From contig JAVKIJ010000016.1 of the NCBI GenBank assembly GCA_031459535.1, forward strand, positions 1 to 45,115: a stretch of 45,115 nt of DNA. The letters run 5' to 3'. The notes beneath the pieces are model-generated. The model saw only the letters and a program-made list of their open reading frames with translations. It was not told where the DNA came from and searched no databases. Positions 1 to 45,115 of the stretch are shown one piece after another (positions within the stretch are counted from its first letter, which is position 1; each line of letters starts with the position of its first letter). This DNA is from Candidatus Fervidifonticultor quintus (GTDB taxonomy: Bacteria; Sysuimicrobiota; Sysuimicrobiia; Sysuimicrobiales; Humicultoraceae). Made by a program: the position numbers and the translations under genes.

Positions 1-345
1 CAGGTGCCGCCGGCGGAACTCGCTGATCGTCCGAAAGTCCGGGGCATTGCCCGCGGCCAGGACCCGAAAGGCCACGTCCTCGTGCAGCCGGCGGGCCACG
101 CGCCGCGAGCTGTAGACGCCCGTGCAGTAGGCGTACAGCAGGACCTTGACCATCATGGCCGGGTGGTAGGGCGGGCCGCCTCGCAACTCATCCTCGTAGG
201 TAGTCTCGATGGCGCTCAGATCAAAGCTCTCCACCAGGTCGCTGATGAAATAAGCCAGGTGCCCCTCGGGCAGCCACTCCTGGAGCGAGGGCGGGAGGAT
301 CAGGAGCTGATGCGGACTGTAGGGACGGTACTCTTTGGTCGGCAT
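1..345 (-). CDS. IS1182-family transposase, N-terminal part (runs off window start)
   Basis: Not in the ORF track. Minus strand from ATG 345 reads MPTKEYRPYSPHQLLILPPSLQEWLPEGHLAYFISDLVESFDLSAIETTYEDELRGGPPYHPAMMVKVLLYAYCTGVYSSRRVARRLHEDVAFRVLAAGNAPDFRTISEFRRRHL, the typical IS1182 N-terminal (DUF772) pattern. Confidence 0.9.
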   Translation of the reverse strand, partial: MPTKEYRPYSPHQLLILPPSLQEWLPEGHLAYFISDLVESFDLSAIETTYEDELRGGPPYHPAMMVKVLLYAYCTGVYSSRRVARRLHEDVAFRVLAAGNAPDFRTISEFRRRHL

Positions 346-407
346 GGACAACGATTCGACTTTAGCGCACTAAAGTCCTGTCCAAGACCGATTTCTCGGA
401 CAGGCTC
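1..407 (-). mobile_element. IS1182-family insertion sequence, left end
   Basis: Transposase as above. Putative terminus GAGCCTGTCCGAGAAAT (minus strand, 407-391) abuts CTAG (408-411), a plausible target site. 8-bp inverted repeat gactttag/ctaaagtc at 358-377. Other end lies outside the window. Confidence 0.7.
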
Positions 408-414
408 CTAGGGG

Positions 415-2442
415 CTAGATGACCGGCGGCCGCAGCATCGCCTCGCGCGTCTTGCGCGCCGCCAACCGCAGCGCCGGCATCGGCAGCCCCTCGAGCTGCA
501 TGAGGATCTCCGCCGCCTGCAGGATCGTCCGCTGGAGATCGCCTTCTTCGACATCGCTGGCGGCGACCAGTCTCGTCCACTCCATCCCCCGCGTCCAGTG
601 CTCTGCGGCCTCGGCCCGGCGCTCCGCAGGCGATGGCAGGACACGAGGGCGGGCTCGCTGCCACTCCGCTTTGAACTCCTCGGCCACGGGGTCAGGTTCC
701 AGGCCCATCTCGCCCTCCAGGCGCGCCACCTCTGCGACCAGATGCGCCAGCGCCGCCAGGCGCGCCCTACCGCCACCCGCCTTCGGGGCGCGTTCGGTGC
801 CCAGGGCTGCGGCGAAGGCGGCGAGGTGGGGCTCCGCAGTGGGCAGCTGCCCCCGGCGCACCAGTTCGGCGAGCACCAACAGCCGAGGATGGCGCAGCCG
901 CATGGCCCACTGCCCGGCGTGGGTGAGGCGGGCCTGCCGGTCGAGGTAGCCGAGCGTCTGGAGCACGGCCGCGTGGAGGAGAAACCCGACGGCCAGGCTA
1001 TCGCGCGCTCCGCTGGCGGCCTCGCCGATCTGGCCCGGCGGCAATCGTCGCGACAGGCGTACTCGCCGGGCGGCGAGCCCCTGAAACGCGGCGAACGACC
1101 GGTCCAGTTCGCTCAGCGCCTCATCAAGCGTGCGCCGGGCCAGCAGGTTCAGCACCTGCGTGTACGACGGTGCGAACGCCGACTCCACTGGATCGGGGTC
1201 GGCTTGGGCCATCGCCAGCCCCAGATGCGCCTCACTCTTCTCTGACGCCGGGATCACCACGACGCCGGTGCGATCGCGGCCGCGGCGCCCGGCGCGGCCC
1301 GCCATCTGCTGGAACTCAGTCGCCGAGAGCGCGACCGGGCCCTGGGGGCTGTTCCGGACCAGCGTGCTGAGCACGACGGTGCGCGCCGGCACGTCGAGAC
1401 CGCTGGCCAGTGTGGTGGTGGCGGCGACGGCTCGAATGAGGCCCCTAGCCAGCAGATCCTCCACCGCGAGGCGCCAGGCCATCAGGTGCCCCGCGTGGTG
1501 GGGCGCGACGCCCGACTGGATCAGCGTGTGCCGGAACGGGTGCCCCATCAGCGTGGGATACTCGCGCTCCCAGAGGCCGAGTGCCCGCGCCCGTTCCTCG
1601 GCGCCGGGTTGGCGCATCGGCGCCAGCTCGCGCACGGCCTGATCACACTCGCGCCGCGAGGGGAAGAACAGAATCGCCGGGAGCAGATTGCCGGCATGGA
1701 GCTGGCGCATCAGCTCCGCAATCCAAAGGCGGTGCCGCTCCACGCGCCGCAACCGTCCGGCCAGGGCGGGTGGGATCAGACGACCTCGCGCGTCCGCCAG
1801 CAGCACGCGAAGCGGGACGGGGCGCTCGTGCTCATAGATGATCCGCGGCGGTCGACCGCGTACTCGCCCCAGCCAGTCTGCGAGCTCCTCGGCGTTGGGG
1901 ATGGAGGCCGACAGCAGCAGCAGCCTGGCGCCCTGCGGCGCCAGCATGAGAATCTCTTCCCACGCGGTCCCGCGCTCACTGTCACCCAGGTAGTGCGCCT
2001 CGTCCAGGATGATGAAACCGATCCCGTCGCCCCCGCCGTAGAGGATGTTGCGCAGGATCTCCGTGGTACCCACGACGATGGGCGCGCCCGGGTTGATTCG
2101 CCGCTCTCCCGTCAGCAGGCCGACCGCGGCGGCACCGAAGAGCCGCTGGAACTGCCGGAACTTCTGGTTGGAGAGCGCTTTCAGGGGCGTGGTGTACCAG
2201 GTCTGCCCGGTCCCCGCCACCCTGGCCCGGATGGCTTCCTGCGCGATCCAGGTCTTTCCGCTCCCCGTGGGCGCCGAGACCAGCACATCGTGCGAGACCA
2301 GCGCGGCCAGGGCCTCTTGCTGGAATCGCGCGGGAACGAACGGGCCCGGCGGGACCTCGCCGATCTCGACGAGCACGGGTTCCAGCCCGGGGTGCAGGTG
2401 GGTGGCGCCGCGATCAGCCGTTGCGGTGACGGACGACATCAC
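415..2442 (-). CDS. Ski2/HelY-like DEAD/DEAH-box (SF2) RNA helicase
   Basis: Motifs APTGSGKT, YTTPLKALSNQK, DEAH, LLSAS, HHAG, TLASGLDVPA, QMAGRAGRRG. Start placed at GTG 2442/ATG 2439, just after a TATACT -10 box, rather than at 2679. Confidence 0.88.
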   Translation of the reverse strand: MMSSVTATADRGATHLHPGLEPVLVEIGEVPPGPFVPARFQQEALAALVSHDVLVSAPTGSGKTWIAQEAIRARVAGTGQTWYTTPLKALSNQKFRQFQRLFGAAAVGLLTGERRINPGAPIVVGTTEILRNILYGGGDGIGFIILDEAHYLGDSERGTAWEEILMLAPQGARLLLLSASIPNAEELADWLGRVRGRPPRIIYEHERPVPLRVLLADARGRLIPPALAGRLRRVERHRLWIAELMRQLHAGNLLPAILFFPSRRECDQAVRELAPMRQPGAEERARALGLWEREYPTLMGHPFRHTLIQSGVAPHHAGHLMAWRLAVEDLLARGLIRAVAATTTLASGLDVPARTVVLSTLVRNSPQGPVALSATEFQQMAGRAGRRGRDRTGVVVIPASEKSEAHLGLAMAQADPDPVESAFAPSYTQVLNLLARRTLDEALSELDRSFAAFQGLAARRVRLSRRLPPGQIGEAASGARDSLAVGFLLHAAVLQTLGYLDRQARLTHAGQWAMRLRHPRLLVLAELVRRGQLPTAEPHLAAFAAALGTERAPKAGGGRARLAALAHLVAEVARLEGEMGLEPDPVAEEFKAEWQRARPRVLPSPAERRAEAAEHWTRGMEWTRLVAASDVEEGDLQRTILQAAEILMQLEGLPMPALRLAARKTREAMLRPPVI

Positions 2443-2448
2443 ATTGCC

Positions 2449-2454
2449 AGTATA
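2449..2454 (-). promoter_or_regulatory. -10 box of probable leaderless helicase transcript
   Basis: TATACT on minus strand; predicted +1 (2442) coincides with the in-frame GTG. Confidence 0.5.
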
Positions 2455-2588
2455 GCGCCTAAGGAGACGGGGCGTGCGAATCTGTGCTGGAGGGTGATTT
2501 CTGCAAACCAACTCGCCGGCGCAGGCCCAAATCGGGTCCGGACCGGATAGGCACCCCGCTTGGGCGCAGGTTATCGTGGAGCCAGCCA

Positions 2589-2763
2589 AGGGCCCCGGAT
2601 ACAGCCGGCGCTCTCGGTGGGCAAACTGAGGCAACCCCTGGCGAGGGCAGGAGCAGGCCGCGAACAAGAAGCGGACCAACGCCTCCTCAGTAAGGCACCA
2701 GGCCGGACCGCCCAGTCACCCGCGCGGAGTACCGAGAGCGAGATTGAGCCTATCCGGGGCCTT
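2589..2763. ncRNA. Candidate structured ncRNA (rod with central bubble, 6S-like)
   Basis: Long-range stems 2591-2601/2751-2761 (11 bp) and 2609-2618/2731-2740 (10 bp), plus inner pairings 2625-2631/2685-2691. Intergenic, with a pyrimidine-rich tract after 2763. Confidence 0.5.
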
Positions 2764-2848
2764 CCTCTATTCCATTCATTCCATTTGCCGGTTCTACCGG
2801 CGCATCGTCGCCTGACACGGACGGTCCCGACGGCGTACACTGAGGACT

Positions 2849-3307
2849 GTGCGTACCCGCGCCACCGCCGTGCTCGAGTCGCTGGGCATCCCCTATGAGC
2901 TGCTCGAGTTCGAGGCCGAAGAGTACACGGCAGCCGAAGCCGTGGAGCGGCTAGGACTGCGTGCAGCCCAGCTCTTCAAGACCCTCGTGGTCCGCACTGA
3001 CCAGGGACAGGTGATGCTGGCGTGTGTCCCGGCCGACCGCGAGTTGAACCTGCGGGCCCTGGCCAGGGTGGCGGGCGCGAAGCGGGTCGAGCTGGTGGAC
3101 GCCTCTGAGTTGATGCGGCTCGTCGGCTACGTCAAGGGCGCGGTGTCGCCGCTAGGAACCCGGCGGCGCTGCGCCACGTTCATCGACCGGTCGGCACTCG
3201 ACCACGCCAGAGTCAGTGTGAGCGCCGGGCTCCGTGGCCTGCAGATCTGGCTCGACCCTCGGGACCTGGCGCGCGCCACGACCGCGCGGGTCGAGCCCCT
3301 GACATGA
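2849..3307 (+). CDS. ybaK: YbaK/EbsC family aminoacyl-tRNA deacylase
   Basis: QLFKTLVV, GYVKGAVSPLG and SAGLRGLQI motifs; 152 aa; CTGACA-18-TACACT promoter directly before the GTG. Confidence 0.88.
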   Translation: MRTRATAVLESLGIPYELLEFEAEEYTAAEAVERLGLRAAQLFKTLVVRTDQGQVMLACVPADRELNLRALARVAGAKRVELVDASELMRLVGYVKGAVSPLGTRRRCATFIDRSALDHARVSVSAGLRGLQIWLDPRDLARATTARVEPLT

Positions 3308-5769
3308 GGCGAAAACAGCAGCCGGTGAGAGGTCTGGCCGTGGCGCGGTTCCTGGCAGCCGCGGTCCCATTTGTGTTGGTACCGCCGGCCCTGTATGTGG
3401 CGCTCCTGCCCCTCGCCGACACGACCGTGTCCGCGGGCCGACTGGTGCTCACCGGAGCAGCCGGCGCGCTCGGCATCGGCCTTCCGGCGCTCGCCCTCCA
3501 CGTCGCCGAAGTCCGGGCTGGGCGGCGAGCCGCCATCGCCTTCCTGACCTTCGCGGCCGCTGCGGCGGCGGTGGGCATCGCGGCCGGTGCGCGGGTCCTG
3601 GATGCGCTTGGTGTCGCCCTCGTCCTCCAGGTGGCGGCATACGGCTACGGCCGGTGGCTGGTCCGGTGGGGAGGCGCCGGCGCCGTTCCCACGTCACTCG
3701 CCGCCGGGTGGGGCGTGCTCGTCATCTGCGCTCTGGCGCTCGGGCATCTCGGGTTCCTCACCAGGCCAGCCGTCGCGGCCATCGGCATGGTGGGGATCGT
3801 CCTGGCTGCTGCTGGGCTCGCCCGACGCGCGCGCTCGAGCTCGCCTCCGGCGTCGGCCTCGGTTCCTCCCCGCAGCGACCCTTGCGTCCCGGTGGCGTGG
3901 TGGTGGGGCGTCGTGGTGCTGCTGCTGGTGGGGTTCGTGGGCGCGGCCGCGCCAGAGGTGCGCCACGACGCGCTCACGGCGCACCTGCCCATCGCGCGCG
4001 AGTTCGCGGCGCGGGGGCGCATCGTCGAGATCCGCCACAACGCCGCCAGCTACTTTCAGTTGAATGCCGACCTCCTCTACGCAATAGGCATGCTGCTCCT
4101 GCCCGGCGAGGGCCTGCCGAAGTTCCTGCACTTCGGCGCCGGCGTCGCGGCCACCCTGATCGTCTACCGGATCGGTGCGCGACTCTGGGACGCCAGGGTG
4201 GGTCTGGCTGCAGCTGCGGTGGTGGCGGGCACGCCGCTGTGGTGGTGGGTGGGTGGTACGGCGTACACCGACCTCTGGGTCGCGCTGTTCGCCGTGGCGG
4301 CGCTCGACGGTCTGCTGGACTATGCCGGCAGGCCCGGACCGGCACGCGCCGCCCTCATCGGATTGTTGGCCGGGGCAGCGGTCGGGAGCAAGATCACGGG
4401 CGTGGCCACGGTCGCCCCGATGGTGGCCGTGTTCGCGGCATGGTCGTTGGCGCTCCGCAGGCGACGCCGGGCCCTTGCGATCGCGGCTCTCGTCGTCAGT
4501 GCGGCAGCATCGGGCGGGTACTGGTACGCCCGCGCCTTTGCGCTCACCGGAGACCCGGTCTACCCGCTGTCCCGGCTGATTGTCTCCATCGGTGCGCCGC
4601 GTGCGGCGCCGCTGGGTCCGATGACCTTTGGCGCGGGACGTGCGCCGCAGGACCTGCTACTCCTGCCCTGGCGCACCACACGGCATCCCGAGTGGTTCGT
4701 CGAAGATGGCTGGTTGGGCATCGCCTATCTTGTGGCCTTGCCGCCGGCCATGATCGCTGCGGTCCGCGGACGGATCCCGCGCTGGTTCGTCGTCATGTTC
4801 CTGGCCGCCGGGCTCTTCTGGGCATGGACCGCCCAGTACCTCCGGTACCTGCTGCCCGCGCTTCCCCTGGCCGCGCTGCTGGCGGCGGCCGGGACCCTGG
4901 GTCAGGGGGGCCCGGCGCACCGAGGGTGGGTCGCAGTGCTCGTCCTCTGCCTGGCCCTTGGCGCGGGCGCATGGGCCGCGCCCGGGCCTCCGAACTTTCC
5001 CTGGCCGGTGGCGGCCCGGACGATGTCGCGCGAGCGTTATCTGGAGCGGTACGTCCCGGGATATTCGGTCGCCTCGTTTGCCAGGCGGACGCTCCCGGAG
5101 CGGGCGCGGATCCTGGGTGTGGGTGAAGACCGGGCGTGGCTCTACGACCATTTCTTCGTGCCGATCTCGTGGTACGGACGCCGGTATCACCGGCAGCTGC
5201 GCACCGAGGTCCTCTCGGCGCGCACCGGCGCCGACGTCGAGCACGTGCTGGCCCGTGCCGGATTCACGCACTTGGTGCTCTATCCCGACTATCCGCTGGC
5301 CGGCCTGGGAGAGGTCGCCGGCTCGTGGGTCGCCCGCTCAGCTCTGTGGAAAGAGGGCCCCCGGCTCGAGTACGCCGATGCGGGCCGGTACCTGTTGACC
5401 GTCGCGAGCCCGCTCGGTCCACGCGTGCCCGGGCAGACGTTGCTGGATCAGGCGCAAGTCTCCCGCGCCGCCCAGGCGCCGATCATCTACGCGATCTCCA
5501 TCGCCCAGGAGGCGCTCTACGGCCTGGAGGTGGAGATCCGATCTACCGGTGACGGTGCAGACGCAGACCTCATCGTCCGGTGGACCGATCCCGCGGGGCG
5601 ACCGATCGGGACGGGCGTCGAGCGGCACGTGCGCGCCGGTCCGGCGTGGGCGCGCATCCGGCTGGCGGGCACGGCCCCACGCGGCGCCGCGTCCGCGCAG
5701 ATCGAGATCAAACCGGCTCCCGCGCGTGCTGTTGAGGTCGGGGCGCTGAAGTTCTTCGAACTCCGATGA
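3304..5769 (+). CDS. Polytopic membrane protein, GT-C (ArnT/PMT-like) glycosyltransferase-like, with C-terminal soluble beta-rich domain
   Basis: Many hydrophobic helices; DALTAHLPIAR, AYTDL, GSKITG, WYARAFALTGDPVYP, RYLLPALP segments typical of GT-C-like proteins; convergent with a GT2 gene. Confidence 0.6.
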   Translation: MRRKQQPVRGLAVARFLAAAVPFVLVPPALYVALLPLADTTVSAGRLVLTGAAGALGIGLPALALHVAEVRAGRRAAIAFLTFAAAAAAVGIAAGARVLDALGVALVLQVAAYGYGRWLVRWGGAGAVPTSLAAGWGVLVICALALGHLGFLTRPAVAAIGMVGIVLAAAGLARRARSSSPPASASVPPRSDPCVPVAWWWGVVVLLLVGFVGAAAPEVRHDALTAHLPIAREFAARGRIVEIRHNAASYFQLNADLLYAIGMLLLPGEGLPKFLHFGAGVAATLIVYRIGARLWDARVGLAAAAVVAGTPLWWWVGGTAYTDLWVALFAVAALDGLLDYAGRPGPARAALIGLLAGAAVGSKITGVATVAPMVAVFAAWSLALRRRRRALAIAALVVSAAASGGYWYARAFALTGDPVYPLSRLIVSIGAPRAAPLGPMTFGAGRAPQDLLLLPWRTTRHPEWFVEDGWLGIAYLVALPPAMIAAVRGRIPRWFVVMFLAAGLFWAWTAQYLRYLLPALPLAALLAAAGTLGQGGPAHRGWVAVLVLCLALGAGAWAAPGPPNFPWPVAARTMSRERYLERYVPGYSVASFARRTLPERARILGVGEDRAWLYDHFFVPISWYGRRYHRQLRTEVLSARTGADVEHVLARAGFTHLVLYPDYPLAGLGEVAGSWVARSALWKEGPRLEYADAGRYLLTVASPLGPRVPGQTLLDQAQVSRAAQAPIIYAISIAQEALYGLEVEIRSTGDGADADLIVRWTDPAGRPIGTGVERHVRAGPAWARIRLAGTAPRGAASAQIEIKPAPARAVEVGALKFFELR

Positions 5770-5785
5770 GCCGCGCCGCGGCGCG

Positions 5786-6481
5786 TCACGGGCGCACGCT
5801 GTAGCGGACGACGCACCACAGACTGGTCAGCGCGTCCTTCAGCCTGACCTTCTTGCCCTCGGCCCGCGTCCGCGGTCGGTACGAGATGGGGACCTCCCGG
5901 ATGCGCCATCCGCCCCTGGCGATCTTCACGGTCACCTCAGGGTCGAACCCGAAACGGTCCTCGCGCAGGTCGAGACGCTCGAGCACGTCACGCCGGAAGA
6001 CCTTGTAGCAGACGCAGACGTCCGAGAGGCCGAGCCGGGTGAAGGCGTTCGCCCACACTGTCAGGGCCCAGTTGCCCAACCGCTGGCCCGATGTCCCCCT
6101 TGAGTTCCTCCCGAGAACCCGGGAACCGTAGACCACGTCGGCCTCGCCGCGCAGTAGCGGCGCGAGCAGCCGCGGGTAATCCCGCGGGTCGTACTCGAGG
6201 TCGGCGTCCTGCACCAGCACGACCTCGCCCCTGGCCTCCCGAAAGCCTCGCCGCAGCGCCGCGCCCTTGCCGGCGTTGGCGGGCTGCGGCAGCACCCGCA
6301 TCTGGGCTCCGAGGTCTCCGTTCAGCCGCCGGAGTACGTCCAGCGTGCCGTCGGTCGAGCCGTCGTCCACCACGATGATCTCTTTGTCGGTCCGCTCGGC
6401 GCAGACCCGGCGAACCAACTCCTCGATGGTGGCGCGCTCGTTATACGCCGGGATGATGACCGACAGCAGCGGACGCATCAC
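5786..6481 (-). CDS. Glycosyltransferase family 2 (polyprenol-phosphate glycosyltransferase/DPM1-like)
   Basis: SVIIPAYNE, VVDDGSTDGT, NAGKGAAL, QDADLEYDP, VYGSR, EVPISY motifs. Confidence 0.92.
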   Translation of the reverse strand: MMRPLLSVIIPAYNERATIEELVRRVCAERTDKEIIVVDDGSTDGTLDVLRRLNGDLGAQMRVLPQPANAGKGAALRRGFREARGEVVLVQDADLEYDPRDYPRLLAPLLRGEADVVYGSRVLGRNSRGTSGQRLGNWALTVWANAFTRLGLSDVCVCYKVFRRDVLERLDLREDRFGFDPEVTVKIARGGWRIREVPISYRPRTRAEGKKVRLKDALTSLWCVVRYSVRP

Positions 6482-8040
6482 TTCTCGATCTGAAAGGGGA
6501 GGATCTTACCGGCTCTGGTCGGGATCGGCGCCCGGCGCCGCACCACGACCGTCTTCGCTTTGCGCCAGACCTGCACGCCGGCCCGCTGGAATCCATTGTG
6601 GTGGCCCAGCTCCCGCAGGAAGATCTCGCGGGCCAACGCTTCGTCCACGGCGCCGACGCGCGGGCTGATGATCAAAGACAGGCGGAGGATCCCGTCCTCT
6701 TCTTCTTCAACCACCTGGTAGTCCGCCCCGGTCCCCCCGAGGCGGGCCGGCAGCACCTCCTCCAGGATCCGGAGGAGGTCGGTCTGCACGAAGGTCATGC
6801 CCTCCCCGGTGAGTTTCTCAAAGCTTCGGATGCAGGAGAGGTGCACGTCGAGCCCGGCGTCACCGAGCAGACACCCGCAGGACCTGCGTTCCACCCGACC
6901 ATAGTCGCCCGTCTCGACGTTCAGGAGCACCTTGGGCGCCGACGGCAGGAGCGCTGTGACCAGGAACGCGTCGACCTCCATCCCCATGTCCCCCACGGGG
7001 CGGCGTCGCTGCACCAGGCCGTAGCAGTCGGAGAAGAAGTGGAGGTCGTCGGGTGAGGCGGCTGTGCCGCAGCCATAACCGAGGATGCCACCCTCGGTGA
7101 AGGCGTATCGGACCAGGGCCCTGGCGCCCGCTCTCTCTACGACCGCGTGCTTGCCCGCCGTGAACGGCTCGCCAAGGGTGATGAAGCAAACCCCGGAGAG
7201 GTCGGTGCCGCCCTCGGCCGCCGCCGCGGCGACGCGGACGGCCGAGCTGGCATAGGTCGTGAGGCATACGCGCCGTCCACCCCGAAGCCGCGCGGCAAGA
7301 CGCCTGGCCAGCCCTGCGGCATCGGCCAGGTCGTGGTAGGCCGGAACGGGCAACCGACTCCCCCACACCGTCGCCAGCGCGGCGAGGTACCGCGAGCCCG
7401 CCCACACGGGTAGGGGCAGCGGGTCAACCGAATACAACCAGGCGGCCGGCGGCCGGCCGAGCCGGGCGTAGATGAGCGTGGGCGTGAGCCCGGCCACGAG
7501 CCAGATGAGCTGGTCGTGGTGCTCGAGGTCGTGCGCGCGAAATGCCAGCGCCGTGCCCGCCGCCAGTTCTGTTACGAAGGCCAGGTGCATCTTCACCGCG
7601 GTGGCCGGGCCGCGGGTGCCGCCGCTGCGCACCTCGAAGTGGGGCGCGAGCAGGGGGTTGTCGAAATCGGCCTCCGCGAAGGCAAAGCGCGCGCTCCCCC
7701 GCACGGCCTCGCGGCGTCCCTTGAACTCGTCGAAGGTGACGTAGACCCCTGCTGCGGCCAGATGCGAGAGCGCGCCTTCCAGGCCGTGCTCCCCCACCAG
7801 CCGTTCCACGTCGCCGAACTCGCACCCGGCAGCGCGTAGCAGCTTCAGATAGGGGCTGGATGCGTGACCGTAGATGAGGCGCCGGCAGAGGTCCAGGAAG
7901 TGCGCTTCGCGAGCTGCCCGCCGTGCCGCTGCGTGTTGCCACGCCTGTTCGAATGTCAACGGCCTGCGCAGGAAAGGACCGAGGTCACGGGCGAGACGGG
8001 CCAGGCCCCCAAGATCATGGAAGAACCCCGCAGCGTCTAT
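6478..8040 (-). CDS. PaaK/CapK/GH3-like adenylate-forming protein, paralog A
   Basis: RSGGTRG (P-loop-like), YAFTEGG, ETGDYG, RSCGC and C-terminal GKILP. Alignable over its length to 10481-12061. Start extended to ATA 8040 on the basis of paralog homology and an AGGAGG RBS. Confidence 0.65.
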   Translation of the reverse strand: MDAAGFFHDLGGLARLARDLGPFLRRPLTFEQAWQHAAARRAAREAHFLDLCRRLIYGHASSPYLKLLRAAGCEFGDVERLVGEHGLEGALSHLAAAGVYVTFDEFKGRREAVRGSARFAFAEADFDNPLLAPHFEVRSGGTRGPATAVKMHLAFVTELAAGTALAFRAHDLEHHDQLIWLVAGLTPTLIYARLGRPPAAWLYSVDPLPLPVWAGSRYLAALATVWGSRLPVPAYHDLADAAGLARRLAARLRGGRRVCLTTYASSAVRVAAAAAEGGTDLSGVCFITLGEPFTAGKHAVVERAGARALVRYAFTEGGILGYGCGTAASPDDLHFFSDCYGLVQRRRPVGDMGMEVDAFLVTALLPSAPKVLLNVETGDYGRVERRSCGCLLGDAGLDVHLSCIRSFEKLTGEGMTFVQTDLLRILEEVLPARLGGTGADYQVVEEEEDGILRLSLIISPRVGAVDEALAREIFLRELGHHNGFQRAGVQVWRKAKTVVVRRRAPIPTRAGKILPFQIEK

Positions 8041-8849
8041 GGCCGGCCTCCTGCCGGGGCCGCGTGGGGCTTCTCAGCCACGCAGGCGACCAGATAGCCG
8101 TGGCGGCGCACCGCCGGGAAGCGCCGGTACGCCCAGGCGAACGGCCGCGTCAACCAGCCGGTGAGCGCGGCCAGCGGCGACGACCTGACGTGGAACCACA
8201 GGTCCAGGATCCGCAACCAGCCCGGCATGAAGAGGACGCCGCTCGTGGCGGCCACGCGAAACCCGGCCCTGGTGAGCATGCGGCGCAGCCCGCCCGCGGT
8301 GAAGGACTTCTCCATGCCGTAGGGATACACGTGGAGCCATTGCATCACGCCGGACATGACCGGTCGCAGGAAGGGGTCCAGCTTGTTGGGGACGCCGACC
8401 ACGGCGATGCCGCCAGGCTTGAGCACCCGGTACATCTCGCCAATGGCCGTCTCGGTCTCATGGAAGTGCTCGATGGTGCCCATGGAGTAGATCAGGTCGA
8501 ACGAGTTCGACGCGAAGGGGAGCGCGCGGGCATCGGCCACCACGCATCCCGGACGGTGAGCCAGCAGGACGGCCCGCGCATCGCGGGCCACGCTGAAGGA
8601 GATATCGATGCCAAACGGTCGCGCGCCCTGCTCGGCGGCCCACCGCAGGATTTCGGTGTTCTTCGCCTCGTCCCACAGATCCGTCTTGAGCAACCTCCGG
8701 CCAACAAACGCTGGAATGTGATCGCGTAGGAGGATCTCCTCACACTCACGATAGTAGTCCGTGGACACCGCGCCCTTGAGGGAAGGGAAGTGCGCTCCGG
8801 TGTCCTCCCAGAACGAGAGATAGACCGATTCTTCTGGTTGCCGGGGCAC
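8037..8849 (-). CDS. Class I SAM-dependent methyltransferase
   Basis: GIDIS, ADARALPFASNSFDLIYSMGTIEH, EMYRVLKPGG motifs; GTG 8849 preceded by GAGGAGG. Confidence 0.85.
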   Translation of the reverse strand: MPRQPEESVYLSFWEDTGAHFPSLKGAVSTDYYRECEEILLRDHIPAFVGRRLLKTDLWDEAKNTEILRWAAEQGARPFGIDISFSVARDARAVLLAHRPGCVVADARALPFASNSFDLIYSMGTIEHFHETETAIGEMYRVLKPGGIAVVGVPNKLDPFLRPVMSGVMQWLHVYPYGMEKSFTAGGLRRMLTRAGFRVAATSGVLFMPGWLRILDLWFHVRSSPLAALTGWLTRPFAWAYRRFPAVRRHGYLVACVAEKPHAAPAGGRP

Positions 8850-8993
8850 CGACCGAGCGGACCTCCTCGTCGGTTGCAGGACGAGCAAACTCGCCTCCGA
8901 CGTGCGCGACCCGGAGATGACTTCGCGCGCGCCAGCTGCGCCTCCTCTGGCAGGCGTCCCATGCCCAACCCATGAAAAGGGAGCGTCTGGATC

Positions 8994-10484
8994 GTGGTGA
9001 ACACCTATGGCATGTCCGCAGAGGCGCAGAGCCGGCGCCATCTGGTCGACGGGGCAGTACGGGTGTTCGTTGGCGAGGCCCTGTTCTTTCCTACCGGCTT
9101 GTTGGTTGTGGCGTTCCTCACCCGCCGTCTCGGCCCCGAAGGATATGGCGTGCTGGCCCTGGTCATGGCGCCGGTGCTGTGGGTCGAATGGAGCGTAGCC
9201 GCCCTGTTTGCGCGCGCCACGGTCAAGCTCACTGGCGACGCCGGGGACTGGCGCCCCGCCGGAGGGGCCATCGTGCGGCTGCACCTCGTCGTAGGGGTGC
9301 TCGCCGCGTTGCTGCTCGTGCTGCTGGCCGATTTGGCGGCGACGTTGCTGGGCGAACCGACCCTCGCCGGCTACCTGCGACTCTTCGCCGTCGACATCCC
9401 CCTGGTGACCGTGGTCCATGCGCACCGCAGCCTGCTGGTCGGGGTCGGCGGATTCAGGTCGCGCGCGCTCGCTGCCGCCGTGCGATGGATCGCCCGGCTG
9501 TTGCTGGTCGTGGCGCTGGTGGAGATGGGCCTGTCGATTGCCGGCGCCATCCTGGGCAGCATTGGAGCGTCGCTGGTCGAGCTTGCGGTCGTCCGCACGG
9601 CCATCCGTCCGCCGCTGTTTGGCCGGGGGTCGCTCCGCGTGGGGCAGTTGTGGTCGTATGCGACGCCGCTGTTCGTCTCTGCGGTGAGCCTGCGGTTGCT
9701 CGAGCGGCTGGATCTGTTCATGCTCAAAGTACTGGGAGCCCCCACGCAGGTCGCCGGGCACTACGGCGCGGCCGCGAATCTGTCGTTCGCCCCGAAGATC
9801 TTCGCCCTGTCGCTGTCGTCTCTGCTGCTCGCGACGCTGAGCCAGTTGCTCCGGGCCGGTCGTCGGCAGGCTGCCGCGGCACTGGCTCGAGACGCCCAGC
9901 GGGCTGCGCTGGCACTGCTGCCGCTGGCAGGCCTCGCGGCCGGCGCCGCGCCGGAGCTGGTGGCCCTAATCTTCGGGGCGGGGTATGCGCCGTCGGCGCC
10001 GCTGGTGGCCATCCTCCTGCTCTCGGCGGTGGCGTCCGTTCAGATCTCGGTCAGTACGGCGGTCCTGGTGGGTGTCGGAAAGCCCAAGTGGACCGCCTGG
10101 ATCGCGTGGCCGCTGGTACCGATGGCAGCTGCGGGCCACTGGCTGGCGATTCCGCGGTTTGGGGCCGCAGGCGCGGCCACGGTCACCTCCGCGTGCGCTG
10201 GGCTGGGCGCGGCCGCCGGCATGCTGGCGGTGCGCCGCGTCGCAGGTGTCGCACCGCCACTGGCCACCTTCGGTCGCAGTGCCGTCCTCACTGTGGGCGG
10301 CTACCTCGTTGCCGCCGCATGGCCGACGTCCGGGGCGGGAGTGCTGATCAAACTGGGCGTCCTGGTCGCGGCTGCCGCCGTCGGATTCCTGGTCCTGGGC
10401 GAGGCCGGGGCAGGCGCCTGGCGGCTCATCTGGCCAGCGCTGCTCCGCCAGGCGCCCAATGCCGGGGAGCGCGGATCCCAATGA
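8994..10484 (+). CDS. Wzx-like polysaccharide flippase (MOP superfamily)
   Basis: LTRRLGPEGYG, RLDLFML, AGHYGAA, IPRFGAAGAA motifs and multiple hydrophobic segments; start could be ATG 9012. Confidence 0.85.
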   Translation: MVNTYGMSAEAQSRRHLVDGAVRVFVGEALFFPTGLLVVAFLTRRLGPEGYGVLALVMAPVLWVEWSVAALFARATVKLTGDAGDWRPAGGAIVRLHLVVGVLAALLLVLLADLAATLLGEPTLAGYLRLFAVDIPLVTVVHAHRSLLVGVGGFRSRALAAAVRWIARLLLVVALVEMGLSIAGAILGSIGASLVELAVVRTAIRPPLFGRGSLRVGQLWSYATPLFVSAVSLRLLERLDLFMLKVLGAPTQVAGHYGAAANLSFAPKIFALSLSSLLLATLSQLLRAGRRQAAAALARDAQRAALALLPLAGLAAGAAPELVALIFGAGYAPSAPLVAILLLSAVASVQISVSTAVLVGVGKPKWTAWIAWPLVPMAAAGHWLAIPRFGAAGAATVTSACAGLGAAAGMLAVRRVAGVAPPLATFGRSAVLTVGGYLVAAAWPTSGAGVLIKLGVLVAAAAVGFLVLGEAGAGAWRLIWPALLRQAPNAGERGSQ

Positions 10485-12061
10485 GCCTGCTCGGCGATCT
10501 GTGCATGTACGCCCGTTTCTCGCGGGCGCTGCCCGGGTTCCTGCGTCATACGACGACCCTGGAAGAAGCCCGCGCCGTCGTCCGGCGGCGGCTGGAGGGC
10601 CGCGACGACGCCTTCCTCCGGCTCCTCGAGCGCGGTATCTTCGGGTATCCGCGGAGCCCGTACCTAGCCCTCTTGCGGCATGCCGGGTGCGAGTTTGCCG
10701 ACGTGCGGGAGATGGTGCGGCGTCGGGGGCTCGAGAAGACGCTCGCGGCGCTGCGGGAGGCCGGGGTCTACGTCACGTTCGAGGAGTTCAAGGGACGCAG
10801 GCCGATCGTTCGCGGCGGGCTGGAGCTGCAGGTGCGGGCCGAGGACTTCAACAACCCGTACCTGCGGCCCCACTACGAGGCGCGCTCAGGAGGCACGACG
10901 GGCCCGGGGACCCGCGTGCCGATCGAGCTGGACCAGCTCGCCGCCCGGGTCCACCAGCGCGTGCTGGTCTACGAAGCGCACGGGCTCCTGGACGCGCCCA
11001 CCGCCATCTGGAGAGGGCTGCTGCCGGAGGTGACCGGGCTCAGCAACGTCCTCCAGGGGGCGCGCATGGGCAACGTGCCGCGCAAGTGGTATGTGCCCGC
11101 CACGCCGGGGCGGGTGCGGCAGCCAATTCGCTATCGCCTGGCGACCTGGCATATCCTTGTGCTCGCCCGCCTGCTGGGAGTCGCGTTGCCATCTCCGGAG
11201 CCGCTGCCGCTGGACCGGGCCGCGGTCCTGGCCCGGTGGGCGGTTGCGACCGCGAGGAAGGACGGGCGATGCCTGATCCGGTGCAGCCCCAGCGCGGGCG
11301 TGCGCCTGGCGCTGGCAGCGCGGGAGGAGGGGCTCGACCTGAGCGGCGTGACGATCATGGGCGGGGGCGAGCCTGGAACGCCCGGGAAGGTGGCGCAGAT
11401 GCTGCGTGCCGGCGCCCGGTGGATCCCGAACTATGTGATGAGCGAAGCCGGGTACATCGGCGCCGGATGCGCGCGGCCCGCCGACGAGGGCGACATGCAC
11501 TTCCTGAAAGACGGCCTGGCCCTGGTCCAGCACCCGCGAACAGTCCCAGGCTCGTCGATCGCGGTCGACGCTTTCTACTTCACGACTCTGCTCCCGTCGG
11601 CACCCAAGATCATGCTGAACACGGAGAGCGACGACTATGGCGTCGTGGAGGCCCGGTCGTGCGGCTGCCCCCTCGAGGCGTGCGGGTTCACCGAGCACTT
11701 CCGCTACGTACGCAGCTTCGGCAAGCTCACCGGCCACGGGATGACCCTGGTCGGTACCGACCTAGTGCGGGTGCTCGAGGAGGTCCTGCCGGCGCGCTTC
11801 GGCGGTAGCCCGCTGGACTACCAGCTGGCTGAGGTGGAGGACGAGACGGGGTTCACTCGATTCGAGATTCTCGTCGACCCCAAGGTCCCGATCGCCGATG
11901 AGGCCCGCGTGGCCGACGTGGTGCTCGAGTCGCTCGCCGCGGGGCCACGGGAGCTGTACCGGCAGGCGGGAACGATCAGGGTCAGGCGTGCACCACCCAT
12001 CTGGACCCCGCGGACGAGGCTCCTGCCGTTGCACCTGACCCGCCGGGGGCGAGACCCGTGA
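10481..12061 (+). CDS. PaaK/CapK/GH3-like adenylate-forming protein, paralog B
   Basis: ATGA overlap with the flippase stop. RSGGTTG, YVMSEAG, ESDDYG, RSCGC motifs. Shares GVYVTF[DE]EFKGR, PSAPK, KLTG.GMT and LEEVLPAR.GG with paralog A. Confidence 0.7.
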   Translation: MSLLGDLCMYARFSRALPGFLRHTTTLEEARAVVRRRLEGRDDAFLRLLERGIFGYPRSPYLALLRHAGCEFADVREMVRRRGLEKTLAALREAGVYVTFEEFKGRRPIVRGGLELQVRAEDFNNPYLRPHYEARSGGTTGPGTRVPIELDQLAARVHQRVLVYEAHGLLDAPTAIWRGLLPEVTGLSNVLQGARMGNVPRKWYVPATPGRVRQPIRYRLATWHILVLARLLGVALPSPEPLPLDRAAVLARWAVATARKDGRCLIRCSPSAGVRLALAAREEGLDLSGVTIMGGGEPGTPGKVAQMLRAGARWIPNYVMSEAGYIGAGCARPADEGDMHFLKDGLALVQHPRTVPGSSIAVDAFYFTTLLPSAPKIMLNTESDDYGVVEARSCGCPLEACGFTEHFRYVRSFGKLTGHGMTLVGTDLVRVLEEVLPARFGGSPLDYQLAEVEDETGFTRFEILVDPKVPIADEARVADVVLESLAAGPRELYRQAGTIRVRRAPPIWTPRTRLLPLHLTRRGRDP

Positions 12062-13599
12062 CCGCCCGCTGGCTTGTCGCGGCATTGCTCGCGCTCCTGG
12101 GGCTGCATCCGCCAGCGAGGCTCGATGCCCAGCCGCCGCGGCCCGATGTGCGCGTCCGCCTGCAGTTCGCGCGGGCGGTCGATCTGGACCCCGCCAACAA
12201 CACCCGCGCGTCAGACTATTTCGTGTACTGCAACATCTTCAGCCATCTGGTGCGGTATCGGCCTGGAGGGACCGAGCTGGAGCCCGACCTGGCAGAGCGC
12301 TGGCAGGCCTCATCCGGCGGCCGGGTGTGGACGTTTCGTCTGCGTCGGGGTGTGCAGTTCCACGGGGGGTACGGTGAGGCGACCGCGCACGACGTGAAGT
12401 TCACGTTCGAGCGCATCCTCGACCCCGCCGCAAACAGCCCGGCCGCCGGCGATTTCAGCATCATCAACCGCATCGCGGTCCTCGATCCGTATACCGTGCA
12501 GTTCACGCTGCGGGAGCCCAGCCTGGTGTTCGACGGGAATCAGATGGCGAGCCGGTCGGCCATGATCGTCTCGCGCAGGGCCGTGCTCGAGCGCGGCAAG
12601 GCGTTCTCGCGGTCGCCGATCGGCACCGGTCCCTTCGTCTTCGCCCAGTGGACCCCGGCGGACGAGCTCGTCGTCGAGGCCAACGACCGCTACTTCCGGG
12701 GCCCGCCGCGCGTGGCGCGGATCACGTTCGTGCCCATCGCGGAAGAGACGGTGGCGGTCGCCGCGCTGGAACGCGGGGAGATCCATGCCATGTGGACGCG
12801 CGGCAGCGTCGAGGCCGAACGGCTGCTGCGGGCCAACACGAGCATCGCGGCCGAGGTCGTCCGGCGCCGCAACGCCGTGCGGTTCCTGGGGCTCAATCCG
12901 CAGGTGGCGGCCTTCGCCGACGTGCGGGTCCGGCGCGCCCTGGCCCACGCCATCAACAAGCGCGAACTGGCCCTGGCCAGTGCCGGCCAGCTCACCCCTG
13001 CGGACCACCTGTTGCCCGACCTGCCCTACCTGCAGGCGGCGGGGCGGGCCGGCAAGTTCCCGATCTACGCCTACGATCCGGCCAGGGCCAAACGGCTCCT
13101 GGCCGACGCGGGCTACCCGGGACTGCGCACGACGTTGACGTTTCCGCTCTCATCGCCCGGGCCGCTCGTGGCGCAGGTCATCGCCGAGCAGTTGCGGCGC
13201 GTGGGGGTCGAGGTGCACCTGGAAGGGCTGGAACAGGTCGCATGGAACCGGCGGTGGCGCCAGGTGCAGTTCCAGATGACGCTCATCAGTTTCGGGCGTG
13301 GCATCGACCCCGATCAGCACGCGCGGGAGATCCTGCACTCGTCGGGGTTTCCGCCCGGGCGCAACACGGCCCGGTATGATGCCGCCGACCGGCTGATCGA
13401 GGCCGCGTCCGTGGAGCCCGACCCGCAGCGCCGTCAGGCGCTGTACGTGCAACTGCTGCGGCAGGTGATGACGGACCTGCCGTACATCCCGCTGGCCAAC
13501 GAGGCGTTCATCGCGGCATGGCGCGCGCCGATCAGGCGGGTGGTCAGCGGCATCAACAACGAGTTCTACGGCTTCACGATCGAGACCGGAGGCCGATAG
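12058..13599 (+). CDS. ABC transporter substrate-binding protein, family 5 (Opp/Dpp/Nik)
   Basis: Signal peptide; PDLAERW, WTFRLRRGVQFH, TAHDVKFTFER, PIGTGPF, DVRVRRALAHAI, YDPARAKRLL motifs. Confidence 0.93.
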   Translation: MTARWLVAALLALLGLHPPARLDAQPPRPDVRVRLQFARAVDLDPANNTRASDYFVYCNIFSHLVRYRPGGTELEPDLAERWQASSGGRVWTFRLRRGVQFHGGYGEATAHDVKFTFERILDPAANSPAAGDFSIINRIAVLDPYTVQFTLREPSLVFDGNQMASRSAMIVSRRAVLERGKAFSRSPIGTGPFVFAQWTPADELVVEANDRYFRGPPRVARITFVPIAEETVAVAALERGEIHAMWTRGSVEAERLLRANTSIAAEVVRRRNAVRFLGLNPQVAAFADVRVRRALAHAINKRELALASAGQLTPADHLLPDLPYLQAAGRAGKFPIYAYDPARAKRLLADAGYPGLRTTLTFPLSSPGPLVAQVIAEQLRRVGVEVHLEGLEQVAWNRRWRQVQFQMTLISFGRGIDPDQHAREILHSSGFPPGRNTARYDAADRLIEAASVEPDPQRRQALYVQLLRQVMTDLPYIPLANEAFIAAWRAPIRRVVSGINNEFYGFTIETGGR

Positions 13600-13602
13600 C
13601 CG

Positions 13603-14544
13603 GTGGCCCGGTACGTGGTCAGGAGGCTGGGGGTCGCGCTCTCGACACTAGGACTGGTCGTGGCGGCCTCGTTCTTGATGGTGCGGCTGGCGCCCGGGGA
13701 TCCGGCCGAGGCGTTTGCCGATGAGGTCCGGCTGAGCGACGAGCAACTGACGCGGGCGCGCCATGCGCTCGGTCTCGATCGGCCGGTGCCCCTGCAGTTC
13801 GCCGCCTACCTGGGCCGCCTGCTCCGCGGCGACCTCGGGCGATCATACTTCTCGCAGGAGCCCGTTGGCGCGTTGATCCGCTCTCGGCTGCGGTTCACGC
13901 TGGAACTGGCGCTGGCAGCCCACGTGCTCTCCGTCGCCATAGGTATCCCGCTGGGCCTGCTGGCAGCAGTGCGGCGCGACTCGTGGCTCGATCACCTGGC
14001 CATGACCTCGGCGGTGGCCCTGCATGCCATGCCGCGGTTCTGGATCGGGCTGGCCCTCTTGCTGGTCTTCGCGCTGCGGTTGCCGTGGTTTCCGGTCATC
14101 GGGGCCGGGTCGCCCGGCGATCCGCTGGACCGTCTGCACCACCTGGTGCTCCCGGCGATGGCCGTGGCCCTGACGCAGGCCGCGCTGCTGGCGCGGGTGA
14201 CCCGGGCCGGCATGCTCGAGGCGCTGAGCCAGGACTTCGTGCGGACGGCGCGCGGCAAAGGCCTGGCCCCGCGTCACGTGCTGATCCGCCACGGGCTGCG
14301 CAGCGCCCTGCCCCCGGTCGCCACGGTGGCCGGCCTGGGACTGGGCCGGTTGCTCGGAGGCTCGGTGGTCATCGAGACGGTATTCGTCCGCCCGGGCATC
14401 GGCACACTGCTGGTCGAGGCCATGCGGTCGCGTGACTATCCGGTGGTGCAGGGCGCGATCCTGATCTTCGCCGTGGGCATTGTCGTCCTCAACGCCGCGG
14501 TGGACCTCCTGTATCCCGTCTTCGACCCCCGGGTGCGCTCGTGA
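13603..14544 (+). CDS. Opp/Dpp ABC permease, B subunit
   Basis: APGDPA, LGLDRP, GDLGRS, DFVRTARGKGL, RDYPVVQG, DPRVR motifs. Confidence 0.93.
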   Translation: MARYVVRRLGVALSTLGLVVAASFLMVRLAPGDPAEAFADEVRLSDEQLTRARHALGLDRPVPLQFAAYLGRLLRGDLGRSYFSQEPVGALIRSRLRFTLELALAAHVLSVAIGIPLGLLAAVRRDSWLDHLAMTSAVALHAMPRFWIGLALLLVFALRLPWFPVIGAGSPGDPLDRLHHLVLPAMAVALTQAALLARVTRAGMLEALSQDFVRTARGKGLAPRHVLIRHGLRSALPPVATVAGLGLGRLLGGSVVIETVFVRPGIGTLLVEAMRSRDYPVVQGAILIFAVGIVVLNAAVDLLYPVFDPRVRS

Positions 14545-15365
14545 CGCTGCTGCGCCATGGTCGCATCGCGGTCGGGTGCGGGCTGCTGGTCACCCTGGTG
14601 CTGGCCGCGCTCGGCGCGCCGTCTCTGGCGCCGCGCAATCCCCTTGCCCAGGACCTGTCCCGTCAACTGACGGCGCCCTCCCTGCCGTCGACTCCCCTTG
14701 GAACCGACCACCTGGGCCGTGACCTGTTGAGCCGGCTCCTCTACGGAGCCAGGACGTCGCTGCTGGTCGGGGGGACGTCCGTGGGACTCGGTGGGCTCCT
14801 GGGAGGCACGCTCGGCGTGGCGGCCGGGTACTTCGGGAGGTGGACGGACGCCGTCATCAGCCTGCTCACAGACGCCCTCCTCTCGTTTCCCACGCTCCTG
14901 CTGGCCCTGGCGTTCGTTGCGGTGCTGGGCAGCGGTCTGGCCAACGTGGTGGCGGCCATCGCCCTGGCCACGTGGCCAGGGGTTGCGCGCGTGATGCGAG
15001 GAGAGGTGCTGCGGGTGCGGGCGCTGGACTTCGTGACCGCAGCGCTCGCCAGCGGCGCGAGCGAGCTGCGGATCCTCTGGCGCCACGTCCTGCCCAACGC
15101 CTGGGGCCCGTTCGCGGTGGTCATCACGCTCAGTGTCGGTGGGGCCATGCTATCTGAGGCCAGCCTGGGGTTCCTCGGCCTGGGCGTGCCGCCGCCGGCA
15201 CCCACATGGGGCCGTATCGTCGGCGAAGGCATAATGCACATGCGCACGGCGCCGTGGGCGATCGCGTTCGGAGGGTTGGCGATCTTCCTGGCCGTGCTCG
15301 CGGTGAGCCTGCTGGGCGAGGGGCTGCGCGATGCCCTGACACCCAGGGGCCGTCGGCAGGCGTGA
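14541..15365 (+). CDS. Opp/Dpp ABC permease, C subunit
   Basis: LGTDHLGRDLLSRLLYGARTSL, RHVLPN, EASLGFLGLG, GEGLRDAL motifs. Confidence 0.93.
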   Translation: MTLLRHGRIAVGCGLLVTLVLAALGAPSLAPRNPLAQDLSRQLTAPSLPSTPLGTDHLGRDLLSRLLYGARTSLLVGGTSVGLGGLLGGTLGVAAGYFGRWTDAVISLLTDALLSFPTLLLALAFVAVLGSGLANVVAAIALATWPGVARVMRGEVLRVRALDFVTAALASGASELRILWRHVLPNAWGPFAVVITLSVGGAMLSEASLGFLGLGVPPPAPTWGRIVGEGIMHMRTAPWAIAFGGLAIFLAVLAVSLLGEGLRDALTPRGRRQA

Positions 15366-15385
15366 CGGTGCCCGCGTGTGGAGTC

Positions 15386-16399
15386 TTACCTCACGACGAT
15401 GCTCGCTCTCATCCCGAACATGTCGTGGGTCGTGCATTCATACTGATAGGTGCCCGGGCGTGTAAAGGTGAGGGTGTATCGCCTGACCCCCGGACCCGTT
15501 GCGAACATGAACCCCGAGTTGTAGAAGCCCGCTCCCGTGTGGATCTTTCCTCCGGCCGGGTTCATCGAGCGCTGGTTGACCAGCATCAACGGCGGCCCCT
15601 GCGGCTGCGGCTTCATGGTCATGACCTCGAACGGGTCCCTGGCTCCGAAGGTCACTGTGTGCATTTCGCCTGGATCCTTCATGACCCAATTGACGGTCTC
15701 GCCGCGGCGGACCTCCAGGCGCTGGGCCGGGAAACGGTAAAGCGAGACAGGATCACGCGCCGTGCCTACGAGATCGAGGGTGTAGGTTCGCTTGCCGGCC
15801 GTCCCGCGCACTACCGGTTTGTTCGAGGCCCGCAGCGCTTCTGCCCTGGCCAGCGCCGCCTTTGACTCTTGAGCCGCGATCTGATCGTATTCGGCCTGTG
15901 TCCTGGGATGGGGACTTCCCGCGGTCCGTACCGTGATGGTGCCCTCCATCCCCGGATGGAACATGCAGAGATAGGTATAGGTCCCGGCCTTGGTGAAGGT
16001 CACCGCGTATCGCTTTGGCGCCTTGGGATCTGCCGACGAGAGTACCCCTCCGCTCAGTGGGCCGATGCCGTCGTAGGTCTTGGTCGGCGTCGGCAAGACG
16101 ACCGCCGGGTTCCAGAGCAGCTCGTTCTTGGTTGTGCCCGGCACAATGAGGTCAGGAGGCTGCTGCCCGGCCGGAAAGTAGATGGTGTGATCCGAGGCAC
16201 CCACGGCCCACTGGACCGTGTCGCCCTCGTTGATCGTGACGGCCTTGGGCAGGAAGAGCAACGCCTGCAGGGCCTGGTCATCCCTTGAAGACCCCGCCCT
16301 GATGGTCCATATCGTCGCAGCGCTGGCGCGCGGTAATGTGGGGATCAGCGCCGCACCGAAGGCAGCGCACAACAATCCCAGTAATAGACGTCTGATCAC
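15386..16399 (-). CDS. Secreted two-domain cupredoxin (two type-1 copper sites)
   Basis: Signal peptide. Domain 1 has DHTIYF...YLCMFHPGM; domain 2 has MHTVTF...YECTTHDMFGM. Both carry the His-Cys-His-Met ligand set. GGGAGG RBS. Confidence 0.85.
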   Translation of the reverse strand: MIRRLLLGLLCAAFGAALIPTLPRASAATIWTIRAGSSRDDQALQALLFLPKAVTINEGDTVQWAVGASDHTIYFPAGQQPPDLIVPGTTKNELLWNPAVVLPTPTKTYDGIGPLSGGVLSSADPKAPKRYAVTFTKAGTYTYLCMFHPGMEGTITVRTAGSPHPRTQAEYDQIAAQESKAALARAEALRASNKPVVRGTAGKRTYTLDLVGTARDPVSLYRFPAQRLEVRRGETVNWVMKDPGEMHTVTFGARDPFEVMTMKPQPQGPPLMLVNQRSMNPAGGKIHTGAGFYNSGFMFATGPGVRRYTLTFTRPGTYQYECTTHDMFGMRASIVVR

Positions 16400-16465
16400 A
16401 ACTCACCTCCCAGAATGTCGCTTGACCGTTGGGCTGCGCGTGCAGGCCGAGTTCCGGCCATGGTG

Positions 16466-16508
16466 AGTATAGGATCGAGCCTCAGACCGGGGTGTGACCA
16501 ATTTCACT
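16466..16508 (-). promoter_or_regulatory. Class II Crp/Fnr-type promoter of the cupredoxin gene
   Basis: TGTGA-ccaatt-TCACT (16493-16508; 9/10 match to the CRP consensus) centred 29.5 bp upstream of TATACT (16471-16466), i.e. at -41.5. Confidence 0.7.
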
Positions 16509-16513
16509 GGAAC

Positions 16514-16559
16514 CGTGTGCGATTGCGCACACGTGATTGGGTACCCCTGGGCGTACACT
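16514..16559 (+). promoter_or_regulatory. Second Crp/Fnr-type box and -10 for the small peptide gene
   Basis: Palindrome cgTGTGC-gattgc-GCACAcg (16514-16533) centred at about -42.5 relative to TACACT (16554-16559). Confidence 0.6.
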
Positions 16560-16628
16560 GAGAGCCAGGTGGCCGACCGTCGGTACTCAGACGAGAGACC
16601 ACCAACTCGATGGAAGAGGTGGACCATA

Positions 16629-16805
16629 ATGAAGAAGCTGATAGCGGCCGCCGTCCTGAGCGGCCTCATGTTCTCGGCGCTTCCCCGCACCACAGTCGCG
16701 GACGTGGAAGGGCCGCGTGAGGAGATCCGGCCGCCGATCGTGGCGATGACGAACGACACTCCCGAGGGACCGCGCGAGGAGCTCATTCCGCCCGTGGCGA
16801 GCTAA
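16629..16805 (+). CDS. 58-aa secreted peptide with duplicated EGPREE-x-x-PP motif
   Basis: MKKLIAAAVLSGLMFSALPRTTVA (signal-peptide-like) then DVEGPREEIRPPIVA and DTPEGPREELIPPVAS; GAGGTGG RBS before the ATG. Confidence 0.75.
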   Translation: MKKLIAAAVLSGLMFSALPRTTVADVEGPREEIRPPIVAMTNDTPEGPREELIPPVAS

Positions 16806-16845
16806 CGCCCGCGGGCGCGGCGCCAACGCGTCGCACCGTGTGCAG

Positions 16846-16878
16846 ACCGGCGGAGGCGGGCGCCCGTCTCCTCCGGTG
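16846..16878. terminator. GC-rich hairpin between convergent peptide and crp genes
   Basis: accggcggaggcggg-cg-cccgtctcctccggt imperfect inverted repeat; no clear U-tract. Confidence 0.35.
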
Positions 16879-16910
16879 GCCGCATTCCGCGGATTAGCAC
16901 CCTGCGGGCC

Positions 16911-17600
16911 TCAGGACATGCGTGCGCGCAACCGTTGGGGATTTGTGATGACGATCGTACGTCCCCGCATCTGGATGAGGCCCGCAGCCTTGAAGGCAGC
17001 CAGCGCCCGGTTGACCCGCTCGCGGGTGGCGCCGATCATGCGGGCCAGCTCTGCCTGGGTCACGTGGAGGTCGAGGACGAGCCCGTCCTCCTGATGGCCG
17101 TGCCGTTCGGCCATATCGAGGAGCACGTGAGCCAGCCGTCCATAAACGTCTTGCAGAGCCAGTGATTCCGTGTACTCGGTCATGCGCCGCTGTCGGGCGC
17201 CCAGCGCCGCCAGCAGCGCCATGGCCAGATCAGGGGCGCGGGTCAGTTCCCGCTGGAAGTCCGCTCGGCCCAGTGCATAGAGCACCGAGTCCTCGACCGC
17301 CTCAGCGCTGGCCGACCGGGGAAGCTGATCGAGCAGCGCCAGCTCGCCAAAGAAGTCCGTTGGCCCGAGCAGCGCCAGGGTGTGTTCCTCTCCGGCTTCC
17401 GTCTGCAGAAAGATGCGCACCCGGCCCGACTCGATGAGGTAGAGCGCATCTCCGTCCTGGCCCTTCTGGAAGATCGTCGCATCGCGCCGGTAGGTGTGCC
17501 GGCGCAGGCCGGCCTCCAGAACCGCCAGCGTCTCGTCGCCAAGTGAGCTGAACAGGACGACGCGCCGCAACAGCGCCATCCGATCTGTCATGGACTCCAT
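16911..17600 (-). CDS. Crp/Fnr family transcriptional regulator (cNMP-binding + HTH)
   Basis: LYLIESGRV, FFGELALLDQLPRSASA (cNMP pocket G-E and R-S) and HTH TQAELARMIGATRERVNRAL; no N-terminal Cys cluster. Start is ATG 17600 or 17591. Confidence 0.93.
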   Translation of the reverse strand: MESMTDRMALLRRVVLFSSLGDETLAVLEAGLRRHTYRRDATIFQKGQDGDALYLIESGRVRIFLQTEAGEEHTLALLGPTDFFGELALLDQLPRSASAEAVEDSVLYALGRADFQRELTRAPDLAMALLAALGARQRRMTEYTESLALQDVYGRLAHVLLDMAERHGHQEDGLVLDLHVTQAELARMIGATRERVNRALAAFKAAGLIQMRGRTIVITNPQRLRARMS

Positions 17601-17668
17601 ACCCCGTCCGTGGAACGCCGGGCGCGGGGCGGTGTGTTCCCGCGTTGTGGGCGGCGTGGAGGTCTCTG

Positions 17669-18151
17669 ATGGCAATCCAGCCGAAACTAATCTGTCCACA
17701 CTGCGGAGCGTCGAATAGAGAAGGCGCAAGGTTCTGCTTAGGCTGCGGCGGGAGTCTGGCCGGCCGAACATGTCCCCACTGTGGCCAAAGGGTCACCCGG
17801 GGGAGCGCGATGTTCTGCGAGAACTGCGGGCAATCCCTGGGCATTCCAGCAGCCGATCCACGGCCTCCTGTGCACCCCGGCCCGGCTCCTCCAAGCGGCG
17901 TTGGGCCGCCCTCCAGCCCCGGTGAGCCATCATCCGGACCGATGGGACCTCCGATCTCGACCGCACCGCCCCAGGCCCTTCCTCCCGCAGCCACACCTCC
18001 ACCAACCATCGTACCTCCCGTAACGGCACACATGGCACGCCCCGCACCGCCGGAGCCGGTGCAGGCTCCACGGGCCCAGGCATGCCCGGCGTGTGGTAGG
18101 TCGGTGAGGCCGGGCGCACGCTTCTGCCCGGCCTGCGGGAGTATTTCATAG
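17669..18151 (+). CDS. Multi zinc-ribbon (DZR) protein with Pro-rich linker
   Basis: Six CxxCG motifs: CPHCG, CLGCG, CPHCG, CENCG, then after a Pro-rich linker CPACG, CPACG. Confidence 0.8.
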   Translation: MAIQPKLICPHCGASNREGARFCLGCGGSLAGRTCPHCGQRVTRGSAMFCENCGQSLGIPAADPRPPVHPGPAPPSGVGPPSSPGEPSSGPMGPPISTAPPQALPPAATPPPTIVPPVTAHMARPAPPEPVQAPRAQACPACGRSVRPGARFCPACGSIS

Positions 18152-18856
18152 AACCGCTTCCACTAGCGGCGGGCCGGGCCGCCAGGCTCCTTGCATCACG
18201 ACGCCACCGAACGTGCTGCTCATGCTGTAGATGATCGGCCCGGACATCCCTACGCTCAACAGTTCAGGATCAGAAGGGAAGTACATCACCGCAAAGAGCA
18301 CGACGATTTCCCTCAGTCGCTTCTTCTCCGACAGCTGGAGCAGGGCCGGTTGAAGCAGGACGATTGGCGCTGCGCTTGCATCGGGGTACTCTACCTTCAC
18401 GAATGCCGTGTGATAGGGGATGCCCGTAACTATCCGTCCTAAGGTGTCCTTGAGGTCCAGGTTGACTTTGCTCGGGCCACGCAGCTCCAAGATGGCTGCC
18501 CGGGTTTTTGGTTGGAAGAGGAACAGCGAAGAGTCGACCGGACCAAGTATTGATGACTCAAGAGCTAGTGCGTCTCGCCGCTGCAGGAAATCTCTCCTGA
18601 CCTCGTCTTGCAGCTTCCCGATTTGCTGCGACCACAGGGCCTGTGGGTACTGCCGTTTGACTTGGGCCTCCCCAGCCCGGTACAGAAAGTTGAAAGTGAA
18701 AAACGGTCCCAGATCCCCGGAAGTGAGCCCCCGCACATAGCGGGATGCGATCTCCTGCGCAGACGGCGGCCCTGCTGCCAGAGCTGGCACGCCCTCCAGG
18801 GCCAGAATGACGATAAGCAATGAGACGATAATTCGCTCCCTGTATAGGACTTTCAC
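18146..18856 (-). CDS. Hypothetical exported protein
   Basis: 236-aa ORF, hydrophobic N-terminus ending ALA-A, GAGGAGGGG upstream, visibly more AT-rich than its neighbours; no family recognised. Confidence 0.55.
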   Translation of the reverse strand: MKVLYRERIIVSLLIVILALEGVPALAAGPPSAQEIASRYVRGLTSGDLGPFFTFNFLYRAGEAQVKRQYPQALWSQQIGKLQDEVRRDFLQRRDALALESSILGPVDSSLFLFQPKTRAAILELRGPSKVNLDLKDTLGRIVTGIPYHTAFVKVEYPDASAAPIVLLQPALLQLSEKKRLREIVVLFAVMYFPSDPELLSVGMSGPIIYSMSSTFGGVVMQGAWRPGPPLVEAVL

Positions 18857-18895
18857 AGCACACCGCCCCCCTCCTCAGCAGCGTTCGCAAACCGC

Positions 18896-19234
18896 GGTGT
18901 CCCAGGGCCAGTTGAAATTGCACTCGCAGCCCCGACCATCACTACGCCACCTGTCCGCCAGGGTGAGGGTTTCCTCGATCCCTTCGGCCAGGCTGCGAAC
19001 CGCGTCCCGGTTCGGCCGCCGCAACTCCCCGTGGAGCCGGTCCAGCATCGACCGCGCGGCCGCATACGTCGGCTGCCGATAGGCGTGCTGTAACTTGGCC
19101 CGCCAGGCGGCCTGAAGATGCTTGGGGAGGTAGGCGACCACATTCTCCCGCTTGTGCCAGATACACCGTTGGATCTGCGCCTGCGCTCCGAAGACCTCGC
19201 GGACTGTCCGCCGCAATCCCTTGCCGCCATCGAG
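18896..19234 (-). mobile_element. IS256-family (Mutator) transposase remnant
   Basis: LDGGKGLRRTVREVFG...IQRCIWHKRENVVAYLP...AVRSLAEGIEETLTL is the DG..GL / QRC.xH catalytic region. It is followed by AATTTCAACTGGCCCTGGGACACC, resembling an IS256-type end. Confidence 0.75.
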
Positions 19235-19538
19235 GAGCACTACGTCCTCTGTGTCGCAGACCGAAAGACTTTCACACTCCTCCCGGGGCACGAACTCCTT
19301 AGCAATCCCTGTTCGGAAGTATTCCGCGGTTAGGTAGGGAAGTGCTCGATCAGCGGGTTCCCTTGCCGTCAGGCGTGGCTTTCTGCCCTTCCTAATAATC
19401 GGCGAGATGAGAAAGCGGGCGAACCTCCCACTCATCCGGCAGCGGGCCGAGTTCGGTTATCTTGAAGCCCTCGGGGAGGTCAACGGCAATCTCCGCGGCT
19501 GCTCGGACTGTAGTTACATGACCCGTTCCTGGTCCCAT
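19235..19538 (-). pseudogene. hsdS: Truncated, frameshifted type I RM specificity subunit
   Basis: LPEGFKITELGPLPDEWEVRPLSHLADY then TAG at 19394-19392. A one-base shift continues RKGRKP...LPYLTAEYFRTG...DVVL, which is then fused to the IS256 fragment. Confidence 0.8.
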
Positions 19539-19585
19539 TTGCGCCTTTCTTGCGCCTTCACTGCGCCATTTGCGCCTTTCTTGCG
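19535..19585. repeat. 20-bp direct repeat x2
   Basis: ccatttgcgcctttcttgcg at 19535-19554 and 19566-19585. Confidence 0.9.
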
Positions 19586-20916
19586 GCATACCGCGTACCC
19601 CGTCCCGTCGAGCCAATCCTCTCCAGGACCCCCTTCTCGACCAAGTCGCCAAGCTCTGCGGTGGCCGTCCGCTCCTTAGCCCCAGTGAGCTCCCGATATT
19701 CCTTGTTGTTGATGCCCCCGCGCGCCTTCACGTACAGCACAGCCTGGACCTGCCGGTCATTCAGTCCCATCGCTCGGAGCCGCTCCGGAGTGAACGGGTC
19801 CTTCAGGAACACCACCCGGAACCCTCCGGCCTCCTCAGCGAACTCGGGTTCGGGCAGGCCCCGGTTCCTGCACCACTCCAGGATGCGGGTCGTCCCGGTA
19901 CCCCACTGCTCGATCAGACCGGCGAAGTAGAAGGCTCTGGCGAGCATGGGGTTGCGCGGGATCGACGGGTGGTTCGGGGCGCGGAGCTGATCCAGGCGGA
20001 TGCCTTCGGGGAGCCGACCGGGATTCCAAATCTGGAGCCGGTCGTCCTGCAGCCGGATCTGAATGTCGCCCGGGGCCGCGTAGTCCCGATGAATGAGCGC
20101 ATTGATGACGCCCTCCCGCAGGGCCTCCAGGGGGTACTCCCAGATCTCCTTGCGCTGCAGCCCTTCTACGGTGGGTTCGGTCACGCTGACGTCGAACCGC
20201 ACCTGAAGCAGCCTGCGGAATCGCTCCATCACACCGTCGAGCTGCTGCCACAACGCGCCCCTAAAGTCGTGACTGTCAACGATCCCGGTCCCTTTGAACA
20301 CGCCTATGCGCGCCTGGGCGTGGGGTAACAGCTCCTGAGGGCTGTCCGCGAAAAGCAGCACACCGGCGTTGGTGAGCCGCCCGTCCCGGATCAGGCCGAG
20401 GTTTCGAAGCGTGCGATTGGGATCTGCGGGGTCGATCTCCGGCAGCCGTGATCTCGCCAGTTCCGCGAATCGAGCCAGCACAGCCCCATCGATCCGGTCG
20501 AGCCCCCAGGGGCTGGCGACACCGTCCCAGCTCTGCCCCGACCGTTCCATCATCAGGCGAGCCAGTTCATCCTGGGAAAGGTCGCGGTTGGTGCTACCCA
20601 CACGGGTCAGGTAGCGCCCGCCGTACCCCACGATGCCGCGGGCTCGCTCGACGTGGATCTTGATGATCTCCCGGTCTTCCACGGTCTGGCGTGCAATCGA
20701 CGGCGTCAACCCCAGCCGCGACACGACGACGTTGGCGATTCGCTCAATCTCGGCGTCGTGCGCCGCTGTGCCGATGACTTCCCCGTCCTTCCGCACCCCG
20801 ATCAGCACTGTGCCGCCTCCGGTGTTGGCGAAGGCTGCCAGATCTTCCAGCGCACGGTCGGTCCACTGCTGCTTGAACTCAACCTCTTCGCCTTCCTGGA
20901 GGTCAATCTTTGGCAC
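19558..20916 (-). CDS. AlbA_2 (Schlafen-like) + HATPase_c_4 + winged-HTH protein
   Basis: EGEEVEFKQ, LAAFANTGGG, YPLEALREGVINALIHRDY, IWNPGRL, RNPMLA, IEQWGTG, C-terminal INNKEYREL wHTH. GTG 20916 with GGAGG RBS. Confidence 0.85.
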   Translation of the reverse strand: MPKIDLQEGEEVEFKQQWTDRALEDLAAFANTGGGTVLIGVRKDGEVIGTAAHDAEIERIANVVVSRLGLTPSIARQTVEDREIIKIHVERARGIVGYGGRYLTRVGSTNRDLSQDELARLMMERSGQSWDGVASPWGLDRIDGAVLARFAELARSRLPEIDPADPNRTLRNLGLIRDGRLTNAGVLLFADSPQELLPHAQARIGVFKGTGIVDSHDFRGALWQQLDGVMERFRRLLQVRFDVSVTEPTVEGLQRKEIWEYPLEALREGVINALIHRDYAAPGDIQIRLQDDRLQIWNPGRLPEGIRLDQLRAPNHPSIPRNPMLARAFYFAGLIEQWGTGTTRILEWCRNRGLPEPEFAEEAGGFRVVFLKDPFTPERLRAMGLNDRQVQAVLYVKARGGINNKEYRELTGAKERTATAELGDLVEKGVLERIGSTGRGTRYAARKAQMAQ

Positions 20917-22474
20917 TGAACCCTCCGAGGCCAAGCGTCTCCAGGACCCGCGCCAGCTCGCGGTCGGCCTGAGCCCGCTCCTCTTCCGCCTCCCGAAGCA
21001 GCACGACCGCCTCCTCCAGCGGCAGGACCTCCTCTTTCTCGCCGCTGGCGACGTACCGGCTCGGCGAAAGGTTGTAGTCATTGCGGGCGGCCTCGTCCTT
21101 GGTGATCAGGGCTGCCAGCCCTTCCTGGGGCTCCCAGGCTTGGTAGATCTCGGCGATCCGGGTAATGTGCTCCTCGGCGAGAAAGTTCTTTGGGCGTCCC
21201 TTGCTAAAGAGTTTGCTCGCGTTGATCAGCAGGATCTGGCCAGGATGCCGCTTGGCCTTGTTGATGATCATGATGATGCCGGGTGCGGTCGTGTTATAGA
21301 AGAGGTTCTCTGGCAGCAGGACCACGGCCTCGACCATATCGGCTTCAACGAAGCCACGGCGAATGTCCCGCTCACGGTTGTTGCCCTGGTTGCCGCTGCC
21401 GCGGCTGACCGCCCCGGTATCAATCACAACGGCCATCCTTCCCCCGTCGCGGAGCGAGGCCAGCATGTGCTGAATCCAGCCCCAGTCGGCGCTGGAGGAG
21501 GGCGGGGTGCCCGAGCGGAAGCGGTCATAGAGGTCGTTCTCGTACACGCTTGGCGGGAAGGGCTGGTTCCACATGGGATTGGCGGCAACGATGTCGAACC
21601 GCCGCAGCCGCCCGTCAGCGTCAGTCAGGGCCGGCCTCCGCATGGTATCCCCGAGGCGAATGTCGGCCTCCATTTCATGGATAAACGCGTTCATTCGGGC
21701 GATGGCGAATGTCGCGGGGTTGATCTCCTGCCCAAAGAGTCTGAGCGGCGCAGCCCGCTCCGGGAGCCGCAGCCGTCCGTTCCGGCGTTCTCCGTGGGTC
21801 TCCAGGAGCCGCAGGTGGCACTTGATAAGCAAACCCCCGGAGCCGCAGCAGGGATCGTAGACTTCCATTCCCGGTTGAGGTTCGAGGATGCGCGCCATCA
21901 GGATCGCTACCTCGCGCGGAGTATAGAACTCACCAGCGCTCTGCCCCTGGCCCTCGGCGAACTTCCTGAGAAGGTACTCGTAGGCGCGGCCGAAGATGTC
22001 GGGTTCGACGTCGTCCAGCCCCAGGCGGTACTTGCTCAGCACCTGGACCAGGGCCGAAAGCGGCTCTTCGTCGAGGATGCGCTGACCTGCCGCGGTGGCG
22101 TTGAAGTCGATCACGTCGATGACGCCCTGGAGGCGGGGATTCTCGCGGGCAACGCTACGGACGGCATCGGTGAGGTACTGGCCGAGGCCGGTGGTAACCT
22201 TCGAGATCGCCGGCCATCGAGCTCCGGGCGGGATGTAGAATCGGACGAGCTTGTGATCGTCCTCGACAAGCCTGGCTGCCTTCTCCTTGCTCCCGAAGTC
22301 GTGGCCGAGGTGCTCTACTTCGTCATCGAAGACATCTGATAGTCGCTTCAGGAAGATCAGCGGGAGGATGTAGTCCTTGAACTTGGGGGCATCGACCGGC
22401 CCGCGGATGACGCAGGCGGCCTCCCAAAGCCATGACTCAAGGGTCGAGACGTCGAGCCCGCTGTTCCCAGGCAT
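20903..22474 (-). CDS. hsdM: Type I restriction-modification N6-adenine methyltransferase subunit
   Basis: LWEAACVIRG, YILPLIFLKRLSD, AYEYLLRKFAEG, GEFYTP, motif I YDPCCGSGG, motif IV ANPMWN, LPENLFYNT, YNLSPSRYV. Confidence 0.95.
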   Translation of the reverse strand: MPGNSGLDVSTLESWLWEAACVIRGPVDAPKFKDYILPLIFLKRLSDVFDDEVEHLGHDFGSKEKAARLVEDDHKLVRFYIPPGARWPAISKVTTGLGQYLTDAVRSVARENPRLQGVIDVIDFNATAAGQRILDEEPLSALVQVLSKYRLGLDDVEPDIFGRAYEYLLRKFAEGQGQSAGEFYTPREVAILMARILEPQPGMEVYDPCCGSGGLLIKCHLRLLETHGERRNGRLRLPERAAPLRLFGQEINPATFAIARMNAFIHEMEADIRLGDTMRRPALTDADGRLRRFDIVAANPMWNQPFPPSVYENDLYDRFRSGTPPSSSADWGWIQHMLASLRDGGRMAVVIDTGAVSRGSGNQGNNRERDIRRGFVEADMVEAVVLLPENLFYNTTAPGIIMIINKAKRHPGQILLINASKLFSKGRPKNFLAEEHITRIAEIYQAWEPQEGLAALITKDEAARNDYNLSPSRYVASGEKEEVLPLEEAVVLLREAEEERAQADRELARVLETLGLGGFSAKD

Positions 22475-22730
22475 CTGTCAACCTCGCCCGAATTGGTTCA
22501 GGACCCGCAAACTTCAGCCTCAGGAGTAAGATTCGAAGGTCGTCAGGAAGCACCTCTTCAACACGAGGTGGCGAACCGTCACGACAAAGGGCCTGCTCCG
22601 GAACTGCACGCATACTCCCGTCCTGCGACTGTGAGGACTATGCCCCGCAGGTTTTCAGCGGGCTCGCCCTTCTGAATTGCGCGCTCACGTCCCGAGACCC
22701 CACGCTCCTCGCGCCGGCCCAGGAGGGCCC

Positions 22731-23651
22731 TCACTCCAACCGCAGCCGTTCAATCGCCCCGGCCTTCTTGTGCGCCCGCCGCAGGTCCGCCCCGACCAGG
22801 CTGCTGTACCGCAGCGTGGTGTTGAGGCTCTCGTGCCCGAGCAGCTGGCGTACCTCGTCCAACCCCGCGCCATTCCGAAGCCAGGCCGTCGCCGCGAAGT
22901 GTCGGAGCGCGTGGGGGTGCAGCCGTCGGTGCGGTGGCAGGCCGGCCTTGGCCGAAAGCCGATGGAGCAAGGTCACCAGGTGCCGGCGCTTGAGCGGCCG
23001 GCCCCGGCGGTCGGTGAACAGAAACGACTCCGGGGACGGGGTCGGGTGACGCGCCAGCCACGCCTTCAGGGCCCGTGTCGTGGTCGGCCCGATGAAGGCC
23101 ACCCGGTCCTTGCGGCCTTTGCCGGCCCGCACGAACAGGCCACGGTCGGCGGACCTCCAGTCCTCGACCAGCAGGTGTAGCACCTCGCTGGCGCGCAGGC
23201 CGGCATCCGCCAGCGCAAGGATGAGCGCCCGGTTCCTGGTGCCCTCCAGGGTGTTGGGACATGCCGCAAGCACAGCGCGCAGTTCGTCCTCGGAGGGCAC
23301 GTCGGGCAGCGTCTTGGGCGTGCGCATGGCGAACCCGCGCAGAGGGCTCTCCGCGAGCGCGCCGACCTCGACGCACCACCGGAAGAACGTCTTGAGGGTC
23401 CGGTACGCCTGGTGCTGGAGGCTGGCGCTGCGCTGCTGCAGTCCGGCGAGGAACCGGCGCACACTGAGCGCCGTCACCTCGGGCACCTCGGCGGTCAGCC
23501 GGCGCAGCCACCAGTCATAGACCTGGAGCGTGGCCTGGGTGCAGCCGGCCACGCGCTTGGTCAGCAGGAACGCCTCGACAGCATCAGCGAGGGGGTGAGC
23601 CCCTGCTTTCTCGGCGGGTTTGGCGAGGGGTCCAACGGCTGAAACCCGCAT
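22731..23651 (-). CDS. Tyrosine recombinase/integrase (XerC/D-like)
   Basis: Complete catalytic set: GLRASE (R), GKGRKDR (K), HALRH (HxxR), LGHES (H), TTLRY (Y). Abuts the tRNA 3' end. Confidence 0.92.
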   Translation of the reverse strand: MRVSAVGPLAKPAEKAGAHPLADAVEAFLLTKRVAGCTQATLQVYDWWLRRLTAEVPEVTALSVRRFLAGLQQRSASLQHQAYRTLKTFFRWCVEVGALAESPLRGFAMRTPKTLPDVPSEDELRAVLAACPNTLEGTRNRALILALADAGLRASEVLHLLVEDWRSADRGLFVRAGKGRKDRVAFIGPTTTRALKAWLARHPTPSPESFLFTDRRGRPLKRRHLVTLLHRLSAKAGLPPHRRLHPHALRHFAATAWLRNGAGLDEVRQLLGHESLNTTLRYSSLVGADLRRAHKKAGAIERLRLE

Positions 23652-23662
23652 CCCGACTGGAT

Positions 23663-23737
23663 TGGTGGAGACGAGGGGATTCGAACCCCCGACCCCCTGC
23701 GTGCAAAGCAGGTGCTCTCCCGCTGAGCTACGTCCCC
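23663..23737 (-). tRNA. tRNA-Ala(UGC)
   Basis: GGGGACGTAGCTCAGCGGGAGAGCACCTGCTTTGCACGCAGGGGGTCGGGGGTTCGAATCCCCTCGTCTCCACCA: cloverleaf, TGC anticodon, G3-U70 pair, encoded CCA. Confidence 0.97.
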
Positions 23738-23747
23738 ACGTCCGCCG

Positions 23748-24308
23748 CTACGGGACCAACCTGGACGCGGCGTCTTTGACCACGCAGTCCATCGCCGCCC
23801 GCAGCGACCCCTCGAGCTGGCAGGAGAACTGCTCCTCGAGGGGTTTCAGGCGGGTCCTAATGTTCAGGATCCGGATGTCCACATCCACCCGGCTGCCGGC
23901 CCCGCCGTCGGCGATGCGGTTGGTGTCCTCGCGCGGCCCGGGTTTCTCGCGGAGCGCGTAGGTGATCCGGCCGGTCAGCACCGCGTCGGCGTTGACCATG
24001 GCCCCCAGTTCCACGGTGCGCGACGGGCTGATCAGGTCGCGGGCGGTGACCCCCAGCCGCGTCATGGCCTCGGCGACCACAGCAGGCGGCACCACCCGGT
24101 ACGGGCCCGTCTGAAGGAGCTCGGTGAGCCTGGCCGGTCCGTACTGGACCAGGTCCGGGGCGTACCACTCGTCGTAGAACGGCGCCACGGCCAGCACCCG
24201 CACCCCAGGCAGATCTACACGCCGGGGGGCCGCCGATGACGGGACGGGCTGCCCTCCGCCAACCCAGAGGACCATCAGGGCGATCAACACCGCACGGCAG
24301 CGTACCAT
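23748..24308 (-). CDS. Exported CsgG/LpoB-like fold protein
   Basis: Signal peptide; VLAVAPF, ELGAMVNADAVLTGRI, VDVDIRILNIRT pattern; AGGAGG RBS before ATG 24308. Confidence 0.6.
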   Translation of the reverse strand: MVRCRAVLIALMVLWVGGGQPVPSSAAPRRVDLPGVRVLAVAPFYDEWYAPDLVQYGPARLTELLQTGPYRVVPPAVVAEAMTRLGVTARDLISPSRTVELGAMVNADAVLTGRITYALREKPGPREDTNRIADGGAGSRVDVDIRILNIRTRLKPLEEQFSCQLEGSLRAAMDCVVKDAASRLVP

Positions 24309-24497
24309 GCCCGACCTCCTGGAGCGCTCGACGCCTCCGCGACTTCGCTTGCCGCTCTCATCATACAACAACCCCGCACCGGCGCGCCGCATTCCGCCGT
24401 CGGATCGGCAGGGGATGGGCTCCCCGGCGGCGAATGATCGAGGCAAAGATGGCGGCTGCGCGCGGTCGGAGGACAACACGGGAGACCTCCCCGCGGC

Positions 24498-24640
24498 GCG
24501 TTCGTGTTTTTCGAAAGGAGGTGACGGGGGGCTCCCCGGCTGGAGCCGACGGGGAACGTGAGGGCGGGCTCAGGCCCGCTGAGGCACGGGGCCCCAGCGA
24601 CCGGTTGGGGCTCGACGAACGCAGCGTAAGGGAGGCTTCT
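24498..24640 (+). promoter_or_regulatory. Structured 5' leader with an orphan perfect Shine-Dalgarno
   Basis: Closing stem 24498-24505/24615-24622, three inner hairpins, and GAAAGGAGGTGA at 24513-24524 with no properly spaced start codon. Confidence 0.45.
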
Positions 24641-25357
24641 ATGCGGAGGACGAAGTTCATCGTGGTTCCTGTGCTGGCGCTCCTGGTGTGTGCGATGGTC
24701 GCTTTACCCGCCGCCGCGCAGAATATGTACGTGGCCCTCCGGTACTGGTCCACGCAGACGAGTGTGTCGCTGAGTGGAGCGCCGGCGTTTCGGGCCTACG
24801 ACAACTACATGGTCAACCTGAGCGTCCGGCGCAACTTTGGTTCGGACTGGGCCCTCTCGTTCAACCTGGATACCGGCGGGCAGAGGAACTGGGCCGGCAC
24901 TTGGGTCAGTGCGACGGCGGGCAGCAACACCTACTGGAACATCAACTTCCATCGGAACTTCGCGGCGGAGAACGCCAATTTCAGCCTCTTCCTCGGCTAC
25001 GGTAGCGCGTCGAGTCGGTCGACGTTCTTGGGAGTTGACCAGACTCAGAGGGTCGCAGGACTGCGGGCTGGCGGAGACTTGGTGTGGCGCCGCAACAACT
25101 GGAGCCTGATGGCCTGGGGCGCCGTCGGCATCAGCCCTCAGGGGACTTCGGAGTGGCCTGGGTTCGGCACGTCCGCCCAGGGGACAGGCAGCCTCAGCGA
25201 GTACGGGGCGCTGCTCGGCTACACCTTCGCGAGCGGCTGGTCGGTTGAAGGCGGGTGGCGTCAGGTGAAGTTCGGCGTGCCCGCAGGTGGGAGCTTCCTG
25301 GCCGCCGACTTCACGACCAACGGCTGGACGATCGGCCTGAGCCGCACGTTCCCGTAG
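24641..25357 (+). CDS. Putative outer-membrane beta-barrel protein
   Basis: Signal peptide ending AAA-Q; alternating amphipathic strands rich in G/S/N/W/F/Y; C-terminus WTIGLSRTFP; GGGAGG RBS. Confidence 0.7.
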   Translation: MRRTKFIVVPVLALLVCAMVALPAAAQNMYVALRYWSTQTSVSLSGAPAFRAYDNYMVNLSVRRNFGSDWALSFNLDTGGQRNWAGTWVSATAGSNTYWNINFHRNFAAENANFSLFLGYGSASSRSTFLGVDQTQRVAGLRAGGDLVWRRNNWSLMAWGAVGISPQGTSEWPGFGTSAQGTGSLSEYGALLGYTFASGWSVEGGWRQVKFGVPAGGSFLAADFTTNGWTIGLSRTFP

Positions 25358-25377
25358 GTCAGTTATCTTCGAGGCTG

Positions 25378-25409
25378 GAAGGGCGGACCCGAGGGCGGGT
25401 CCGCCCTTC
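25378..25409. terminator. Intrinsic terminator hairpin between convergent genes
   Basis: Perfect 13-bp stem gaagggcggaccc/gggtccgcccttc with a 6-nt loop. Confidence 0.75.
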
Positions 25410-25431
25410 GTGTTGCGTGCCGGCGTGCTGC

Positions 25432-27687
25432 CTACCTCTGCGTCGCCTCGCGGGCCCGCAGCGCTCCTAGCAGCCGCTCGGGCGTGATCGGCAGCGACGT
25501 GACACGGACACCCGTGGCGTCTGCGATGGCATGGGCGATCGCCGCGGCGGCAGGGACCACGGGCGGTTCGCCCACGCCTTTGGCCCCAAACGGCCCGTCG
25601 TCAGAGGGCACCTCGACGATCACGGTATCCACGCGGGGGACTGATGACGCCCGGGGCAGGGGGTAGTCGGTGAACGTGGCGGTCAGCAACCCTCCGTCTT
25701 CGTCGTAGACGACGCCTTCCAGCAGTCCCCACCCGATGCCCTGCGCGACGCCGCCCAGTACCTGACCCCAGACGGCCGGGGGGTTGATGGCGAAGCCGAC
25801 GTCCTGGACGGCGACGTACTCGAGGATGGTCACCCCGCCGGTCTCCTCGTCGACGCGCACCCTGACTAGGTGCCCGGCGAACCCGGGCGACTGGCGCGTC
25901 AGGGCCGTGGAACCCTGCCCGAAGATGGGCGGGTACTTGGCGCCGAAACGCATGCTCATGGCTGCAATCTCGGCCAGCGAGAGCCTGGCGGTCGGCGAGC
26001 CCTTGACGCGGACTTCGCCGTCTGCCATCTCCAGGTCGTCCACGTGGGCCTCGAGATGGCTCGCGGCGATGTGGAGGATCTGACGGCGCGCGTCCTCGGC
26101 GGCCCGCCGCACCGCTTCGCCCACGGTGTATGTGATCTTGCTACCGCCGCTCATGCCGGAGTACGGCGCCTGATCGGTGTCCGGCGTCAGCACCCGGATC
26201 CGGTCGGGCCCCACGCCCAGGACCTCGGCGGCGATCAACCCAAACGAGGTCGCGGTGCCCGTGATATCCACGGCTCCGGTGAGGACCTCGAACGTCCCGT
26301 CGGTGTTGGCCCGGATGCAGGCGGTGGCCGACTCCAACCCGCCCAGCCAGCCGCCGACCGCCACCCCGATGCCCTCGCCGCGCGCCCTGGGCCGCCGGCG
26401 GGCAGGATGCCGCTCAAGCGCCTCCAGGACTTCCCGCAGGCCCATTCTGGGCCACGGCCGGCCGTTGGGCATCGGGTCGCCCGGCGCCGCGCAGTGCCGC
26501 AGGCGGAACGCCACAGGGTCCAGACCCAGCCTCTGGGCGAGTTCGTTCATCGCCGACTCGATGGCAAACGTGGCCTGGGGCGCGCCCGGCGCGCGGTAGG
26601 CGCCCGCCGCTGGCTTGTTGGTCAGCACCTCGACCGCTTCGATGGACAGGTTGGGGAACCGGTAGTAACCGCCCAGCAAGATGCCGGCCACCGAGAGCGG
26701 GGCGCCGGGTTCGCACCCCGAGTCGAAGACCAGCCGCGCGCGCAGGGCGACCAGATCGCCGTCCCTGCGGGCGCCCAGTTCAAGCTCGATGCGCGCCGCC
26801 GGGGCGGGCTCGGTGACGGCAAAGTCGTCGCTGCGCGGAAGAACCAGCCGGATCGGTCGGCGCGTAAGCAGTGCGAGCGCGCCGGCGAGCGGCTGCAGCA
26901 TCACGATCTTGCCGCCAAAGGCGCCGCCGACGGTCATGGGGACCACCTTGACCCGCTGCTGGGGTAGATTGAGGGTCCTCGCCACGTCGGCGCGCAGGTA
27001 GAACGTGCCCTGGGTGGCGGTGTAGATTGTCAACTGGCCTGTGACGGGATCGGTAGTCGCAACCGTCGCCTGGGGTTCCAGGTAGCCCTGGTGGATGCGC
27101 GAGGTGGTGTAGGTGCCGCGGACGACCACCTCGGCTGCCCGCATCGCGGCCTCGACATCCCCACGGGTGAAGACGACCCTGTTGGCGATGTTGCTGGGAC
27201 CTTCCGTCCTCTGCTCGGCCGCCGCCACGGTGGCGTGGGCCTGCGCGTCGCCCTCGTCGAATTCGGCCGTCTCGCGCACCAGCGGCGCATCTGCCCGCAG
27301 GGCGTCTTCGATGGTGAGCACGGCTGCCAGCGGCTCGAACCGCGTGGCGCCTCGGAGAGCGTGGAGCCCGTCGGCGGCGGCCTGCTCCGACTCCGCCAGC
27401 ACGACGGCGACCGGCTGGCCGGTGTAGCGAGTGGTCGGTCCGGCTAGCAGGCCGGCCGCGTCTCCACCCACAGGGGCCAGGTCTGCGGCTGTGACGACGG
27501 CCCTGACCCCCGGCACCCGCAGCGCAGCGTCGCGGTCTACGATCGCCACACGCGCCCTGGGGTACGGACTGAGTAGCAACCGCGCATGGAGCATGCCCGG
27601 CAGCCGCAGATCTTCGGTGTAGCGCGCCGCTCCCGTCACCTTCTCCCGGCCGTCGATCCGCTTCGTGGCCTTGCCGATGACCGCCAT
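25432..27687 (-). CDS. Xanthine dehydrogenase family molybdopterin-binding (large) subunit
   Basis: DGREKVTGAARYTED, HQGYLEP, VGGAFGGK, AYRAPG, DVGFAINP, GGVAQGIG, GPFGAKGVGE motifs. Confidence 0.93.
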   Translation of the reverse strand: MAVIGKATKRIDGREKVTGAARYTEDLRLPGMLHARLLLSPYPRARVAIVDRDAALRVPGVRAVVTAADLAPVGGDAAGLLAGPTTRYTGQPVAVVLAESEQAAADGLHALRGATRFEPLAAVLTIEDALRADAPLVRETAEFDEGDAQAHATVAAAEQRTEGPSNIANRVVFTRGDVEAAMRAAEVVVRGTYTTSRIHQGYLEPQATVATTDPVTGQLTIYTATQGTFYLRADVARTLNLPQQRVKVVPMTVGGAFGGKIVMLQPLAGALALLTRRPIRLVLPRSDDFAVTEPAPAARIELELGARRDGDLVALRARLVFDSGCEPGAPLSVAGILLGGYYRFPNLSIEAVEVLTNKPAAGAYRAPGAPQATFAIESAMNELAQRLGLDPVAFRLRHCAAPGDPMPNGRPWPRMGLREVLEALERHPARRRPRARGEGIGVAVGGWLGGLESATACIRANTDGTFEVLTGAVDITGTATSFGLIAAEVLGVGPDRIRVLTPDTDQAPYSGMSGGSKITYTVGEAVRRAAEDARRQILHIAASHLEAHVDDLEMADGEVRVKGSPTARLSLAEIAAMSMRFGAKYPPIFGQGSTALTRQSPGFAGHLVRVRVDEETGGVTILEYVAVQDVGFAINPPAVWGQVLGGVAQGIGWGLLEGVVYDEDGGLLTATFTDYPLPRASSVPRVDTVIVEVPSDDGPFGAKGVGEPPVVPAAAAIAHAIADATGVRVTSLPITPERLLGALRAREATQR

Positions 27688-27834
27688 CGTGTCCTCCCGA
27701 ACCCAGGGCTGCCACCAGGATTTCGCCACGCGGCCCCGCAGTGCCTACACGGCAGAGCCCATATCCGGCCTGTTGTCGGGCCGCGATGCCGGCCGTATGA
27801 TGCTGCCGTGGGCGCGGTGGGAGGAGGGGGGCAG

Positions 27835-28263
27835 ATGGACCGCCCGGCTACTAGGACCTCCAGCGAAACGACGGCAGAGGAGCGGTGGGACGTCGAAGGC
27901 TATGAGCGCATCGACGCCGGCCGCCTGGAGACGTTCGCCTACGAATATCCCGGCAGCGATGCGGTCGTGGAGATCTCCACCGACGAGTTCACCGCCGTCT
28001 GTCCCTGGTCGGGACTGCCCGACTTCGGCCGCGTGACCGTTCGGTACGTGCCCAGCGAGCGGGTGCTGGAGTTGAAGTCGTTCAAGTACTACCTGCACTC
28101 GTATCGCACCGTGGGGATCTATCAGGAGCATGCGGCCAACCGGATCTTGCGGGACTTGGTCGCGGCCACCCAGCCCAAGCGGATGGAGCTGGTGCTCGAC
28201 TACAACATCCGCGGCGGCCTCCACACCACGGTGACGGTGCGCTGGCCCGATTCCGGCCCGTGA
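27835..28263 (+). CDS. queF: NADPH-dependent preQ0 reductase (unimodular)
   Basis: EFTAVCPWSGLPDF, QueF motif ELKSFKYYLHSYR, IYQEH, NIRGG. Confidence 0.93.
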   Translation: MDRPATRTSSETTAEERWDVEGYERIDAGRLETFAYEYPGSDAVVEISTDEFTAVCPWSGLPDFGRVTVRYVPSERVLELKSFKYYLHSYRTVGIYQEHAANRILRDLVAATQPKRMELVLDYNIRGGLHTTVTVRWPDSGP

Positions 28264-28760
28264 CGTCGGCGGACCGGCGCGCTTCACGCCACGTGCGGGC
28301 GCGCGCCTTTGCCGAAATCTGCGTCGTCGCTGCGGCCTATGCCGCGCTGACCATTCTTCTGGCCCCCATCAGCTACGGGCCGGTGCAGTTTCGCCTTGCC
28401 GAGGGGCTCAAGTCGCTGGTGGTGTGGCGACCGCATCTGGTGGCCGCCTTCGTGGTGGGAAACTTCCTCGGCAACCTGACCAGCCCGAACGTCGGGCCGT
28501 GGGAGCTGGCGTTCATGCCGGCAGCTAATCTGATAGGCGCCACGCTGTGCGCCGTGACGGGCCGACGCTCCCCGTATCTGGGCGCGGCAGCCTACGCGGT
28601 GATCATTGCCGCGGCGGTGAGCCTGATGCTGTCGGCGATCCTGAGGGTGCCCTACGCCGTGCTCTTCCCGCCGTTGCTGTTGAGCGAAGCAGTCCTCATC
28701 GTTGGCGGGGTCCCGATCATGGGCCGCATCCACCGGGCTGTCGCCTCGCGCCGTCCGTAG
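28260..28760 (+). CDS. queT: QueT-family queuosine precursor transporter
   Basis: AAYAALTILLAPISYGPVQFRLAE signature; GTGA overlap with queF. Confidence 0.88.
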   Translation: MTSADRRASRHVRARAFAEICVVAAAYAALTILLAPISYGPVQFRLAEGLKSLVVWRPHLVAAFVVGNFLGNLTSPNVGPWELAFMPAANLIGATLCAVTGRRSPYLGAAAYAVIIAAAVSLMLSAILRVPYAVLFPPLLLSEAVLIVGGVPIMGRIHRAVASRRP

Positions 28761-31700
28761 TCCGCCGCCGCTTTCGGTGCCACCTTCCAGAAGCGCATCA
28801 GGTGGGCTTCCCAGTTGCCAAGCAGCATCCGCGCCCGGCGGCTCCCTGTGGCCTCGTAGTGCGCGGCCACGAGGTCGCGCAGGCGCTCGGCGTCTGCGCC
28901 ACTCACGCGCGTGATGGTGACGAGCTGGGTGTTGTAGCGCTGCGGCAGCGTCTCAGCGTCGTCGTAGACGAACGCCTCGCCGCCCGTCATGCCCGCGCCG
29001 AAGTTGCGACCGGTCTCGCCCAGGACGACCACGACCCCGCCGGTCATGTACTCGCAGCCGTGGTCGCCGCAGCCCTCGACGACCGCGGTCGCGCCGCTGT
29101 TGCGCACGGCGAAGCGCTCGCCCACGCGACCGGCGGCGAAGAAGCGGCCGCCGGTCGCCCCGTAGAGCACCGTGTTCCCGGCGATGACGTGCCGCCAGCT
29201 CTCGGCGACCAGCGGCGCCGGGGGCACCAGCACGATCTCGCCGCCGGCCATGCTCTTGCCGACATAGTCGTTGGCCTCGCCGACCAGGCGGAGGTGGATG
29301 CCACTCACGAGGAAGGCACCGAAGCTCTGCCCCGCGGCGCCCGCAAAGTGCAACCTGACCGATCCCTCGGGCAGGCCCGCATCGCCGAACCGGACCGCCA
29401 CGGCGCCGGCCAGCCGGGCGGCCACCGCCCGGTGGACGTTGCGCAGCGGCAGGTGGAGCTCCACCGGCTGCCCCAAGAGGATGGCCGGCAGGTGCGGGAG
29501 CAGGTGCGTCTCATCGTAGGGCTCCTCGGGCCGCAGGTTGCGCGGGACGACGCACCGCCTCAGCCGCGGATCATCGGGTACCGGGACGTCTGCCAGCAGC
29601 GCGCCGACCTCCACCGGCGCACCCGGTTTGGGCCGCAGCCGGTCGGCCCGGCCGATGATCTCGTCGAGCCGGCGCGCGCCCAGTGACGCCAGGAGGCTGC
29701 GCACCCCTTCGGCCACGCCGAGCAGATAGTTGATCACGTTCTCGGGCCTGCCGGCGAACTTGCGACGCAGATCCTCCCGCTGCGTGGCGATCCCCACCGG
29801 GCAGGTGTTGAGGTGGCACTGCCGCGCCATCACGCAGCCCAGAGCCGCCACGGCCGCGGTACCGAAGCCGAACTCCTCGGCTCCCAGCAACGCAGCGATA
29901 ACCACGTCGCGCGCGACCTTCAGCCCGCCGTCCACCCGCAGCCGCACCCGGCCGCGCAGGCCGCTGGCGATCAGGACCCGCTGGGTCTCGGCCAGGCCGA
30001 TCTCCCACGGGACGCCGGCGTGCTTGATCGAGTCCAGCGGCGACGCGCCGGTTCCGCCATCGGCGCCACTGATCTGGATCGTGTCGGCAAAGCCCTTGGC
30101 GACTCCCGCAGCGATAGTCCCGACACCGGTCTCGGCGACCAGCTTCACCGCCACTCTGGCCTGCGGGTGCACGACCTTCAGATCGTAGATGAGCTGGGCG
30201 AGGTCCTCAATGCTGTAGATGTCGTGGTGCGGCGGCGGCGAGATCAGGGTGATCCCCGGTTGGGCCCGCCGGATGCGCGCGATCTCGGCGCTGACCTTGT
30301 GGCCCGGAAGCTGCCCGCCTTCCCCGGGCTTGCTCCCCTGGGCCATCTTGATCTCCAGCTCGTCCGCCGACAGCACGTAGGCAGGCGTGACGCCGAACCG
30401 GGCCGAGGCAATCTGTTTGATCCGGCTGTTGGCCCACGCCTCTTGCGGGCGGCGGGCGTAGCGGCCGGGATCTTCCCCACCCTCGCCGGAGTTGGAGCGG
30501 GCGCCGAGACGGTTGGCGGCGATGGCCAGGGCGGTATGCGCCTCCAGCGACAGGGCGCCATGGGACATGGCCGAGATGACGAAGCGCCGCACGATTTCGG
30601 AAGCCGGCTCGACCTCATCCAGCGGCACCGGATCGCCCGGGACGAACTCCAGGAGGTCGCGCAGCGCCGTCGGCGGCCGCTGGTCCACCAGCGCCGCCAG
30701 GTCCGCCACGGCCGCAGGGGCGCCGGCGTCCTCGCCCCGGGCGACCCGGTGGATCGCCTTCACGACGGCGGGGTTGAAGGCGTGGTACTCCCCGTCCTTG
30801 CGGTAGCGGATCCACCCCGTCTCCACGATGGGGCCGCCTGCGGCGAACGCCTGGACGTGGCGGGCCAGCACCGCCGCCGCGAGCTCGTCGAGCCCCACAC
30901 CGCCGACGCGTGACGGGGTGCCGGGGAAGTAGGCCTCGATGAGGTCGGGCGCCAGACCCACGACTTCAAAGACCTGTGCGCCGTGATAGGCCGAGAGGGT
31001 GCTGATGCCCATTTTGGACATGATCTTGAGCAGTCCGCCTTCCACGGCCTCCCGCCACGCTGCGACGCGGCGGCGGGCGGTGTGCTCGTCTTCGGCGTCG
31101 GCGACGATGGTTTCCAACGCCAGGTACGCGCAGACGGCGCTAGCCCCATAGCCGATCAGGCAGGCCATGTGGTGGATGTCTTTGGCCTCGCCCGACTCGG
31201 CGATCAACCCGACCCGGCCGCGCAGGCCGGCACGCAGCAGGCCGTGGTGCACCGCCGAGACTGCGAGCAGCATGGGCACTGGAGCCCGGTCCGGCGCAAC
31301 GCCCCGGTCGGAGAGCACGATGAGGCCCACGCCTTCGGCCGCCGCGCGGCAGGCGCTGACTGAGAGCGCCTCAAGCGCCCGGCGCATCTCGCCCGGGCCT
31401 CGATGCGCGTCGAACAGCGTGGACAGAGTGCGCACGGGGAATGGGGTGCGTGCGCGGATTGCGTCCATCATCTCCAGGGTGAGCACGGGCGTGGGCAGGT
31501 GGATCAACCGGGCGTGCTGCGGGCCCTCCTCGAGGGGATTGCTGCGCGGTCCCACATAGCCGGCCAGCGACATCACCAGCCGCTCGCGCAGCGGGTCGAT
31601 GGGCGGGTTCGTCACCTGGGCGAAGCGCTGGCGGAAGTAGTCGGCCAGCGCCCGGGGCCGCGTGGCCAGCGGGGGCAGCGGCGTGTCGTCGCCCATGGAG

Positions 31701-33166
31701 AAGACTGGGTCCTTCGCCTCTTCGACCATGGACCGCAGGACCCTGTTGAGGTCCTCGCCGGTGTAGCCAAACGCGCGCTGCTGCGCGGTCAGGTCGGGTG
31801 GTACCGGCGGCCGGGCCGGGGTCCGGACTTCGGTGAGGCGCACCAAGTGGCGCTCCAGCCAGTCGCCGTAGGGACGCTGCGCACCGCAGAGGATCTTGAC
31901 GGCATCATCGCGCAGCACCACGCCCTTGTGCGTGTCCACGGCCAGGACCTGCCCGGGGCCCAGCCGCCCCTTCTCCAGCACCCGGCCCGGGGCGATATCC
32001 ACCACGCCGGCTTCGGAGGCGACCAGCACCAGGCCGTCACGGGTGATCACGTAGCGGGCAGGGCGCAGGCCGTTGCGGTCCAGCGAGGCGGCAACAAAGC
32101 GGCCGTCCGAGCACGCGATGGCCGCCGGCCCGTCCCATGGCTCCATCAGGCACGCGTGGTATTCGAAGAAGGCGCGCACGAAGTCCGGGAGGTCAACGAT
32201 GCCTTCCCAGGCACCGGGAATCAGCATCAGCAGCGTGTGGAGCAGGCCTCGACCGCTGCGCCGCAACAGCTCCATCACGTTGTCCAGCATGGCGCTGTCG
32301 CTGCCGCCCGGCTGGACAATGGGGAGCAGATCGTCCAGGCCGCCGGGCCACAGCGGTGAGGAGAGCAGCGGCTCGCGCGCGGCCATCCAGGTCACGTTGC
32401 CCTGCAGGGTGTTGATCTCGCCGTTGTGGGCCAGCAGCCTGAAGGGCTGGGCCAGCGCCCAGGACGGCAGGGTGTTGGTACTGTACCGCTGGTGGAACAC
32501 GGCGATGGCGGTCTCGAAGGCGGGATCGGTCAGGTCGGGATAGAAACGGGACAGCTGCGGCGAGACCAGCAGCCCCTTGTACACCACGGTCGCCGCCGAC
32601 AGCGAGGCCACGTGCAACGCCAGGCCGTCTGCCAGCGCCCGACGCTCGATCAGCCGCCGCGCCCGATACAGCGTGCGCTCGAACGCCTCGTCGTCACAGT
32701 CGCGCGGCCGGCCCACGACGAACTGGGCGATCTCGGGCTGCGTACGCCGGGCGTGCTCGCCCAGCGCGCTCGGATCGGTGGGCACCAGGCGCCACCCCAG
32801 CACAGGGACACCGCACGCCTCCAGCGCGGTCGCCACCAGCATCCAGGCGGCTCGGGCCGCGTCGGCGTCCTGGGGCAGGAAGATCATGCCCAGGCCGAGG
32901 TCGGCGTTGGGCGTCTTCAGTCGCAGGTCACGGCGTAGCAGGGCGTAGGGGAGCTGGGTCAGCACGCCGGCGCCGTCGCCCGTGCGCGCGTCTGCGGCCA
33001 GTGCGCCCCGGTGGCTCATGGCCGCCACGGCCGCCAGCGCGTGGTGCAGGATGGCGTGGCTATGGCGGCCCCGCCGGTCGGCCACGAAGCCCACCCCGCA
33101 CGCATCGCGCTCGCGCGACCAGCTCGCCGGGATGTCAGTCTTCCGGTGTTCCTGCGCTTGCGGCAT
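28652..33166 (-). CDS. gltB: Glutamate synthase large subunit
   Basis: ERDACGVGF (Ntn Cys), HQRYSTNT, HNGEINT, MEPWDGPA, FAQVTNPPID, KMAQGSKPGEGG, GCVMARQCHLNTCPVG, GCEYMTGG. Confidence 0.97.
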   Translation of the reverse strand: MPQAQEHRKTDIPASWSRERDACGVGFVADRRGRHSHAILHHALAAVAAMSHRGALAADARTGDGAGVLTQLPYALLRRDLRLKTPNADLGLGMIFLPQDADAARAAWMLVATALEACGVPVLGWRLVPTDPSALGEHARRTQPEIAQFVVGRPRDCDDEAFERTLYRARRLIERRALADGLALHVASLSAATVVYKGLLVSPQLSRFYPDLTDPAFETAIAVFHQRYSTNTLPSWALAQPFRLLAHNGEINTLQGNVTWMAAREPLLSSPLWPGGLDDLLPIVQPGGSDSAMLDNVMELLRRSGRGLLHTLLMLIPGAWEGIVDLPDFVRAFFEYHACLMEPWDGPAAIACSDGRFVAASLDRNGLRPARYVITRDGLVLVASEAGVVDIAPGRVLEKGRLGPGQVLAVDTHKGVVLRDDAVKILCGAQRPYGDWLERHLVRLTEVRTPARPPVPPDLTAQQRAFGYTGEDLNRVLRSMVEEAKDPVFSMGDDTPLPPLATRPRALADYFRQRFAQVTNPPIDPLRERLVMSLAGYVGPRSNPLEEGPQHARLIHLPTPVLTLEMMDAIRARTPFPVRTLSTLFDAHRGPGEMRRALEALSVSACRAAAEGVGLIVLSDRGVAPDRAPVPMLLAVSAVHHGLLRAGLRGRVGLIAESGEAKDIHHMACLIGYGASAVCAYLALETIVADAEDEHTARRRVAAWREAVEGGLLKIMSKMGISTLSAYHGAQVFEVVGLAPDLIEAYFPGTPSRVGGVGLDELAAAVLARHVQAFAAGGPIVETGWIRYRKDGEYHAFNPAVVKAIHRVARGEDAGAPAAVADLAALVDQRPPTALRDLLEFVPGDPVPLDEVEPASEIVRRFVISAMSHGALSLEAHTALAIAANRLGARSNSGEGGEDPGRYARRPQEAWANSRIKQIASARFGVTPAYVLSADELEIKMAQGSKPGEGGQLPGHKVSAEIARIRRAQPGITLISPPPHHDIYSIEDLAQLIYDLKVVHPQARVAVKLVAETGVGTIAAGVAKGFADTIQISGADGGTGASPLDSIKHAGVPWEIGLAETQRVLIASGLRGRVRLRVDGGLKVARDVVIAALLGAEEFGFGTAAVAALGCVMARQCHLNTCPVGIATQREDLRRKFAGRPENVINYLLGVAEGVRSLLASLGARRLDEIIGRADRLRPKPGAPVEVGALLADVPVPDDPRLRRCVVPRNLRPEEPYDETHLLPHLPAILLGQPVELHLPLRNVHRAVAARLAGAVAVRFGDAGLPEGSVRLHFAGAAGQSFGAFLVSGIHLRLVGEANDYVGKSMAGGEIVLVPPAPLVAESWRHVIAGNTVLYGATGGRFFAAGRVGERFAVRNSGATAVVEGCGDHGCEYMTGGVVVVLGETGRNFGAGMTGGEAFVYDDAETLPQRYNTQLVTITRVSGADAERLRDLVAAHYEATGSRRARMLLGNWEAHLMRFWKVAPKAAADYGRREATARWMRPMIGTPPTMRTASLNSNGGKSTA

Positions 33167-33236
33167 GGCGACTCGACATCGAATACGGAAGCCCGAGGAA
33201 CTGGTCCCCCCTGGCACGGAGGCCGACCTCCGCAGC

Positions 33237-33351
33237 GAGGAACCTCTCCCTCGGGCTTCTCTCCCGACGGTGTAGCGGATAGATGATCCGCCTGCGTCGC
33301 TCGAACCAGACCGGCCCTGGTCGGGCCGCGGAACCCTAGACGCACGTCCTC
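33237..33351 (-). ncRNA. ykkC-motif subtype 2 riboswitch, probably ppGpp-sensing (2a)
   Basis: Minus strand GAGGACGTGCGTCTAGGGTTCCGC...GTCTGGTTCGAGCGACGCA...TACACCGTCGGGAGAGAAGCCCGAGGGAGAGGTTCCTC has the ykkC core, ACACC junction and P0 (GAGGA/TCCTC); lies in the gltB leader. Confidence 0.85.
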
Positions 33352-33393
33352 AATGACGCCGGCGAGGGCAACCTCGACCGGCCTTTATCGGCT

Positions 33394-33422
33394 ACCATAC
33401 GAGAGCCCGACGCGGATGTCAA
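33394..33422 (-). promoter_or_regulatory. sigma70-type promoter of gltB
   Basis: TTGACA-17 bp-TATGGT. Confidence 0.8.
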
Positions 33423-33432
33423 GCGGAGCACC

Positions 33433-33461
33433 TCGTCACATTTGGCCACGATCGGTATAAT
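33433..33461 (+). promoter_or_regulatory. sigma70-type promoter of otsAB-treS
   Basis: TCGTCA-17 bp-TATAAT. Confidence 0.65.
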
Positions 33462-33478
33462 GGAAGGAGCGCACCAGC

Positions 33479-33620
33479 CTGCCAATCGCCTAATCCCTCC
33501 ATCCGGAGGGAGCGGGGGACCCAAGATGTGGGGCGAATCTCGCGGCGCGCAGGAGGCCGCGAGACGGGGTGTCTCTGGACCCGAGCCCGTCAGCTCACAC
33601 CGCCGGCAGACCAGAGAGGT
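33479..33620 (+). ncRNA. c-di-AMP (ydaO/yuaA) riboswitch
   Basis: AATCGCCTAATCC...GGAGCGGGGGACCCA...TGGGGCGAATC...CCCGAGCCCGTCAGCTCACACCG. Pseudoknot tctctgg (33572-33578)/ccagaga (33611-33617) overlaps the RBS. Confidence 0.88.
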
Positions 33621-33623
33621 GGT

Positions 33624-35934
33624 ATGACGCTCCAGCCTTCGTCGAATCGCGCGGCCCGGGTCCAGGCCACGATGAAGGACCTGCTCGGCCAGCGCCAGTT
33701 GATCGTCGTGAGCAACCGGGAGCCCTACGTCCATCGCCGCGGGCGTGGAGGTGTGGAAGTCGAGTCGCCGCCCGGCGGGCTCGTCGCGGCCCTCGACCCG
33801 GTCATGCAGGCTGTTGGCGGCGTCTGGGTCGCCTGGGGGGTCGGCGAGGCGGACTTCGAGGTCACCGACGGTCGGGACTGTGTGGCCGTCCCACCTGGCG
33901 CTGGCGCCTACACGCTTCGTCGGGTGCGCCTGTCACCCAAGGACGTCGAACGCTTCTACCACGGGTATGCCAACCAATCGCTGTGGCCGCTGTTCCATCT
34001 CGCGGTGGACAAGGCGCGCTTCGCGCGGCGGTACTGGATCGCCTACCAGGAGGTCAATCGGCGGTTCGCCGCGGCGGCGCGCGAGATGATCCGTCCCGGG
34101 GCCCTGGTGTGGATCCACGACTACCATCTGGCCCTCTGCCCCCGGTATCTGCGACAGTGGCTCCCGCAGGTGTTCCTCATGCACTTCTGGCACATTCCCT
34201 GGCCATCGTGGGACGTGTTCCGCATCTGCCCGCAGAGCGGGGAACTGCTGGAGGGGTTGCTGGCCAACGACCTGCTGGGCTTCCACCTGCCGCGGCACGT
34301 GCGGAACTTCCTCGACTGTGTGGCGCACGAACTGGGGGCTGAGGTGGATCACGATCTGGGCCTGGTGGAGTACGGCGGGCGCTACACCCGCGTCCAGGCC
34401 CTGCCCATCAGCATCGACGTGGATGCCTGGGAGCGGGCGGCGTCCTCGTTGGACTGCGCGCGCTGGATGGCCCGCCTGCGACACCGCTTTCGCCTCGCCG
34501 ATCGGGCTGTGGGTATCGGCGTGGACCGCCTGGACTACACCAAGGGGATTCCCGAGCGCCTGCGCGCCATCGAGCTGCTGTTCCATCGGCACCCCGACGT
34601 CCGAGGCCGCTTCGTCTTCATTCAGAAATCGGCGCCGAGCCGCACGCGGATAAAAGCCTACCGCGATCTACAAGCGCAGGTCGAGGCCGCAATCAACCGG
34701 ATCAACAGCATCTTTGGCAACGACACCTGGCGGCCCATCATCCACATTCCCAGGCCGCTGCCACCCGCGGGCATGGCGGCCCTCTACCGGATGGCGGACG
34801 TGTGCGTCGTGTCCTCCCTGCAAGACGGGATGAACCTCGTGGCCAAGGAGTTCGTGGCCTCTCAGGTGGACGGCCGCGGCGTCCTGGTGCTCAGCGAGCT
34901 GGCCGGGGTCTCCGACGAGGCGCCGTGGGCCATCACGATCAACCCTTACGATCCCGACGGGGCGGCCGAGGCGTTGTACCAGGCGCTGCTCGTGCCCGCG
35001 GCCGACCGGCAGGAGCGCATGCGCCAGATGCGGGCGCACCTGCGCCAGCGCGACATCTATCACTGGATGGAGCAGCATCTGCGTGCGGCGGCGCACCTCG
35101 TGGTGGGCCGTGAGGCCACCCGGTCGGTCTTCGAGGACCTGGAGACCGTGCGTCGGGTCTCGACCTCGCGGGACGTCCTGGCGCTGCTGGTGGACTTCGA
35201 CGGCACACTGGCCCCCATCGCCGACCGGCCGTTCGACGTCACGCTGCCTCCGCTGACGCGGTCACTGCTGGCGCGGCTGGCCCGCCGGCCCCGCTGCCGG
35301 GTAGCCGTGGTGAGCGGCCGCGCGCTGGACGACCTCAAGGCGCGTGTCGGTCTGCAGGACGTGGTCTACGTCGGCAACCACGGGTTCGAGATCGCGGGTC
35401 CGGGATGGGCCGCCGAGCGCCGGGACGCCGCCGAGGTGCGCCGCCTCATCGCCGCGTGTAGCGCGCGGCTGCGGGAGCGGCTGCAGCACATCCGGGGTGC
35501 CATGGTGGAGGACAAGGGTCTGACGGCCAGCGTGCACTACCGGCTCGTCCGGGGCGATCAGGTCGAGCAGGTGCGGCAGATCGTCTTGACCGAGGTCGCC
35601 CAGCTCCCTCCGGGAAAGGTGGAGGTGCGGCGCGGCAAGCGGGTCCTGGAGCTGCGCCCGGCCATTGACTGGGACAAGGGCCGGGCCGCGGTGTGGCTGC
35701 TGGAGCGGTTGGTGGGCAGCGACTGGCGGAAGCGGTGCGGGGTGCTCTACGCGGGCGACGACCGTACCGATGAGGATGCCTTCCTGGCCCTCGGCGACGC
35801 CGCGATCACCATCAAGGTGGGCTCGAGCCCGTATCCCACCGCCGCACGGTACATGGTCCGCGATGTCGCCGAGTTCACCCAGCTCCTCCAGACTATCCTG
35901 GCGTGGGTCACGACGCCGGAGCCGACAACAGTGC

Positions 35935-35945
<11 letters not shown>
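33624..35945 (+). CDS. otsAB: Bifunctional trehalose-6-phosphate synthase/phosphatase (OtsA-OtsB fusion)
   Basis: [46 protein letters not shown], then HAD domain [21 protein letters not shown]. Confidence 0.95.
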
Positions 35946-37616
<1,671 letters not shown>

Positions 37617-37620
<4 letters not shown>

Positions 37621-38618
37621 CGGCCCAACCGCTTCAGGGCCTCCTGCTGGAAGCGGCGATCGATCATCGCCTCCAACGGAATCGGCGTGTTGTAGTCTGC
37701 GAGGCCGGCTTGCCGGAAGGTCCTCTCCATGTCGATGATGGTCGTGGTTACGATGCGCATGTCGGGGTGGTAGACCAGCGGTGGTTCGCCCTGCAGCACC
37801 TCGTCGCGCACGCCGGTGTACTTCTTGTAGGCGGCCACGTTCTCGGGATCGAGGAATCGGGATCCCTGCATGGCGCGGGCGGCCTTCATGAGCGCCACCA
37901 GGAACCCGGTGGCGACCTCGGGGCGCTCGCGCATGAACTTGCCCGAGAACGCGAAGACCGTGGACGCGTTGCCGGGCGCGAAGTTCTCGAGAATGGGCCG
38001 GGCCATGAACTGGGCCAGCGCGGCCGAGGAGAACGGCGATCCGGTTAGCGACCCGTCCACGCGGCCGGCGCGCAGGGCAGGGCCGTGATCCGGATTGGGC
38101 AGGTTGACGATCTCGAAGTCGCGGGGGCCGATGCCGGCGCGCCGCGCGCCGATCAGGAACAGGTAGTGGCCCGTGGAACCCACGCCCCCGGCGATGGCAA
38201 TGCGGCGGCCGCGCAGGTCGCGCACCGATCGCACCTCCCCGGAATCATAGAGGTCCAGCCGGGTCAAGATCCGCGTCCCGTGCCGCTGGCCCCATGCGGA
38301 AGTGGAGGCTACGATCCGCAGTTCCAGTTTGCGGTTGAAGGCGTTGAAGATCGAAGCCGATAGACCAATGGCGCCCACGTCCAGGCGGTCCTGGGCCAGG
38401 AAGACGAGCGCCTCGGTGCCCGAGGCGACGCGCTGGAGATCGATCTCGATGCCTCCCTCACGCATGTAGCCCCGCTCGATGGCCACATAGAGGGTGGAGA
38501 AGTTGATGAGCGGTACGTGCGCCACAAGCACGCGTTCTGCACGCTGGGCCGCCGCTGGCGTCGCCGCCACGGCAGTTGCCATGGCCAGCAGCACCCCGAA
38601 CCGGGTGAGCCTACCCAT
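37617..38618 (-). CDS. NitT/TauT (SsuA/THI5-like) ABC substrate-binding protein
   Basis: Signal peptide; [38 protein letters not shown]; in an operon with permease and ATPase. Confidence 0.88.
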
Positions 38619-39402
38619 GATTGATCCTCCCCTCCCCCCGCCGGTCGTCTTCGAGCCAGGGCATGACGCGCCGACCAAACCAGCGGATGATCGCGTACGA
38701 CAGCGCGCCCAGCGCGCCGATCACGATGAAGCCGGCAAACATCTCCTCCGGCCGCAGCGTGTTCCAGGCGTGCCAGACGAAGAAGCCGATGCCTTCCTGG
38801 GTCGCCACGAACTCGGCGGCGATCACCACGATCAGCGCCGTGCCCAGCGCCAGCCGCAGGCCGGTCACGATCACCGGTAGCGCGCCCGGCAGGACAATGT
38901 GCCGGAACATGTTCAACCGCCTGGCCCCAAAAGCCCTGCCCGCCTCCAGATAGATGGACTCCACGCCGATCACCGCGGCGGTGGTGTTGATCACCACGAT
39001 GAAGAACGTAGCGATGGCCACGATGGCGATCTTGGAGGCCTCACCCAGCCCGAAGATCAGCATCACCAGGGGCAGGATGGCCACCTTGGGGATGACGTAG
39101 AGGGCCGAGATGGTGGGCTCCAGCGCTGCCCGCAGCGGGTGAGCCGCACCCAGCGCCAGGCCGGCGACGAGCCCGGCTGATGCCCCGATCCCGAAACCGG
39201 CCAGCACCCGGACCACGGTCGCGGCCAGATGCTGGGCCACGGTGCCGTCGGTGATCAGGCGGTAGAGGGTCGCCAGGACCAGCGACGGCGGCGGGAAGAA
39301 CCGGGCATCCAGCACGCCCGTGCGCACTGCCCCTTCCCACAGGGTCACCAGCGCCAGCGGCGCGCCCAGGGCCAGCACCCGGTCCTGGGCCTCGGGGCTC
39401 AC
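38611..39402 (-). CDS. NitT/TauT ABC permease
   Basis: FFPPPS, IPKVAILP, EAGRAFGA, LPGALP, VIAAEFV motifs. Confidence 0.9.
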   Translation of the reverse strand: MSPEAQDRVLALGAPLALVTLWEGAVRTGVLDARFFPPPSLVLATLYRLITDGTVAQHLAATVVRVLAGFGIGASAGLVAGLALGAAHPLRAALEPTISALYVIPKVAILPLVMLIFGLGEASKIAIVAIATFFIVVINTTAAVIGVESIYLEAGRAFGARRLNMFRHIVLPGALPVIVTGLRLALGTALIVVIAAEFVATQEGIGFFVWHAWNTLRPEEMFAGFIVIGALGALSYAIIRWFGRRVMPWLEDDRRGEGRINHG

Positions 39403-40178
39403 GGCCGGCCTCCCATGGCGATGGCCGCCTCGTCGCGCAACGACTCCCAGATGTTGTAGGCGAGTCTGGCGAACTGCGGCGAGGCCATCAACGGGATGCC
39501 GCGCGGGCGTGCGAACGGGACGTCGTAGACTGCCTTGAGACGGCCGGGCCGGGCCGTCATGAGCGCCACGCGATCGCCGAGCAGCACCGCCTCCTCGATG
39601 TCGTGGGTGATGTAGACCACGGTCTTGCGATCGGCCTCCCACAGCCGCAGCAGCTCGTCCATCAGCAGCAACCGCGTCTGGGCGTCTAAGGAGCCCATGG
39701 GCTCGTCCATGAGCAGCACCTCGGGATCGTTGGCAAACGCCCGGGCGATCCCGACCCGCTGGCGCATCCCTCCGGAGAGCTGGCGGGGGTAGGCGTCGGC
39801 AAACTCGGCCAGCCCCACGCGCGCGATCCACATGTGCGCCGCCGCTTCGCGCGCGGCTCGGGGCACGCCCCGCATCTGCAGGCCGAAGGCGACGTTCTCG
39901 AGGACGGTCTTCCAGGGGAAGATCGCGTACTCCTGGAACACCAGGCTGTGCAGCGGCTTCCCCCGGCCGCTGCTGTGGATCACCACCTCGCCCGCGGTTT
40001 GCGGGATCAGCCCGGCGATGATCCGGAGCAGGGTGGACTTGCCGCAGCCGGACGGCCCGACCACGCACACGAACTCGCCGTCGGCCACGGTGAGCGAGAC
40101 GCCGTCTAGGGCCACGACGCGGCGGGCGCGGGCCTGGAAGACCTTGGTGACGTCCGTCAAGACGATCTTGGATCCCAT
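39399..40178 (-). CDS. NitT/TauT ABC ATP-binding protein
   Basis: GPSGCGKST, LSGGMRQR, LLMDEP, ITHDIEEA motifs. Confidence 0.93.
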   Translation of the reverse strand: MGSKIVLTDVTKVFQARARRVVALDGVSLTVADGEFVCVVGPSGCGKSTLLRIIAGLIPQTAGEVVIHSSGRGKPLHSLVFQEYAIFPWKTVLENVAFGLQMRGVPRAAREAAAHMWIARVGLAEFADAYPRQLSGGMRQRVGIARAFANDPEVLLMDEPMGSLDAQTRLLLMDELLRLWEADRKTVVYITHDIEEAVLLGDRVALMTARPGRLKAVYDVPFARPRGIPLMASPQFARLAYNIWESLRDEAAIAMGGRP

Positions 40179-40243
40179 CCGGCCTGTTGGGGCTTCTGCG
40201 CCGCGGCATCGGACTCCTCGGCGTCCCGGCCGGGCACAGGCCG

Positions 40244-40281
40244 CTTGCATCTTAATGCACAAATCTGTATGATTATGCGAA
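40244..40281 (+). promoter_or_regulatory. Tandem ARG boxes (ArgR operator) over the carAB promoter
   Basis: TGCAT-ctta-ATGCA and TGTAT-gatt-ATGCG, 20 bp apart, overlapping TTGCAT-17-TATGAT; an AT-rich island in GC-rich DNA. Confidence 0.8.
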
Positions 40282-40300
40282 AATGCCGGGAGGCGGGTGC

Positions 40301-41381
40301 ATGCAGGCGACCCTGGCGCTCGACGACGGCCTGATCCTGACCGGTGAGTCCATCGGCGCGGCCGGTGAGGCCGGCGGCGAGGTCGTGTTCACTACCAGCG
40401 TGACCGGCTACCAGGAGGTCCTCAGCGACCCCTCGTACCGGGGCCAGATCGTCGTCATGGCCTATCCCTTGATCGGCAACTACGGGTTCGATGGGACTTG
40501 GCTGGAGTCGAGCCGCCCCCAGGCGGCGGGGTTCGTGGTGCGGTGGGCCGCGCCCGGTCCGGATGGTGGGCCCTCGGGAGGTCTGGACGCGTATCTGCGC
40601 GCCTGGGGCGTCGTCGGGATCGCCGGCCTGGACACCCGCAGGTTGGTCCGTCACCTGCGGACCGGCGGCGTGCGGCGGGGGCTGATCACGACCGACGACG
40701 AGTTCCCGGGCGACCTGCTGGCGCGGGCCCGCGCGCTGCCCGACCTGGCAGAGTTGGACCTGGTCAGCGGCGTCTCGACGCGCAGCGTGGTCCACTACCC
40801 GGGGCCGGGTCCTCGGATCGCGGTGCTGGACTGCGGAGTGAAGCAGGGCATCGTCCACCACCTGCGCGCCCGGGGGTGCGAGGTCGTGATCTTCCCACAC
40901 GACACGCCGGCCGGCGCCATCCGCGAGACCGCCCCGGCCGGCCTCGTGGTCAGCAACGGCCCCGGGGATCCAGCGCGCCTGGGGTACATCGCCGCTGAGG
41001 TGGCCGCGTTGTGGGCCGAGCTGCCGGTGCTGGGCATCTGTCTGGGCCACCAGATCCTGGCGATCGCCGCGGGCGCGAAGACCTTCAAGCTGCCATTTGG
41101 TCACCGCGGGTCGAACCACCCCGTGCGGGATGAGACCACGGGCCGCACCTCCATCACGACCCAGAACCACGGGTATGCCGTTGACGAAGCGTCGCTGGAG
41201 GGCACCGGTTTCCAAGTCACCCACCGCAACCTGCACGACGGCACCGTGGAGGGCCTGCGGCACCGCCGGCTGCCGGTCTTCTCGGTGCAGTATCATCCCG
41301 AAGGCAGACCAGGGCCGAGGGACTCCACGTACCTGTTCGACCAATTTCTTTGGATGGTGCGCGAGCATGGCAGGGTGGGCC

Positions 41382-41389
<8 letters not shown>
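40301..41389 (+). CDS. carA: Carbamoyl-phosphate synthase small subunit
   Basis: GEVVFTTSVTGYQEVLSDPSY, SNGPGDP, LGICLGHQ, FGHRGSNHPV, QYHPE motifs. Confidence 0.97.
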
Positions 41390-44585
<3,196 letters not shown>

Positions 44586-44671
44586 GCGCGTGTGGGTTCC
44601 TGCAGGACGGGTCTTGGCCGTTCAAGAAGCAGGAACCACGGGGGGTGTATGACGCTTCAGGGGGGAGAAGG

Positions 44672-45115
44672 GTGACTCGCACGCTGGCACTGATCTGCAT
44701 CGCTGCGGTCCTCACAGTCACACCTGCGTGGGCGGGGTCTGCGGGATGGCCGGAGAGCCGTCCGATTACCATCGTCGTGCCGTTTGCCGCAGGCGGCGGA
44801 ACCGACATTATCGCCCGCCAGCTCCAGCGGGCGATGCAGCGATTCATCGAGCCGCCCATCGTGATCCGCAATATCCCGGGCGCCGGTAGCGGGATTGGGA
44901 CCAATGAAGTGCTGCGCGCCAGGCCTGACGGGCACACGTTGCTGCTCTCGGGCACGCATACCGTTACGGCCGCGCTGCAGGGCCTGACCGCGGGCTCCAT
45001 CATCCAGCTCGACCACATCGCCAGCCTCAACTGGGATGCGTTCGTCATCGGGGTGCTGGACTCGTCGCCGTACAAGACCCTCAGGGAGCTCATTGATGCC
45101 GGCAAGCAGAATCCC
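44672..45115 (+). CDS. Tripartite tricarboxylate transporter substrate-binding protein (TctC/Bug), partial
   Basis: Not in the ORF track. GTG 44672 gives a signal peptide then WPESRPITIVVPFAAGGGTDIIAR...NIPGAGSGIG...ARPDGHTLL; runs off the window end. Confidence 0.9.
   Translation, partial: MTRTLALICIAAVLTVTPAWAGSAGWPESRPITIVVPFAAGGGTDIIARQLQRAMQRFIEPPIVIRNIPGAGSGIGTNEVLRARPDGHTLLLSGTHTVTAALQGLTAGSIIQLDHIASLNWDAFVIGVLDSSPYKTLRELIDAGKQNP

Follow-up and report, generated by a model that had tools for sequence, protein, structure and literature searches.

What does a bacterium make from a 58-codon reading frame whose product is a signal-like segment followed by two short units with the same acidic motif, and how is it controlled? 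The locus lies in Candidatus Fervidifonticultor quintus (metagenome-assembled genome G000: 3.1 Mb in 138 contigs, 88.85% complete, 5.24% contamination), and the window, i.e. the stretch of DNA analyzed, is the whole 45,115-nt contig C47. According to the accessible part of PMC11604079, Candidatus Fervidifonticultor is a genus of Sysuimicrobiota, formerly CSP1-3. A preliminary description, made from the sequence alone, had read the frame as a 58-aa prepropeptide with two EGPREE cores, and the frame lies exactly where it was placed. The gene has the following parts:

16616..16622, plus strand: ribosome-binding site GAGGTGG, 6 nt upstream of the ATG and kept in three species
16629..16805, plus strand: prepropeptide ORF of 58 codons, with ATG at 16629 and TAA at 16803-16805
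16629..16700, plus strand: predicted Sec signal peptide, residues 1-24, with n/h/c layout by inspection and presumed cleavage after TVA
16701..16757, plus strand: unit 1, residues 25-43, with EGPREE at 16707-16724
16758..16802, plus strand: unit 2, residues 44-58, with EGPREE at 16764-16781

In translation the product starts with MKK, 15 hydrophobic residues and PRTTVA, followed by DVEGPREEIRPPIVAMTND and TPEGPREELIPPVAS. The signal divides into MKK, LIAAAVLSGLMFSAL and PRTTVA, with the T at -3 and the A at -1 that Sec export and signal peptidase I call for; inspection of the 58-aa sequence revealed neither a twin-arginine motif nor a lipobox Cys. The signal is assigned by inspection plus an AF2 helix. 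The AF2 model, computed on the family alignment, has a confident helix at residues 2-16 (pLDDT 78-86) and pLDDT values of 57-62 in the mature part. The predicted mature peptide has 34 residues, a net charge of -5 and 7 Pro; as modeled, it is disordered and has no stable fold. The EGPREE copies are encoded by gaa ggg ccg cgt gag gag (copy 1) and gag gga ccg cgc gag gag (copy 2), and at the DNA level the two units are 76% alike over 29 nt at a spacing of 57 nt. Six-frame translation of the 3.1-Mb genome has no EGPREE elsewhere, and a single EGPRE or GPREE pentapeptide at 12 other places. Among 467 crude signal-like small ORFs in the genome, this is the sole secreted-type one with an internal repeat; a second flagged ORF turned out to be a piece of a membrane protein. 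An Rfam scan of 16300-17000 gave no match at E≤1.

Orthologs of the ORF are present in two further species of the same GTDB genus, G004 (58 aa, 88% identity) and G002 (75 aa, 86% identity). The G002 gene contains one additional in-frame unit of 18 codons, and ribosome-binding site, start and stop are conserved across all three species. The pairwise pN/pS is 0.43-0.59 for the whole ORF, at a pS of 0.11-0.17. It is 0.09-0.26 for signal plus motif, 0.19-0.29 for the signal by itself, and 1.3-2.1 for the tails, the last on a basis of merely 5-7 non-synonymous versus 1-2 synonymous changes. The neighboring Crp gene gives 0.18-0.29 at a pS of 0.13-0.19. As judged from these sequence comparisons, the 58-codon ORF is a genuine gene with purifying selection on signal and motif. 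It is also beyond chance, because the orthologs and the family members described below retain the layout of signal plus motif. The good ribosome-binding site, the Sec-type signal and the synonymous codon differences between the EGPREE copies, all reported in the preliminary description, are as it gave them, and its suggestion of selection at the protein level agrees with the low pN/pS of signal plus motif.

The third-position GC content (GC3) of the frame is 0.86; that of the long genes in the window is 0.78-0.90. An in-frame upstream extension to GTG 16494 would give 103 aa. As protein it is unconserved: two compensating 1-nt indels distinguish G000 from G004/G002 in this part. The opposite-strand frames over the peptide ORF are likewise open. 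RNA-library run X4, which consists of contigs from which strand, level and absence are unreadable, includes a 597-nt contig at 16746-17342 and a 487-nt contig at 16005-16471; none of the listed RNA contigs covers 16472-16745, which cannot be read as absence. Two DNA runs yield unitig assemblies that are interrupted at the first repeat unit (16707-16736), and 16766-16820 is missing from one contig of run X3. Together the interruptions and the gap suggest strain variants in unit content in the sampled populations.

The peptide has relatives beyond its orthologs. A family profile built from five sequences and run against 1.84 billion protein representatives returned 12 proteins at the cut-off of E≤1e-3. 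Inspection showed that 8 of the 12 are small proteins, 46-88 aa long, that combine a signal-like N-terminus with one to four EGPRE[E/D] units; P0003 and P0004 among them were known earlier, and the other six are new metagenomic cluster representatives. One further match, with TEGPLEE repeats and without a signal, is doubtful, and three are unrelated long repeat proteins. The matches belong to clusters of 1-2 members, come from contigs of 718-11,047 nt and are either nameless or labeled 'hypothetical protein'. Neither Pfam nor NCBIfam has a match for the family, and it is undescribed in the full-text literature, where a search for EGPREE matched only unrelated plant work. Hence the peptide family is new, without a described relative in these three sources, and the peptide is the founding member of a small family, as yet without a name, from hot-spring bacteria that are uncultured. 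The preliminary description had spoken of a new precursor and had suggested a search for EGPREE in related genomes. The precursor is indeed a signal-bearing repeat prepropeptide of a nameless family, and the searches made here yielded the orthologs in the two sister species and the six further metagenomic representatives.

Within the phylum, a two-motif DNA pattern found the family in 4 of 94 species genomes (G000, G001, G002 and G004), and an 11-row HMM matched the same four strongly; four weak HMM matches (E 0.001-0.007; G022, G057, G067 and G082) were not accepted as members. Two genomes flagged as unpublished, G022 and G013, are included in the phylum counts, the HMM, the scan of 27 loci and the tree, and the central claims are independent of them. 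A word-index search for longer or fused forms produced 351 candidates, none at E≤10. Pattern scans of public contigs, with patterns too strict for several family members (such as those with D-I-EGPRE), gave 258 matches in genomes and 385 in metagenomes. Four of the genome matches passed, three being Fervidifonticultor loci; the fourth, one ADVEGPRED within a membrane-type ORF of Planctomycetaceae, was judged to be chance. The same applies to the one metagenome match that passed, which lies antisense in a molybdopterin oxidoreductase gene. In the plasmid collection we rejected three records (E 0.6) within a TrbI/VirB10 gene, the phage collection contained no match to the peptide, and the top scores in the ESM Atlas (0.80) belonged to unnamed clusters.

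The units follow a common grammar: D-x-EGPRE[E/D], then a tail of the form phi-x-P-x-phi-phi-A or Y-R-x-R-Q-A, and then a linker of 0-5 residues. The first unit comes directly after the signal-like segment in 10 of 11 family proteins, and the C-terminus is reached 7-8 residues past the last motif in 8 of 10 stand-alone proteins. It is the motif, not the tail, that is invariant across the family, and the variable parts of the units have no conserved Cys, Ser, Thr or Lys in the 11 family proteins. Within a protein the tails agree at 50% (18 pairs), between proteins at 23% (192 pairs), a contrast that 0 of 5000 shuffles reached; this likeness could also be the outcome of recent tandem duplication without selection.

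Two species of genus g11 have in common a signal-bearing ORF of 66-77 aa (L005 351-584, plus strand; L009 1405-1614, minus strand). It matches the window peptide at E 0.001-0.04 and contains EGP and an RP..PP stretch, with no EGPRE. Judging by its sequence it may be a distant relative or may just have a similar signal; one of the two genomes concerned, G022, is flagged as unpublished.

EGPREE units also occur on a larger protein. G001 encodes a 198-aa protein that consists of a signal, two EGPREE units and a FAS1 domain at residues 77-197 (PF02469, 7.2e-45). The fasciclin ortholog has one degenerate unit in G005 and none in G004, which has the stand-alone peptide; searches of G000 (88.9% complete) and G002 (84%) gave no fasciclin gene. 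The window peptide is without a FAS1 domain (0 Pfam families), and among the loci tested FAS1 occurs in the G001 fusion. Because the units sit on a fasciclin protein in G001 and vary in the G005 and G004 orthologs, the module of signal plus units is portable. As a sequence arrangement the G001 fusion is compatible both with a propeptide that is cut off and with a retained tag or linker. An AF2 model of the G001 precursor on a 3-row alignment has a mean pLDDT of 38.7, too low for any use. The fasciclin orthologs (L004 1078-1674, L074 1501-2046 and L075 1501-1986, all on the minus strand) differ solely in the N-terminal extension, which in the three sister species ranges from two EGPREE units through a single degenerate one to no unit at all. 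The G001 fasciclin gene is divergent to a gene for a MerR plus B12-binding (light-sensor-like) regulator.

Downstream of the peptide gene the window contains a convergent regulator gene and, between the two, a hairpin:

16911..17600, minus strand: Crp/Fnr-family regulator, 229 aa, convergent partner of the peptide gene (PF00027 and PF13545)
16846..16877, no strand: GC-rich hairpin with 17-nt arms, 88% complementary, without a T run; possible two-way terminator

The peptide stop and the Crp/Fnr stop are 105 nt apart. The spacer (16806-16910) folds with -65.3 kcal/mol (z -3.16), and its hairpin keeps 22 pairs in three species, 1 of them compensatory; a terminator scan of the region gave 0 sites. 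When G000, G004 and G002 are aligned over 3.2 kb, high identity extends only from ~16480 to ~17600, a span that comprises ~150 nt of upstream sequence, the peptide gene and the Crp gene to its start codon. In G004 and G002, about 1.3 kb with Crp and peptide separates secG from a gene of the GCS2 family; the secG and GCS2 genes of G001 and G005 are just 110-130 nt apart with nothing between them. The left neighbor of the cassette in G000 is a two-domain cupredoxin gene, which in G004 is 2.5 kb farther left; on the right, the G000 cassette borders on an island of lower GC content. Independent assemblies from two DNA runs span the two junctions (15422-16736 and 17409-18900), with 0 differences each.

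Crp orthologs, 93% and 90% identical, exist in G004 and G002 only; G001 and G003 have only paralogs of 38% identity and G005 has none at E≤1e-20. Crp ortholog and stand-alone peptide are both present in 3 of the 6 genus genomes and neither was found in the other 3 (completeness 94, 98 and 91%). By these sequence comparisons, the peptide gene and the regulator form a co-inherited two-gene cassette of ~1.1-1.3 kb. The co-occurrence counts as one or two events, not six, because the three cassettes form one clade. The Crp loci of other genera carry an EGPRE[E/D] peptide in 0 of 27 cases (84,873 nt), apart from one chance EGPRE in an arginine-rich frame, and the pairing of Crp and peptide is therefore young and narrow. 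The co-inherited Crp/Fnr gene, the two promoter palindromes presented below and the N-terminal units of the fasciclin protein are new beyond the preliminary description.

A Crp homolog of genus g9 is followed by a convergent 72-aa ORF (L048 2459-2677, minus strand) with a signal-like start and a GC3 of 0.96. Its sequence is unrelated to the EGPREE family and the gene arrangement is alike.

On sequence criteria the regulator is an ordinary member of the Crp/Fnr family, of the CRP/GlxR-like kind. Pfam identifies both domains, cNMP_binding and HTH_Crp_2 (PF00027 1.1e-24, PF13545 4.7e-21). The NCBIfam CRP equivalog scores 107.5 bits against a cut-off of 266 bits, and the assignment is therefore made at the family level only. 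Full-length alignments connect the protein with solved chains of the CRP type, at E 2e-38 for the group of 3d0s, 3i54, 3mzh and 4byy (CRP/GlxR-type) and at E 1e-22 for E. coli CAP 1g6n. The 3d0s group represents M. tuberculosis Crp and C. glutamicum GlxR. In the alignment to 3d0s the regulator retains Gly-Glu, Arg-Ser-Ala and R-E-x-x-x-R; going by E. coli CRP, the first two presumably form the nucleotide pocket and the third the recognition helix. G85, R95, S96, A97, R193 and E194 are invariant in 44 sequences, i.e. the regulator and 43 homologs.

A further 31 of the 94 genomes encode homologs with 50-60% identity to the regulator. The three cassette regulators are one clade within the homologs of their own family, on a stem of 0.71 versus 0.16-0.37 for other genus stems; the tree, of 32 tblastn-extracted rows and made by a quick method, is read for clade and branch length only. 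In contrast to known CRP/GlxR proteins, the regulator is linked with a single gene for a small secreted peptide, and its branch in the Crp clade of the phylum is long. The genome contains class III cyclase domains at 5 places, and 3 weaker matches represent other cNMP-domain proteins.

Sites of the type expected in front of a CRP/GlxR target, similar to TGTGA-N6-TCACA, precede the presumed target, the peptide gene:

16493..16508, no strand: CRP-type box 1, TGTGA-N6-TCACT, with 9/10 half-site bases, TGTGACCAATTTCACT
16516..16531, no strand: CRP-type box 2, perfect palindrome TGTGC-N6-GCACA, TGTGCGATTGCGCACA
16555..16560, plus strand: putative -10 hexamer TACACT, conserved in three species within CTACACTGAGA

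The box centers are 128.5 and 105.5 bp before the peptide ATG. Box 1 is one of just 21 sites in the 3.1-Mb genome with ≤1 mismatch to TGTGA-N6-TCACA, 0 of them perfect, and box 2 is one of 2 perfect TGTGC-N6-GCACA sites. In both G004 and G002, box 1 is identical at 15/16 positions and the 20 nt at 16494-16513 at 20/20; the whole upstream stretch is identical at 110/144 and 114/144 positions, respectively. Both differences in box 2 fall in the central spacer, leaving the half-sites intact. Both boxes keep their spacing from the ATG, which for box 2 is 113 nt, likewise at loci L031 and L032. The boxes stay with the peptide gene despite different divergent neighbors, which are cupredoxin in G000 and secG in G004/G002. 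By this pattern of sequence conservation the two palindromes are candidate CRP operators that travel with the cassette, and they could serve another cNMP-domain protein instead of the cassette regulator. A consensus promoter scan of the region returned 0 sites, so that TACACT is offered only as a putative -10. The other genome sites with CRP-like boxes include no further small secreted gene.

Outside the window, contig C49 contains at ~22900-23700 some 0.8 kb without a convincing ORF, with direct repeats of the GTTGCTGAAA type and repeated hairpins. Two neighboring CRP-like boxes, 18 nt apart, close this region, which resembles a replication origin or another control region of a mobile element.

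Within the window, directly to the right of the Crp start, lies an island of lower GC content (61-65%) at 17600-23740, with these genes:

17645-18151, plus strand: multi-zinc-ribbon protein
18146-18856, minus strand: 236-aa signal-bearing protein without a family
18875-19435, minus strand: Mutator transposase fragment
19558-21081, minus strand: Schlafen AlbA_2 / HATPase_c_4 regulator
20903-22474, minus strand: type I HsdM methylase, with no HsdR or HsdS seen
22731-23651, minus strand: tyrosine integrase at the island end, adjoining tRNA-Ala(TGC) at 23663-23737

A search for an att repeat of the tRNA-Ala end gave none of ≥12 nt for this island. A 449-aa ORF at 10459-11808 (plus strand), elsewhere in the window, has no Pfam or NCBIfam match and is clustered with genes for a GT2 glycosyltransferase, a Wzx-like polysaccharide exporter and a methyltransferase-domain protein.

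The reading that we favor, tentatively and at slightly less than an even chance, is that of a CRP-controlled, Sec-exported and disordered repeat propeptide, which acts extracellularly and is probably cut into units. The cAMP-loaded regulator would bind the two palindromes and switch the peptide gene on. The precursor would be exported via Sec, signal peptidase I would cut it after TVA24, and the resulting 34-residue acidic, proline-rich product would act outside the cytoplasm. Further cutting between the units would probably release peptides of 15-19 residues, each with the acidic head D-x-EGPREE, which is invariant, and a hydrophobic tail that is specific to the lineage, as in the design of a multi-copy propeptide. 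Eukaryotic examples of such propeptides are yeast alpha-factor and the fungal Kex2-processed repeat proteins. As in these, a signal is followed by repeats of a conserved acidic spacer plus peptide, which extend from close to where the signal is cleaved right to the C-terminus. However, they belong to another domain of life and the window peptide is without a dibasic Kex2 site; the analogy is no more than that. It speaks against the favored reading that the peptide gene has no linked protease for the processing, no linked receptor and no linked importer.

The lack of a linked protease would suit a product that works whole, with EGPREE as an epitope or tag that docks an envelope or surface partner or binds cations. 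The partner could possibly be the fasciclin adhesin or its ligand, and the units that G001 has in cis would in that case come in trans from the stand-alone gene. This agrees with the two units between signal and FAS1 in G001, with the one degenerate unit in G005, with the unit-free fasciclin ortholog plus stand-alone peptide in G004, and with a motif that is invariant across the family when the tail is not. Nevertheless, we regard it as rather unlikely, since the fasciclin gene was not found in G000 or G002, the motif is without His, Cys or Met for redox metals, and a tag would need neither identical tails in multiple copies nor an end exactly after a unit. The units on the fasciclin gene could also mean that the peptide gene is a non-functional leftover, either the 5' remains of a gene that once combined units and fasciclin or an ORF that high G+C prevents from closing; it is short and genus-restricted, and the frames on the opposite strand are open as well. 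We give this hardly any credence, because signal and motif are under purifying selection, because ribosome-binding site, start and stop are conserved and a unit was gained in frame, because independent small metagenomic family members have the same layout, and because GC3 is 0.86.

The peptide may have a signaling function, and the preliminary description had likened its layout to that of Phr/AimP-type signaling peptides and of multicore RiPP precursors. Taken as membership, neither likeness is supported. In the Phr/AimP case the adjacent regulator is a Crp/Fnr protein and not a TPR receptor; as that description had already stated, no RRNPP/TPR receptor occurs among the 29 window ORFs (Pfam). 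In the RiPP case a Sec signal is present and no maturase gene travels along. The layout does resemble that of RRNPPA cassettes, which in the accessible part of PMC11343458 have small Sec-exported precursors (50-120 aa) with 1-4 tandem copies next to a cytoplasmic regulator, a maturation begun by signal peptidase (as predicted for the window peptide), and tandemly duplicated pheromones in Rap-Phr of Bacillus phages. The window cassette could accordingly be a cell-cell signaling pair, in which re-imported units bind the Crp-family protein that controls the peptide promoter. Palindromes in the propeptide promoter, the behavior of the pair as a two-gene indel, the long stem to the three cassette regulators (0.71 vs 0.16-0.37) and an Opp-like operon at 12058-15365, of SBP_bac_5 (12058-13599) plus two permeases, would fit such a pair. 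So would Listeria PrfA, a Crp/Fnr regulator reported to bind imported oligopeptides with an Opp-type transporter involved and, in the sources as far as available, the sole precedent found for peptide sensing in this family (PMC6389498; bioRxiv 10.1101/2024.05.24.595734). By the same partial sources, however, PrfA responds to nutritional peptides and to glutathione rather than to a dedicated pheromone with its own gene, and there is no sign that the window regulator gave up its nucleotide pocket. The pocket residues are all kept and are invariant in 43 homologs that mostly lack such a peptide, a plain relation of regulator and target explains the linkage, the genes are convergent, and the permease operon is common and not linked in evolution; we therefore consider a signaling pair improbable. 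We hold it equally improbable that the cassette is a new type of peptide quorum-sensing module outside Bacillota, with Crp/Fnr replacing the TPR receptor, driving the propeptide gene via the two palindromes and responding to re-imported peptides with an EGPREE head, and with the tails setting the pherotype. Differences from RRNPPA systems are the intact cyclic-nucleotide pocket of a neighbor that is not a TPR-type receptor, the convergent genes, a Sysuimicrobiota-type thermophile as host in place of Bacillota or their mobile elements, an invariant part that is an acidic head of 6-8 residues, and units of 14-19 residues; RRNPPA pheromones (Phr, AimP, PapR, SHP) have 5-10 residues when mature, are released by extracellular proteases and return to the cell through Opp. 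Since the defining TPR receptor and Bacillota host are absent here, the peptide is not an RRNPPA member. Multicore RiPP precursors, e.g. cyanobactin PatE and the repeat graspetides, share with the window peptide short conserved segments that alternate with variable ones and a unit number that varies among relatives. EGPREE could then be a recognition sequence for unlinked modifying enzymes, and a GCS2 ligase gene plus a circularly permuted ATP-grasp gene do lie just past the regulator in G004 and G002. But G001 and G005, which lack the peptide, also have GCS2 and CP_ATPgrasp_2, and no GCS2 turned up in G000. There is no maturase family among the 29 window ORFs scanned and no conserved Cys, Ser, Thr or Lys to modify in the variable parts, and a Sec signal is atypical for RiPP leaders. 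A multicore RiPP precursor is thus very improbable.

In uncultured phyla, hardly any small secreted peptide has an annotation. For the EGPREE peptide the comparative evidence is unusually good, since it includes constraint, a unit grammar, variation in unit number, a co-inherited regulator and operator-like sites; with these features the cassette is a tractable entry point. If the signaling interpretation is true, a thermophilic non-Firmicute lineage would use encoded peptides, and a Crp-family protein would do more than read cAMP. If the product is merely a CRP-regulated envelope peptide, it would still represent a new family and provide a candidate CRP operator for the phylum.

Follow-up and report, generated by a model that had tools for sequence, protein, structure and literature searches.

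Divergent ppGpp-type and c-di-AMP riboswitches between glutamate synthase and trehalose genes of Candidatus Fervidifonticultor quintus are probably independent neighbours

Introduction

Do two riboswitches for different nucleotide second messengers, lying back to back between genes for two osmolytes, form one control device or two? The question is raised by a stretch of 45,115 nucleotides from Candidatus Fervidifonticultor quintus (hereafter the window; contig JAVKIJ010000016.1 of assembly GCA_031459535.1), in which a predicted ppGpp-type leader precedes the gene for glutamate synthase and a predicted c-di-AMP leader, on the opposite strand, precedes trehalose genes. A succession of early glutamate and late trehalose is the enterobacterial model of osmoadaptation, and the earlier note on this DNA drew on it in proposing a protein-free control node that would link stringent response and osmotic signalling, with possible promoter competition.

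Ca. Fervidifonticultor is a genus of the phylum CSP1-3/Sysuimicrobiota (PMC11604079), 94 genomes of which (incomplete MAGs) were screened for the two RNA families and the two proteins, all RNA figures below being counts among the matches listed. The tallies include an unpublished genome (G022) in which ykkC, gltB and otsA are matched but c-di-AMP is not. The literature comparison included the available text of PMC10117811, PMC8886135, PMC7266159, PMC9481103, PMC5393176 and PMC11962464.

Results

The minus-strand gltB starts at 33166 and the plus-strand otsAB at 33624, which leaves exactly 33167-33623 between them and bears out the 457-bp intergenic region described earlier (Table 1). Two other starts, a GTG at 33217 upstream for gltB and Met17 for otsAB, are ruled out because the sibling sequences align to 33166 and 33624, respectively. 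The start of treS overlaps the stop of otsAB, and the closest matches of OtsAB are in Ca. Fervidifonticultor and related MAGs. No gltD lies beside gltB, nor does the genome (89% complete) contain a match over the TIGR01317 (GltD) cut-off; ferredoxin or a distant partner may substitute for GltD. At its far end gltB converges with queT, and their 3' ends overlap by about 109 bp (28652-28760).

Table 1. Features of the gltB/otsAB locus (positions in the window)
Feature	Position	Strand	Evidence
gltB, glutamate synthase large subunit, 1504 aa	28652..33166	-	NF008730 1683 bits, over cut-off
Terminator-like stem, 3' arm, and weak U-tract of the gltB leader	33180..33200	-	13-bp stem in MFE fold
ykkC subtype 2a (ppGpp-type) aptamer including helix P0	33237..33351	-	RF00442; subtype positions
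5' hairpin starting the predicted gltB transcript	33358..33382	-	Fold; not conserved in siblings by alignment
Sigma70-like gltB promoter, TTGACA-17-TATGGT	33394..33422	-	Consensus match 10/12; predicted start ~33387
Sigma70-like otsAB-treS promoter, TCGTCA-17-TATAAT	33433..33461	+	Consensus match 10/12; predicted start ~33468
c-di-AMP (ydaO) aptamer	33477..33623	+	RF00379 67.7 bits vs cut-off 38, full length (Rfam)
otsAB, fused trehalose-6-phosphate synthase/phosphatase, 773 aa	33624..35945	+	NF011071 657 bits vs cut-off 634; Pfam GT20 and Trehalose_PPase
treS, trehalose synthase (maltose alpha-D-glucosyltransferase)	35935..37620	+	TIGR02456 934 bits, over cut-off

The DNA of the window is present in hot-spring metagenome runs, and the contig of one run, possibly the source of the window, shows 0 differences over 32890-34400. 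An assembly error behind the unusual bases described below is thus not supported, although the identical contig may itself be the source data. Contigs of RNA run X4 cover otsAB at 33616-33808 and 33860-34192, as sequence that carries no information on starts, strand or level, and the lack of such cover over the leaders carries no weight. The window genome encodes two diadenylate cyclases (DAC), the enzymes for the ligand of a c-di-AMP riboswitch, and one long Rel, and a genome-wide RNA-family search found one c-di-AMP aptamer and two ykkC aptamers in it.

The two divergent sigma70 promoters of the earlier note, with -35 boxes 10 bp apart, were recovered by a promoter scan that found three sites against 0.1 in shuffles, both promoters being predicted purely by consensus match. 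The gltB promoter has its -35 box at 33422-33417 and a -10 box ending at 33394, and the otsAB promoter has its -35 box at 33433-33438 and a TATAAT ending at 33461. Both are unusually near consensus for this genome and form the only back-to-back pair among the 88 sites of at least 10/12 in the 3.1-Mb assembly. If each transcript is taken to start 7 nt beyond its -10 box, the two predicted starts are about 81 bp from each other, without any overlap of the transcripts. Closely spaced divergent promoters are familiar from lambda PR/PRM, which likewise has -35 boxes back to back about 10 bp apart and starts about 80 bp apart; unlike that pair, the window promoters have no shared protein regulator identified and their spacing varies among siblings. 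A third promoter-like site (9/12, 33457-33485, minus strand) overlaps the otsAB promoter and is directed at gltB.

Each promoter is followed, as the earlier note had it, by a different riboswitch class, RF00442 on the minus and RF00379 on the plus strand. The left-hand RNA matches ykkC/Guanidine-I at 33244-33350 with 66.6 bits (Rfam cut-off 63), so that its Rfam label is 'Guanidine-I' and its assignment to ppGpp rests on subtype tests taken from PMC6031431 and from PMC6003355 with its supplement. A pyrimidine at position 49 marks subtype 2, whereas guanidine-I has A (PMC6031431), and this position is C in the window and in all 30 aligned phylum copies. Helix P0 has five pairs (33351-33347 with 33237-33241) and a C-U mismatch as the sixth; C75 occurs in 30/30 aligned copies with no G96 partner, which separates them from the PRPP type; and the P3 stem lies 10 nt from P0 in 29 of the 30. 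By eye, this P3-P0 stretch has the length and first three bases of the validated D. hafniense switch, in a region that aligns poorly by the source paper's own warning. The window copy has the wild-type base wherever M1-M6 carry mutations, and the gene context is that of a ppGpp riboswitch: gltB here, and ykkC within 400 nt of gltB in at least 55 of the 62 phylum genomes with gltB. C49, P0, P3 length and gene context together argue against guanidine and PRPP as ligands. One position departs from this pattern, the equivalent of A5, a base that contacts the pyrophosphate (PMC6031431): 33346 is C, where 29/29 other phylum copies, four published templates and a contig from a sister population (see below) have A.

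An ON switch by antitermination may be inferred for the gltB leader from the covariation of its pairing arm and from the validated D. hafniense switch. Its arm 33200-33188 pairs with the 3' strand of P3, and across 30 leaders (30 aligned of 98 phylum matches, with a more distant arm picked by script in three) the P3 base and its arm partner covary as 16 G/C/G, 11 A/U/A and 3 A/U/G. In folding energy the terminator-like structure is favoured over the aptamer by 17 kcal/mol; ppGpp would stabilise P0/P3 and block the terminator-like stem, which would turn gltB on, much as P3 acts as antiterminator in the D. hafniense ilvE ppGpp riboswitch (PMC6003355). The weak points of this leader are its poor U-tract and the C at 33346, which also set it apart from the ppGpp riboswitches of Sherlock et al. 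(2018; PMC6003355), with which it shares fold, subtype markers and target. That paper lists glutamate synthase genes as targets in 15 of 105 examples and reports that organisms with such a riboswitch also control branched-chain amino acid genes in this way. The branched-chain target is matched in the window genome by the second ppGpp-type aptamer (L002:1050-1620, G000:C106), which is followed by a T-box-like leader (by eye) and an ilvB-like gene. This layout matches the published ppGpp/T-box AND gate and recurs in many relatives.

The ppGpp riboswitches of PMC6003355 come mainly from Firmicutes, whereas here they appear widespread in CSP1-3. At least 70 of the 94 genomes have ykkC aptamers, and all 30 that were aligned are subtype 2. 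Most score below the Rfam Guanidine-I cut-off (at least 16 of the 94 genomes have one above it), and routine annotation therefore misses or mislabels them.

The right-hand RNA scores well over the RF00379 cut-off and contains the terminal pseudoknot, 7 bp between 33572-33578 and 33611-33617 (duplex -11.7 kcal/mol with flanks), which overlaps only two bases of a Shine-Dalgarno-like stretch (33616-33621) directly before the otsAB start codon. In its usual phylum form, such a leader would be an OFF switch: bound c-di-AMP would lock the 3' tail in the pseudoknot and free a terminator, shutting down trehalose synthesis, in line with the terminator-based OFF logic by which c-di-AMP is reported to control an osmolyte gene (PMC9337991). 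A terminator-like hairpin, mostly with a U-rich tail and able to pair with the aptamer 3' tail, indeed follows 36 of 39 aligned copies (39 of 41 phylum matches). The hairpin is missing from the window and from two other genomes (G024, G032), where the start codon comes right after the aptamer, and a terminator census of the 39 copies found none after that of the window. At another locus (L171), which encodes one of the OtsAB proteins nearest to that of the window in a quick tree, aptamer and terminator precede otsAB-treS, and the first otsAB codons of the window align to this terminator, which suggests that it was deleted in the window. Any control that is left would then be translational, through the pseudoknot beside the ribosome-binding site.

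Three bases of the core are also unusual, since 33596, 33599 and 33604 each deviate from the base found in 37/38 other copies and from the crystal construct listed in PMC5393176. The change at 33599 breaks a P2 pair, and the overall deviation of the window aptamer (5/70 columns) is high although not the highest in the alignment. The aptamer fold lies 6.3 kcal/mol above the MFE fold, a cost that drops to 1.5 when the three bases are replaced by consensus ones, and in folding these bases favour a hairpin over the otsAB ribosome-binding site. With P1 and P2 enforced, this site is not freed (unpaired 0.27 in both states, in a pseudoknot-free model), so we take the changes to weaken the arm, not to create a new ON switch. 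The window c-di-AMP switch may thus be decaying, and translational repression through the intact pseudoknot may remain. Compared with known RF00379 riboswitches, aptamer and pseudoknot are shared and the OFF terminator on osmoprotection genes is kept in 36/39 phylum copies. What differs is that the phylum targets are trehalose synthesis genes (otsAB, treT) and that the window copy, besides its three unusual core bases, lacks a terminator and runs directly up to the start codon.

Across the phylum, the c-di-AMP aptamer lies within 300 nt of otsAB in at least 21, and within 3.5 kb in at least 30, of the 37 genomes with the aptamer. Both links, ykkC to gltB and c-di-AMP to otsAB, occur in at least 20 genomes and are back to back, among the matches listed, in the window genome only; also among these matches, four of the 20 have both aptamers on one contig, at distances of 127 nt (window), 6.8 kb, 103 kb and 1.24 Mb. 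The divergent gltB/otsAB layout as such is found in the window genome (G000) and in G002, G003 and G004, all of one genus. Of these three siblings, G003 lacks the c-di-AMP aptamer altogether, while G002 and G004 retain only its 3' half, which is bordered by a TATAAT. Their -35 boxes are 10 (G000), 60 (G002), 24 (G003) and 82 bp (G004) apart, values that assume 17-bp spacers and that involve, in the siblings, poor plus-strand -35 boxes, and the gltB-side TTGACA is retained in all three siblings. This is not the conserved spacing of a coupled divergent promoter pair. In all, the seven genomes with otsAB at this locus comprise one with a whole aptamer, two with the 3' remnant (E 2e-5 and 4e-3) and four with none; three of them (G001, G009, G031) have otsAB with neither gltB nor aptamer.

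In G012, G020 and G026 an ABC-transporter operon (SBP) lies directly upstream of ykkC-gltB, with no otsAB between. G005 has a treT-BrkB-otsAB cassette upstream of ykkC-gltB, in tandem on the same strand, and its OtsAB belongs to another clade in a quick tree made without bootstrap, which suggests a second arrival at this site. In G015 (L256:4500-8200), the ABC binding protein and gltB are separated by amtB- and glnK-like genes (by eye), and ykkC is absent there, an arrangement that shows this site accepting varied insertions.

Outside these genomes, a 946-nt contig of a sister population from another study covers 33250-34157 with about 88% identity (72 mismatches, 38 gaps) and carries both aptamers. 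Positions 33346 and 33599 have the consensus base in this contig, which also carries an insertion of 9 nt at 33435. Part of its sequence is seen in a second run, possibly the same data filed twice. The pair is therefore not unique to one genome and has outlasted at least one split. A metagenome search for the divergent-pair pattern with 140-200 nt spacing and GC-rich motif forms, in which records of the window genome were possibly excluded, gave 0 matches, and neither ykkC nor gltB was found near any of 80 metagenome otsA loci. An Rfam scan of 19 of 77 otsA loci, outside the close CSP1-3 set, found no c-di-AMP aptamer. Matches to nhaA-I (RF03057) were seen near otsA at two Planctomycetota loci and one Omnitrophota locus (L046:4124-4174 and 5869-5919, L058:4963-5012, L056:15-66).

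Discussion

The locus is probably best explained by two independent cis-acting riboswitches that rearrangement has made neighbours, their juxtaposition being incidental. A cassette of otsAB(-treS), equipped with a promoter and a c-di-AMP leader of its own, would have been inserted between ppGpp-controlled gltB and the ABC-transporter operon, synteny pointing to gltB as the older resident, and the simplest history would be a single such insertion followed by piecemeal loss. Because each riboswitch acts after initiation and on its own RNA, the sole coupling would be incidental crowding of polymerases at promoters about 81 bp apart. The right arm, with three near-invariant bases changed in a way that disfavours the aptamer fold, is probably weakened and heading to the loss seen in siblings. 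Some findings sit uneasily with independent switches: the sister population retains both aptamers, the cassette of another clade next to gltB in G005 could mean repeated recruitment, both promoters are near consensus and the c-di-AMP aptamer scores well and has its full pseudoknot.

It is unlikely that the pair was selected as a coupled hub, in which the promoters compete for RNA polymerase so that starvation (ppGpp) is integrated with osmotic state (c-di-AMP) in the choice of glutamate or trehalose. The uniqueness of the strong promoter pair in the assembly, starts at a distance close to that of lambda PR/PRM, the sister population with both aptamers and the DAC and Rel genes all speak for such a hub. 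However, the aptamers are back to back in only one of 20 genomes with both links among the matches listed, the c-di-AMP aptamer is wholly or half lost in three of the four divergent-layout genomes, the promoter spacing varies, and, since riboswitches act post-initiation, there is no evident way for ligand bound to one transcript to affect the other promoter. A version confined to a small hot-spring clade, with a working protein-free node made of mutually exclusive promoters, ppGpp antitermination and a newly translational c-di-AMP switch that trades glutamate against trehalose, strikes us as improbable. We would likewise give little credence to selection for the physical linkage of gltB and the trehalose genes with uncoupled promoters, for example as a co-transferred stress module. 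Linkage of this kind would fit the adjacency of gltB and otsAB in 5/5 genus members with both genes and the different clade of the G005 OtsAB, but the adjacency is found in only 5/37 genomes with both genes, all of one genus, G001, G009 and G031 have lost gltB at the locus, and an insertion hotspot accounts for two arrivals equally well.

Two further alternatives concern single arms and are both very unlikely. If the left RNA did not sense ppGpp, either because it binds another ykkC ligand or because the change at 33346 has crippled it, the C at this position, the weak U-tract and the large stability of the terminator-like fold would be accounted for; against this stand C49, P0, C75 and P3 length, which fit subtype 2a, the wild-type M1-M6 positions and a gene context (gltB, and an ilvB-like gene behind the second copy) as published. 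As for the right arm, it could have been rewired so that the odd bases close ribosome-binding site and start codon into a hairpin that ligand or heat opens, making an ON switch, and here the odds seem to us to be equally slim. All three bases do add Watson-Crick pairs to 33617-33632, the pairing probability is 0.57 as opposed to 0.00 with consensus bases, and random triple changes match the hairpin energy in just 136/3000 (local) and 77/3000 trials, but this test was chosen after the fold was seen. Moreover, enforcing P1 and P2 leaves the site closed (no pseudoknots modelled), a change from 37 to 70 C alters little, the sister is consensus at 33599, L171 has just one of the three changes, that at 33604, and the polarity would be opposite to the OFF logic of the phylum. 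A tandem logic gate is ruled out, the two RNAs being on opposite strands with separate promoters and transcripts. The known Na+/c-di-AMP and ppGpp/T-box gates (PMC9337991, PMC9481103) likewise join two signals, one of them a nucleotide messenger, to an osmolyte or amino acid output, but they do so in one 5' UTR and one transcript, an architecture that the window RNAs cannot form.

With independent switches as the preferred reading, the components named by the earlier note hold up better than the device built from them. A ppGpp-type riboswitch before gltB (subtype 2a markers, NF008730) and a c-di-AMP riboswitch before the trehalose genes (RF00379, NF011071, TIGR02456) are both supported as predictions from sequence. 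The protein-free node is not, given separate non-overlapping transcripts, the single back-to-back case in 20 genomes (among the matches listed), aptamer loss in siblings and unconserved spacing. Nor is the stringent-osmotic link, as ppGpp control of glutamate synthase is described as part of a stringent-response and branched-chain amino acid regulon, not an osmotic one (PMC6003355), and the osmolyte succession is not needed to explain ppGpp on gltB. That no such divergent pairing had been described agrees with the literature searched, where none was found, and the available text of the 2022 tandem-riboswitch survey lacks the word 'divergent'. The earlier note would have given up the node if the adjacency were unique to this genome and the two promoters acted independently: the uniqueness nearly holds within the phylum (one of 20, among the matches listed) but not fully, as the sister population shares the layout. 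The wider search for divergent ykkC and ydaO that it called for returned the window alone among the phylum matches listed, nothing for the metagenome pattern and one sister contig with both.

The pairing itself being probably incidental, what was found along the way matters more. The conserved finding is the predicted c-di-AMP control of trehalose synthesis, not the pairing, and the main c-di-AMP regulon of CSP1-3 appears to be the cell's own trehalose synthesis (otsAB and treT, with YihY/BrkB-family, MscS and sugar-binding genes), which would extend the role of c-di-AMP from osmolyte uptake to trehalose synthesis. No description of a c-di-AMP riboswitch on trehalose genes was found in the literature searched, though the original ydaO papers or their supplements may name such genes. 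The locus also provides a natural gradation of riboswitch states, from the terminator type through terminator-less and half-deleted forms to outright loss, and this decay series and the phylum-wide c-di-AMP-trehalose regulon are the parts worth following. To these may be added that ppGpp riboswitches are common well beyond Firmicutes.

Other genes behind CSP1-3 c-di-AMP riboswitches encode TreT, YihY/BrkB-family proteins, an MscS channel and sugar-type ABC binding proteins (G005 L017:2789-5969; L013, L010, L098, L086, L091), mostly in operons with otsAB. In G002, G062 and G030 (L163:1139-2260, L164:1275-2372, L162:1-852), a c-di-AMP riboswitch precedes a gene for an unnamed protein of about 370 aa with no more than a weak cupin match, a candidate for a new c-di-AMP-regulated gene family.
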